Source of the DNA: Rhizophagus irregularis
Lineage: Eukaryota
DNA length: 64,000 nt
Reading direction: 5' to 3'
NCBI RefSeq assembly: GCF_026210795.1
Contig: NC_089435.1
Coordinates: 992,001 to 1,056,000, forward strand
Shown: piece by piece, positions 1-64,000 of the stretch
Position numbering within the stretch: the stretch's first letter is position 1
Layout of the letters: every line of letters begins with the position of its first letter
Program-made: the position numbers and the translations under genes
Notes under the pieces: generated by a model
What the model was told of the DNA's origin: nothing
Seen by the model: the letters and a program-made list of their open reading frames with translations, nothing else
Databases searched by the model: none

Positions 1-1000
1 TAATCTTATTAATGTAATTTAGTAATTTTTTAATTTTATAAAAAAAGATCTCTAATGAAATTCTTTATTAAAAAAAAAATTTCAAGCCAAAATTCTCGAT
101 ACCCTTATTAAAAAAAAAACTATTTTCTAACAAAATTCTCCATCAAAAAAATAAAAAAACTTTTCAACCAACAATTCTCTAATGAAATTCTCAATCAAAA
201 AAAATATCCCTGATTAAGAAAAATTTCTAACGAAAATCTTCCATCAAAAAATACATTTTCCCTATTAAAAAAAAATTCAAAGATTCTTTACCTATTAAAA
301 AAAGTTCTCAAAAGAATTTCTATCAAAAAAAAACTTCCCTCCTATTAAAAAAAAAAATTCTTTACCAAAATTTTCTATCAAAAAAAAAAATCTCCTGTTA
401 AAAAAATTATTAACGAAATGATCTATCAAAAAAAAAAAAATTCTCTAATAAAATTCTCCGTCAAAAAATACTTTCACCTATTAAAAAAAATTCCCAAAAG
501 AATTCTTTATCAAGGAAAACTCCCTCCTATTAAAAAAAATTCTTAACGAAATTCTCTATCAAAAAAAAATCTCACTTGTTAAAAAAATTTTCTAGTAACG
601 AAATTATCTATCAAAAAAAAAATCTTCCCTATTAAAAAAATTCTTCAAATAATTTTCTGCAAAAAAAAAAAAAATTCTCAATTAATTCTTTATCAAAAAA
701 AAAATCTCTCCTATCAAAAAAAATTGTTAAGTACATATCAAAAAAAAAATCTTATCAAAAAAAAAATTCTCCAATAAAATTTCTATCAAATAAAAGTTTT
801 TAACGAAATTATCATCAAAAAAAAAACTCAGAAATGTTCCTATCAATGAAAAAAAATTTTCTAACGAAATTTTTTATCAAAAAAAATCTTATTAAAAAAA
901 TTCCCAAAGAAATTCTATCAAACTAAGCCTTTGCCTATATTAAAAATAAAAATTCTCTACAAAATTTGTTTATAAAAAAAAGCCAATAAAAAAAAAAAAT
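1..1000. repeat. Degenerate A-rich tandem/low-complexity repeat (aaaaaaattctc...tatcaaaaaaa motifs)
   Basis: Recurrent motifs 'ctattaaaaaaa', 'tctatcaaaaaaa' and 'ctaacgaaatt' throughout; no credible ORF. Confidence 0.7.
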
Positions 1001-1129
1001 TTTTTAAAACTATGCTAAACTTAAAACATGTGACCAACAAAATATCAACCCTGTGCTGACAAAGAAACTAATTTTTGACAAAGATAAAATTATTGAGCAT
1101 AGTTGGATTAAATCAAATACAGTTGGACA

Positions 1130-1570
1130 AAAACATCAAGCACAGACGGACAAAAATATCAAGCACAAATGGATAAAAACATAAAGCACGGACGGATAAA
1201 AATGTCAAGCATGGTCAGATAAAAACATCAAGCACGTACAGATAAAAACATCAAGCACGTACAGATAAATATCAAGCATGTACAGATAAACATCAAACAC
1301 GTACAAATAAAACATCAAGCACGTACAGATAAAACATCAAGCACGTACAGATAAACATCAAGCATGAACAGATAAAAATATCAAGCACGTGATAGATAAA
1401 CATCAAGCATGAACAGATAAAAATATCAAGCACGTACAGATAAATATCAAGCACGGGACAGATGAAAATCAAGCATAAACAGGTAAAATGTCAGACACGG
1501 GGTGACATTTTGTCAAGCCATGCTTGATATTTTATCGCACAATGTCTGATAATTATGTCCAACTCGGCTT
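1130..1570. repeat. ~21-24 bp minisatellite (aaacatcaagcacgtacagata) ending in inverted copies; probable transposon subterminal array
   Basis: About 15 tandem copies at 1130-1495, followed by reverse-complement copies (tgacattttgtc, atgcttgatatttt) at ~1502-1570. Confidence 0.75.
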
Positions 1571-2430
1571 GCCATAATATAGCTATAGTATAAGATTCAA
1601 CTACGAAGTTCACATGGTGCATTCCCAAAAAGATGAAAATCTGCATGAAGATCAGAGGACAAACTACAAATTAAGCGAAAAAGTGAATGAATAAGGAAGG
1701 TCATGCAGGATGATCACCACTTCAAAATCATACTATCGCCAAATAAGTACAATAAATAATACCTAAATAAATACAAAAACGCGTTTTATATAAAGAGATA
1801 TAAAAAATGTATAATGAGTTTAATATTGTTACTATAGTTGTTAAGCAACTTTATTTAGTCTTCAAAGAATAGTTTGCTTTGACCAAAGTACCAAAATTAT
1901 GTTCTAAATCTTTGTATAAAGAAGATAAACAACAAATAAAAACAGTTAATATAGTAATTAAAAATAATAAACCAGTAATAAATTTTATACTTAAATAATT
2001 ATTAAACTTGATATTTTCAGCTTTTTATAAACCTTTGCCTGACATTAAAAAAGAAAAGGAACAAGAAGGGAGAGTTTCAAAGTTACAAAATCACTACCGT
2101 TAAATAAATCAGGCACAAAACAGGGTAAAAAAGATTCATACATATAACGGTAAAATCACATGATTACTCCGCTTTAGACTATTATCACCAACAGATTTAA
2201 TTATATAGATATAGATTTCATATTAAAATTCAAGAATAACTTGAAGAATTAGAAGTGTAATTTATTATATACAAAATTACTGCAGACTACTTAAACAAAA
2301 AAAAATGCAAATTAATTTAGAAAAATTAAATTTCTCGTAACATCAATTTTTTATTTAGTTTATATTCTAGATTTATTCATTTTTTTAATAATGAGAAATA
2401 AATTTGCAGCAAGGACTATATATATCATTA

Positions 2431-3607
2431 CCAGGAATGAGCACTCTTTTTCATTGAAAATCATTTTCAATTCTTTAGCAGCCGGACTTTTTTTTTTTGA
2501 GATCACCTTTTCATTAATTCTGCACATTCAGGTATACTAGTAGTTCCTTTTATAATTTCTGGTCTAATACCTTTACAAATATCTAAATAAATATGAAAGT
2601 CATGAGAAATATTATGAAATTCTGAGACCCCTGATGTCAACTCCTTCCTATATTACTGTATAATGATACACATCAGCAGCTTTTGTACTATATACTGTAT
2701 ATATATATAAAACTACTCCACATATATTATTTTTTATGTTAGATTGATTAACTGGTTTACATAATCCAAGATCACTAATCATATTTCTCTATGCTATAGA
2801 AATCTCCAAAAACAAAATTTGAATCAAGGATTCCTTCATATTGAGATATGCATGATATAAAATTCTAAATTTATCATTTGGATTATATTTTATTTCTAAA
2901 ACTACCCACTGTTGGATGTATTACAATCATGCAAATTAATGTGTCTGGATTCCAAATAATGGGGTAAGATATGAACCATTTGATCTTTGCTGGCATTGTC
3001 AATGCAACTACTACGTTTATTAAAAAATAACATCAATCATTACATGAAATTAAAATATTTCTATAATTAATGACAAAGTTTAAAATAATTAATCACCTCG
3101 GTTAACTTTCTAAGCGCTATAGGATACTTTTCATTAAATTTAAGAAAAATTTTAAGATCATTTGCATCTTTATTATCTCATACATCAATTTTAAAAACCG
3201 TTCACTTTCGATCTTGTTTCTCATAATCCCAATGGTCTATAAATTCATCTAACCAAGTGCCTATATAAACTGTGCTAAAACCTTCTTGTGCAAGAAATTT
3301 AATATTCCTTAATTGTGCATAAGGGATTCATTCAAGTAACTCATATTTATTTCTTACTTTTAATTGTGATTTACGTATAAATTTATCAACATGTTCATTT
3401 CTACTAGTCCAATTACTAAAATTTTTCTGAAATCTTTTGGAGTTACATTTCCTTAAACCAATTATAAAAAGTATTTAATTTATTACATTCAGGACATAAG
3501 CCAAATTCTTGATTAAGTATTATGTGTTCGTGGATATCAAACCATCATCGGAAGAATCATTTGAGTTTGCAAAATTAATTTCTTTATCCTCATCAAATAA
3601 TATTCAT
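2431..3607 (-). pseudogene. TKL-type protein kinase pseudogene with a Cys-motif N-terminus
   Basis: Minus-strand pieces read MNIFDED, FGLCPECNKLNT, NFSNWTSRNEHVDKFIRKSQLK, FLAQEGFSTVYIGTW, ISDLGLCKPVN, TKAADVY and DICKGIRPEIIKGTTSIPECAELMK, broken by several frameshifts and stops. Confidence 0.85.
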
Positions 3608-4920
3608 TTTTTTTAAAGAATTTCGTTAATAAATTACTTATTCTGTAAGCTAAAATATAATATTGCTTTGCGGGATTATTGTAAATGTCAGTTGATCAAA
3701 TAAAATGGCGCAGTAATGATGTTTATGAATGTAAGATATCTGACAGATCATTAGTCCGAAGTGTAACGAAGGACTATATATTTCTATGGATGTCACTCAT
3801 CACAGAAACTGAACCTATTTTCCTTAGACAACAGATTGTTTCCATTTTCCTAGTACAATTAGGTAATCATGAATTCAAAGTTATTAATATACTAATTTGC
3901 AAAATATGGTTCAAAATATTTATAATTCAATTTCAAGCAAACTACGTCAATAGAAGCTAATGTATGTATATATAAATGTATAACAATCACGCACATGAGT
4001 ACCGTTTCTGCTTAAATATATTGATTCTGGACGTTTCGCTTTGAACCCTTGTTGATATTTGTTTGTTTAAACGTGAAATATACCTTCAACAACAATATTG
4101 ATGTTAATCGTTGCAAAATTCAAAGCAATTAAGGATTTATCAAAAATTAATCCGTCAATTTTATTCGCAAGTGAAATGATGATAATGCACGCGTCTACAA
4201 TTAGAACATTTATTATTAAATACTATTTTAACGATTCTTATTGATTGAAATTTATTTAATAAATTCTTATATGTTAAATTAAATGTGTGTGAAAAAAAAA
4301 AATAATTATTATTTTAATTTAAATTGATTAAACTTCAAAACTTGATGTTTGTTAATTAAGTTTTTATACTGCAAATGTAATGGAGTAATGGGTAAATGTT
4401 TCTATTTAATATATTTAATAACAATATAATGCATACATGAATTTCTAATTTGCAACTTATCAGAAATAAAAAACACTACAAAAATTGTGGTTGAAAGAAA
4501 TTTATTGGTCGTTTGCCTAGTACGTTCTTTTGGCGATTCACGGTTATTACTAGTAAAATCTTTATTAAAAAAATAAATGAAAATCGAAAAAAAAAATTAA
4601 AAAGAAAGCTTTTTTAGCAATAACATTTTTTTTTTTAAAAAAAAAATAAAAGTTTGAAATATAAACTTTGCCAAAATATTATAATAAATAACAAGAAATA
4701 TTCTATCTCTAGAAAAACAATTCACATATATCGTATAATAAATTATTAACTGAATTCACATCACAAAAGAATTTTGATATTACAAAATTTGACGTCAGAA
4801 ATGTCGATCGCATATTTGACTAACCATTTAGGTAAATATTCATATGAAGCCTTTTAATACTGACGAAATTTCTACGTTCATTTTTCGGAAAAAAAATTTG
4901 TTTTTTTTCTTTTTTAAATT

Positions 4921-6376
4921 ATGTCACGTAATTTTGAATCTGAAATCTCTAAAGCATTCGAACAATTATTAAAAAATGAAACGGATTATAATGTTATAAT
5001 TTATATTGGAGAAGAACCCAATATTAAAGAATTCCATGCTCATCATATTATATTACGTTGTAGATCCGAATATTTTAATAAAATACTTTCTGATGAGAAT
5101 ATAAAGAAAAAAGATGGAAATTATATAATTGAGAATTCAAATATCGATCCCCAATCTTTTAAATCTATTCTCAAGTAAGTTATCAAATGAAATTATTATT
5201 ATAAATTTACGTTATGTAACATTTACATTTTTATAAAATTGAATTAACACATGTATATACTGTACTGTATATATATATATATAATAGGTATCTTTATACT
5301 GGTCATATTAATATCACAAATAAAAATGAAACCGAACTTTTAAATATTTTGATAGCCTCTGACGAATTAAAATTGAAACGATTAACAAAACTTACGGAAG
5401 AATTTATTATTGAAAAACATCATCAATTCTTACAAAATGATCCGGTTGGAATTCTTCAAACCGTTTATTATCGTAAATTTCTTGTTAAATTACAAGAATT
5501 TTGTTTAGAATTAATCTGTTATAAACCTAAAATTTTATTCAATTCTGATAAATTTATTAATTTACCTGCTTCTTTATTAGAAATTATTTTAAAAAGAGAT
5601 GATTTAAATTTAAGTGAAATAGAAATTTGGGAAAATTTAATTAAATGGGGATTATCACAAGAACAAGAATTTAATCAAGAAATTTTTCAATGGAATCAAG
5701 ATGATATTAATATTTTTAAAGGAATTCTTCAAAAATTTATTCCTTTAATTAGATTTTATGAAATATCTTCTGAAGATTATTATAACAAAGTTAAACCTTA
5801 TGAAGGAATTTTATCTAAAGAATTAATAGATGAGATTTTAAAATTTCATATGGTTCCAGGTTACAGACGAACTCTTAATATTTATGGCCCAAGACATTCA
5901 AATTATGGAATTATAAATAATATAAGGTATGATATAATCATAATTTATTTAATTTTACGTCAATTAATTGTGAAACTATTGAATCACCCACGATCACATA
6001 TTAATTATTCGATAATATTTATCACTATACGAATTTATATAAATTACGAGGTAAATATAATTTGACGTTTTATGACTTATTTCGAATGGAAGTTGATTAT
6101 TATTTGATTTATTTTTTGTAGATTAGTTCGTTTTTTTCGAAAATGAAATATTATCAAGCTATCATCGATATCATCAATTTCATCATCTTCGATGATGAAA
6201 TTAATCCGATATCACCGCTTGAATTACCTCCGCCAAAATTACCTTCTCCACATTTAGTTTTATATATTTTATTATTGATTTTATTAATATTAGATTATTT
6301 TGATGGAGTTATTGTATTTAAAACTCTTTATTCTATCTGGGCATGTTTTTTTTATCATCGAATAATTGCGAGATGA
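4921..6376 (+). CDS. BTB/POZ-BACK protein lacking TLDc; exons 4921-5174, 5288-5926 and 6127-6376 (or 6122-6146)
   Basis: BTB motif (YNVIIYIGEEPNIKEFHAHHIILRCRSEYF) and BACK motif (LLEIILKRDDLNLSEIEIWENLIKWG, FIPLIRFYEI). GT-AG intron 5175-5287 keeps the frame. The last exon depends on which acceptor is used. Confidence 0.85.
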
Positions 6377-8447
6377 TTTGCCATTTGACCAATTGAAAAA
6401 AAGGTGGTAGGATGTACCAACACGATGTATATCGACATATCGGTATATTAATATTAACTATTTTTCTATTTTTGCAATTAATATTTTTTACAAAATAAAA
6501 AGTTCTTTTATATAACCAGTTGATTAACGACACGTTTTTATTACTTACTTATAATATTCTAAAATTTGAAGCAATATATCATTATTTACCGCTGAGAGAA
6601 TAATAAAATTAGATAATATCAAGCGCTTTTTCATCATTTATATCTTGCGGAAGTTATTATAAATGAATTACGTTGTTTATCAATTATGTTTTATTCATTC
6701 GTAATCACATTAGTTTAATGTTTGGAATAGGTTTTCACATAAAATAAATATTTAAATATTTATTAAATTATTGGTGTCAAATTTCGCGCCTTATTTGAAA
6801 ATTAACTCAAGAACTTCAATTGAAATGAAAATGGCAGTCATAACATTGACAGGATGATTGAACCGGCAAAAAACAATTGATTTGATGTATGTAGGTATGT
6901 AGAGTCTTTTTCACTATATGGTAAAAATTACCGCGCTTGTTGAAGATTGCATTTTGTTCTCTTTAAAAGGTTCACCAAGTTTTCTACTTCAACGCTTCGC
7001 GGTTTACAAAATTTTTAAGACACGACATCATCAATTACGCAAAACAAATTTCGAAAAAAAAGTTCAAAATAAACTGCAGTTATTATATTAAAGAAATATA
7101 TACAAATATTGTCATGAAATTATTAGGAAATAATTAAAAACTAAATTTTATTACTTTGTGCCACTTCATCTTTAAATAAATCATTAACTTTTATTAATTC
7201 TGTACGAAATGAAAACTTGGATTTTTTTTAAAGAAAAATCAATCATAAAAAAAATTTCTCTAATCCACGAATATGTACTTGAAATATTTATCATTTAAAT
7301 TATTACTATATAATAAGCATTAATAAAAATATATACAGTATATAGATATAAACTTAACTTACCGGATAAAGAAAATTAATCTATCCTTTTAGTTTTAAAT
7401 ATCACATAAAGAAGGAAGTTTCATCACCTCTATTAGGTTCAGAACCTCTTTAATTGAACCTTCATTATCAGGTCCTGGGATCGCTTTAACTGGGTCCATC
7501 AACAGATCCTGGAATGCAGCAATGATGGAACAAGCTATTTCTTTAGTAGTATAATCAAGGAATGATTATAGTCGAGTTTATTTGGTGAGCAACACTCGAT
7601 ATTTTTATAGGTGAAATTCCCACTTCTAGCTAAATTGAATATATAGTCCAAAAACTAGGAACTCGTAATTAATCAACCTATAAGTGTAAAGATCTTGCAT
7701 CACGAGAAATCCTTCTAGAAATTCATTAGAATAGAAAATATATCAATAATAATTGTATCACTTGTAATTTTGGTCATTGTACAGTACTTGATGGCAAATT
7801 TAGCATTCTTTACCATTAACAGGAAGATCAGAGTTAATTGATTCTGAATCAAATGATAGAGGTAATGATGGACATGTGATGATTATATTAATTATTGAGA
7901 ACGCAATCATAAATTAAATTTCGTGTATCGATAACTTGTGCTTTGATAAATTTCAGATTCGATTCCTTTCTTATAAGTAAAAAGTACAAGTTATTCAGAT
8001 TTTCTTAAAGTGTTCTTGATTCAAAAATGTTTCTTGTAAAAAGCAAGATTTAATATTAAAAAATATTTAAGCTAGTTTAAACGCCCATATAAAGTTACGA
8101 ATCATTATTATGCATCGTTACTGTATCTATATATTGTAAATAATTCAATTAAAATTTTGTTGATGTATTGTAGTACTTCGTACTGTATAACAAATTACAA
8201 GATCACGAGAGGAAATTAATTCTTTGGAATATATACAACATAATTAGACTTTTTAACAAGTGTCATAAGAGCGTTAAAAAGTTACTTTTGTAAAAGATCA
8301 TTGAATAAAATTATTCGACATACTTAAATTTTCAAACATGTAATAGATTTATTCAAATACTTTATCTCCAAAAACAAAACAAAAAAAGAAAGGAAAAAAA
8401 AAGAAATATATTCTAATAATTCTAAAATGAATCAACAAAGAATTTAA

Positions 8448-9725
8448 CTATTCGGTTTCTAATTCTTTAAGAGATAAAACAATATCATATATATTAGGAC
8501 GTTTATCAGGATCATCCACCCAACAAGCTAAATTATATAATTAAATTATAAAAAAAGAAAAGAAAGTGATATACGTTAATTATGTTAATAATTTTATCTT
8601 AATAAAAAAAAAAATAATAATATTTTTTATTTACCTGTATACAAATTACTATATTTAACCGGAGTATCTTCAACAATTTCTTCCCTTTTACCTTTTTTAA
8701 TTTCTTTAACTAAATCTATATCATATTCTATACCTTCAGGATAAAAAGGTCTACGACAACTTGAAATTTGCCATAAAATAACACCCAAACTATAAATATC
8801 CGATTTACTATTCAATTCGTAAGGTTTAATTTCTTCTTGAAGTTTATACATACTATATAAACTTTGAGGATCCATATAAGGAATAATACCCAATTTATTT
8901 GTAAAAATCTCATCATAATGTGAATCTTCGGTTATTTTTCTTGATAATCCAAAATTTGTTAACTTGATATTATTCTGATGTACGAGTATATTATAAGAAT
9001 TCTATAAATAAAGAATAAAAAAAAATAAAAAAAATAAAAAAATCATTTTTGATTAAAAATCATTTGATTCAAAAATCGTTTTGATTAATTATTTTGATTA
9101 ATATTAAAATATGATAATAATTTATAAAAAATTTATAAAAAAATTTTATACCAAATCTCCATGAACGATATCTTCATTATGAATACATGATATAGCGTTT
9201 GCAAGTTGTATTGCTAAACGTAATTTATCATTCCAATCAAGTCTATTAAAATTTTCAATCAAATAACTATGTAACGTGCCGCCATCAGCATATTCCATGA
9301 TCAACAAATACTTATTCATTTGATGAATTAATCCGGTTCTCAATTTAGAGATTCCATAAAATCGTAAAATATTTGTATGAAAATCCACCTCACGTTGTAT
9401 TTTCAACTATTATTAAAAAAAAAAATTTAATATTTTTAAAAAAACTTAAATAAATTTAGTATTTATATTCACAGTTTAAAATAATAATTACCTCATTTAC
9501 AATTTCTTGAACGGTTAATTTATATGATGATTTTAAAACTAATACAGTATCAGAATCTTTCCAATTTGCACGAAAGATATTTCCTACAGAACCGATACTA
9601 ATTTCTTGTATATTATTAAAATGAGAATAATCATAAAATTTAATATGTTCTTCTACGATGGCTTTTTCTAACCAATCAATATCAGCGCTTGAATCAGTTT
9701 CTTGTTTTTTGTAAATGGATGACAT
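8448..9725 (-). CDS. TKL-type kinase-domain-only protein, probable pseudokinase (NFG instead of DFG); exons 9725-9492, 9406-9152, 9001-8635, 8527-8448
   Basis: Three GT-AG introns splice in frame: WLEKAIVEEHIKFYDY, LVLK, HTNILRFYG, HGDL|NSYNIL, KLTNFG, YMDPQ, SDIYSLG, CWVDDPDKRP, stop at 8448-8450. Confidence 0.85.
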
Positions 9726-11750
9726 TGTATCGCAAGTAAAAAAAAAAATAAGAAAGAAATTTATTTTTATTCGTTTGTAAAAAAAAAACAAAACTTTAAT
9801 TTATAGCTATTATTACTGATCGTCAATTCGCATGTGTGATCAACATATTACGTATTATAAAAATCATACTCGGAGAAAAGATTTTTACGGTTTATCAATT
9901 ATAATACATGGACTCTTGGACTTTCAAATTTTCGATACAATTTAAAAAAATAATTTACGATAAAATAGTCGGTGTAAAATTTTTTTTAAAACTTTAAGGA
10001 AAAAAAGATTTGGTGAAATCGAAGCGTCACGTGAAACATTGAGTACCCCAAAAACAAACTCCGGAGCTAAATTAATTTTATTTGGTAAGATCAATTCCTT
10101 ATTATGGTTTTCAATCACCAAACGGGGTATCATTCATTTATGACGCAAGCGAATACATTTTTTTTAGCCTTCTTTATTATCACCTGGATTGGATGACGGA
10201 GTGGTGACGGATTCTCCGATAAAAATAACTAAACCTTTTAAAGTATACTACAAAAAAGAATTCTAAGACTTATATATCCATGAAAAAATTGATTGTTTTT
10301 TAACAATTAATTTTATATTTTAATTCATTTTATTGTTCTTTAAAACTAAAAAAACACGATTATGCAATCGACATAATTGTTTTTTTTGTATAATTTTGTG
10401 GGCGTTATTGTAATTGTTATAAAGCACAAAGAAAATTTTTAATTGTTTATTTATTATTTGTTTATTTTTTTTTTTACATACTAATTATATGCAACTGAAC
10501 TCGATAAAAATAATACCTACCTTCCTTCTATGTGATCATTAAATGTGATATATTTACATCTGTCGGGCGTTTCTACTGAAAAAAAAAAAAAAATAGTAAA
10601 ATAAAAAATTAATTTTTTTTTCGATACAAAAAGATGAAATGTTACGAAACGGACGTAATTATAATATGTTGATTAAATTTTCTTAAATTACGCTTAATCT
10701 CCCGTCAATTTTTAATATTTTTAATATTAACGAAGACAAAAAAGTTTTTGGTAATTAATTACATACCACATTAAGTTACTTTGTCATTTTTCAATGCATC
10801 GTTATAACATTTTTATGATTTTTACCGTATTTTTTACCAAATTTTGAAAAATTGAAGCTAAAGATAAATACATAAAATTTTTTTCATATAATTTACAAAA
10901 ATAATAAAATAATTTCTCGCCGATTTTTGATTTGATTTATCATCTTAACGTTGAATGCACTGACGCCATTATCTAGCGTCCTAAAACTCGAGTTATTCAC
11001 TCATATGGTTAAACGTTATTATTGTTGATTTATACTTTTTGATTGGCGGGAACTATTTTGTAAACTCAGTAATCATACACTGAATAAGGTTTTTTCAATT
11101 ATTATTGTAAATTTTCTGTATGTTTTCTACTGTATAATGTTAGTAGTCATTCATGCACAGTAAAGATGTGTACTATACAAATAAAAAAGAAACATTTCCT
11201 ATTTATAGAAATTCATCAATGTAATGTTTTTGTGCGAAAAAAATTCTATATCCTATATTTAGTAAAACAAATATAATTTTTAAAAAAATTTAAATTTATG
11301 AAACCTTAAACATGTTTGAAGTAGCGATTAAGTTTCAGTATTATGATCATTTTATTAAAAAAAATATTAATGACGTGCTAAAAATAAATTATTTTGTTTT
11401 TTTGTTTTTTTTGGGTTTCTTTGTTTGATTTCAATTTTTCAAAAAACAGTAATTATTAAAATTTTTTTTAACTCGCATAAAATTAGAAAAGGTGCTTGAA
11501 TAATCCTTTATTAAGTAAAGTTCTGTGACTTTTGTCTCATAGGTATAGAAATTATGTGTATCAGCCTATGTTTGATGTGCATATTGATTGTCACACAAGT
11601 GAAGGCGCGGAATGTATACACCGTTGGATACCTTTAAAGGTAGACAAAAAAAAGTTAAAATTTAAAATATATAAAGTTTTAATTCTTTATTATATTTCAT
11701 ATTTTTTCATCAAACTTTTTTTTTTAAAAAAAAAAATTTTTTTTTTAAAA

Positions 11751-12680
11751 ATGAATACTTTTCAATCTCAAGGTTACATTCCAACCGCAAAATTTCTTTC
11801 AGTTAGTGATAAGGATATGAAAGAAATGATTGACCACATACTTGAACAACAAAAAAATCGATCGGATCGGATTTTGATGGTTGGACAAATCGGTGATTTT
11901 ATTCCATTTTATGAACTTGCCTTTAAAGTTATTCAGAATGTATTGGAATATATTAGCGAAAAAGAATCAATTCATGAACAACTTATGGAACGAAAAATTG
12001 ATCGTGCGATAACAAAACATGCTATGAATACAATGATAGCTGAAATAAATGTTATTGAAAATCATATTAAACGTATGGGGGACATTAACCTTACTTTAAA
12101 AGAACGAAAAATTGAAGTACCTTACGTATTAGGTTCTTGTCTTAAGATTTTAAACGAGTTCAATAATAAACAACATATTTATTATATGCATCCTCTTATT
12201 ACTTCCCCTTTCTTAATTGCTTTCTCTCAGATATATATTACTGCTTGTACATATGGAATTGAACTTATTCCTTCATATGAAGAAAGAGTTGAAAAGGAAA
12301 AGAAATTATTAAAAGAAGTTATTGAAGAATATAAAACGAATACCATTAAAGAAAGACTCGAAATGATTAAAGTTGTTCATATGTTAAAACTTCCACATTA
12401 TGAAGGTGATATTAAAGATAATATGATTGAATTAATAAATCCTGCGAATATTGGAAATATTCTTAATAATTTGAAAAAAGATACGGAACTTTTATCATTA
12501 CATGAAGTAGATATTGTTAAGGATGGTTTTGGTTTTGATAGTAAACCTAATGAATTACATTATTGGGATCGTACATTTTGGGATCAAAAACAACAATGTT
12601 CGAATAATTATGATTATTCAATAGTAGTAAAAATTGCATACGAGCAATATTTTGATGAAGTTCTTTCTTCCATTTATTAG
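11751..12680 (+). CDS. Intronless 309-aa all-helical hypothetical protein with possible Cry/Endotoxin_N domain-I-like fold
   Basis: Long ORF with ATG at 11751 after a T/A tract (ttttttaaaaATG); protein-like composition. The fold assignment is only a motif resemblance. Confidence 0.8.
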   Translation: MNTFQSQGYIPTAKFLSVSDKDMKEMIDHILEQQKNRSDRILMVGQIGDFIPFYELAFKVIQNVLEYISEKESIHEQLMERKIDRAITKHAMNTMIAEINVIENHIKRMGDINLTLKERKIEVPYVLGSCLKILNEFNNKQHIYYMHPLITSPFLIAFSQIYITACTYGIELIPSYEERVEKEKKLLKEVIEEYKTNTIKERLEMIKVVHMLKLPHYEGDIKDNMIELINPANIGNILNNLKKDTELLSLHEVDIVKDGFGFDSKPNELHYWDRTFWDQKQQCSNNYDYSIVVKIAYEQYFDEVLSSIY

Positions 12681-14242
12681 ATAATTTAGCGAGTTTTACG
12701 ACGTGTAGATATTTTGACCTTATAGTATTTTCTTTTCATTTTGTTTTTTACACTAGATTACAAATAAGAGATAATTATTATTTGTATAATAGTATATAAA
12801 AAGTATTTAGATGTTTACTGTGATATTTAAAATATATCAGTCCATAAATAATAGAGGAAGACAAGGATTATTTTCATTCATGACCGCATTCCAATTATTT
12901 TTCGCATAGTTCTGTACATTTTGATAACTTACAATATTATTTACTTTAAATAAATCATTTACTAAATATTATATATTTTTCATTCTTAAAACATCATGCA
13001 ATGTCACGATGATCAAAATATGTGCAAGATATCTTTCATTAACAAAATAGATATTTTTTAACGTTCTTGTCATGCTCAAATTTAAAATAATACTGTATAT
13101 ATAAAATTTGTTTAATAAAAACATGGATAAAAAAATTAAAAGGAATTAGATACAGGATCGAAATTAATTCATTTTTATTATCATATTCTAATTATATAAA
13201 AAAAAATAGTATCATACATTTATCATTTTGATATTTTTGAACGAAAAAAAAAATGATAGACTTATCGCCAATATCACATAATCATTATGTCGAATGATTT
13301 GAGATTCATAAAAATTTTTTATTTTCTATTCCGAATCCGAAATAATGAATTTTACTATATTAATTTTTACAGGCAAGGATTATGAAATTGATAAACGAAA
13401 TTATAATCATAAAATCAAAAATTCTCACTGAAAGTAGTTGATAAGTATTGGTTACCTAATAGTACTTAAAAAATATTAATAAGCATTTCATAGATGAAAT
13501 AATCAAACCGAACTTTATAATAAAATGGTAAGGTGCAAAATAATTAACAAGTATAAATGTTTTTATATTAACTGTTAATATAACTTTATAAGAACGAGAT
13601 ATAAAGTTTTTTAAAAAATTATAATTCCATATTACCTATCGTACAGATAATACATTTTTAAATAACTCTATCTAGAAGCTAATGTAATTTGAATTCTTTA
13701 ATATTACGTCCTTTGTCAAATATAACTTTTACATTATAGTTAATAAGTTTCTTGGAGAAAATTCAAAAAATCACTGGGTAAGGTACGATTTAAATTTTGC
13801 AAATTAAAAAAAAATAGAAAAAAGAAATTTAGCAATTTAATACATGATAAAAAAACATTTTAAAACCATTACTAACTAAATAAAATAAAGTAAAATGAAA
13901 TGCCATCAATATTTATATGGTTCAATAATTTATCCTAAGGAGAAATTATATCGAAGCAATCACTTGTTAACGTGATCAAAGGTGATTAAAGTGTAAGACG
14001 ACAAAATAATGAATGTGAGACTTTTCCGGAGTCCTGAAATAAATACTAACAAAAATTAAACCGTTTGTAGTATAACAACTTTGTCACTACATTACAAATT
14101 TTGATTTAATCTAATCTACAATTTTAATTATGACAGACAATATTAAGTAATTGTGGAAAATATATCTGCAAACGATGCTTATTACCGTACATTGAAAATG
14201 TAGCGAATAACGCACTCATATAAATATTGTTACAAATTATAT

Positions 14243-14350
14243 CCCTATAAAAAATGTTTCAGAAAAATGATCACGTGTCTGAGTTTCTTCGGAATAAAAA
14301 CTAGAAAAATGATCATTTTTCAGAGTTTTTCACAGAATCATTTCATAGGG
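14243..14350. mobile_element. 108-bp MITE with CCCTAT..ATAGGG termini
   Basis: Terminal inverted repeats, TAT on both flanks, and a second copy in opposite orientation at 49532-49640. Confidence 0.8.
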
Positions 14351-15429
14351 TATTCCTTGTATTAAACATGAGTTAACAAAACAGTGTAATCTATTTGATA
14401 GTATTCTTCTGGATTTAGAATAAACTATTCCAATTCTTTAAGATTTGCAATCATAACCTAAAATTTTTAATCAATTTATATAAAAATTGAATGTACTATA
14501 GATATTATTTGAAACAGATATAATTACTCAATGTAAAAATGTAAATTAATATCATTGATATTACAAATGTTAGTGGTGGAAATCGCAAGATAGATAAATT
14601 TTTATTTTCACAAGAACAAATACTGTTAATTGTGGAATTAAATGAATAATATAAATGATGATTCATATTCTTTAAACGTATATAGTTTTATTGAACGAAT
14701 ATTACTAATTCAAAGCGCACTATTTATAAAGCAATTTTGTTAATTAAGACTCAGATTTTCAAATTCACACGATATTAGAAAATAATATTAAATAATTATA
14801 GCCATATAATTTAATATACAGTACGTGGATCCTTTTATTCCAAGTAATGAAATAAAGTACCATTTGATGTTACTTCTTATTAAAAATAGGTAGTAATTTT
14901 GTGACTAAACAATAATTTAAACAAATCTGACAAATATTTGAAGATTCATTTAAACTTTTTTGCACTATTGAATAACCATACTTTTCACTAATAAGAGCAT
15001 TTTTAATTTCGGGGCATCATTTGTCACCTTCATAATATTTTACGTTAACTTCATAAGTTTTATTTTTTCAACCTTATTACTAATAATACCAATTATGTAA
15101 TTACAAATTCATTCAACAAAATTCATTTGTAAACCGTGCCAAAAGGTCTTGTGTAAGAAATTGAAATTTATTTGTTATCCATATTGGGTTAAATTTATAC
15201 TATCCGTATATTTGATTCTGGATATTCGAAATTAATTATAGTGCTGGCAGAGTATCAATAGTGTTGGCCGACATTTAAAATCCCGTGATCCACATTCGCA
15301 GTTTTTTAAATTCATATTAGTTGATATTTTCAACGGATAATAACGACAACAGATTGTCTGACGGATAAACAGAAATTAATCGTTTTAGGCGGATAATCTA
15401 TATGGTCGGGTTTCGGTTCGCATCTCTGA

Positions 15430-15650
15430 CCCTTCATTGTGTATAAGGAGTATAAGGGGTCCACTCAAATAATTCGTATTTATTCCTTGCTTTTAATGCA
15501 ATTCTTGAATCGACTCGTCCAATTGCCAAAATTTTGCTGAAATCATTTGTAGTGGCATTCTCTGCATATAGATATTAATATCACTATCAGAAGAATCATT
15601 TAAATTCGCAATACTATTAATTTTACTAGTAACATTATCGTTATATAACG
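15430..15650 (-). pseudogene. Degraded N-terminal fragment of the same kinase family
   Basis: Minus-strand remnants NDSSDSD, QQNFGNWTS and LKARNKYELFEWTPY, homologous to 3300-3600. Confidence 0.6.
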
Positions 15651-15845
15651 AATTATTGCTTAATTTTATAGATTAAAAAAAAAATATAATTTTAATTTAT
15701 TTTCAATAATTCATAGGCTATATAACTCAAATAAATGATTATAATCTTGACGAATCGCCTTATCACGATACGTCTGATAAAAATTTGTTAAATATCTCAA
15801 TATAAATACGGGAAAAAATTATCCGTTTTTTGCCATGTTTAAATC

Positions 15846-16559
15846 TTAAATCATACATTCATCTAAATAGGAAAACATTTATTTAATTACATAATATAAA
15901 AATATTATATATACGTACCAAAATATTCGTTCATTTCAGTATTATCATAATTCATAATTACAATTTTATCACTTAACGAGTCTTGTGATAAATATTCATT
16001 CAATTTAGCTGAATATTTAATTTTTCTACTTGTATAACAAGAATTCGGATGATATTTAATTTTTAATTCATTCTCTAAAAAGAAAAAAAAATTGGTAAAA
16101 TAAAATGTAATTTTATATTAAATGATTAAGTGTATAATTACCAGGTATATGTACTATTTTTTTCATCGTTATCCTCTTGGAATTTACAGTATCAACCCAT
16201 TTTTCATAAATCATTTTCAATTCTTTAGCAGTTGGCCTTTTTTTAGGATCATCATTCCAACGCCTTTTCATTAATTCTGCATATTCAGGCATACTACTAG
16301 TTCCTCCCATAATTTCCGGTCTAATACCTTTACAAATATCTATAAATTTATCAACATGTTCATTTCCACCGGTCCAATTATCAAAATTTTTCCGAAATTT
16401 TTAGAATTACATTCTTTCACCAATTGTCATGAGACATTCAGGGAATAAGCCGTAATCTTGATTAAGTATTCTCTCTTCAATAATATTTAAGTCATCATTG
16501 GAAGAATCATTTGCAATAATAATTTTATTAGCAACTTTATCCTCTTCAATAATATTCAT
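15846..16559 (-). pseudogene. Kinase pseudogene with the whole catalytic core deleted
   Basis: MNIIEEDK..DYGLFPEC..GGNEHVDKFI is joined directly to DICKGIRPEI..RWNDDPKKRP. Downstream exons (YHPNSCYTSRKI at ~15919-16074 and a terminal exon at ~15846-15862) are retained; there is an early frameshift. Confidence 0.85.
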
Positions 16560-17740
16560 TTTTTTTTTGAAGTTTTAGTAACGTAAAAAATGAAAATTCT
16601 AACTCATGAGGAAAATCTGAAAGCAACGAAAAATTTATATTTTCGTTTTAAAGAATTCGTTAGTAAGTTGATTAATTCTGTAATCAAATATGTTTGGGTT
16701 AAATAATGATTATATTTTGTCTTCCAAATTTAGAATTAATTGTGAATCCAAAATATAACGGCGCAGCAATTGCCTTTCTTACTTTAATTAAAATTCATAT
16801 GTATAAAACAACGTACTAATTTATATTGGTCAAGTATGAAATCCTTTTCTCATTATTTCTTAAAATATCAGTTAACGTGAAATCCATTATATCGCATAGT
16901 TGTTATATAGTGTTCTGTATTTAATGATTTTTTCCTCTTTGTATAAATTATAAAATTTTACTTTGTATTTAGCATGTAAAATTGAAATCGTCATTCCAAA
17001 TATATGAAACTTAATTATTTTTTTTTAAAACGTTATGGATCGTTAGTCACTGTTGCACGTGATCCAGATAATAACGTGATTTACATTGTAACATTAGTAT
17101 TCTTATATGGTTACTCCTCTCTCAGAAATAAATCTTAAAAAAATTATACGCAACTAGTATCTAAAGTGAAACGAATAAAAAAAAAATTTATCATGCATTT
17201 TTAATGGAATATTTTAATAAAAATTTAATATGCTATTATAACAGCTCATAAAGATATATTTTTTGAAGAAAAAAATAATATTAAAGGTTATATTTGTTAA
17301 TAAAATAATCTAAAATATTTAAAAGATCGATATGAGAAAAAGGTATTCATTTCCTACAAAAACAAAATAATATATTAAAGATTCACTTTACAGTACTTTC
17401 AGCATATTATGAGTTTCTCTTAAAATAGTACACTACTCTCTATTTTCCTATTAACATTTTATTTTTGACTAAGAACTACACAACTACACTCGTCTCAAAT
17501 CAAAATTTTTTGCGCAATTATATACTTGAATACTTTATTATAATATAAAAAAAAAATTGCTGAAGTTAAACAATAAAAAAAAATAATATTAAAATTTCAA
17601 AAAATTTTAATAATAATTCAGATATTTAAAAATAATCTATCGATCTATTCTAATAAACACATTTGTTTAAAAAATATTTATCTACTATATTTATGTACTA
17701 AAAAGACTGACACATTTAATTATTTGAATCACTCTTTGTA

Positions 17741-20602
17741 TCAATCAATTTCATTTTGTTCATTTAATAATGTAAGAATCTTTTTTGCATCATCATTTCC
17801 ACCTTCGGCTGCTTCTTTATATAAATTAAAAGCCCTTTCCTTATCAACATTAACTATAATTCCATTATCATAATAATAACCGAGCTTACATTTTCCATTT
17901 ACACATCCTTCTTCGGCTGCCTGTTTATAATAACCAAATGCTCTAATCTCATTCCTATTTACACCTTTTCCTAATTCATAAATTTCTCCTAATTTATATA
18001 AAGCAAGTTTATCATTTTCTGCTGATCTTTTATACCAATAATTAACCATATTTAAATCATTTACTAGTTTTTCATTATCTTCATACATTAATTTAAGATA
18101 TTCCATTGCATTATTTTTTCCTTTTACAATCGCCTCATCATATAATATCATTCCTTTTTCTTTATCAACTTTTGTTCCAATTCCATTAACATAACAATAT
18201 CCAAGATGAAATTTTGCATTTACATATCCTTTTTCAGCTGATTTCTTATAATATTCAAATGCTTTATTTTTATCTTTTACTGTACCTATTCCTAATTCAT
18301 GACATATACCCATGTTATCACACGTAACTTCATTTTCATTTGTTGCCGCTTTTTGGAACCAATAATTGGCTTTTTCAAAATCTTTTTCAGTTCCTTCTCC
18401 CATAATATATAAAAATCCAAGATTATTTTGTGCATCTATATATCCTTTTTCAGCTGCTCTTTTATATAACTCAAAAGCTTTTATTTCATCTTTTTCAACT
18501 CCTATACCAAATTTATAATGATATCCTAAATTATGTAATGCTAATTCACACCCATTTTCTGCTGCTTCTCTATACCAATAAATAGCTTGTACTAAATCTT
18601 TTTCTGTACCTTCTCCATTTTCATATAAATATCCGATTTTACTTTTTGCAACATTAAGTCCTCTTTCAGCTGCAATTTTATACAATTCAAACGACTTATC
18701 CTTATTAATTTCAGTTCCAATACCTAAATAATAACAATTTCCAAGTTCAAACTGTGCATTTAAGAATCCTTTATCAGACGCCATTTCATAATATTCAAAC
18801 GCTTTTTTTTCATTCTTTTCAACACCAAACCCGTTGTAATAACAGACACCTAAATTATATTGTGCTGCTATAACTCCATTCTCAGCTGCTTTATTATGCC
18901 AGTAAACAGCTTTTTCTGGATCTATTTCTGTTCCTACTCCACTTTGATATAAAATTCCAAGATTACTTTGCCCAATATTATGTCCTCTTTCTGCTGTAAT
19001 TTTATATAATTCAAATGCTTTTGTCTTATCAACTTCAGTTCCAAGTCCTTTATCATAACAATATCCAAGTTCAAATTGAGCTTCTAAATGTCCTTGTTTA
19101 GCTGATTTTTTAAAATATTCAAATGATTTAACATCATCTCTTTTAACACTTATACCATGTTTATAGTAATATGCTAAATTATATTGTGCTATTTTACATC
19201 CATTTTCTGCTGCTTTATTGTACCAATAAATAGCTTTTGCTAAATCTAGTTTTATATATTTACCATTTTTATATAAAGTTCCAAGAGCACTTTGCGCTGC
19301 AGTCTGTCCCTTTTCAGAAGCAATTGTATATAATTTAAATGCTTTAATTAAATTAGTATCAACTCCAATTCCATTTTCATAACAATATCCAAGTTCATAT
19401 TGAGAATCTAAATATCCTTGATTAGCTGATTTTTTAAAATATTCAAATGATTTTTTTTCATTTTCCTCATTTTTATAATGAATACCTAATTTATATTGTG
19501 ATAATTTATTTCCATTTTCAGCTGATTTTTCATACCAATAAATAGATTTTTCTAAATCTTTTTCTATATTTTGATAATAATCACCTAATATATTTTGCGC
19601 TAATGAATATCCTCCTTCAGCAGATTTAAAATACCATTCAAAAGATTCCTTATCATCTTTTTTTATTCCAATTCCATTTTGATAACAAATACCAAGATTA
19701 TATTGTGCATGTATATTCCCTTCATTAGCAGATTTAAAATACCATTCAAATGCTTTCTTTTCATCTTTTATTATTCCAATCCCATTTTGATAACAATAAC
19801 CTAAATTATTTTGTGCATCAATATTTCCTCCTTTTGCTGATTTTAAATAATATTCAAATGATTTAAATAAATCCTTCTTTTTTCCTATACCATATTGATA
19901 ACAATGACCTAAATTATTTAATTCTATTAATTCTTTCTTTTTATCATAATCTATTTGATTTTCATTATTATTATTAGAACAATATTTATTTTTTGATTCA
20001 AAATATTCTTCCATAATATTTATTTCATCCTTACATAAATTTATTTCTAATCCATTAAAATTTTCAAATTGATTATTATATGACATTGTATGTTTCTTTT
20101 CTTCTAAATTTTTAAATTCTTTTATAATCAAATCTCTTTTATTTAAAATAATATCTTTATAATAATAAAATGATAATAAATATTTTGATATAATAATATT
20201 AAGTAATTGATAAATAGAAATTAAATTATTATTAATTTCATCATCATCATCATTATTATTATCATCATCATCATTTTTTTTAGTATATTTATTAATTGAT
20301 AATAAATATAATTTTAAAGATTTATCATCATCATCAAAAAGATTTGATAAATCATTATCATTTATTAAATCATAATCATAAAAAAATCCTATTAAACCTG
20401 AAAACCAATTTTCATTTTCTTCATGATCTTCCATTAATTTTAAAATTTTTTCATGATTTAATTCATTATTAATTAAATAATCTTGTACCCAATCAATTAA
20501 AATATTTTCAAAATTATTATAATTATCTATTTTTATTATTTGACGATAAAATCCTTTTAAAAATTTTTTTAATAAATTATTATTCTCATTATCTAAATTC
20601 AT
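17741..20602 (-). CDS. Sel1-like repeat (SLR) protein, 953 aa, intronless
   Basis: About 20 repeats of consensus AQxNLGxCYxxGIGxxKDxxKAFEWYxKSAxxG after an N/D-rich N-terminal region. Confidence 0.95.
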   Translation of the reverse strand: MNLDNENNNLLKKFLKGFYRQIIKIDNYNNFENILIDWVQDYLINNELNHEKILKLMEDHEENENWFSGLIGFFYDYDLINDNDLSNLFDDDDKSLKLYLLSINKYTKKNDDDDNNNDDDDEINNNLISIYQLLNIIISKYLLSFYYYKDIILNKRDLIIKEFKNLEEKKHTMSYNNQFENFNGLEINLCKDEINIMEEYFESKNKYCSNNNNENQIDYDKKKELIELNNLGHCYQYGIGKKKDLFKSFEYYLKSAKGGNIDAQNNLGYCYQNGIGIIKDEKKAFEWYFKSANEGNIHAQYNLGICYQNGIGIKKDDKESFEWYFKSAEGGYSLAQNILGDYYQNIEKDLEKSIYWYEKSAENGNKLSQYKLGIHYKNEENEKKSFEYFKKSANQGYLDSQYELGYCYENGIGVDTNLIKAFKLYTIASEKGQTAAQSALGTLYKNGKYIKLDLAKAIYWYNKAAENGCKIAQYNLAYYYKHGISVKRDDVKSFEYFKKSAKQGHLEAQFELGYCYDKGLGTEVDKTKAFELYKITAERGHNIGQSNLGILYQSGVGTEIDPEKAVYWHNKAAENGVIAAQYNLGVCYYNGFGVEKNEKKAFEYYEMASDKGFLNAQFELGNCYYLGIGTEINKDKSFELYKIAAERGLNVAKSKIGYLYENGEGTEKDLVQAIYWYREAAENGCELALHNLGYHYKFGIGVEKDEIKAFELYKRAAEKGYIDAQNNLGFLYIMGEGTEKDFEKANYWFQKAATNENEVTCDNMGICHELGIGTVKDKNKAFEYYKKSAEKGYVNAKFHLGYCYVNGIGTKVDKEKGMILYDEAIVKGKNNAMEYLKLMYEDNEKLVNDLNMVNYWYKRSAENDKLALYKLGEIYELGKGVNRNEIRAFGYYKQAAEEGCVNGKCKLGYYYDNGIIVNVDKERAFNLYKEAAEGGNDDAKKILTLLNEQNEID

Positions 20603-21549
20603 TTTATTTTTATTTCGTTTATGAAGAAGTCTTTTAAAAAAGAGGAAGAGAAATAATAGACGTACAAATTAAATTAACGTTACAATTAATAACTAATTAT
20701 AGGAGATTAAAACACTGCGCATAAAGGAAATAATAAATTCGCTATTAACCGCTGTAGCCACTGTCACACTAACTTATAATGGTAATTTGGCGGCTTGGCG
20801 CTTGTTGCTGCGGTATTGCTGCGGTATAATGAGAATTATTTTTAGGATAAACGTTTATCAAAATATGCAAACAGCCATTGCAGCCAGTCACACCAAGACT
20901 GTTGCTGCGGTATTGTTGTTTCACGAATCTGTACATAAATTTTATCAAAGAGAATTACTTTACGTTAATGGTTTTGATTGACGAAGGATTTGCTAAACAA
21001 GTTAAAGGCGGACTTCAATATTTTTATATTATTCATGAGATTAAATATATTTATTGCATATAAATATAATAATTTTATTAAATAAAATTTAAAATGTTTA
21101 TTATACTGCCGTACAGTAAAAAAAAAACTTTTTTATTCTGTCTAGACATAAAATTGAAGTCACATTTATTAATCCAATATGGAAGAATTTTATGCTTACT
21201 GATAATATATTTGAGATTATATAAAAATAAATGATAATCATTTCATTGGAACTTAATAATTACCTAAGATGAAATGATTAACCAGTTACTGCGATTTTGT
21301 AATAATTGATATACATTCCGGTTGTGTAAAATTTGTTTGTCATACAGTATATACATTGCAGAAACTTTTAAAATCGAAACCATATCGTGACCATGTCAAA
21401 ATTTTATCGTAGGAATTATAACCAAGACTTGGTCGCGACATAGTTTCACATTGCCACGATAAGTTTAATATAATCGTATGAGTAAAGTTACTGCATATTA
21501 AGAAAACTGTCGCTGGGTCATACAAGATCGTAAAGTATTAGTAAGCTAA

Positions 21550-21810
21550 ATATTAAACATATATTCAAGTTATGTTAAAGTTGCAGTAAATGTATATTTA
21601 AGTTATATTGAATAAATATCAAAGTTAAAGTAAATGTATATTTAAGTTATATTGAATAAATATCAAAGTTAAAGTAAATGTATATTTAAGTTATTTCGAA
21701 TAGTTATTAAAGTTAAAGTAAACTAATCTTTAATGTATTTTTAAGTTATGTCGAATAGATATTAAAGTTAAATTAAACATATATTTAATTTATATTGAAT
21801 AAATATGAAA
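21550..21810. repeat. ~42-bp tandem repeat (gttaaagtaaatgtatatttaagttatattgaataaatatcaaa)
   Basis: About 6 copies, two of them near-identical (21584-21695). Confidence 0.85.
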
Positions 21811-23232
21811 GGAATATATAGAAAGTAAGTAACGGAAATTGGCTAAGTAAGTAACGTAAAGTCACATGATCTATTACGTTACTTTACGTTACTCTTATTG
21901 CTAAAGGTCTTCAGTCACGTGACGGATTTAATATTTTTGATTGGCCAAATTGGCCACATGATCGCATCATGTTTATTTGTTTATCGAATCTCGAGGGCAG
22001 TTCTTTCAGTCTCAAGGTATTTTTCTTTTCTTTTATTTTTATTTCTAACTTACATTCTGCTTACACTTTGTTTCTTACTAACTCTATTTCATCATTTTTA
22101 GGTCCTTTAGTCCTTCCAGTTATGCAATTAAAGTTCAGTTGTTTTTCACTTTACGTTTCGTTTCTTATTCATTTTTTTATTTTTTTTATTTTGTTTCTGT
22201 TTCATATTTCGTTTTTCACTAATTTATTTCATTTTTTTTAGATATTTTAGTTCTTTCGGTTTTACAATTAATAAAGGTATGCTTTTTTATTTTTTATTTT
22301 TTTTTATTTCATTTTATCTTATATTTCGTTTCTTACTAACTTCATTTTTTTTTTACTTTATGGTTTTATTTTTAACTTGGTTTCCCAACCTCTTATCATG
22401 ATCATTTTTTATTTTTTGTCTCCCATCATTTTTCACCTCATATTACTTCTCATTATTCGTCTCCTATTATTTTCTATTACATCTTTTCATTTTCCATCAT
22501 TTCTTTTTCTCTCCTGTTTATTTCCCATCATTTCTTTTTGTCTCTCATTTCTTTTTGTCTCTCATCGCTTCTTTTTGTCTCTCATCACTTCTTTTCGTTT
22601 CCCATCACTTCTTTTCGTTTCCCATCACTCCTCTTCATCTTCCCATCACTTCTTTTCGTCTTCCATCACTCTTTTTCATCATCCATCATGTCCTATTTCT
22701 CCTTTTCGTTACACTTCTCATTACTCTTTTTTACTCCCTTTCTTCTTCTATTACTTTCCATTACTCCATTGTTATTTCTTTTTTTTATTAGCATCTTTCT
22801 CCTTGATCATTGTAATTTACTTATCTTTTTTATTTTTTGTTATTGTTTTTTTATATGTATCACTTTAAAAATAAATAGTGATTTTTTTCTTTAAAATCGA
22901 AAATGTGGGACTTAAATTTTAATATTTTCAAATAAAATTTCATTAAATTTGATTATTTTGAATAAATATATTTGCAAAAAAATTTTTTAAAATATCTTTG
23001 CAATAAAATTATAAGTTTAAATGATCAGCCATCAGTCAATTAATAAATTTACTTTATACTGTATATTGTACATCATGTGACATATGATGTTTAGTACCTT
23101 GGAGTAACGTAAAGCAAATATAATTGACTTTACGTTCCGTGCCTTATATAAGGAAAGTAACGTAAATTGACCTAAAATAGTAATTTTACGTTACTTACTT
23201 AGCCAATTTCCGTTACTTACTTGCTACCTACC
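21811..23232. mobile_element. Non-autonomous Mutator (MULE)-like element
   Basis: GG..CC termini, long TIR (agtaagtaacggaaattggctaagtaagtaacgtaaa and its reverse complement), and a 9-bp TSD aatatgaaa/gatatgaaa (8/9 match). The interior is pyrimidine-rich with ~21-bp repeats at 22520-22680. Confidence 0.8.
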
Positions 23233-23299
23233 GATATGAAAGTCATAGTAAAGTTATATAATAAATTTATTTCCGAAGCCGTAAATAAGTCGTAAAGTA

Positions 23300-24930
23300 T
23301 TCTATTGACTCTATTTAAGAAATAGTAGTCTCTAATCTAAATCTAATCTTATTACATAATACAATAAAATAAACCTAAACTAGTCGCATAAAGGAAACAA
23401 TGCAATTAATAAGAAGAAAAATAAATTAAAACAAAAATACTAATCTAAAAACTGTACCTAAGATCCTTCATATGCCCCAACTTAAACCCAGAGAGTAAGT
23501 TCCAGGCCAACTATCCAGAGAGTTAAGTCCTAAAATAATCTAAGTCCAAAAGAGAAAAGTGACCCAACAATCCGAACTGTTTGACTAAACAGAAAATCTA
23601 AAACCTGTGACCACCAAGTTTCGCCTTGCATAATAGTGTCTCGAAGTCAAGTCTCCAATTCTGACTTCAGGGGATAATTCTGTTGAAAATGAGAGAGACA
23701 AGAACCAGTATTAAGAAGGAGAGATCGGGAAGAGGAATGGTAAGCTCATTTATCTTTAGTGGAAATATTTTGAGAGGTTTCCCATGCAATAAAAGCATTA
23801 CAATATGCATGCTATAAATAACGATAAATGCGAAGTTGAAAGTGGAAGAGAGCAGAATAAATAATTCCGGTAGAGCATTTTTCGGTAAAAACGTGTAAAA
23901 AGACACTGATCTAGTCCTTTGGGATGAAACCACGCACAAGGTCGTGAGAGATTGGCAAATGTGACAATGGAAAGATGGAATTGATTTCATGCTATATGGA
24001 TAAAGTGTCAAAAGTAGTCAGGATGGAAGAGTCGTGAGAGTTTAAATGTTTAATAGCAGAAGCTAATCTTTTCTTAAGGTTATGTTTGAAGAAAAAGAGA
24101 AATTCTGAAAACATGTAAAAAGTATGGCCAGTTTCATCTGTGTGAAAAGCATGTGTAGCAGAGCAAGTCCATAAATGAGATAGCGTTTCCAGAGCAGATT
24201 GGCATATCGAACACAAAGGTTGATGTGTGTAAAGATCAGGTGCATGCGCAGCCAGGTCGATAGAGTCAGGTGTATCAAACATAAGCTTGGGATATTCTTA
24301 AAATAGGTGCTAGGACCATAATATAAAGAAAACTGGAAAAAATTCCAAGTGGCATTCCATGAGTAAAAGGATGCATTATATATGTAGCGGGAAAACCTAA
24401 AAAGCATAAAAAGGTTGGAGAAATGTAATTGATCATAAGAAATTTCTGCAGATCAGAATCAATCTTATGATCTTGTTATTGGCAGGTCGTCTGAAATAGT
24501 TAAATCATTTGGTGAATAAAAGGAATTTAAAGAAGAATGAACTTTTGCAAGGGAATCAGCACAGTCATTAATAAGCGGATCATCCGAATGCGTAGGAATT
24601 AACGTTGAATCACAAAGAAGTTTGAATGGATAGATGAGGAATGGACAGGAAGAATAAAGTTATTTTCATTAGTTTGTATTCAGCCAAGGCCCATGGTTAT
24701 GTTGGCAGCACCAAAATATTAGACAGAGCCATCGGTGTAAATAAAATAATTATTATCATCAATTGGGAAAAGATATGGGACCGAAAGAGCAGAAATACGA
24801 GAAGGACCAAAATCTTTAAAACTTTTTTGTAATAGGTTTAATGCTGGTGGTCTTTGATTATAATAAAGAAGAAAATATTGAATAATAAGAAGTCTTACTG
24901 TAACAGGTTAAGATGAAAATGAAAAGTTAT
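23300..24930 (-). mobile_element. Non-LTR retrotransposon (LINE) 3' remnant: end of RNase H plus zf-RVT-like CCHC motif
   Basis: Minus strand gives IPTHSDDPL..NDCADSLAK (RNase H C-terminal motif, ~24545-24600) and PDLYTHQPLCSICQSALETLSHLWTC; many frameshifts; higher GC. Confidence 0.8.
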
Positions 24931-24939
24931 TGCAAATCA

Positions 24940-25200
24940 TAAATTGACGATTTCATCCTCGCCTGAACCCTCTTTGCCTGCTTCTTCTCTATCATCTTCG
25001 TCTCTTTCATTTTCATCATCTTCTATTACCTTCATCTTCGTCTCTTTCATTAAACTCCATCATCATTCTTTCATATTCACTTTCAAGCACTATACCATTT
25101 TCGCTTACTTCTTCATTTTCAATATTGATGGTCGGTATCATTTCTTCTCCTTTATTGTAAATATCCATAATATCATGATCATTACTATTAATAGTCGTAC
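24940..25200 (-). pseudogene. Acidic (D/E-rich) coding remnant inside the CACTA-like element, cut off at the LINE junction
   Basis: Minus strand reads ..EDDENERDEDDREEAGKEGSGEDEIVNL after a TTTAG acceptor; identity as transposase N-terminus is not established. Confidence 0.35.
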
Positions 25201-26125
25201 TAAAAGAATAAAAATGATGTTAGAACAAGCGTACATGTCATAATAACAAATGTCGATATTTACAATATTTACCGTTTGTTCTAAAATGTATTTCATTCAA
25301 CGTTGAAGGTATATTAAACATGTATTATTGTCTAATATAACTGCATTACTAATGTTAGGAGCATAGTGACTTCAGAACATTTTCTCAAAGTGAGAATGTA
25401 GTTAAAAATTTTACTTTTGATTAAAAAAATATTCTGAATATAGTTAAATTAAAATAAAATACATTGAAAATATAGCTTAATTTGAATTTAATTTTCAAAT
25501 GACTTAAAATTTAACTTTCGGTTTAAAACAAAAATATAGCTTAATTTGAAAATATAGCTTAAAATTTAACTTCGGTTTAAAATAAAATACACTAAAAATA
25601 TGTCATAATATGATATGAAAAGAAAAAAAAAGAAAAAGAAAAACAACTTTCAGTTGAAATTAAAATCATCACTAAAAAATTTCTATTGTTAATTCCTTTT
25701 GTTTAAAATCATCACTAAAAAATTTTTTTTGTTTAAAATTATCACTAAACTGTTTTCGGACAAAATATTATTAATTATTACGTTTACCATACAATATTGC
25801 TACAGACTTTTTTTTTGTTCTTATACTGATAAAATCTATAAACAGTACCTAATAAAGAAACTTTTGAGTAATAAACTTTCATACTATAAATATGTTGAAA
25901 AGTTTAATAATTTTATTTATAGATTCAGTTAAGCATAGTAATAAACTTTTTTGATTATAAGCTTACAGATATAATAAACTCATTAATTATAAGCTTTGTT
26001 AAATTTTTCAATTCGTGATGTGTACTATGTAAACTTTTTCTTTAAAAAAGAATCATATATTTCACTTTCCTAGAGAAATCATTAATTTCTTCCTAAAAAA
26101 ATATTTTTTTAAAAAAAAAATCGCT

Positions 26126-27760
26126 ATGCCACCAAAAAAACAGGAATAGTATCAAGCAAAAAGGAGATCAGCTTCCAACTACTACTGTATCAACCCGTGG
26201 CCGCAAGAAGAAAGAAGTGTGTCTGTCACTGCTTTATCAACAAAGGTTAATACTACTACACTGAAACATAGTTACAAGAAAAAAGAGCAAGATCATGTAA
26301 TTAATATACTATTGAGAGATGATGACATCGTACCATTACTAGAAGGTGATTATGAACAACCTGCAAATGTATCACTCGTACCATTACTAGAAGGTGATTA
26401 TGAACAACAAATGTATCACTCGTACCATTACTAGAAGGTGATTATGAACAACCTGCAAATGTATTACTCGTACCATTACTAGAAGGTGATTATGAACAAC
26501 CTGCAAATGTATCACTCATACCATTACTAGAAGGTGATTATGAACAACCTGCAAATGTATCACTCGTACCATTACTAGAAGATGATGATGATCAAGGTAA
26601 ATGGTACTCTGATAAATTTTGCGATTTTTGGTACACCTATTAATTATAATTTTTCCTTAGCTTCAAATCATGCATCAAATAACAATGATGAAGATATTAC
26701 AGCCTTTAATTCTTTTAACTACATTAAGAAATGATATTGATTTGTCTCCAAATCATCCATTAAGTGATCATGATGATATTGAGGTTTCAAACATTATTAG
26801 ACATAAAGAGATCACAAAACGAAGCTTAAATCCATTAAGGCTTCCACTGTTAGTTCCAGCATCAAATAATTCAAACATCAATTCAAATAATTTTTCACCA
26901 TTATTATCAACACCAAATAATTCAAACATCAATCATAATAATGTATCAAGTGGTGCCAGCCAATTTGATAGCATTTTTGGGTTAAATGATGGAGCTATCG
27001 ACTCAGTTCATGGTAGTGTACAAATCCTAACATTTTGAAACAGGCTAATAGTATGTATTCATTAATGCAAGTACTAATGGCGGATGGGAGACGATTTACA
27101 ATGCCTATTTCTTCAAACTCATCAACCTCAGTGCATCATCAAGATGACAAAGTAAGTTTTACATAAATTATTAAAATATTTGTCATAGGTGATGGCTCAT
27201 TGTGACTTCTTAGAGGAACTAAAATGTCTGTTCCTATGAGTTCAAAATCCTCCAAGAAGTGCGCTTGAAAATTTGGCACTCCAGATTATTAACTGTGACT
27301 TAAATTCGAATGAAGGAATCAATTGGCTTAAATAGCCAGTAAGTACTTTTGGTGACTTTCGTAACAAGTTGGTCAATAGTATTCAAATTATTCAAAGAAA
27401 ACAATGCACGGTTAGTGGTTTTCACTTTTACTCATGTAAAATTACGATTAACATTTTTACTAATTAATTTTCTTGAGACTACAGGGAATCAATTAATCCG
27501 CAAATGGAAGAGATTGCTGCATTCGTAGATAAGTCTGTAACGGTCCACGTGCTAAACCGATGGTTAAATGCCACAAAAATGGACGAATTACGAGCCAAAA
27601 TTCAATGGTGAATTTGCATAGATTTGTTATAAGAGCTTTTGCCATAAATTATTATCAAGAGACCCAGAAAAAATGAAAGCTTTAAACAATATAACGCGCA
27701 ATATTTCTGTGCCATCACGAAATGGTAAAAATTACGCCAGCAATTTGCAACTTTAATATT
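26126..27760 (+). pseudogene. Degenerate intron-containing gene inside the CACTA-like element (accessory ORF), with a 16-aa repeat
   Basis: MPPKK start, VPLLEGDYEQPANVSL repeats, GT-AG introns (e.g. 26598-26660), and multiple frameshifts and stops. Confidence 0.6.
26328..26590 (+). repeat. 48-bp coding minisatellite, ~5.5 copies
   Basis: Units start at 26328, 26376, 26420, 26468, 26516 and 26564; the second unit lacks CCTG (4-bp frameshift). Confidence 0.95.
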
Positions 27761-28142
27761 TATTTATCATCGCTATTTTATATTAGTATATTTTATTATT
27801 TTTATAAGTTTTATATAACAAATATTCCTTATTATGATATAACGGATAATACGCTTTTTACAATTATTAGTATTAGAAAAGTATTAAAAATTTTACTAAT
27901 ATATAATTGGCTTTTTATTAAAATGTATTTTATACTTAATAAATAAATGTATCAAAAAAAAAAATAAATGAAGAAATCGGTAAATAATATATAATGCATC
28001 GAAAAAGTATATTAGATTAATTGTTTCAGCTAATTTTCGATGATATTTCCTAGCTATTTAAGACCATGTCACAACCATGTCACAACTTCGACAAGACTAC
28101 GAAAAAGCCTGTCATCAATGGTTCCACAAGATAGTCCGACAC

Positions 28143-28395
28143 CATCTTCCCCAGTATCGCCAGAAAATTTTTTCACCCCCACGTGACCCTAAATAATTTG
28201 TCACTTGTGTCACATCCCTCCACTTTCTCATTTTTTATAAGTATTCTGGGGACTTAGATTTTTTTCGGTGTCTAAAATCCTATTCGTCACACGTTATTCG
28301 ACACATGGTTAATTTCTTAATTCCAGCCAAATCTTATAATGCCGGCCAAAGTCACGTGGGGGTGAAAAAATTTTCTGGCGATACTGGGGTAGATG
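28143..28395. mobile_element. 253-bp hAT-like MITE
   Basis: ~44-bp TIR (catcttccccagtatcgccagaaaattttttcacccccacgtgac, one mismatch) and a perfect 8-bp TSD TCCGACAC (28135-28142, 28396-28403). Confidence 0.92.
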
Positions 28396-28617
28396 TCCGA
28401 CACCACGATAGTCACGTGTCTGATACTAGATCGTTGTGATTTATTGGCGATCACTTATGGGTTTCTGCAATGTAATCACCACTTTTGCATATAATACATT
28501 TTGCATAAATATTGTTACCATATTTATTCATACTAATAAAGGCGTTTAATAATAAAAAAAAAAGAAAAAAAGATATTTACTTTATCTTTTTCAATTAGGG
28601 AGAATTTTGATATAGCA

Positions 28618-31600
28618 ATGGGTGGTAAAGGTAAAGCATACAGTATAACATGAATAATAATATAAATTAGATTTATCAAAATTATTAAAACAAATTTGTA
28701 ATGTAATAAAACTAGTTTTGTGTGATACCAAAGAACATATAATATATGAAACAAAATTGAAATATTAAGATTTTTATTTATTAAATAAACTTAATTGGTA
28801 ATAATCAAATATAATTAAACCAAATTTGCAATTTAACAAACTAGTTTCCAGCAATATCAAAGAATTTGAAGAAAGTGGTACTGAAGAATTTGAAAGTAGT
28901 AGTATTGAGAAATTTGAAGGAAGTAACACCAAGGAATCAAAAGGTATATCAAACAAGCTGAAATATTAAGTTTTATTTATAAACAATTCAAATACTACTA
29001 GACTAACTATATTATATAAATATTATATTAAATACTTAGCTTGTAAGTTAATATAATTGAATAAAGATAAATTACTCATTAATTTTATTGTATTTCATAT
29101 AACTAAATAATTTATTAATGATTAATAATACTGTAGTTAGTAAGTTATCGGTTATTTAAATCTTTAGTCCTCTACTTTATTTATTTTACATAACATTCAA
29201 ATAACTAAATTCTTTGTCTATATAACTATTTAATAATTGATTATATTACAGATGGTAAGCTATAGTAATATATATATTATATTTATTTGTTTAATATTTT
29301 ACATAATTCAACTAATTATATTCTTAATTTAATTAACTAGATTGTAAGTAATATATATGATTTACAGTAAATACTTTTATATTATCTTTATATCTAACAA
29401 ATTAATAATTAATACTATAGGGTGTAAGTTATATGATGTCTATATTTATATTATTTATATAATTTAACTAATTTCTTTATTTGAAAAATTATTAAATAAT
29501 ATAGTTCGTAAGTTATTTATTTAATTCTATTATTACTTATTATTATAACATTTACATATAATTTAAACTAACTAATTTCTTTATTTAAAAAATTATTTTG
29601 TAATTATTTTAGTTGGTAAGTTATAAGTTATTTACTTAATTCTATTATTACTTATTGGTTATAATATTTACATATAATTTAAACTAAATAATTTATTTAT
29701 TTTAAAAATTATTTTATAGATAGTAAGTTAATTATTTAATTCTATTATTACTTATTGTTATAATATTTACATATAATTTAAACTAACTAATGTCTTTATT
29801 TAAAAAATTATTAAATAATATAGTTTGTAAGTTATTTATTTAATTATATTATTACTTTTGTTATAATATTTACATATAATTTAAACTAACTAATTAATAT
29901 AGTTTGTAAGTTATTTATTTAATTCTATTATTACTTATTGTTATAATATTTACATATAATTTAAACTAACTAATTTCTTTATTTTAAAAATTATTAAATA
30001 ATATAGGGAGTAAGTTAATTATTTAATTCTATTATTACTTATTGCTATAATATTTACATATAATTTAAACTAACTAATTTCTTTATTTAAAAAATTATTA
30101 AATAATATAGAGAGTAAGTTATTTATTTAATTCTATTATTACCTATTGTTATAATATTTACATATAATTTTAACTAACTAATTTCTTTATTTAAAAAATT
30201 ATTAAATAATATAGTTTGTAAGTTATTTATTTAATTCTATTATTACTTTTGTTATAATATTTACATATAATTTAAACTAACTAATTTCTTTTTTTAAAAA
30301 ATTATTAAATAATATAGCGAGTAAGTTATTTATTTAATTCTATTATTACTTATTGTTATAATATTTACATACAATTTAAACTAACTAATTTCTTTATTTA
30401 AAAAATTATTAAATAATATAGGGAGTAAGTTAATTATTTAATTCTATTATTACTTATTGTTATAATACTTACATATAATTTAAACTAACTAATTTCTTCA
30501 TTTAATTTATTTTAGTGGGTAAGTTATAAGTTATTTATTTAGTTCTATTATTACTTATTGGTTATAATATTTACATATAATTTAAACTAAATAATTTATT
30601 TATTTTAAAAATTATTTTATAGATAGTAAGTTATATATTTAATTCTATTATTACTTATTGTTATAATATTTACATATAATTTAAACTAACTAATTTCTTC
30701 ATTTAAAAAATTATTTTGTAATTTATTTTAGTTGGTAAGTTATAAGTTATTTATTTAATTCTATTATTACTTTTGTTATAATATTTACATATAATTTAAA
30801 CTAACTAATTTCTTTTTTTAAAAATTATTAAATAATAAAGCGAGTAAGTTATTATTTAATTCTATTATCGCTTATTGATATAATATTTACATATAATTTT
30901 AACTAACTAATTTCTTTATTTAAAAAATTATTAATAATATAGGGGGTAAGTTATTTATTTAATTCTATTATTACTTATTGTTATAATATTTACATATAAT
31001 TTAAACTAACTAATTTATTTATTTAAAAAATTATTAAATAATATAGAGAGTAAGTTATTTATTTAATTCTACTATTACTTATTGTTATAATATTTACATA
31101 TAATTTAAACTAACTAATTTTTTCATTTAAAAAATTATTTTGTAATTTATTTTAGTTGGTAAGTTATAAGTTATTTATTTAATTCTATTATTACTTTTGT
31201 TATAATATTTACATATAATTTAAACTAACTAATTTCTTTTTTTAAAAATTATTAAATAATATAGCGAGTAAGTTATTTATTTAATTCTATTATTACTTAT
31301 TGTTATAATATTTACATATAATTTAAACTAACTAATTTCTTTATTTAAAAAATTATTTTGTAATTTACTTTAGTGGGTAAGTTATAAGTTATTTATTTAG
31401 TTCTATTATTACTTATTGGTTATAATATTTACATATAATTTAAACTAAATAATTTATTTATTTTAAAATTATTTTATAGATAGTAAGTTATTTATTTAAT
31501 TCTATTATTACTTATTGTTATAATATTTACATATAATTTAAACTAACTAATTTCTTTATTTAAAAAAATATTTTGTAATTTATTTTAGTTGGTAAGTTAT

Positions 31601-34451
31601 GATAACCCAGAAAATTCTTCTATCACGTGACATGTTTATATTTGGGAAATTGGTTCCTTTTTTGGCTTTTTTGGTGTAATGATATTTTGCATTAATAAGT
31701 TATTTATTTAATTCTACTATTACTTATTGTTATAATATTTACATATAATTTAAACTAACTAATTTCTTCATTTAAAAAATTATTAAATAATACAGTTTGT
31801 AAGTTATTTATTTAATTCTATTATTACTTTTGTTATAATATTTACATATAATTTAAACTAACTAATTTCTTTTTTTAAAAATTATTAAATAACATAGCGA
31901 GTAAGTTATTTATTTAATTCTATTATTACTTTTGTTATAATATTTACATATAATTTAAACTAACTAATTTCTTTATTTAAAAAATTATTTTGTAATTTAT
32001 TTTAGTTGGTAAGTTATAAGTTATTTATTTAATTCTATTATTACTTTTGTTATAATATTTACATATAATTTAAACTAACTAATTTCTTTATTTAAAAATT
32101 ATTAAATAACATAGCGAGTAAGTTTAATATTTATTTAATTCTATTATTACTTATTGTTATAATATTTACATATAATTTAAACTAACTAATTTTTTTATTT
32201 AAAAATTATTAAATTATTAAATAATATAGTGTGTAAGTTATTTATTTAATTCTATTATTACTTATTGTTATAATATTTACATATAATTTAAACTAACTAA
32301 TTTCTTTATTTAAAAATTATTTTATAGATGGTAAGGTTTTTATTTAATTCTATTATTACTTATTGTTATAATATTTACATATAATTTAAACTAACTAATT
32401 TCTTTATTTAAAAAATTATTAAAATTAATATTAGGGGGTAAGTTATTTAATTCTATTATTACTTATTGTTATAATATTTACATATAATTTAAACTAACTA
32501 ATTTTTTTATTTTAAAAATTATTTTGTTATTTATTTTAGTTGGTAAGTTATAAGTTATTTATTAATTCTATTATTAACTTATTGTTATAATATTTACATA
32601 TAATTTAAACTAACTAATTTCTTTATTTATTTAATAGATCGTAAGTTATAAGTTATTTATTTAATTCTATTATTACTTATTGTTATAATGTTTACATATA
32701 ATTTAAACTAACTAATTTCTTTATTTATTTAATAGATCGTAAGTTATAAGTTATTTATTTAATTCTATTATTACTTATTGTTATAATATTTACATATAAT
32801 TTAAACTAACTAATTTCTTTATTTAAAAATTATTTTACAGATGGTAAGTTTTTTATTTAATTCTATTATTATTATTGTTATAACATTTAATATAATTTAA
32901 ACTAACTAATTTCTTTATTTAAAAAATTATTTTTGATCTAGCTTGTAAGTATCTCTATCATTATATATTTTATATAGTATTTATTTGTTAACTGAATTCT
33001 TTCATTTGAAAAATATCTGTTACTTTAGTTGGTAAGTTGTAAAATGTAAATTATAGGTTATTATATGTATTTATCCAAAAATTAAGACTTATATTATATT
33101 ACATTAAATTCCTAATTAAATTTTAGAGTAAGTAATAATTTGTTTTGTGTATATTATAATACAGTCTATAATATCTATAATATAATTTTAATTATTTAAA
33201 TTTATAGATTTGGGAAAAGTAGAAATACAATTATGGATGATTTTATCCTTGAAAAAAGATTAAGATGGATTCCTTATAACAAATTTAAAAATATTGAATA
33301 TTTTAGTGAAGGAGGATTTGGTACTATATACAAAGCTATTTGGTTAAAGAATAATGGAGATGAAGAAGTAATTCTTAAATGTCACAAGAATTTAAATGAA
33401 AATTTAAATGAATTTTTAAAAGAAGTATGATAGTATATTATTTCCATTTTTTAATTTAAATTAAAATTAATAAATTATTATTATTTTTTATAGTGGAAAT
33501 ATCATACAAATGTTTTAAGTTCGAATGATATTATATTTTTTTATGGATTTACAGAAGATCCAAATACTTCAAAATATATGGTAGTAATGGAATATGCAAA
33601 TAAAGGTAATTTAAGAGAAAATTTAACAAGAATAGTCAAAAATAATTGGAATCAAAAATTATATATGTTGTACGAAATTATTTCTGGACTTAGTGAAATA
33701 CATAAAAAAAATCTTATTCATTGTGATTTTCATGATGGTAATATTTTAAATCATAATCATGAGGATAAGGATAAAATTTATGTGTGTGATTTAGGATTAT
33801 GCCAACCTGTAAAATCATTTTTGAAAAAGTATGATGTTTATGGTGTAATGCCATTTATGGCTCCAGAAGTTTTAAGAGGTAAATCTTATACTCCAGCTAG
33901 TGATATATATAGTTTTTCTATGATTATGTGGGAACTTACATCCGGGGTACCACCATTTAATAATAGAGCACATGATATGCAACTTAGTTTTAGTATTTGT
34001 AAAGGTGAACGTCCTGAAATTATTGAAAATACTCCACAATGTTATGTAGATTTAATGAAAGAATGTTGGAATGAAGATTTATCAAAAAGACCATCTTCTA
34101 AAGAAGTATTAAAAATTATTGAAAAATGGATTTTCTGTCCTCCTTATGATGAAATTAATGAAGAATTAAAAAGCAACATTATGGAATTTATAAATGCACC
34201 AATTAGGCAGTATAACAATCTTGTTATTGAATCACATCCACAAGCATGCTATACAAGTCGCTTACTTGATTTTACTAGTAAAAAATTGAATGAAATGATA
34301 GCAAGTGAAGGTTTGAGTGAATATATGGTTAATTCGAAGCCATTAGGTATGTAATATAGTATATAAAGAAAATTAATCTTGCAAATTATTTGTGTGAAAT
34401 TAATTTTATTTAATATTTAATTATTTAGATATTAAAACAGATGAAAATTAA
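28618..34451 (+). CDS. Micro-exon protein kinase (TKL-type), predicted 45 coding exons and 440 aa: 28618-28630, 28845-28943, 39 x 3-nt exons (29040-33031), 1-nt exon 33127, 33208-33424, 33494-34346, 34429-34451
   Basis: All junctions are GT..AG and total coding length is 1323 nt with no internal stop. Protein: MGGKVSSNIKEFEESGTEEFESSSIEKFEGSNTKESK-AFNDWFLDIFWKISRMDIAREIAMDIVSIAMYGVDHHAFE-FGKSRNTIMDDFI..EGGFG..VILK..HCDFHDGNIL..DLG..APE..DIKTDEN*. The kinase part is near-certain; the N-terminal splicing is inferred. Confidence 0.85.
29040..33207 (+). repeat. Tandem array of ~100-110-bp intron + micro-exon units
   Basis: Each unit is GTAAG donor .. AAACTAACTAAT branch-point-like motif .. AG acceptor + 3 variable nt. 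The core (~29460-32940) is highly homogeneous; the flanking units are divergent. Confidence 0.95.
31600..31695. mobile_element. 96-bp foreign insertion in one array intron
   Basis: Splits the usual gtaagtta|taagttattt with an unrelated, GC-richer sequence (tgataacccagaaaattc..gcattaa). Confidence 0.7.
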
Positions 34452-34553
34452 CTAATTATTGTTTGTTTTTAAAAAAATTTATAGTTTTTTTAAGTGATAT
34501 TTGATATTACACATTCAAAAGAAATTTTATTTTATTTTATTCTTTTTAAACTT

Positions 34554-34720
34554 ATTTAAACACTAAGGCTAGAGTAGTAAAATATTTTACAAGTCTCTTA
34601 GTTTGTAATTTAAATAATTCTTTTTCACTTTTTTTTTATTATACTTAGAATATTTAAACACTAAGATTAGAGTAGAAGATATTTTACAAGTTTCTTAGTT
34701 TGTAATTTAAATAAATCTTT
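34554..34720. repeat. ~97-bp-period direct duplication in the kinase 3' region
   Basis: atttaaacactaagg/a..tagagtag..atattttacaagt..cttagtttgtaatttaaataa occurs at ~34554 and ~34652. Confidence 0.75.
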
Positions 34721-35189
34721 TTTTATAACTTTTACAATTATGAGATATAAATTATCAAAATAATAATACAAAACCATTTCCAAAGATAATGTAAAATTTT
34801 TTATACTTATTTCAATAGCTAATTGTATTTAATCTATATTTGTTGACTTTTAAATATTTTGATAAGAAACTACACCAAGCTGGATTATATAATGCATCAG
34901 TTATTTATTTTTCTTAATAAACTAAAGTCTTCTAACTTTATTCTACTGTATTTCGAATTTCGATGTACAAGTAAAAATGTACATGCTAAAATGAATATAT
35001 GTAATAATTTATTGCTTAATGTAATTAAATTAAAAAAAAAAATTCAAACGTACAATAAATTATTATACTACAAATCACAGTAAACAATTCACTTGTTAAT
35101 AATAATAATAAGAAGAATCGGGAAAAAAGGCAATTACCGTGGTGCCGCAGCATCAATTCGATCACTGATCTAAATCTAAATGGTTTAAG

Positions 35190-35900
35190 AATGTGGTTCA
35201 GAAAAAAATTTGGTTTGAAAAAAAAGGCCAAACCGAAAAAGAAAAGGTGAAAAAAATTTTCAGATTGGGAAAGAAGTCAAAAGCAAACCTGAAAAAAGAA
35301 AAGTGAAAAAAGAAAAAGGATAAAAAAGGAAATCAGTTTAAAAAAAGGGAAATTTTCAAAAAAAAGAATCCGTAAAAAAAAAAATTCTGAAAAAAAAGGA
35401 CAAATAATCCGGTCCAAAAAGACCGAAAAAAAAAATTTTAAAAAAAATTAATAATACGGTCTAAAAAAAGACTGAAAAAATAATAATATAAAAAATCAGT
35501 CTTGAAAGACCAAAACAATAGGATTATTTAATAAAAAAAAAAAATTCAGTTTGGGAAAAAAACCAAACCTAAACGGGGAAAGAATGAAAAAAAACCTAAA
35601 AAATTCTCGTGTTGAAAAAAAAACCAAACCGAAAAAAGAAAGAGGAAAAAAAAATGAAAATTTTTTAAAAAAAGGAAAAAAAAAGGAAAAGAAAAAGGAA
35701 AAAGGTGGTTCGAAAGAGAAAAGAGGAAATTTAAGAAAAATAAAGAACCGAAAGTAAAAGATCGATTCAAGAAAAAAAAAAATTAAAAAAAAAGGGAACT
35801 GAAAGAATTCAAATCAGTTCGAAAGAAAAGGAAAAAATTTTAAAAATGGGTTTAAAAAAAAATGAAAAAATAAAAAAATAAATCGGTAGTCAAAAAAAAT
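35190..35900. repeat. A-rich low-complexity region with recurring aaaccgaaaaa/atcggt motifs, probably transposon-derived
   Basis: Poly-A runs punctuated by short GC motifs; the ORFs here are K-rich or F-rich artefacts. Confidence 0.5.
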
Positions 35901-36833
35901 TTCCTTCATTAACCATATACAACATGACTTGCGGGTCTTAGCTTTTAAGAATACGGATCAGCAATTCAAAATTCGAGCTACTGAAAAGTAGAATTTTTTT
36001 GATCGTTTTAATAAAAAATTAAAAACGGACGAAACTAAAAAAAGAAAAATTAACATGAATCATTGAATCAAGTACAAATTAGCGGAAAAACGTACTAATA
36101 CTGACTATGTCCTCAACTCAATTTTGAATCTGATGACCAAAAATCTGAAGAATAGGCCTTGCAACTATGCGGTTAGTCATATTATATTGAATAAAATTGG
36201 TCAAAATAAATTTAAGAAATACTTACACAGCCCATCTTTGATAAACTTTTCCACCATAACATCGACAATAATCATGTCTCTTTTGCCTATTAAAATATAT
36301 TAAAATTAGTAGTGTTTAACGAAGTAAAAGAACCACCGACCACATGACGGAAATCATAGGTTAATCCCAGGTATTATAACTTATTAAGAATTTTTTAACA
36401 CAGACCTTTAAAGTAACCTATTAACATATATCCCATATAATGATAGCTATAGAATTGATATTCGGACGCTTGCCTAGATCTATAATTCTGCAACATTCAC
36501 TTTGAGTTTTTTAGCTTAAGTGTAATTAAGCATTGTATGATTAATTTCTGATTAGTTTTAATAGAATAAAATGAAAGATTTATTTATTGATGTTCTGTTG
36601 AGTATAGTAGAAATTTGTTAGTGTATAAATAAACTATTGAGTGGTTTGCAATAGAGAATGCATATGACGATTTTCATTCTGCGGATTGGCGGATTTCACG
36701 GAACCTTAGATTTTACCAAATATGTATTAATATTGGTGATTTTTCCAAAATAGATAAAGTTTAATTTGCTAAAATAATTAATAAATGTAAACTTGTAACG
36801 CACAAATATACATATTTCTTTTTGAAAAAAAAA

Positions 36834-38242
36834 ATGCCTCGTCAACTTATTGCTGATTGTCTTAGTTATATATATTTGAATATTTAGAAGATAAAAATAC
36901 CTTATATTCATGTTTATTAGTTAATCGTCAATTCAGTGAAATTTCCGTCAGAATTTTGTGGAGAGATATTTGGAATTATCAAGTTTATTATCTAGAAGAA
37001 TATAATTTTAAATCATATATATGTATCATTATCAATTATTAGAATATTGGTACGGTACTTACTTTTTTTCCTGAGGAATCAAAGGATTTTTTACAAAAAG
37101 AAAACTTTTTCATTATCAATCTAACTCAAACTCGAAAATCTCCAATGTTTAATTACCCGTCATTTATTAGAGTGATTACAATCCATGGATTTTGCTATCG
37201 AATGATTTAAAGATTTCCTTCTGATTTAAGAGGTTTAGGATATAATGAAAACTTATTATTACAAGAATTATTAAAAAATGTTTATGAATCAATTTTCATA
37301 ATTGAAAACTTTGTATTATTATTCAGGACAATACATTGAAAATATTTTGAATTTATTTATCCACCTGGAGCGAAAATCTGTTTAGCAAATCTCACAGAAT
37401 TCCGGTGTCTTTCAGATACTTGTTCAGAATTTTTTATCAATCATTAAACATAAAATTTACTTATACTACTTCAGATGGATTAAAAGAATTAATTTCTTCA
37501 CAAAATAATCTAAAAAGTATACTTTTTGAATCTTCATTGTTACAAAAATCGGTGATATTGTAAAAGCTATATTCCCCTCATTAATTAAATTTTCTTTATC
37601 ATTAACCGAATTAATGTTGTATACCTTTATCATTTATAACTAAGTTTAAAAATTTACAAGTACTTAAATTTTTTTAAAAGCCGATTCATTTTATGACTTT
37701 GATCAGTTACAATACATTCATTTTTCAAAATTGAAAATTTTGAAATTTTAGATTCATTCCCAAAAGTAGAAATTTTTATTAGATTTTTAGAAATTAATGG
37801 AAAAAATTTAATAGAATTAAATATACCTAAAAATCCCGATAATTCATTAAATTCGGTAATAGCTAAATTTTGTCCAAACTTATCCATAATCTTTGAAGTG
37901 GATGAATTTGAAACTTTTAAAATTAATCCTAAATAATTGTCAAGATTTAGAAATATTCAGATTTGAATATATTATTGGATATTTTAATATTAAAACCTTC
38001 TTTAATGTTTTGACAAAAATATGCAATAAAAAATTTTTATGAATTGGGGTTGTCTTTGAAAGTTTCTTTTTAACATTTGAAAAGATTTGTGAAGAATTAG
38101 AATAATTTTTTACAAATTGGAAAGATCGTATACCAAAAAAATCACTTTCAACAGTTATTAGTACATGAAAATAATGATTGAAAAATATAAGAAAATGGGT
38201 ATTATTAGGGAATTTAAAACTACAAAGTATATAGAAACTTAA
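36834..38242 (+). pseudogene. F-box / RNI-like LRR pseudogene
   Basis: MPRQLIADCLSYI (frameshift in a TA run) FEYLEDKNTLYSCLLVNRQFSEISVRILWR..PMFNYPSFIR..FLEINGKNLIEL..IAKFCPNL..IEKYKKMGII; many indels. Confidence 0.85.
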
Positions 38243-41200
38243 TATAGTTGATTTCTTTTTATATTGCAAATAACAAAAAAAATTAAAATTTCCTCATTGA
38301 GAATTCTAAATATTCTTAAACCTTTTAATAATAATAATTATTATATTTTTTTATTTTTTATAAAAACGAGAGTTACAAGTTACAACATCATACTTTGAAA
38401 TTTAATTTAAAAGTGAAAATAGTTTTTTTTTCTGCTAGTTATATTTCTTCAATAATTAAAAGTGAATTTTAATATTTCTTTTAAAATGATTTATAACTCC
38501 TTCGATTTTCACGTTATGTTCTACACGACTTTGAATAAACATTTTTACGTGATATTCAATACAAAATAGCACAAAAAAATCTAAAAATATGTAAAATAAA
38601 ATAATGCTTGCTCTTGGCCAGATGTATGGTAAATTAACCTACAACTGTTTCTCCTGAACACCACGTAGAGGTGGCAAGCTTCGTTCAGGGAAAAAAAAGA
38701 AACCACTTACCTGTAATTTTATACAACCAGTTTATAATTAATATGATTAAAAAAAATAATAATATTTAGGTTGTTAAGAACAAAAATTTGAGCAGAGACG
38801 TTCGGACATATAGATATATAATATAACAACATTCACAACTTGACCAATTCTATATGTAAACTGTGTTTTTTTAGTTATGTTCTGGCCCCAGATACTACTA
38901 CTTATGCGCAAGAACATCAAAACAACAAGAAAGACAAGAAAGAAAATTATAAAGACGTAAAAATCAAAACAAATAAAAAAAATGCACAAGCGCATCAGAA
39001 CAAGAAAGAAATTATTTTTGTAAAATCAAAAATAAGCTTTCTCATCCCCCCATCTAATTATTTGGTTTACATATATACACAATACGTACTATGTACATAC
39101 ATACATAAAATACGTACGTATATATACGTAATGTGGGAAAGTCGATCGAGCAATAAACACAGGTTTCTCTACTCAAATTTCATTAAAAATTTGTTTAAGT
39201 ATGGTTTTAACTTTTAACGGGTTTTTTCAACTTTTTCAACGTGGCGTCGGTCGGTTTTAAAATGTGATACGGAGTTGGTTGTACCTTACCTCTTACCATA
39301 CTTAACAAAAAAAAATTAAAAGAAAAAGAAACCGAGAAAGAGAAAAGAAAGAGGGTTAAAGTGAATAAAGAGAAAATAGCTATTTTATGTATTTTAATCA
39401 TGTATTACTTAAATCATGATGAATCATGATGATAATGAGTAACGTCATTATATACATGACGACCATGACGTCATATTTTATCAAAACCAATTTGATTCTG
39501 TGTAACTTAAATTATTTTCAAAAATTATCACGTTATTAAGAATATACTTAATTAAGATGACGTTACATTTTTTATTATGTAAGCGAAAGAAAATTATAAA
39601 CAATAACAGTAATTTCCGGTAGCAAAATTTTTTTTTATAAAAACATCATACAGATTGCAAAATCATCTACGTGATACTATACAGGACTAGATAGACTCCT
39701 CCTACAAAGTTTAAAACATCGATCTTCTGTATTACCGATAATGTACCGAATACCGATGATGTAAATTGTTTGGTTCCTGCACAATGTAAACAAAGCCTTC
39801 TCTAACAACAATAACGACAAAAATCGCAATTTAAATTAATAACAGGATTAAGTTGGTCAAATATTAGCTGACATCTTTGATTTTATGGCAAACCCTGAGC
39901 AACATTGTGATGAATTATCCATTTTATTGAAAGACTCTGTGGAACGGAGCCCGTTTTTTAAATGGACTTCCACTCGTAACATTTCTATCACTACCGATCG
40001 GTTAATTTAATCTGTCATACCTGATCCCAACAGGCTTAAAATACAGTATATACTATCTTTGCATCATAGTTGCGTCGTCAAATCCTCATGTCTTCCTAAT
40101 TAACCTCACTAATGATATATATCAAAATATTTGGAAACTACATTGTGAATTATTCAAACAATGGAATCTTTACTCTACATCTCCAAGCGCTGCTTCAGAC
40201 AACGCCAAAATGCACATCAAAACGCGTTTCAGCACCAAATTTACGCTGAAATATTAACACTTTTCAATATTACTCTCCATCCGATCCTCCATCTAATCCA
40301 CTTTAATTACAATTCTGGATTCAGTGGTCGCCAAATAATTTTTTACATAATAGCTCTTGGTTACGTTTTTTGAACTCTTCTTTCAATTATTTTTCTGCCT
40401 CCCGTAATTTTTTGGTCACCATCTGTAAATAAATTTACAATAGAGACTGTTGTGTCATTTCGATTTTCATTTTCGAAGGGTGGGATTGTCAATATGGTGA
40501 ACGGTGGTCTAAAAGAATGTAGTCTTGCTTATGTCCGTCGTTAGTGTAGTTATTTTTAGACTTATTTTCTTTGACTACTCTTCCTGTATAACAAACAAAC
40601 AAACAAATAAATAAAATAAGTTGGTGTGTTGTCACGTTCCTTCTAATATTCAACCTAACGCGGATCAAAAGCGAAAATCTTAAAATATTTACTGCGTAAA
40701 ATAAGAAAATAAGAATTTTTAACTACATTACGTTACTGTAAAATTTTCAAGAAAAATAAATGCACAGTATGCAGTTCATAATCAGGAACTTTTTTTATTG
40801 TATAATCAGTTCTGTTTCAAATAATACCCTAAATGTCCTGATTTAAAGATTCTTTTATGCACATCCGGAACGTGTAATCTTCTTAGTGGCATCACACTTT
40901 TCAAAAAAGAAAAATCATGCTCTTATGGGATTATTGGGATATCGGTCTACCGGATATTACTGTGGGGTTCGGCATGATGACCATTTTAAGTACTATATAT
41001 AGTAAATTTTTGACCATTTCTAGTAAATTTAGGCGCATAAATATTCAATTAGTGCGACCCCCTGATTATGTAATCAAATTGAAGGCTGACTTAAAAGTTT
41101 TAATCACAGAATCTGGAACGATAAACAATAAGAACAATATCAGTAATTATATCATTGAAATTGTTTGGAGGCACAAAAGGACCCGACTCCAAATTTTCAT

Positions 41201-41802
41201 AAAAATTTGTCAAAATGTTCCAGAAACTTTTAAGGATAAATATTTTTCAAGAAAAGAAATGGAAAATTTGCTTGAGTTGAAAGATATAATTAACTACTTA
41301 TAATTAATTAATACTGTTTCTTTTTTTTTTATTGTTTTCATTCGTAATATTTGAAAATTATTAAATTCATTTTATTTATTATAAAAAATTTTAATCAAAC
41401 CAAGATTTTAAAACTTTAAAACAATTATTACCTGTTACATTTTCAGATTTCCGATCGGCAGTTTTACAATAATCACAGTAAAAAATTTACAAACAAAAAT
41501 TTGTTAATTAGTTTGTCCCAAAAGATACACATTATATTTCAAAATATCGATATTGGCATGTTTGTTAACAAGAAAAATCAAAAATAAATTAAGTAAGCTT
41601 TAAAATGTATTTTTTTTTTAGCACTGCGTCAGTTCATCAAAATTGCTGCGCCTCAAAATTTAGGTAAATTTATCCTGTTAAGTAATGATCTGCAAATCGT
41701 GACCTTATTACGCCCAATTATTAATTAACACGAATTGTACGACGGAATAACAACTCTGAAAATTATCGATCGTACACAAATACTTTTTTCTCTTCGCTTA
41801 CA

Positions 41803-43309
41803 ATGTCTTGTTCAAAAATATTTTCAGGAGATTTACCTGAGATAACATATTATATTATAAAAAATTTTCAAAATGATTTTTCAACTTTATATTCATGTAT
41901 TCTAGTTAACAGATTATGGTGTCGTTTAGCAATTCCATTATTATGGGAAAATCCTTTTTCAATTACTAATAGACGGGTCAATAATATTGGAGACCATAAA
42001 TTTATTGAAATATACTTATATAATTTAAATAGTGATTTAAAATCGAAATTAAATGAATATAAAATTAATGATAATTTATTACCTTCAAACACACTTTTCA
42101 ATTATCCTAATTTTATAAAATATTTGAATACATCGAATATTATTCAATCTATTAAAAAGTGGACTGCTGTAAAAGTTATTAAAGATTTAGATTCAGAATC
42201 TGAATTTAGAAGATTAATTCAAACATCCCTATTTAAAGTGTTTATTGAAAATGAAGTAAAATTACATACCCTTGAAATTGAAGTCTTCTCTAGTTCAAAT
42301 TATAATTCCTATAATTATGATATATTGGAATTAATTTTACAAAATACAAATTTCATTCATAATATTATAAATTTAAAACCTTATATTTTTTCTGAAGAAG
42401 ATAAACTAATGGAGAAATCTTGTATTACAAATAATTTATTTACATCAAAATCTTAAAAAGTTAACATTGGGTTGTGATGATTTTTCCTTATATCAATCAT
42501 TATTATTATCTAAAGATTATAATTGTTCAAATACTTTAAATACTATCATATTATACCACATTAGAAGTATAAACAATTTAAATAAAATATTTGAACAATT
42601 AAATGTTATGGAATCCATTCATATCATTTATTGTCGATTTTTAAACAGTAGTTTTATTCAACAAATTATTAATTTGTCTAAACCTTTTAAATTAAAATCT
42701 TTATTTACATGTGGGGATTTAAAAAGTGAACTATTAATATTATTATTGCAAAAATCTGGTGATTATTTAGAGAATTTTAGGGATGACCTTAGTTGTTGTG
42801 ATCAAAAATTATCAGAATTAATTATAAAATATTGTAAAAATCTCAAATTTCTTGATATTTTTACCACCACAAATCAGATTATTTACCAAATATTCAATTT
42901 GATTGAGAATATTAATTATCTTACTATTAATTGTGGAAAATATATTGGCAGCTCAATTTTATTACAAAATTTAGGACAAAACCTTCCTTCTAGATTAGAA
43001 TATTTAAATTTAATTCTTCACATTAAAGCAAGTGATTTTGAAATATTCCTAAAAAATTCCCAAGATACTTTTATTAAGAAATTGTTAATTTCAAATTCAA
43101 TGCTAAATGGTGATGATATTTTACCTTATATAAAAGAATATATTATGAAGGAGAAAAGGGTCAGGTATTTGACTTTTGAGGATATTGCAAATAATGAATT
43201 AATTAATTTAGATGATGAAGTGGAGGAATTTAAGTTACATAATATTATAGTCCAGAATTATAGTTATCTGTGTATCAACGAATATCAATTTATACAGGAA
43301 CTTTATTAA
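41803..43309 (+). pseudogene. F-box / RNI-like LRR gene split by one frameshift near 42400-42430
   Basis: ORFs 41803-42456 and 42467-43309 align end to end with the intact paralog 44708-46318; HQNLKKLTLG continues in the second frame. Confidence 0.85.
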
Positions 43310-43719
43310 TTATTATAATTACGATTAAAAATGAGATTTAGAGGGTTATAAATCTACACATAATATAAAATTTACATTTTAAAGAACTATGACAGTTATT
43401 ACATTATTTTTGTTCAATACGAAACAGTTGTTTGTTTCTTTTAATATGATACCTAAATTCACTTATAAATAATCATTTATATTCTTACTCTTCCATAGAA
43501 ATTCATACTTGAATCTCAAAGAGTTAATAATAATGTGGCTAAATTACGTTACAAATCATCATAAATTCAGTGTCCTAATCATGTGAATTACGTGCGAGTT
43601 CCATGCAAATTCCATTTCCAAATTGTGCATTTTCCGTGCCCCTTCAACGGATTATTATGATACGCTATTTCTAAGGAAAAAAAATCGTATAAAAACATTA
43701 TTAAAAACATATCGTTTTT

Positions 43720-43873
43720 TTACAGGGCTGAAGGACGATTTGGATTGGATTAATGTTTTTTTATTTTTATTTCTTTATTTCTCAAAGTACCGTATACATC
43801 CGAAATTAAGCACCTATTTTGACCGTAATTCTGGCCAGAAGATTATGAAGTATTCCAAGTAATTAAAAAATAA
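43720..43873 (+). pseudogene. Orphan 3' fragment of a BTB-TLDc gene
   Basis: Ends gaagattatgaagtattccaagtaattaaaaaataa (EDYEVFQVIKK*), the same peptide that ends the genes at 59648 and 62481. Confidence 0.6.
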
Positions 43874-44707
43874 AAAAAAAATCAGTATTTATGCTTTTTG
43901 TTAATTAATTAATTAAACTTTTTACAAATAAAGTTTTAACTATGTTGAAGAAAACTAATTAAATATAAAATTGAGATACTTTTTTTTATTTTTTTTTATT
44001 TTTTTATTTTTTCATAATGTATAATTCAAGGTAGCTTATTTCAAAACTAAAATTATACCAAAATTTAAAAACTGATAAAAGTTATCCAGAGACGAAAAAA
44101 AGTGGACAATATGATTTATAACTTATATATATAAAGCCTAAATTCAGTTGCTTATTTTAGGCTTTATTATGAAAATTGCATGAAAATTTTAAACATTCAA
44201 ATTTATAGAGTATCATGTGATTGCAATTAAGATTAACTAGTTTACATTCTTTTTAGGAAAGGTTAGTTATTTTATCCGTTTTTTCAAAGCTTTATAAGGA
44301 ATCTGAAAAATAATTTTTTTAAAAAAATTGATGAATATTAAAATCGTACAGACATACAGTTTCAGAAGGCAACAAGATCCTAAAAATTATTATAGGCGAA
44401 AATTTTCATCATATATTTCATTTATTTGTAAAGAGCAAAAGATACATAATAAAGTGGGCATTTGATTTATTACATTTTGTAAAAAACAATTATTATACGT
44501 AATTTAGTAAATTTTCTTTCGCTATGTTCCAATTTTTATGTAACATAGGATATAAATTACATGTCAAAATTACTTTATCACAAAATATTAAATGTATAAA
44601 AATTCATGAATTACTTTATTATAAAATAATAAATTTATAAGCAATTATATTTAATACTACACTATTCCTATCTGATATTTTAAAATTACCACTCTAGTAC
44701 TAAATAA

Positions 44708-46318
44708 TTAATAATTCCGAGTAAATTCAGGAAAACTTACCATTAAGCTTTTATGACTTTGCACTTTAATATCATACAACTTAAATTCCTCCACTTCATC
44801 TTTCAATGAAACCAATTCCTTATAGTCATAGTTTCCATAATCTGATGTACTTTCAAAGGAATCTATAATAGCCAAATATTTTACTCTTTTCTTTTTCATA
44901 ATATATTTTTTTATACAAGATAAAATATCTTGACCTTCTAAATTTTTGATCAACAATTTCTTAATAAAAGTATCTTGAGAATTTTTCAAGAATACTTCAA
45001 AATCACTCAATTTAATGTGAAGACACAAATCTAAATATTCTAATTTAAAAGGAAGAATTTGTCCTAAATTTTGTAATACAATTGAATTATATTCAATATA
45101 ATTTTTCCAATCTGTTATCTTAATTGTAAGATAATTAAGACTTTGTTTCAAATTTTCAATCAGATTGAATAATAAATAAATAATCCGATTTTCAAATTTT
45201 TCAAATTTACTTAAATTAAGTAATTTAATATTTTTACAATATTTTATAATTGATTCAAATAATTGTTCATTTTGAATTACAAATTCACTCCCAAAATTCT
45301 CTAAATATCCACCACATTTTTGTAATAATAATTGAAATGATGATTCATCAATTATCTCACTTATAATTAAAGATTTTAATTTAAATGGTCTATTTAAATT
45401 AGTAATTTGTTGAATAAAGCTAGTATTTAAGGGATGACAATAAATGAGATGAACAGATTCTAAAACTTTTAATTGATCAAATATTTTATCTAAATTGATT
45501 ATACGTTTAAACTTAACTCCATATAATGTGATAGTATTTAAAGTGTTTGAACAATTATAATCTTTTGTTAATAATAATGACTGATATAAAAAAAAGTCAT
45601 TAGCCTTTAAAGAAATTACTTTAAGATTTTGATGTAAATTAATTAATTTTAATATATTATTTTTAATTATCATATTTTTATTAGGACCACTAGAAAAACT
45701 ATTACAAATATAAAGGTTTAAATTTTTAACATTGTGAATAAAATTTGGATTTTGTAAAATTAATAATAAAATATCATTCAAATAATAATCCAAATTATAA
45801 AAGATCTCAATTTCAAAAGTATTTAAATTTGTCTCATTATTAATAAATAGTTTAAATAATGACATTTGAATTAATCTTTCAAAATCATCATTCTCAATTA
45901 AACATCTTTTTTCAGGTTTTAAAGTTTTAATAATATTTTTATACCACTCATGAGTAGAAAATTTAATCTCAAATGTATTCAAATATTTTATAAAACTAGG
46001 ATAATTGAAAAGTGTATTTGAAGGAAATAAATTATCCTCAATTCCATATTCATTTAATTTTGTATTTAAATCTTCATTTAAATTATGTAAATAAATTTCA
46101 ATAAAGTTATATTTTTTTGTTTCTGAACTACAAAAAAAATATTTCACATTCGGAGGATTTGAAAATGGATTTTCCCATAATAATGGAATTGTTAAACGAC
46201 ACCATAATCTGTTAACTAAAATACATGAATATAAAGTTGAAAAATCATTTTTAAAATACTTTAAAATATCATATGTTAATTCTGGTAATTCTCCCGAGAA
46301 TATTTTTGAACAAGACAT
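44708..46318 (-). CDS. F-box / RNI-like LRR protein, 536 aa, intronless
   Basis: MSCSKIFSGELPELTYDILKYFKNDFSTLYSCILVNRLWCRLTIPLLWENPF F-box motif; intact ORF; ATG at 46318. Confidence 0.93.
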   Translation of the reverse strand: MSCSKIFSGELPELTYDILKYFKNDFSTLYSCILVNRLWCRLTIPLLWENPFSNPPNVKYFFCSSETKKYNFIEIYLHNLNEDLNTKLNEYGIEDNLFPSNTLFNYPSFIKYLNTFEIKFSTHEWYKNIIKTLKPEKRCLIENDDFERLIQMSLFKLFINNETNLNTFEIEIFYNLDYYLNDILLLILQNPNFIHNVKNLNLYICNSFSSGPNKNMIIKNNILKLINLHQNLKVISLKANDFFLYQSLLLTKDYNCSNTLNTITLYGVKFKRIINLDKIFDQLKVLESVHLIYCHPLNTSFIQQITNLNRPFKLKSLIISEIIDESSFQLLLQKCGGYLENFGSEFVIQNEQLFESIIKYCKNIKLLNLSKFEKFENRIIYLLFNLIENLKQSLNYLTIKITDWKNYIEYNSIVLQNLGQILPFKLEYLDLCLHIKLSDFEVFLKNSQDTFIKKLLIKNLEGQDILSCIKKYIMKKKRVKYLAIIDSFESTSDYGNYDYKELVSLKDEVEEFKLYDIKVQSHKSLMVSFPEFTRNY

Positions 46319-49269
46319 AGTGGAGAGCAAAAGAAAAAGTATTTGTAAAACTATTGTGTCAGCCGCCGGATAAATTTAATTAATTTTTAGAACGGCAAAT
46401 ACATAAAAAGGTAACAATCATGAAAAAAATGTGTAGTGCTGATCTCTTGTTACCTATTTATATATTTTCCCGATAATAGTCGTACAAGTCGTACAATTCA
46501 TGTCAATTAATAGTAACAATTGTGACGTAAAAAAATGCTGATCCGCATGTGATCGATAGAATTTCTATAAGTATATAGCTATGCCGTTCAATCCGTTCAT
46601 CAATTTAAATAATAATTGTTTGTTGTCAGAGCAAGATTTTTTTTTTAAAAAAAAAGGTTCTCTTTGTATACTGATATGAAAATTTTTTACAATCAATTTG
46701 TTATTTAATTATTATAGTATTTATTGAGTTCATCTAATAATTCAGTAAGAAGATCAATATCTTGTCGTAACATTCTATGATTTATACTAATTTATTTATT
46801 TTATATATTTGGTTCAAATATTATGTCACACTTTATTGAAATTTATTTACATAATTTAAATGATTATGATATGGAATTAGTTATGATTATTTCCTTCAAT
46901 ACATTATTTAATTTTCCTAGTTTTATTAAATGTGTTTAGATACCCATCACCCCTACTGACCGATAATAATATCCAACAACAGATAACTATAGTTTGTTAA
47001 ATTTAATATATGAATATATACGAAATTTCATCCAAAAGATAGGCTGGCTTTTAGACGCAGTAAAATTACTCGATAAGATTACTTGATTTCAAATCTGCAA
47101 AATAAATAGCAACTGAGGCAGAAAAATAAAACAACATTACTGATTCACATTTCACTACACTCTGCCTCATATTTTTTTATCTCCCTCGATGCTTTTACTG
47201 ATTACTATCAGTGCATCACGTATTTCACGCATCACGGGATCAGTTCTCGGTATCTGTGATCTGATAAAAGTCACACTTTATTAAAGAGTCACAAATCCAC
47301 AAGAAATTTTGTTAACTACCACCTAAAACTTAAAAGAAAAAAAAATGAAATTTAGTCTTGAAAGAAATGAAAAAGAAACAAGAATTACTAAGATATCAAC
47401 CTCAATTTTCAAAGAAAATCAGTGGAATCTAAAAAAAAAAAGAAGAGCTGCTGAAACCTAAAAAGAAAGAAAAAATATGAAGGGTTTATTTTTTTAAAAT
47501 TAGTTTAATATACCATTCAAAAGGACTTTTATTTGGAAATTATAGCGATGCAAGTTATTTTACATGTGCTTGATGGTCATCAAAGTCTGGTAACTTTATG
47601 TTTTCAATATATTCCTTTCAATTTTTCTTAACAATTATCAAATTTCAGTCTTTTTTTAAGCGAAATTGTCACGTGTTAAATTATAACAATATCTTTGCAA
47701 GAAAAACTTTTAAAAGTCGTTGAATAAACCTAAAGTAATTCAAGATTATCAGCAGAAATTGTGACATCAATAAGACTATTTAACCAATAATAATTAACAA
47801 TATAAAAATAATTTTTTTTTATTAATAAAATGGAAATAGATTACTTTAAAAATATAATTCTATTTTCTTTCTTTGCTCTTTTTATAGATAATGCATTTTT
47901 AAAATAATTTGAAGATAAAAGATAATGTTTACAATTTTTTTTAGAATCGACACTGCGGATTCGGTCGTTCGTGATCACGTGATGATTGACAATTTTTAGA
48001 AGATTGCTGAATGTAATAATATCCTTTCCTTTACCTAATCAAATAGTATAAGGTATGATTCATATTTGTGAATTTGTAAATTAAAAGAAAAAAAAAGCGA
48101 AAAAAGAAATTTCGTATATACGACAGAAAAATAAACTAATCCTAACTCAAAAAATGAAATGATATGAAATGAAATTTACTGATGAAAATAAAAAATAATA
48201 TAAATGAATAAATATAAGTAACCAATTCTATCTATTGTTATATAATTCAATTTCAGCAAGATTTATATGGTTAAATGATTTATTTCAAGCAAGAAAAGGA
48301 AAATCGAAATAAAAATGGTTGATATATAGTATGTTAAATTCGTTAAGATGAATTTTAAGTTAATAAAATTATTATGCATTATCATGTCTTTTGATCATAA
48401 AAATAAATAAAATTATTAATTAAATTGCAAAAAAAATTACGTCTTTTCTGACTTAAAGTAAAAAAAGTAAAAATTACCATAATTAATATATATTTAACAT
48501 TTATAATTTTTTTAATCGTGTAAGATTTTATTTATTTAAAAATCAAGCTGCAAGATATTACAGGCCAGTTTTAAGCCAAGTACGGTCCGACCAAAAATTT
48601 AATAATAATTATATAGGCCAAAAACGGATGTTGTGAAACTTTTTTTTTATTTCTAATTAGAAATGTAACTTGTCATTTTTTTACTTTCTATTTTTGTAGA
48701 TTTCGGTTTCAAGTATAGAAAACAGAAATGTATGCATCAAGTATTGCAAAACTTTTTTTTTAATATATTAATTAGGAACGTTTATTAACGTTTCTTGTTG
48801 TTTTTTAGATTTTCAGGTTCGAAACACTGAAACACCATAACAGCAAGTTTTACAACACCTGTTGTGAAACTTAATTCTTATTTATATTTGTTTTCATTTT
48901 TTTTTAAAAAAAAGAAAACGATTACTAAATTTCCCGTTTCTCTTTACGAACTTTTATTTATTTATTTTATTATTAATATCATTCTTTAATTTTTCTCTAA
49001 AGTGTGAATTATCAAACACTTTATACGCCTATTTGTGACTTCCTGATGTTTATTTAAATAGAATCCATTGATTATTTATTAAAGCTATTTCTTGATAGGT
49101 GTATAATAAACATATATTCAATACATATAATACAATATACTGCAGTACACCTCAGATTTTTCGATTGATAAAATCGTTGCACTGTACAATAAATAAAAAA
49201 TATCATGATAATCTCTGTAATAAATAAATGTATATTTTATTTAAAATATAAAAAGCAAATTTACAAGCG

Positions 49270-50668
49270 ACTTTATATGAAAGTTTATTCCCATCTGATA
49301 TTTTTAAATTGCTATATAACTGTAATTAATCAATTGCCCTCATAAACTTAGACACGCCAATCACTGAACTATAGAAATCTACAAATTCAATATTGTACAA
49401 CCTAAAACTCTCCTTCTTTCAATAAAAACAATTCCTTACTACCAGTAGCCGTTTCACAATAAGATTCATTAATAGCCAAATACTTCACTCTTTTCTTTTT
49501 CATTATATATTTTTCTATGGAGGGTATCCATCCCTATAAAAAAAACTCTGGAAAAAACTCTGATAAATGTTCATTTTTCTAGTTTTCATTCCGAAGAAAC
49601 TCAGACACGTGATCATTTTTCTAAAAAATTTTTTATAGGGCCTAATTTATGTAATAATGGATTAATAATTTCTTAATAAAAGTATTTTGAGAATTCTTTA
49701 GAAACAACTTTAAAATCCCTTCTCTTAATGAAATAAAGTTATAAACATGAATATTCTAATTTAGGAGGAACTAATTTTTTAATACTATTGAGCTACATTT
49801 AGTATCATGCTGTAAATGAATTGAAAGATAACTGAGATTTTGTTTAATATTTTCAATTAAATATAATATTTGATAAATAATCTGCCATAAAATTTAAGTA
49901 ATTTGATTTTTTTTACAATATTTTATAATTAATTCAAATAATTATTGATTATTGGCAGAATATTTGTGGTGGTTCATAACTACTAGAATCAATCCCAAAA
50001 TTTTTTAAATAATTACAAAATTTTTTGTAATAATAAATCTAATGATTCAATTTGTGAATATTTCACTTATAAATAATGATTTCAATTTGAAATGGTTTAG
50101 TTAAATTAATAATTTGTTGAGAAAAATTATTATTTAAGGAAGAACAATGAATGATATGAATAGATTCTAAAACATTTAATTGTTCAATTGCTTCATCCAG
50201 ATTGTAAAAATCAACGTAATAAAAAATGATTGTATTTAAAGTATTTGAACAATTATATATATTTGATGATAATAATGATTTAAATAAAGATAAAAAACCT
50301 TTATTTATTAAAATTTTCTTGAGATTTTGATGTGATTGAATTACTTGTAATATGCGATTTTCAATTATCGTACATTCAACGCCAATGACAAATTATGTGT
50401 ATTAAAATATTTTAAAAACTTAGGACAATTGAACAGTGTATTCAAATATAATGAATTAGTAATAATTTTATATAATCATTTGCGTAAGTATCAATAACAT
50501 GATAAATTTTTTTTAGTTGAAAATGGATTTTCCCATAATAATGGAATCGCTAGGTGACACCATAATCTGTTAACTAAAATGCATGAATGTAAAGTTGAAT
50601 TGAAAATATTCTATAATTTTTTATATTAGCTCGGGTAAATCTCCTGAAAATATTTTTGAACACGACAT
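49270..50668 (-). pseudogene. F-box / RNI-like LRR pseudogene with a MITE insertion
   Basis: MSCSKIFSGDLPELI..LHSCILVNRLWCHLAIPLLWENPF..CSNTLNTIIFY..KYIMKKKRVKYLAI; deletions and frameshifts. Confidence 0.88.
49532..49640. mobile_element. 109-bp MITE of the same family as 14243-14350, inverted
   Basis: CCCTATAAAA..TTTTATAGGG termini; the internal ttccgaagaaactcagacacgtgatcattttt is the reverse complement of the 14.27-14.29 kb copy. Confidence 0.85.
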
Positions 50669-51099
50669 ATTGTAATTGAAAGTGAAAGGGGAGGGAAGGG
50701 GAAGTATTAAATTGTTATTATTACGCTGATCTGAGTAAATTTATATTCATTTTTGGAGTGAGGCGCAGTTTTAATAAAACCATGGAAATTGTGGCTATAC
50801 TAATTTCGCCCCGGGGGCTAAAAACTCTTTCCGCCGATCATCATATCCACAAATTTTAGGACGAATGAAAAGTGGAAGAGTGCAACAAGGCTTATGTAAA
50901 ATTTATTTTAGAACCAGACAAATTCGTTTCGTGGCGATGCAACAAAATACAGCACATGGCTTGCCATAGGCGGCATGATCAAAAAGGAAATAAAAACTTT
51001 TTCGAGGAACCAATAATATTTTATTTTATTTTAAAAATTTAGACAATGACGGAAGCCATACAAGTAGGAACCAATAATATGGAAGATTGGTGCACTATC

Positions 51100-52530
51100 G
51101 GTTAGGCGACTTAGGCGTCACCATTTTTCGCATCATTTAAAAATCAATCATGAACATGATTGCAATCTTGCACTGGAAATTATTAATGGAGCGAGACCAA
51201 GTATTATATCAGGTACTCCCTTTGTATATAAGCAGTTAATGACACAATGTTTGGAGGCTGATTCAAAGAGACCTGCTGATATAGGTTGTCTTTATAATAA
51301 AATATTTGAAATAAGAAATATTTATTATCAAAATAGTTTAAAGAACCCATGTGATGAACTACCATTCCACAAGTGTAATATTAATTTATATCATTTTTTT
51401 TCGATCAAACAAAAGTAGAAGTTTTATAACAGATTATGGAAGCCGATAAATTACAAGTAAATTTTATAACTTTGAAAATTTATCATCATTAAAACCTAAA
51501 AATGCGACAGAACGTACTAAATCATATTATTTGTGTGTTATATTTAAAAATATTGAACTAATTTATAAATTCTTTTGATTCGACCAAAAATAGAGAAACA
51601 AAGAGGTATATAATTTATTATTATAACATGACATGATATAGTAAGTAGTATTCATTAAAATTATTGATACATTTATAGCGTTTCATAGTAAACCTTATGT
51701 TTTTAATTTTTCTGATAGTAGTAAGTATTAAAACATTTATTTTTTTTTAATGTGATTTTCTTATTAATTTTTTATTGAATTTAGATAATTCAAGCACATT
51801 AAAAAAAGTACAGAGCTGTTTTGAGGGTAATTAAATTAACTATTATATAATAATTTGTGTTATTTAAAAGTAACCATTTTTTAATAATTCGATTAGACCT
51901 TAGTGTAAATTTGACAAACAAATTTAAAAAAATAAAGATAAATTCCAAAAATGGTAAGAAATCGATTGTAATTTTAATGAAAAATTGAAAATTATTAATT
52001 GACTTAAATTTAATTATTTGTCTAGATAAGAAAATGAATTATTCCAACAAAGAAACAAATAATAATATAAATAATAATCATTATAACATGAACTTCTAAA
52101 GTAAGGTTTTATTCTAATATATATAATGAAGCAGTAATTAAATTTTATAATTAGTATGCATATTAATAGTCATACTTATTAATAATTATACTTTTTTCAA
52201 ACAAATGATAATAGTGGAAGAAGGTAGGTATTTATTAAAATATATGGTATTGCATTATTACTGTACTGTACATGTAGTTTTTGATTAATTATTTAATTAC
52301 TTCAGTTGATAGTATCTCGAGTAAAGATTTGACAAATGAACAGTATAATTACAGGTAAATTATTTTAACCAATATAAACTAATTATGTCATCTCATTGGA
52401 TAGTAAAAAATAATCAAAAAATATAGTATAAAGTTGGTAATTGAATCTTTTTCAAGTTTAAAAAAAAAAAGATTATGTAGACATAATTAATTCAGAAGAT
52501 CAAGATGAGTTGGAAATTCCTGATGGTAAA
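51100..52530 (+). pseudogene. Kinase C-lobe and multi-exon C-terminal tail remnant
   Basis: EHDCNLALEIINGARPSIISGTPFVYKQLMTQCLEAD.KRP, SKFYNFENL..PKNATE, several short AG..GT exons (e.g. 51786-51827, 51897-51953), and SEDQDELEIPD; no N-lobe. Confidence 0.7.
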
Positions 52531-53008
52531 TAAAAAGAGGGCTTATATTAAAGTATTGATTTTTACTAATAGATTATTTATATTGTTCAAACACTTAGTA
52601 AAATAATAGAAACTCTATTAGTCTGTGATTTGAAATATTAATGTTGAAGTTTTACATGATCGAAATTCCTATTTATATGAATAATTAACATATAAAATAT
52701 AAATAATATAAATGTAAAAATATTTAAAATTTTATATGAAAATTATAAATTATAAATAATAAATAATAAATAAATAATTAAGATAATAAATATAATTAAA
52801 ATTTATTCAATACCTCTAATATCTCTCATGAGATTTTTTTCTTTTGTTATCATTTCAATGTACTTGTACCACTGATGCATGAAGCTATTTAAAGTATGAA
52901 CGACTGAATATCTTTGTATTGCATGATAAATATCATAGGCAGTAATACTTTCTATTTAATTTTTCTATACAATTAATTTTTCTTTTGAGTATCAAAATCT
53001 ATGTTTAA

Positions 53009-53510
53009 TTTTTTTTTTTTTTTATTACAAAGGAAAAATTTATTATAAAAGAAAAATATACAAAATTGAACTAATTTAGTTTAAATACAAGATCAAATAA
53101 AAACTAATAAAAACCTTGGTGACTTAAGAACATGTGTTCAAAAGAACTATCTACCATCATGCCTGCCCAAATACTTTCACATGCATAAAGCATCCTACTG
53201 GTATTTGTACATCCTTTGGTGACTAGCTCAAAGATATTTCTCTACAAAAAAAAATAATAAAACAAAAAAATAAAACAATTCTAAAACCTAAAAAAATCTA
53301 GTATATCCTAAATTAATTTATGTAAAACATCTAAAATTTCCACTAAGACCTTAGATCATGATGTTTTACGGGACTTATCTTCCTTCTGCATTTTATGTTT
53401 CTCAGATTTTGTCTCTTGTGGTTTCTTTTTAGAATTCTTAGAATTCTTTTGACTTTTATCAGTCTTTCAACTTCCTGAAGTTCTTTTCTGATCCTTGTTG
53501 GCATTATTGC
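53009..53510 (-). mobile_element. Retroposed/LINE-like remnant with a poly(A) tail
   Basis: Poly-T tract at ~53009-53023 with aataaa upstream on the minus strand, and a K-rich minus-strand coding remnant at 53350-53510. Confidence 0.45.
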
Positions 53511-53511
53511 C

Positions 53512-53660
53512 TAGAGTTCCGAATGGGACAGGTCAGGTCAGGTTAATTGATAAACCTGACCTGAAATTTTTTTTCAGGTCAGGTCAGGTCAGGTCATATC
53601 AGATTATCTGTTTGACCTGACCTGAACTGAAACCTGAAAATTTTCAGGATTTATATTAAA
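53512..53660. mobile_element. Solo end of a hAT-like element (TAGAGTTCCGAATGGG, CAGGT subterminal repeats)
   Basis: Matches the reverse complement of the right end of the 54640-55508 element; no partner end identified. Confidence 0.7.
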
Positions 53661-54639
53661 ATATCAAAAAAAATGGTGCAAAACATTTGTTTTTGAAATA
53701 TCACGATTCAGTTTTTTATATTAAAATCATATAAAAAGGTGAATCGCAATACTGCAACTAACTTTTTAAATATAAAATCAATGGCGGCGACCCTGTCGCC
53801 ATGGTGACCCTAATCACGTGATTTTATACTATATTTTGATTGGTCAACTTTTTTTATTTTTGTTAAAAAATTTGCAACACTTTAATTCGCAAAAAGTTTT
53901 TGATTTTACACAATAAAATAATGATATACTGTATAGTTAAAAATCGTTTAATTAAAGTTTACTAATAGAGAAACATTGTAAAATTTATATTTTATTTTTA
54001 ACAGAACTAGTAATTTTGATACACAAAAAAAAAATGACAACAACAGAGTTAAAAACAAAATCAAGATGAAAAACAAGACTCACAAAGAAAGTTGAAGAAT
54101 TAAATGATAATGAAACCCATGAAATCAAAGAACAAACCCTATGACATTGAAAAGTAAAGCCTGCGAAGTCAAAGAGTGGCATAAAGTAAAAAAAATATAG
54201 TTAGTAAAGTATAATGTAAACAAGAACCTAAAGAATAAAAAAGAAAAAAAGAAAAAAATACTCAACGCGAAAAAAAGCTCATAATAAGGCTAAAGGATGA
54301 AACTTATAAAGTAAGTTAAAGAACAAAATAATAACAAAACCTGTGAAGTTAAAAGTAAAACGCGTCATATAGTGTTGAAGAGGAAGGAGTTAAAGAACGG
54401 CATAGAGAGTCAGTAAAGAACAAATTAAAAAACAAAGGCAAGAAAAAAAAGGATGTACCTTAATTGTAAAACTGGAAGAACCTAAAGACCTAAAAAAAAA
54501 AAGAAAAACAAAAAAAGCAAGAAAAGAATGAAAAAACATACCAAAAAAATGAAAAGGAAGGAAAAAAGGAAAGGAAAATAAAATCAAAAAAGAGAAAAGG
54601 GAAATAAAACGAAAAAAAAGTCAAAATTAAAACAAGTAA

Positions 54640-55508
54640 TAGAGCTCTGAAACCTGACTCAACAGATCAGGTGACCTGACGAGTTGACCCAAAATATTCA
54701 GGTCAGGTCATCAAATTCATGACCTGATACGGGTCGGGTCAGTGCTGGTCAGTACCCGACCCGACCCATTGACCTGACATATATTTGGGTCAAATAAATT
54801 AAATAACGCCAAAACTTATAATGATTCCAGCGTTTTTACATGTAAAATCAAAAGAAAAATGCCAGAACTAATGATTCTGGCGTTTTTACATGTAAAATCA
54901 AAAAAAAATGCCGAAACTATCAGTTTTGGCATTTTTACATGTAAAATCAAAAGAAAAACACCAGAACTAATGATTCTGGCACTTTTACATGTAAAATCAA
55001 AAAAAAATGCTGAAACTATCAGTTTCGGCATTTTTACATGTAAAATCAAAAGGAAAAATGCCGGAACTAATGATTCTGGCATTTTTACATGTAAAATTGA
55101 AAAAAAAATGCCGAAACTATCAGTTTCGGCATTTTTACATGTAAAATCAAAAAGGAAAAATGCTGGAACTAATGATTCTGGTGTTTTTACATGTAAAATT
55201 GAAAAATAAATGCCAAAACTATCAGTTTCGGCATTTTTACATGTAAAATCAAAAGGAAAAATGCTGAAACAAATAGTTTTGGCATTTTATATAAAAACAA
55301 AAAGTAAAAAACGTTACAAAACATTTTTTTACAATATTTAATAATAAAACTTTGGGTAACCCAAGTTACCTGAAGTGACCTGAATACTTTTAGGTCAAAT
55401 GGGTCGGGTCAGATCAGAACAGTTTACCCGACCCGACCTGACCTGAAAAAAAATTTCGGTTCGGGTTAACCAGGTAACCTGACCTGACCTGGCCCATTCA
55501 GAGCTCTA
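54640..55508. mobile_element. Non-autonomous hAT-like element with an internal palindromic minisatellite
   Basis: TIR TAGAGCTCTGAA/TTCAGAGCTCTA, perfect 8-bp TSD ACAAGTAA (54632-54639, 55509-55516), and ACCCG/ACCTG subterminal repeats. Confidence 0.92.
54805..55290. repeat. ~43-44-bp palindromic tandem repeat with alternating A/B units
   Basis: The TTTTACATGTAAAA palindrome recurs about 10 times, separated alternately by gaactaatgattctgg and aaactatcagtttcgg. Confidence 0.92.
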
Positions 55509-55685
55509 ACAAGTAAAGCAATAATAAAGAGAAAAGGAAACAAAAAAAGGAGGGAAAAAGAATAACAAAAAAAGGGGGAAATAATAACAAATAACTGAAG
55601 ACTGACATAATTGTAAATATTAATTGGCCAATCAAATTTGATCACATGATTTAGGGTCACACTGGCGATACGGGTCGCCAATGAC

Positions 55686-57207
55686 TAAAGCTCTGAACAG
55701 TTCGGGCTAAACTGGGGAACCGATCCGAAACTGGCTCAAAATTCGGTTCAGTTCAGTTCGGGTATTAGAACTGAAAAACTGGCGGTTCGGTTCGGTTTAA
55801 TCTGATTTTTATAAAAATGCAAAAAATCGAATAGCCGGCCATCTGGTGATCATATAAAGTCGACCAATATATTATTGGATTTCTCTCGACGAGATGCGTC
55901 GAATGGTGGTAAGATCATGTCTCTAGCATCGATAGATCACACGTTAATCCACGCTAAATGATTTATAAATAATTGGAATTAGAAGGCTATCTATCGGTGC
56001 TAGAGACATGATCTTAGCACCATTCGACGCGTCTCAGTGAGACGAATCCAATGAATATAAATTAGTTCGTGTACGACCACTGGATGGCGAATAATATCAA
56101 GTTTCGCATTTTTTTAAAATTTTCGAGCGTTAAAAATTAAAAATTCCGATACATGAATTTATTCGTCGTCCAATGGTCGTAAAATATGAATTAGGACTCA
56201 TTAGATTCGTCTCGATGAGACGAGTCGAATGGTGGTAAGATCACGTCTCTAGCATCGACAAATAGCTTGCTAATGCCATTTTTTATAAATTATTTAGCGT
56301 GAATTAACATACGATCTATCAATAATAGAGACATGTTCTCACCACCATTCGACTCGTCTCATCGAGACGAATCCAATGAGTCCTAATTCATATTTGTAGG
56401 ACCATTGGACGACGAATAAATTCATGTATCGGAATTTTTAATTTTTAACGCTCGAAAATTTAAAAAAAATGCGAAACTTGATATTATTCGCCATCTAGTG
56501 GTCATACACGAACAAATTTATATTCATTGGATTCATCTCACTTAGACGCGTCGAATGGTGCTAAGATCATGTCTCTAGCACCGATAGATAGCTTGCTAAT
56601 TCCAATTATTGATAAATCATTTAGCGTAGGTTAACATGTGATCTATCGATGCTATAGACATGATCCTACCACCATTCGACTCGTCTCATCGAGACGAATC
56701 TAATGAGTCCTAATTCATATTTGTACGACCATTGGACGACGAATAAATTCATGTATCGGAATTTTTAATTTTAACGCTCGAAAATTTTAAAAAAATGCGA
56801 AACTTGATATTATTCGCCATCCAGTGGTCGTACGCGAACTAATTTATATTCATTGGATTCGTCTCACTGAGACGCGTCGAATGGTGCTAAGATCATGTCT
56901 CTAGCACCGATAGATAGCCTTCTAATTCCAATTATTTATAAATCATTTAGCGTAGGTTAACATGTGATCTATCGATGCTAAAGACATGATTTTACCACCA
57001 TTCGACGCGTCTCGTCGAGACGAATCCAATGATATATGGCTCGACTTTACACGATCACTAGATGGCCGGCTATTCGATTTTTCGCATTTTTATAAAAATC
57101 AGATTAAACCGAACCGAACCGCCGGTTTTTCGGTTTGGTTCTTACGGATTTCGGCTCTAATCCGAACCGTCTATAATCCGGACCAAACCGACCCGTTTGA
57201 TGCTTTA
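55686..57207. mobile_element. hAT-like foldback element built of inverted modules
   Basis: Ends TAAAGC..GCTTTA, 8-bp TSD CCAATGAC/CCTATGAC (7/8), and GGTTC/GAACC subterminal repeats; the interior is largely self-complementary. Confidence 0.85.
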
Positions 57208-57223
57208 CCTATGACATTTTCCC

Positions 57224-57820
57224 TAAAATCAATATAAAAAAAGTGAATTCTGATACTGCAATTCACTTTTTATATATAAAATTGATATAAAAAAGTGAAT
57301 TCTGATACCGCAATTCACTTTTTATATCTAAAATCAATATAAAAAAGTGAATTCTGATACCGCAATTCACTTTTTATATCTAAAATCAATATAAACAAGT
57401 GAATTCCGATACCGCAATTCACTTTTTATATCTAAAATCGATATAAAAAAGTGAATTCCGATACCGCAATTCACTTTTTATATCTAAAATTGATATAAAA
57501 AAGTGAATTCCGATACCGCAATTCACTTTTTATATCTAAAATTGATATAAAAAAGTGAATTCCGATACCGCAATTCACTTTTTATATTTAAAATCGATAT
57601 AAAAAAGTGAATTCTAATACCGCAATTCACTTTTATATCTAAAATCAATATAAAAAAGTGAATTCTGATACCGCAATTCACTTTTTATATCTAAAATCAA
57701 TATAAAAAAGTGAATTCTAATACCGCAATTCATTTTTTATATCTAAAATCAATATAAAAAAGTGAATTCTGATACCGCAATTCACTTTCTATATATAAAA
57801 TTGATATAAAAAAGTGAAAA
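57224..57820. repeat. ~52-54-bp palindromic satellite (atataaaaaagtgaattc(t/c)gataccgcaattcactttttatatctaaaatc), ~11 copies
   Basis: Near-identical tandem units, each a hairpin; degenerate copies also occur at ~53700-53782. Confidence 0.95.
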
Positions 57821-58183
57821 AATTTCTCTGTGTCCTAGATACTTATGAAAAATGGAAACAAGGAAAGGCATGACGCTGGTGATGAAAAACCTCACGTGAT
57901 TTTTCATGACATTTTTTTCAGGTCATGCTGGAAAAATCTTAATATTTCCCAACCAAATAATCAACATAGTTTCTAAGTTAAGTGGGCGTGCACTACATCT
58001 CAGCTTATAAACTATGTCAATCATTTGGCTGGGTGCATATTCCTGAAACTTTTCCGGTTATAGAAGTTGATCATCATAGAATAATATAAAAATGCAATAC
58101 CTCAAACTTAAATTTTTTAGTTTTTTACCGCATTTTCTGCATTTCTTGCTTATTCTAATTACTACGTTTATAAATTAAAAACA

Positions 58184-59648
58184 ATGTCTTCAAAATTTTG
58201 GGCAGAATTATCTAACGATTATGAAAAACTTTTTGAGACAGAAATTGGATATGATGTTATTATTTACGCTGGTGAAGAGCAATATGTTAAGGAAATTCAT
58301 GCTCATTCAAATATTTTATCTATTAGGTCTCAATACTTTCGTTCTGCTTTTTCTAATGAATGGGCTGAGAAAAAGGACGGAAAATTTATTTTCAAAAAGC
58401 CAAATATTTCTCCACAATTATTTAATATTATTCTTAGGTATTTGTAATGTTTATAATAATTTTTATGTTAAAAAGGAAATTCTAATTAATATTATATTAT
58501 TGTACTAAATTAGGTTTATTTATTGTGGAAATATTGAATTAAAGAATTTACAAGGTCCTGATGTATTGAAATTGCTAATTGCAGTTGATGAGCTTAATAT
58601 TCATCCTTTAGTTTCTCATATTCAAGAATTTTTGATTGAACACCAAATTGAATTTTTATACCAAAATCCAACTGGAATTCTTGAAACTGTTTATCAACAT
58701 GAAACATTTACAGATTTATGGAATTTCTGTCTTGAAAAAATTTGTGAAGAACCTAAAGTTTTATTTGATTCTGATAAATTTATTGACTTAAAAGCTCCTT
58801 TATTAGAATTATTGTTAAAAAGAGATGATTTAAATATGGAAGAAATTGAAATTTGGGAAAATTTGTTAAAATGGTGTTTTTCTCAACAAAATATGAAGAA
58901 TGAACCATTAAAATGGAATAAAGAAGATATTACAAAGATCGAGAGGGCATTGTACAGATTTATTCCTTTAATTCGATTTTATGATATTGAACCTACAGAT
59001 TTCTTTTATAAAGTTTATTGTTATAAAGATATCTTACCACAAGATTTAATTCATAATCTCTTAGAATTTCATATAGTTCCCAATATGAAATCTAAAGCTA
59101 ATTTGAAACCTTCAAGGAAACCTAGCATTAAATCAACCTTGATTGAATCAAATTATATTCCTATTTTTGCTTCATGGATTGATAAAATGGATTCTTCACA
59201 TTATAATAGAAAAAATATTCCTTATGACTTTAAATTATTATATCGATCAAGTCAGGATGGAAATGATGTTTTATCTTTTCATAAAAATTGTGATGATAAA
59301 GGAGCTACTATTTGGATCGCAAAAATCAAAAATTCTACACAATTAATTGGTGGGTATAATCCACTTAATTGGGATCAAAGTAGGTCTTACAAAACTACAG
59401 CAGATAGTTTTTTATTTAATTTTACAAATGAAAGAGATATTTCTATTGCAAAAAAATGTTATGTTAGTAAACCAGATAGGGCTGTTTATTGTCACAATAG
59501 TTTTGGACCAGCTATGGGTAATTTATTCTGTGAAAATAATGTTTGGACTTATAGAAATTATGATAATGGAAATCGTTATCCTAAAATAGGAATCCCAGCA
59601 AATTTTGAAGTAGAAGATTATGAAGTATTTCAAGTAATTAAAAAATAA
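58184..59648 (+). CDS. BTB/POZ-BACK-TLDc protein, copy 1; exons 58184-58437 and 58514-59648
   Basis: BTB, BACK and TLDc motifs (FKLLYRSSQDG..FHKNCD.KGAT..IGGYNP..DSFLF..FGP..DYEVFQV); one in-frame GT-AG intron. Confidence 0.95.
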
Positions 59649-61016
59649 AATAAAAAATTTAATTAATAAATGAATTTAGAATTTTGTTTCATCTTCTAGC
59701 ATTTTTTTGTTTATTTAAGCAAGATTTATATTCAATTTGAGTTTATGAAAATAATTAAGTTCATAATAATAAAATGTATACATAATTATTTGGCATAATT
59801 ATAGTACTCTTTATACAGATTTTAAGTGAGCAATATTAAATACTGTACTCAAATTAAGCTTTAAATAAGTTATAGAATAACCAATCTCAGAAAAAATTAT
59901 TAGATATTAAAATAATTTTATCACAACTTATTGCTATACTCCTTTAATGGATTTCATTTTTTATTATTTTTATGAATTTTCTGGCAAGTGGTTGAAATGA
60001 TTGAAGTTTATATTAATAAAATCAAGGCAACTTTAAAACAATTAACAAGATAATTCAAAATTAGCAAACAACTAAATTACTCTATAATGAAACTATCTAG
60101 ATGACCAAACTATTATCAAAAAAAAAATAAATTAAGGAAAAAAAATACATATTTACTTATTTTGAATGAAATTTTGTGATTCTATTTGTCCATAACTTTT
60201 CTTAATCCTCTATACTGAACCCATAGGTATTTTTATTTTTTGTGATTGAGATTAAGCAAATTAAATTTTATAAGTCATGAATTTTAAATTAGTAATGAAG
60301 GAAGTTATTAATTCGTTAATTTCGTTAAGTAATTATGTTCCTTAGGAACTTTAAGAGAGTGAATACTTGTAAATTAAATTTACAGTATTTTATATATTCT
60401 GGAATTAATTAATAATTTAAATTAAGTTATTCTCCATGCTTGGAGAAACTAATAAATTTGAAATTGTGGTACTTCATCGTGGAAATTTTAAATATTCAAA
60501 TTTAAATATGATAATATGTAAATCAAACTGAATTAACCGCTTTTGTAGTTAAAAATTATAATAACAATCACACATACAGTTGATAATTATGAAAGTGCAG
60601 CATATGGCCAGTAGATTTATTACTGAAAGCCAATCAAACAATCCACAAATAAATCTATCTAAATTAAACTACTGAAATTTACGGCGTTATGCACTAACAC
60701 GTGAAAATAAACAGTGACGAATAAGGTGTGACGAATACGTTTTTACTTACTAAGTCCCTCAGATACTTATGAAAAATGGAAACAAGGAATGGTGTGACAG
60801 ACGTGACAAAAAACAGTCACGTGTTTTATATTGTGACATTTTTGAAGGGTAAATCTTAATATTCCTGAAACTTTTCCGGTTATAGAAATTGATCATCATA
60901 GAATAGTATAAAAATGGTTTCGTACCTCAATACCTCAAACTTAAATTTTTTAGTTTTTTACCGCATTTTCTGCATTTCTTGCTTATTCTAATTACTACGT
61001 TTATAAATTAAAAACA

Positions 61017-62481
61017 ATGTCTTCAAAATTTTGGGCAGAATTATCTAACGATTACGAAAAACTTTTTGAGACAGAAATTGGATATGACGTTATTATTTAC
61101 GCTGGTGAAGAGCAATATGTTAAGGAAATTCATGCTCATTCAAATATTTTATCTATTAGGTCTCAATACTTTCGTTCTGCTTTTTCTAATGAATGGGCTG
61201 AGAAAAAGGATGGAAAATTTATTTTCAAAAAACCAAATATTTCTCCACAATTATTTAATATTATTCTTAGGTATTTGTAATGTTTATAATAATTTTTATG
61301 TTAAAAAGGAAATTCTAATTAATATTATATTATTGTATGTTAGGTTTATTTATTGTGGAAATATTGAATTAAAGAATTTACAAGGTCCTGATGTATTGAA
61401 ATTATTAATTGCAGTTGATGAGCTTAATATTCATTCTTTAGTTTCTCATATTCAAGAATTTTTGATTGAACACCAAACTGAATTTTTATACCAAGATCCA
61501 ACTGGAATTCTTGAAACTGTTTATCAACATGAAACATTTACAGATTTATGGAATTTCTGTCTTGAAAAAATCTGTGAAGAACCTAAAGTTTTATTCAATT
61601 CTGATAAATTTATTAATTTAAAAGCTCCTTTATTAGAATTATTGTTAAAAAGAGATGATTTAAATATGGATGAAATTGAAATTTGGGAAAATTTGTTAAA
61701 ATGGTGTTTTACTCAACAAAATGTGAAGAATAAACCATCAAAATGGAATAAAGAAGATATTACAAAGATTGAGAGAGCATTATATAGATTTATTCCATTA
61801 ATTCGATTTTATGATATTGAACCTACAGATTTCTTTTATAAAGTTTATTGTTATAAAGATATCTTACCACAAGATTTAATTCATAATCTTTTAGAATTTT
61901 ATATAGTTCCTAATATGAAACCTAAAAATGATTTGACACCTTCAAGAAAACCTAGCATTAAATCAACCTTGATTGAATCAAACCATATTCCTATTTTTGC
62001 TTCATGGATTGATAAAAAAGATTCTTCACATTATAATAGAAAAAATATTCCTTGTGACTTTAAATTATTATATCGTTCAAGTCAGGATGGGAATGATACT
62101 TTATCTTTTCATAGAAATTGTGACAATAAAGGAGCTACTATTTGGATTGCAAAAATTAAAAATTCTACACAATTAATTGGTGGGTATAATCCACTTGATT
62201 GGGATCAAAGTAACAGTTGGAAAACTACAGCAGATAGTTTTTTATTTAATTTTACAAATGGAAGAGATATTTCTACTTCAAAAAGAAGTTATGTTAGTAT
62301 ACAGAATTATGCTGTTTTTTGTGGCCCTAGGTATGGACCAACTATGGGTAATTTATTCTGTGAAAATAATGTTTGGTCTTATAATAATGGTTATGATAAT
62401 GGAAATCGTTATCCTAAAATAGGAATCCCAGCAAATTTTGAAGTAGAAGATTATGAAGTATTTCAAGTAATTAAAAAATAA
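61017..62481 (+). CDS. BTB/POZ-BACK-TLDc protein, copy 2; exons 61017-61270 and 61344-62481
   Basis: Tandem paralog of copy 1 with identical exon-1 peptide and the same intron position. Confidence 0.95.
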
Positions 62482-63349
62482 AATAAAAAATTTAATTAAT
62501 AAATGTATTTAGAATTTTTTTTCATTTTCTAGTACCATTTTTTGTTTATTTAAGCAAGATTTATATTCAATTTGAATTTATGAAAATAATTAAGTTCATA
62601 ATAATAAAATGTATATATTATTATTTGGCACTCTTTATACAGATTTTAAGTGAGCAATATTTAATACTGTACTCAAATTACTAATACTCTATATTGATTT
62701 CCGAAGGTACTTTTATTTTTTAATGAATAATATACTAATTAAATATTTTAATGAAATTATTAAAACAACTCAAAAATTTTGAATTGTAATGAAGAGAATT
62801 CAAAATTATTAATTTTGTTAAGAAGTACCTTCCCTTTAATTGATGCCAGAATAGCTACATAGCTTGAAGAAAATCTTAAAATACTTGAATATAAATATTA
62901 TTACAAAAAGAAGAGAAGTGATTTAATGAAGTAACTAAGCAAACTGAAATTCAATTCCTTACTCAAATAAATGTTTACATTTTTGATAAATCATATCTCA
63001 AAAAAAATGTTGAAATGCCTAATAAATTTGAGCCTATATTACAAGTACATATAATTTTGAAAGATAATGACGGAATTTTAATTTTCACTTTTTCTTGATG
63101 ATTTGTTCATAATTTATCGTTGATATAAAGAATGAATACATTAAAATTATTATTGTATTTAGAATCAATAATACTAAGTTCTGAATTTACTTAGCGAATA
63201 TCTGGTCATTTATCTGGTTCGTATATCCAACATTTAATATTCGAATAAACAATAAGAAAAAATTATACTAGATCAGAAAGTATTGATTGCCTTTTAATAC
63301 TAATAAAATAATGTTTCTATTCGACATTTTTTTTGTAAGAAAATTTTTT

Positions 63350-64000
63350 TAAAAAAGGCCAATCATCCTGTCCAAAAATTCTAGGAACTTTTTGGCCGAG
63401 AAATTTGAAAACTAATAGGCGACGTCTACCAAACTAGCCTCAAACGGTTCATAAAGGAACAGTTGGTGATGTTGAAATGCGTCGAAAAATGAACTACTTT
63501 TGAACTCTTCCACCTTTTTTTTTTGTGGTTTCTTGGGAATTTTTCGTCGCAAATTTTTTCGGTCAGCGCAGCAAAAATTTAGCACGCGGCTGGATTCTAA
63601 AAGTAGTAACGGACAATTTAGCGAGAAGCGAGGTGATTTACTGTAAACAAAAATTGCGGCAACAAATTTACCCGAAGCTGGGGCCATGTCCGCAGCAAAT
63701 CACGTGGTCTGTGCGAAAGTACCTTATTCTCCGTGTTCGCACGAAAAAAATTTTCGATAAAAAAGTAAAAGGTTTCTTGATGGATCTCCTGTGGAATTTG
63801 AGGAATTGGGCTGGACAAGTGTACCGCAGAACCAACCGAGCTGCTACGTCGGACGACTTGCTTTATGCTTCGCGTTCAACTGGAGTTACGGCTAGTTTAG
63901 TTTCTTGGGAATACATACTAACGTTTTGTTTTGTAGGTTGTTGGTACTTGGCGTTGGAAAGGAGGTGTTCCTATTCTTTTTTTCTGAACAAGTGATAAGC
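63350..64000. other. GC/CpG-richer segment, probably the start of another transposon; contains a TACTAAC..TAG 3' splice site at ~63916-63936
   Basis: Abrupt composition shift and no convincing ORF; truncated by the window edge. Confidence 0.3.

Follow-up and report, generated by a model that had tools for sequence, protein, structure and literature searches.

The array of mini-exons lies in a tyrosine-kinase-like gene on the + strand of Rhizophagus irregularis contig NC_089435.1, within the 64,000-nt stretch of DNA that was analysed (hereafter the window). Inspection of the sequence gives 41 introns, all GT-AG, that separate 39 three-base exons and one exon of a single base. The features of the gene are as follows.

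28618..28630, +, probable first coding exon, encoding Met-Gly-Gly-Lys and carrying one further base, phase 1 (start inferred from sequence)
28716..28742, +, putative small exon, used by paralogues
28845..28943, +, acidic 99-nt exon ahead of the array (sequence; RNA loose ends start directly behind 28943)
28944..29507, +, 5′ anchor: introns 1-6 and exons 1-6 (CTT, TTA, ATG, ATT, GGT, TTC) (RNA, DNA runs)
29508..32941, +, homogenised core: introns 7-38 and three-base exons 7-37 (sequence)
31600..31695, +, 96-bp insertion that interrupts the doubled donor in intron 27 (a target-site duplication is not required)
32942..33207, +, 3′ anchor: CTT (32942), TTG (33029), the 1-nt exon A (33127) and introns 39-41 (sequence, RNA)
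33127..33127, +, single-nucleotide exon A, restoring the frame into the kinase (canonical AG and GTAAGT flanking)
33208..33424, +, kinase exon: N-lobe and glycine-rich loop (RNA joint 33424-33494)
33494..34346, +, kinase exon: catalytic core, PF07714, E 5.8e-35 (profile match)
34429..34451, +, last coding exon and stop (RNA joint; public model P0124 has the same C-terminus)

Each three-base exon is in phase 1 on both sides, and thus symmetric. As a consequence each one contributes two bases to one codon and a single base to the codon after it; an initial annotation of this DNA had treated the units as single codons, which is right for their length but not for their reading. Some public models read the array in phase 0. 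RNA speaks against this reading, which is rejected: reads connect the acidic exon straight to the first triplet and leave the array with no AGTAA extension at its end. The phase-1 frame is open throughout and leads into an intact kinase, a property that discriminates only weakly in the window since 44% of shuffled exon orders are likewise open. The mini-exons sum to 118 bases, the kinase exons to more than 1,000. At the 5′ end, reads from paralogues cover 28576-28651, around the first coding exon, and the public models P0003 and P0022 start in the same way; the N-terminus inferred from it is acidic and not hydrophobic. The exon at 28716..28742 lacks, in this copy, a GT donor where it should end and is therefore probably skipped. 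A kinship between the 96-bp insertion and an upstream inverted repeat was considered and rejected (score 36, where the background averages 34).

PF07714 (PK_Tyr_Ser-Thr) matches with 121.3 bits, compared with a curated cut-off of 23.1, and a domain search of the gene returned kinase families only, with no NACHT-ankyrin NLR. The family is greatly expanded (869 matches), and its top relatives are 82-88% identical, with the catalytic motifs present. Public annotation serves these genes poorly: the phase-1 array peptide is found in none of the 194 protein models retrieved, which miss or misread the array, so that the variable part of the kinase is invisible in them. For example, P0124 (UZO06736.1) is identical to the kinase exons of the window, starts at an internal Met and has the catalytic core spliced out; a search with the acidic N-terminus found four proteins, none of them correctly spliced. 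Of 202 equivalent sites, 117 have a CxxC-CxxC pair upstream; these belong to 70 of 150 relatives, and none of the 26 models from the window's own subfamily has the pair. In relatives, the array occupies the slot that holds a CxxC-CxxC knuckle in other family members.

The initial annotation had described a homogenised core between divergent flanks, and this description stands. Core introns share a mean identity of 0.88 (range 0.67-0.99, 496 pairs), as against 0.67 between flank introns; the latter value, like the 0.68 between core and flank, is that of chance (shuffled introns, 0.69). The boundary has to be moved, as the core comprises introns 7-38, and intron 6 is flank-like (0.72) and resembles the core in its 3′ part only. 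The flank introns were also thought to be largely unique. That is true inside the locus, but the DNA runs hold many copies that are 90% alike, and numerous paralogues have both the flank and the core introns in common with this gene. Within the core, introns differ by substitution at 7.7% of positions, compared with 64% for the exons, where 11 different triplets are distributed over 31 exons.

Triplets do not move independently of the introns around them. On either side, the linkage of a triplet to its adjoining half-intron was equalled in 0 of 10,000 permutations, and it weakens with distance (0, 0, 54 and 2138 of 10,000). Triplets therefore travel with their adjoining half-introns, and what is shuffled is a DNA cassette centred on the exon. 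The individual associations first noticed by eye proved sound on recounting. All three ATA exons (29720, 30623 and 31480) follow an intron with both diagnostic variants, which occur in introns 8, 17 and 25 only, of 41. All eight core TTG or TGG exons are followed by the doubled donor, broken in intron 27 by the insertion; both ATC exons have it on their 3′ side as well. A tree of cassettes clusters by triplet, with ATA, ATC and TTG/TGG clades at support of 95 or more, and similar cassettes occur at any spacing (Spearman 0.06, p=0.22). The adjacent ATC-ATC duplication was recovered too, its exons 98 bp apart and its cassettes differing by 1%. Duplication and reordering of cassettes at the DNA level, as originally proposed, are upheld by this tree, scatter and adjacent duplicate.

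Larger blocks are another matter. The recurrences TGG-ATA-TTG (twice), TTG-CGA (three times) and TTT-CGA (twice) and the peptide repeats MDIAREIA/MDIVSIA/M are as they were reported, but they do not amount to a statistical excess: there are 6 repeated triplet pairs where 3.1 are expected (p=0.078) and 1 repeated triple where 0.24 is expected (p=0.20), and for double matches of adjacent cassettes four thresholds give p=0.05-1.0, borderline at most. What hints weakly at higher-order blocks is the presence of exact repeats of 100-140 bp inside the array and the tendency of an intron's two halves to vary together (Mantel r=0.22, 18/3000).

In the window, near-full-length copies of the core intron are confined to the array. 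Across two DNA runs, there are at least several hundred copies of it, a rough lower bound. An intron common to so many loci requires either that loci exchange sequence or that their arrays descend from one ancestral array, and purely local slippage is to this extent not supported.

Raw poly(A) RNA runs labelled as the same species were aligned to the window. Most reads are only 90-95% alike to it (1472 of 1844 in run X23), which places their origin in paralogues or other alleles. Behind 28943, 21 reads of run X23 and two contigs of run X5 go on with anchor-like triplets, and then depart from the window and from each other. Before 33208, 51 and 78 reads give consensuses that end in the last anchor exons, with an agreement of 0.65-0.66; these loose ends are 30-letter consensuses over mixed paralogues, and agreement is 0.65-0.8 overall. 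The joint 33031-33208 is seen in 2+2 reads and one contig, which has one A in between. The anchor exons are thus spliced in order in the RNA of sister genes, after which the triplets diverge, and the notion of fixed anchors around a variable middle holds between paralogues. For the window allele, we predict that the core exons are likewise spliced in order, into a variable peptide of 40 residues.

Related arrays were sought in metagenomes. The scan returned at least 113 loci, from which 32 AT-rich and 4 GC-rich arrays were selected by eye; L031 and L085 were dropped, and the remaining 75, mostly short-period repeats, were left aside. The related arrays are under selection against stops: the phase-1 junctions of the 32 contain none in 228, where 11.8 are expected (0/5000 shuffles). 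Stops are not purged from their single-skip neighbours (9/184), and this difference suggests that in-order splicing is what selection maintains. Among 14 other arrays, 5 show a linkage of triplets to their flanks at p<0.05 and 9 show no significant linkage, and mean internal identity is below 0.85 in 25 of the 32. Dozens of introns per gene are retained across lineages. A pattern search in viral contigs yielded 14 loci, every one a simple repeat of one triplet, and the core-intron pattern had no match in prokaryote genomes.

The explanation that we consider probable is that codon-sized exons are shuffled as cassettes and spliced in order into a variable peptide ahead of the kinase, which likely tunes kinase binding. 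Cassettes of intron, triplet and intron would be duplicated and rearranged at the DNA level, the likely mechanism being unequal crossover or gene conversion within the near-invariant middles of the introns, and cassettes may also be exchanged between loci. The 39 triplets and the 1-nt exon would then be joined in order into the 40-residue peptide, and this would likely tune the binding partners of the kinase. A binding or recognition role of the peptide, which positional and comparative hints suggest, is put forward only tentatively. The same recombination could instead act on a neutral minisatellite in a tolerant linker, whose peptide only needs to avoid stops. Contiguous deletions are stop-free in 760 of 780 cases, the predicted peptide shows no excess of amphipathicity over shuffled orders (p=0.43), the kinase family is hugely expanded and many related arrays have decayed (internal identity 0.64-0.79), all as expected of such a linker. 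It is harder to reconcile with exons that are so much more diverse than the introns surrounding them, with anchors kept between paralogues, with a slot that carries a conserved knuckle in other family members and with the upkeep of so many introns per gene across lineages. We regard neutrality as a rather unlikely alternative.

Diversity might instead arise at the RNA level by exon skipping, as in the truffle nank genes, with DNA duplication just supplying the exons. Every exon is symmetric, and when the 39 are skipped one at a time in the window, a stop arises in just 2 cases. CTRAY is a branch motif, and the core introns without it (3 of 32) are exactly those before the ATA exons. The low agreement of the RNA loose ends would also fit, but mixed paralogues account for it equally well, and the purging of stops at native but not at single-skip junctions makes skipping improbable. 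A mobile, introner-like intron that inserted repeatedly into an ordinary coding stretch would explain near-identical introns in several hundred copies. It is very hard to square with the exact 3-nt spacing and single phase, with intron variants that depend on which triplet they enclose, with an adjacent duplicate and with near-full-length copies in the window that keep to the array. Finally, tandem 100-bp units that neither reads nor contigs of the sequencing runs were seen to span could raise the suspicion of an assembly artefact or a non-coding satellite, and the former had been named as a possible refutation. This is scarcely credible given that no two of the 41 introns are identical, the longest exact repeat being 140 bp, that the same cassette junctions recur in two DNA runs from different studies, that anchors are spliced in RNA and that related arrays avoid stops.

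Arrays of codon-sized exons are already known. The nank (NACHT-ankyrin) genes of Tuber melanosporum have mini-exons the size of one codon (Iotti et al. 2012), and their diversity is ascribed to alternative splicing in the passages on these genes in PMC4986451, PMC13449251 and PMC10197012. The kinase array shares with them a row of tens of 3-bp exons bounded by canonical splice sites, an expanded fungal family and a proposed diversification of protein, and reads of sister genes place such exons (anchors and following triplets) in mRNA. Measured against those passages, what differs is the host, a tyrosine-kinase-like kinase of Glomeromycotina rather than an NLR, and the evidence for cassette duplication in DNA with in-order splicing rather than alternative splicing. 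Our literature search found no report of codon-sized exon arrays in kinases of mycorrhizal fungi, nor of DNA-level cassette shuffling. In Podospora NLRs, high-internal-conservation (HIC) repeats, for instance the WD40 repeats of NWD genes, are described in part of PMC13449251 as near-identical units with a few hypervariable positions that are gained, lost and shuffled, with unequal crossover and paralogue exchange proposed. Our introns and exons show a similar pattern; however, the conserved part of HIC is a protein repeat, whereas here it is intronic and spliced out, so that only the three variable bases enter the protein, and the gene is a kinase rather than an NLR with a WD40, ANK or TPR sensor. 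Schistosoma micro-exon genes (MEGs), as described in PMC8293314, have runs of short symmetric exons, exon duplication and variable proteins. The kinase array is similar in these respects. Unlike MEGs, whose exons reach 36 bp and account for the bulk of a secreted or surface protein, it has 3-bp exons confined to one segment of a presumably intracellular kinase. Brown-algal receptors likewise have one unit per exon, reshuffled in and between paralogues (part of PMC13449251), but their units are whole protein repeats and those of the array are single residues.

The array illustrates how a protein can be diversified one residue at a time by recombination, with the homology for crossover sitting in introns, at no cost to the protein. 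Its setting is an expanded kinase family of the model mycorrhizal fungus. The array may be polymorphic between strains or nuclei, as the initial annotation predicted. If alleles do differ in this way, these would be concrete candidate loci for self/non-self discrimination in these fungi. A bolder and doubtful version is that single-residue shuffling is genome-wide in arbuscular mycorrhizal fungi: hundreds of cassettes would recombine in and between kinase genes with the intron as a disposable handle, and strain- or nucleus-specific peptides would replace the cysteine knuckle and set self/non-self or microbe recognition. Five other loci have in common an intron consensus that differs from that of the window, with identities of 0.81-0.89 among themselves and 0.76-0.79 to the core of the window.

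The micro-exon array upstream of the kinase is real, is coding in sister genes and has been shaped by DNA-level shuffling of cassettes (a three-base exon between two half-introns). Between an acidic exon that ends at 28943 and a kinase exon that starts at 33208 there are 41 GT-AG introns of 76-112 bp, with a single exception of 204 bp that carries an insertion. They separate 39 three-base exons and one single-base exon. Joined in order, the exons are open in phase 1, so that each supplies two bases of one codon and one of the next, and their 40 residues continue into a PF07714 kinase. The closest relatives of this kinase are Rhizophagus irregularis proteins (82-88% identity), and a public R. 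irregularis model, P0124 (UZO06736.1), shows no difference from the window's kinase exons in the parts where it includes them. The surroundings are as follows.

Features around the array
5220, 58509, 61012: BTB/TLDc-like genes (open frames, by eye)
8627: another kinase fragment (open frame, by eye)
17741-20668: Sel1-repeat-like frame, 975 residues (open frame, by eye)
26328-26595: tandem repeat, period 48, coding in the retrieved protein model P0122
41725, 44708: F-box-like genes (open frames, by eye)
54819-55288: tandem repeat, period 50/99
55868-57032: tandem repeat, period 326
57223-57818: tandem repeat, period 52

A MITE-like element also lies upstream of the kinase (28143-28395), with inverted arms of 45 bp that are 98% complementary and 163 bp apart.

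The core of the array is homogenised, with a mean identity of 0.88 for introns 7-38. The nine flank introns have a mean identity of 0.67 versus 0.69 for shuffled introns, i.e. the same level. The diagnostic intron variants and triplet blocks described in the initial annotation were all found in place. Triplets had been said to travel with these variants, and on both sides the adjoining half-introns are indeed more alike for same-triplet than for different-triplet exons (0 of 10,000 permutations on each side); the linkage is weaker for the farther half-introns (54 and 2138 of 10,000). The phylogeny check, run on 31 exon-centred cassettes, recovers ATA, ATC and TTG/TGG groups with support of at least 95, and the distance between cassettes is independent of their separation along the array. 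It follows that the moving unit is half-intron, triplet, half-intron; its breakpoints would fall in the near-invariant intron middle. Higher-order blocks recur as had been listed, but less strongly than was claimed: repeated triplet pairs and triples give p=0.078 and p=0.20, and adjacent cassette matches p=0.05-1.0. That said, there are exact repeats of 100-140 bp inside the array and the two halves of one intron co-vary (r=0.22, 18/3000), thus some neighbouring units move jointly.

An assembly artefact was considered and rejected, the order of units being that of the assembly: all introns differ from one another, and no exact repeat exceeds 140 bp. The ATC- and TTG-type junctions of the array also occur in two DNA runs from different studies, where pieces of the 5' flank are found without any difference; these runs are not counted as independent of the window, as one may be related to its source.

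Splicing was followed in two poly(A) runs with the same species label, about a quarter of each being aligned to the array flanks. Behind 28943, 21 reads (run X23) and two contigs (run X5) continue with triplets resembling the window's first five anchor exons. Both have ATG, ATT and GGT as triplets 3-5, after which each departs from the window and from the other. Before 33208, 51 and 78 reads give a consensus that ends in the window's last anchor exons (agreement 0.65-0.66). The fixed anchors of the initial annotation are thereby upheld in part, as conserved anchors around a variable middle in sister-gene RNA, and the RNA fixes the array phase as 1. Four reads (2+2) and one contig join 33031 to 33208, the contig with a single A between; this fits a 1-nt exon, though a paralogue with that A in the next exon would look identical. 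Most aligned reads are only 90-95% alike to the window, so this evidence of in-order splicing applies to sister genes and not to the window allele.

At least 113 loci came out of a metagenome scan for runs of three 3-nt exons. Among the matches listed, 32 AT-rich arrays, each with 3-28 candidate exons, were retained; five are followed by a related kinase (46-55% identity), and from composition and kinase type we infer that the 32 belong to Glomeromycotina. Within this set, mean internal identity is at least 0.85 in seven arrays, the others being more decayed; five loci have their own common intron consensus, unlike the window's; and the linkage of triplets to their flanks is seen again in 5 of the 14 arrays tested for it. 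Summed depth in two DNA runs puts core intron copies at no fewer than about 580-790, a rough lower bound, depth being no copy number. Because high-identity arrays, a common consensus, linkage and intron copy depth extend beyond the window, homogenisation appears to be lineage-wide rather than single-locus.

The open frame is under selection: in the same 32 listed arrays, phase-1 junctions give stops in 0 of 228 cases versus 11.8 expected from within-locus shuffling, whereas single-skip junctions would give stops in 9 of 184; the junctions are not fully independent, as some loci are related. We propose that cassettes are added, removed and reordered by unequal crossover or conversion that takes place in the intron middles, both inside one locus and between loci, with every event altering peptide length by a single residue and recoding no more than two. 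The variable peptide thus made would likely tune binding to a partner, substrate or ligand. Neutral turnover in a tolerant linker is the main rival. Exon skipping may form a second layer of diversity. The CTRAY branch motif is missing from the three introns preceding ATA exons, the sole such core introns.

In the five metagenome arrays followed by a related kinase, the array stops immediately ahead of the segment that leads up to a WTSGN-like motif. Of 202 such sites in 150 relatives, 117, from 70 proteins, have a CxxC-CxxC pair in front of them; this pair may bind zinc, and all 26 models from the subfamily of the window gene lack it. For this reason the variable peptide, in which tryptophan, aspartate, asparagine and glutamate are commonest, takes the place of a small conserved module adjoining the kinase. 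The phase-1 array peptide is present in 0 of 194 retrieved models. Eighteen of these end in the signature expected of a second donor four bases past the 1-nt exon, and six models have Gly/Ile/Leu/Met runs, which by eye read as arrays translated in phase 0. Skipping a donor-less small exon would give the window gene (28618-28860) the protein start Met-Gly-Gly-Lys-Val-Ser, which matches the myristoylation motif MGxxxS; paralogue models start differently.

Among known systems, Tuber nank (NACHT-ankyrin) genes are described as combining codon-sized mini-exons with alternative splicing (PMC4986451, PMC13449251, PMC10197012), high internal conservation (HIC) repeats of Podospora NLRs undergo concerted evolution (PMC13449251) and Schistosoma has micro-exon genes, MEGs (PMC8293314). 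The window array works like the truffle arrays and the HIC repeats but is a member of neither family. The whole Coprinopsis annotation is reported to hold 27 three-base and 13 one-base exons (PMC12230235), fewer three-base exons than the window gene alone. In the main text of freely available papers we found no report of 3-nt exon arrays in arbuscular mycorrhizal fungi; genome papers on these fungi may mention them in subscription journals or in supplements.

Four loci from a eukaryote among the matches listed (L038, L088, L099 and L122) are GC-rich (0.57-0.60) 3-nt exon arrays with related introns of 83-116 bp and up to 26 candidate exons; stops occur in 0 of 42 junctions, where the expectation is only 0.8. 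Elsewhere, an array follows a TPR-like exon, by eye (L071), or precedes a different exon type (L092), and in L077 unrelated sequence starts a few bases past the donor of the eighth triplet exon, comparable to the insertion in window intron 27. A core-type intron (window 32844-32931) adjoins a 12-base exon in another locus (runs X5 and X10), so the exon of a cassette need not be exactly three bases long. Finally, a 39-base stretch resembling the intron middle (32893-32931; 29559-29598) lies inside an unrelated transcript, with about 60 reads per RNA run, either by chance or as a stray copy.

Follow-up and report, generated by a model that had tools for sequence, protein, structure and literature searches.

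A one-base exon as probable frame adaptor between a chain of three-base exons and a kinase exon in Rhizophagus irregularis

At recursive-splicing ratchet points, an acceptor AG directly abuts a donor GT, forming a zero-length exon that leaves no base in the mRNA, within very long introns. One step larger are exons of a single base. In Arabidopsis, the 1-nt exon of APC11 was tested by mutation, through a change of the genomic base (Guo and Liu 2015, PMC4674806), and another is described in plant VPS55 genes (Yu et al. 2022, PMC8831610), in a source whose accessible text also reports a tendency of plant micro-exons toward detained upstream introns. Among fungi, 13 one-base internal exons in 13 genes are given for Coprinopsis cinerea (PMC12230235), and the Fusarium CYP621A P450 genes contain a one-base exon that serves as the middle base of a codon, argued by phase-1-to-phase-2 logic, conservation and RNA reads (Nelson and Syed 2026, PMC12940212). 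Codon-sized mini-exons of 3 nt, several to a gene, mark the nank (NACHT-ANK) family of Tuber melanosporum, here taken from the citing papers PMC4986451 and PMC10197012.

The window that we analysed, a whole stretch of 64,000 nt of R. irregularis DNA, contains on its plus strand a kinase gene that combines both kinds of exon. Read directly, the sequence at 33121-33133 is TTTTAG-A-GTAAGT, with the lone A at 33127; this base has the marks of a single-nucleotide internal exon, namely AG and GT flanks, neighbours of intron size (intron A, 33032-33126, 95 nt, GTAAGT..TTTTAG; intron B, 33128-33207, 80 nt, GTAAGT..TATAG) and a reading frame that requires it. Upstream runs a chain of 39 three-base exons (29040-33031), each flanked by AG and GTAAG and separated by introns of 76-112 nt apart from one of 204 nt, the core of the array being a tandem repeat of ~100 bp. 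Donors and acceptors are intact in all 40 micro-exons (the 39 triplets and the lone A), 38 of them having the donor GTAAGT. The last triplet (TTG, 33029-33031) donates the G of a Glu codon, G|A|A, whose middle base is the lone A. The first kinase exon (33208-33424; FGKSRN..WIPY..EGGFG..VILK) starts in phase 2 and is joined to the main kinase exon by a GT..AG joint, 33424-33494, found in all three RNA runs. The main exon (33494-34354, 286 codons and a stop) belongs to PF07714/PF00069, and the kinase frame is intact up to its stop codon; a protein search gave 1,170 homologues, the best of them 82-88% identical and named Rhizophagus irregularis.

The 5' end of the gene is a prediction by homology. 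A candidate first coding exon (28618-28630), starting with ATG and ending in phase 1, resembles the MDGK start of the relative P0004, and a putative acidic, Glu/Ser-rich exon of 99 nt (28845-28943), phase 1 to phase 1, lies 5' of the chain and has counterparts at the N-terminal ends of P0004, P0022 and P0040. Between them lies a homologue of a 27-nt exon of the relatives (VLCDT.., 28716-28742, end approximate), which has no GT donor where the homologues' exon ends and would have to be skipped for this gene copy to keep its frame. The stretch 28716-28770, in which this homologue runs on into a stop, resembles a decayed duplicate of the flanks of the next exon. The 204-nt array intron (31592-31795) owes its length to ~100 nt of unrelated insert just 3' of its donor.

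Compared with ratchet points, the site shares the near juxtaposition of acceptor and donor and the stepwise removal of one stretch; in contrast to them, an A remains between 33031 and 33208 and both introns are short, so that it does not qualify as one. The nearest likeness is to CYP621A, as far as its accessible description goes: again a spliceosomal gene of a fungus, in which an exon ending in phase 1 is incompatible with the phase-2 exon after it and a single base lies mid-codon. Because the CYP621A base has that same place, our gene is not alone in spreading one codon over three exons. The CYP621A exon, however, has exons of ordinary kind on either side and falls within a motif conserved among orthologues (PMC12940212), whereas ours is preceded by the last of 39 three-base exons. 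It also belongs to a kinase family of many copies, whose members lack the one-base exon where the kinase exon is in phase 1. With APC11 and VPS55, as described in the accessible text, the site shares a lone base on which the frame depends and which annotation overlooked, followed by a conserved strong donor; those genes are known as one or two copies without an adjoining micro-exon array, the introns flanking the APC11 exon are longer, and the APC11 exon is supported by mutation where ours is supported by RNA of homologues and by sequence (PMC4674806, PMC8831610). The Coprinopsis cases establish one-base exons as rare but real in fungi, although they are scattered single cases with no array described in the portion available (PMC12230235). 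The Tuber nank genes, as the citing papers present them, are likewise an expanded family in a mycorrhizal fungus and contain several 3-nt exons (39 here), differing in their NLR-type NACHT-ankyrin host and in the alternative splicing reported there, against which we can set only a low consensus agreement (see below). We thus place the exon with the APC11/VPS55/CYP621A kind, working beside something like a nank-type array.

This setting appears to be new: our literature searches found no RNA-supported 1-nt exon placed next to a 3-nt exon, as the end of a long series of these, within an expressed, many-copy kinase family of arbuscular mycorrhizal (AM) fungi. Those searches, which mainly covered open-access main texts, returned no report of micro-exons in AM-fungal kinases, and none is contained in the accessible text of Manley et al. 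(2023, PMC10234402) on the long-read annotation of R. irregularis.

The reason for the exon lies in phase. Because the acidic exon has a phase-1 end and is matched in the N-terminal sequences of several relatives, the triplet chain is in phase 1, and read in that phase it stays open. Scanning 33032-33330 gave 15 AG dinucleotides; six exon starts open into the kinase frame before 33310 (33208, 33220, 33223, 33259, 33265 and 33307), all needing phase 2, and the earliest phase-1 start into the kinase is 33312, within the Gly-rich loop. The original prediction had read the 1-nt exon as the phase shift from chain to kinase, completing G+A+A as Glu and, behind an exon ending in T, T+A+A as stop; both codon readings are correct, and the shift itself is backed by RNA joints and by a pattern of conservation that follows kinase-exon phase. 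The motif by itself is modest evidence, suggestive and not decisive: YAG-N-GTAAG occurs once in the window against 1.31 expected, which is not unusual; within the 176-nt interval it arose in 122 of 20,000 first-order Markov resamples (0.6%), and bare AG-N-GT in 7,707 of 20,000. The RNA joints and the homologous loci carry the case.

RNA was taken from three polyA raw-read runs chosen by species label (X22 and X24 from one sample and X23 from another, all of one study), with reads placed at a cut-off of 85% identity. Reads with a loose end leaving 33208 numbered 237 of the 462, 306 of the 508 and 339 of the 582 placed reads (882 in total); a separate placement of the reads gave 238, 312 and 356. 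The consensus of these loose ends before 33208 terminates in ATG-CTT-TTG-A in all three runs, that is, in the last three triplets of the window plus A, and by our own parsing it divides into about nine successive triplets. Agreement with this consensus is only 0.56-0.58 over 30 letters, without per-position support, so that it does not give the share of reads that are exactly TTG-A; the low value could reflect mixing of paralogues or alternative splicing. Two kinds of individual joint add to it. Reads joining 33031 to 33208 with one A between (3, 2 and 0 in the three runs) all retain the intron before TTG, and these five alone would also fit a paralogue with a fused TTGA exon. Reads joining 33127 to 33208 across the 80-nt GT..AG gap (3, 2 and 1) all retain intron A, and these six show that, in the homologues, the donor of the 1-nt exon is itself in use. 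Only 3, 4 and 0 reads were at least 99% like this gene, so the RNA stems from homologous genes and not from this allele; in keeping with this, position 33221 reads G, not A, in 300 of 308, 358 of 375 and 393 of 409 reads. Splicing with the lone A is therefore shown for the kinase family, by RNA of homologues at 85-99% identity, and not for this allele. Within that scope, the junction that had been predicted, CTT-TTG-A followed by the kinase exon, is the junction present in the polyA reads.

These data also bear on whether a 1-nt exon exists at all. Phase might instead be fixed by a 7-nt exon that uses a GT four bases into the donor, by a fused TTGA exon, or by starting translation at an in-frame ATG in the kinase exon; such readings would account for the 'CK', 'GK' and 'RK' that precede FGK in public models of relatives, which fit 7-nt read-through exons, and for the many public models that start at MDDF. 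However, the read consensus ends in TTG-A, not GTAA, the six reads above pass from intron-A sequence ending at 33127 straight to 33208, the rise in depth comes at 33208, before the internal ATG is reached, and the separated A is present in the DNA of two related loci. We regard these alternatives as highly improbable, and as largely refuted for the kinase family. A 5-nt exon, AGTAA, spliced through the GT at 33132, was rejected separately, since it gives the wrong phase and no joint supports it. As a branch point for intron A we had considered CTAAT (33112-33116); this too was rejected, its A at 33115 being T in all 14 covering RNA reads and in the most similar related locus, L001.

Conservation was assessed by a metagenome scan with the kinase exon, which returned seven loci (L001-L007); the same scans of genome contigs and of viral contigs found no relative. 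Scans with the site pattern gave 86 and 10 further stretches, and since among the 103 loci only L001-L007 match the kinase exon, the pattern matches were set aside as chance. In L001 (85% identical) and L002 (60%) the kinase exon is in phase 2, and TTTAAATTTTAG-A-GTAAGT is present in each; in the three-way alignment it forms a block of 18 columns without variation, amid intron sequence that otherwise differs. L002 also has TTG ahead of the lone A. In L003-L007 (40-58%) an AG lies 38 nt before the anchor codon, needing phase 1. L004-L006 were left out upstream, being too short or having no micro-exon there, and the two readable loci, L003 with 18 triplet exons (177-1880) and L007 with 11 (69-1026), join their arrays directly to the phase-1 kinase exon, the last triplet being followed by a single intron of 74-78 nt with no 1-nt exon. 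Judged from the DNA of these loci (two against two), the 1-nt exon appears where the phase of the kinase exon needs it and is absent where it does not. The original prediction had proposed conservation of AG-N-GT in homologous genes as its check, and on that point it held: among the seven loci, the site is kept in both with a phase-2 kinase exon and absent from the two readable phase-1 loci. The sister subfamily without the exon thus offers a natural control for the exon's reason to exist.

We accordingly favour, at a probability of roughly 0.86, a real one-base exon that acts as a constitutive frame adaptor, taking the phase-1 triplet chain to the phase-2 kinase exon. Its support comes from two samples of one study and, in directly compared DNA, from two loci with the exon and two informative loci without.

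A family feature may be real and yet a relic in a given copy, and we weighed whether this gene is unproductive, or the lone A the outcome of a deletion or of an assembly slip within one repeat unit. Pointing that way are the absent donor of exon 2, an Arg at 33221 where the family has Gly, the insertion of ~100 nt in one array intron, and a share of only 0.51 as the highest fraction of the gene's words in any listed sequencing run. Against it, the frame of the kinase and every micro-exon splice site are intact, and relatives' models without exon 2 exist (P0015, P0040 and P0220). The slip in particular was rejected: repeat alignment gave z = 0.2 for intron A and 0.8 for intron B against 15 for the core array introns, so that neither is a unit of the homogenised repeat, and L001 and L002 have the lone A as well; the dissimilarity to the array marks the site as an older, fixed boundary. 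This copy may be damaged upstream, at the exon 2 without a donor; as an explanation of the one-base exon, the relic reading has very little probability.

Of the original prediction, the exon itself, the reasoning from phase and the Glu codon spread over three exons were upheld; the further suggestion of an on/off or quality-control gate was not supported. A regulated gate would mean that inclusion of the A, or of TTG, is controlled and that skipping leads to a premature stop and a kinase switched off by nonsense-mediated decay. The consequence of skipping is as a gate would have it: in the gene model without exon 2, 435 codons are read with the lone A and TTG included, and a stop follows after 94 codons without the A and after 75 without TTG. 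Nine of the 39 triplet exons end in T and, joined to the A, would give TAA, and plant VPS55 1-nt exons are, per the accessible text, alternatively used in some lineages (PMC8831610). Yet any frame-shifting exon yields a stop when skipped, with no selection for regulation needed, few joins within the chain create a stop (11 of 741 ordered pairs), the GTAAGT donor is strong and the acceptor block is invariant in L001 and L002. In the comparison of included with skipped junctions that had been proposed as a check, inclusion gave the consensus in three runs, TTG before the A among it, and the skip product (a loose end at 33207) was absent among the six loose-end positions listed per run, as against 237, 306 and 339 reads leaving 33208. 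The smallest of the listed positions have 7, 8 and 10 reads, which bounds any one other position at 2.9, 2.5 and 2.9% (about 3%, in two polyA samples), with 22 further positions over several of which skip reads could be split. The gate claim is thus unsupported and, we judge, improbable; we retain some weight for it because the data come from two polyA samples, both of one study, and skipped RNA would be depleted by nonsense-mediated decay.

How so small an exon is handled is suggested by the reads that retain introns. Few polyA reads retain intron A, and those that reach the lone A from it all stop there (13 of 13): by arithmetic from mean depths, the bin 33126-33137 holds 6, 3 and 4 reads, covering 33126-33127 only, and none of the three runs has any depth in the bins at 33138-33161. 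Intron B is mappable, since contigs of run X1, which are probably DNA because they cover introns, lie on it (summed depth 1,335, and 2,484 on intron A). From these few reads it is likely that intron B is removed before intron A; its 3' end is present in about 4 reads, so the order is not absolute. Removal of intron B first would glue the A onto the long kinase exon, after which intron A could be spliced like any other intron, its 3' exon now being of normal kind; already joined to the kinase exon, the 1-nt exon would never need definition as such. Intron A would in this respect be detained as the upstream introns of plant micro-exons are in the available account (PMC8831610). Since each run offers junction reads in the hundreds and intermediates can be seen, the handling of exons of 1-3 nt (order, intron definition) is testable on existing data.

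The exon's origin may be connected with the start of the kinase exon, which in this subfamily lies 28 nt (9 codons and 1 base) downstream of its place in the sister subfamily; the 1-nt exon would make up the odd base of this later start. The phase-1 subfamily retains the QNF..WT part. In the window, a broken kinase copy without micro-exons (3150-3520, minus strand; in-frame stop, frame change) keeps an unsplit N-terminus, with a Cys-rich segment followed by FQKNFSNWTS. The one-base exon could have arisen by loss of AG from a three-base exon of the form TAG-AGA-GT, a triplet that occurs twice in the array.

Public gene models do not contain the spliced junction: it was present in none of the 352 proteins fetched in our protein searches, which gave no transcript-derived protein that has it. 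Among the 65 with the motif, R. clarus models included, 16 start abruptly at it, 10 have 'LE' before it and 9 'SK'. These patterns appear to fit the use by gene finders of the donor or acceptor of the 1-nt exon, patching the same phase problem. With the junction missing from all 352, the N-termini of many Rhizophagus kinase models are implied to be wrong.

The micro-exon chain is a larger story than the one-base exon. Since its 39 exons lie in phase 1, each codon is built from two neighbouring exons, and optional skipping would both delete and change residues. This allows a tentative extension, which we consider possible though rather doubtful: a splicing zipper running 3' to 5', in which the 1-nt exon would be the fixed start joined to the kinase first and the triplets would be added singly, with optional skipping giving a combinatorially variable N-terminal segment of the kinase. 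If so, a large AM-fungal kinase family with a variable N-terminus has been missed by public gene models, and about one in four wrong final joins would be eliminated by the T+A+A stop.

Several further observations were made in the window. On the array intron repeat at 32860-32967, X1 contigs reach a summed depth of 105,000-179,000, against 1,000-21,500 on the kinase exons, which suggests that the array intron unit is a high-copy repeat, summed depth being no copy number. An open frame of 975 codons (17741-20668, minus strand) is, from its sequence pattern, presumably made largely of Sel1-like repeats. A gene that we take to be BTB/TLD-like is duplicated in tandem at 58121-62481, each copy being followed downstream of its stop by CAG-ATTTTAA-GTGAG (59819, 62643), possibly a 3' UTR micro-exon. 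Near a kinase fragment, TAG-TA-GTAAGT contains a possible 2-nt exon at 51719-51720.
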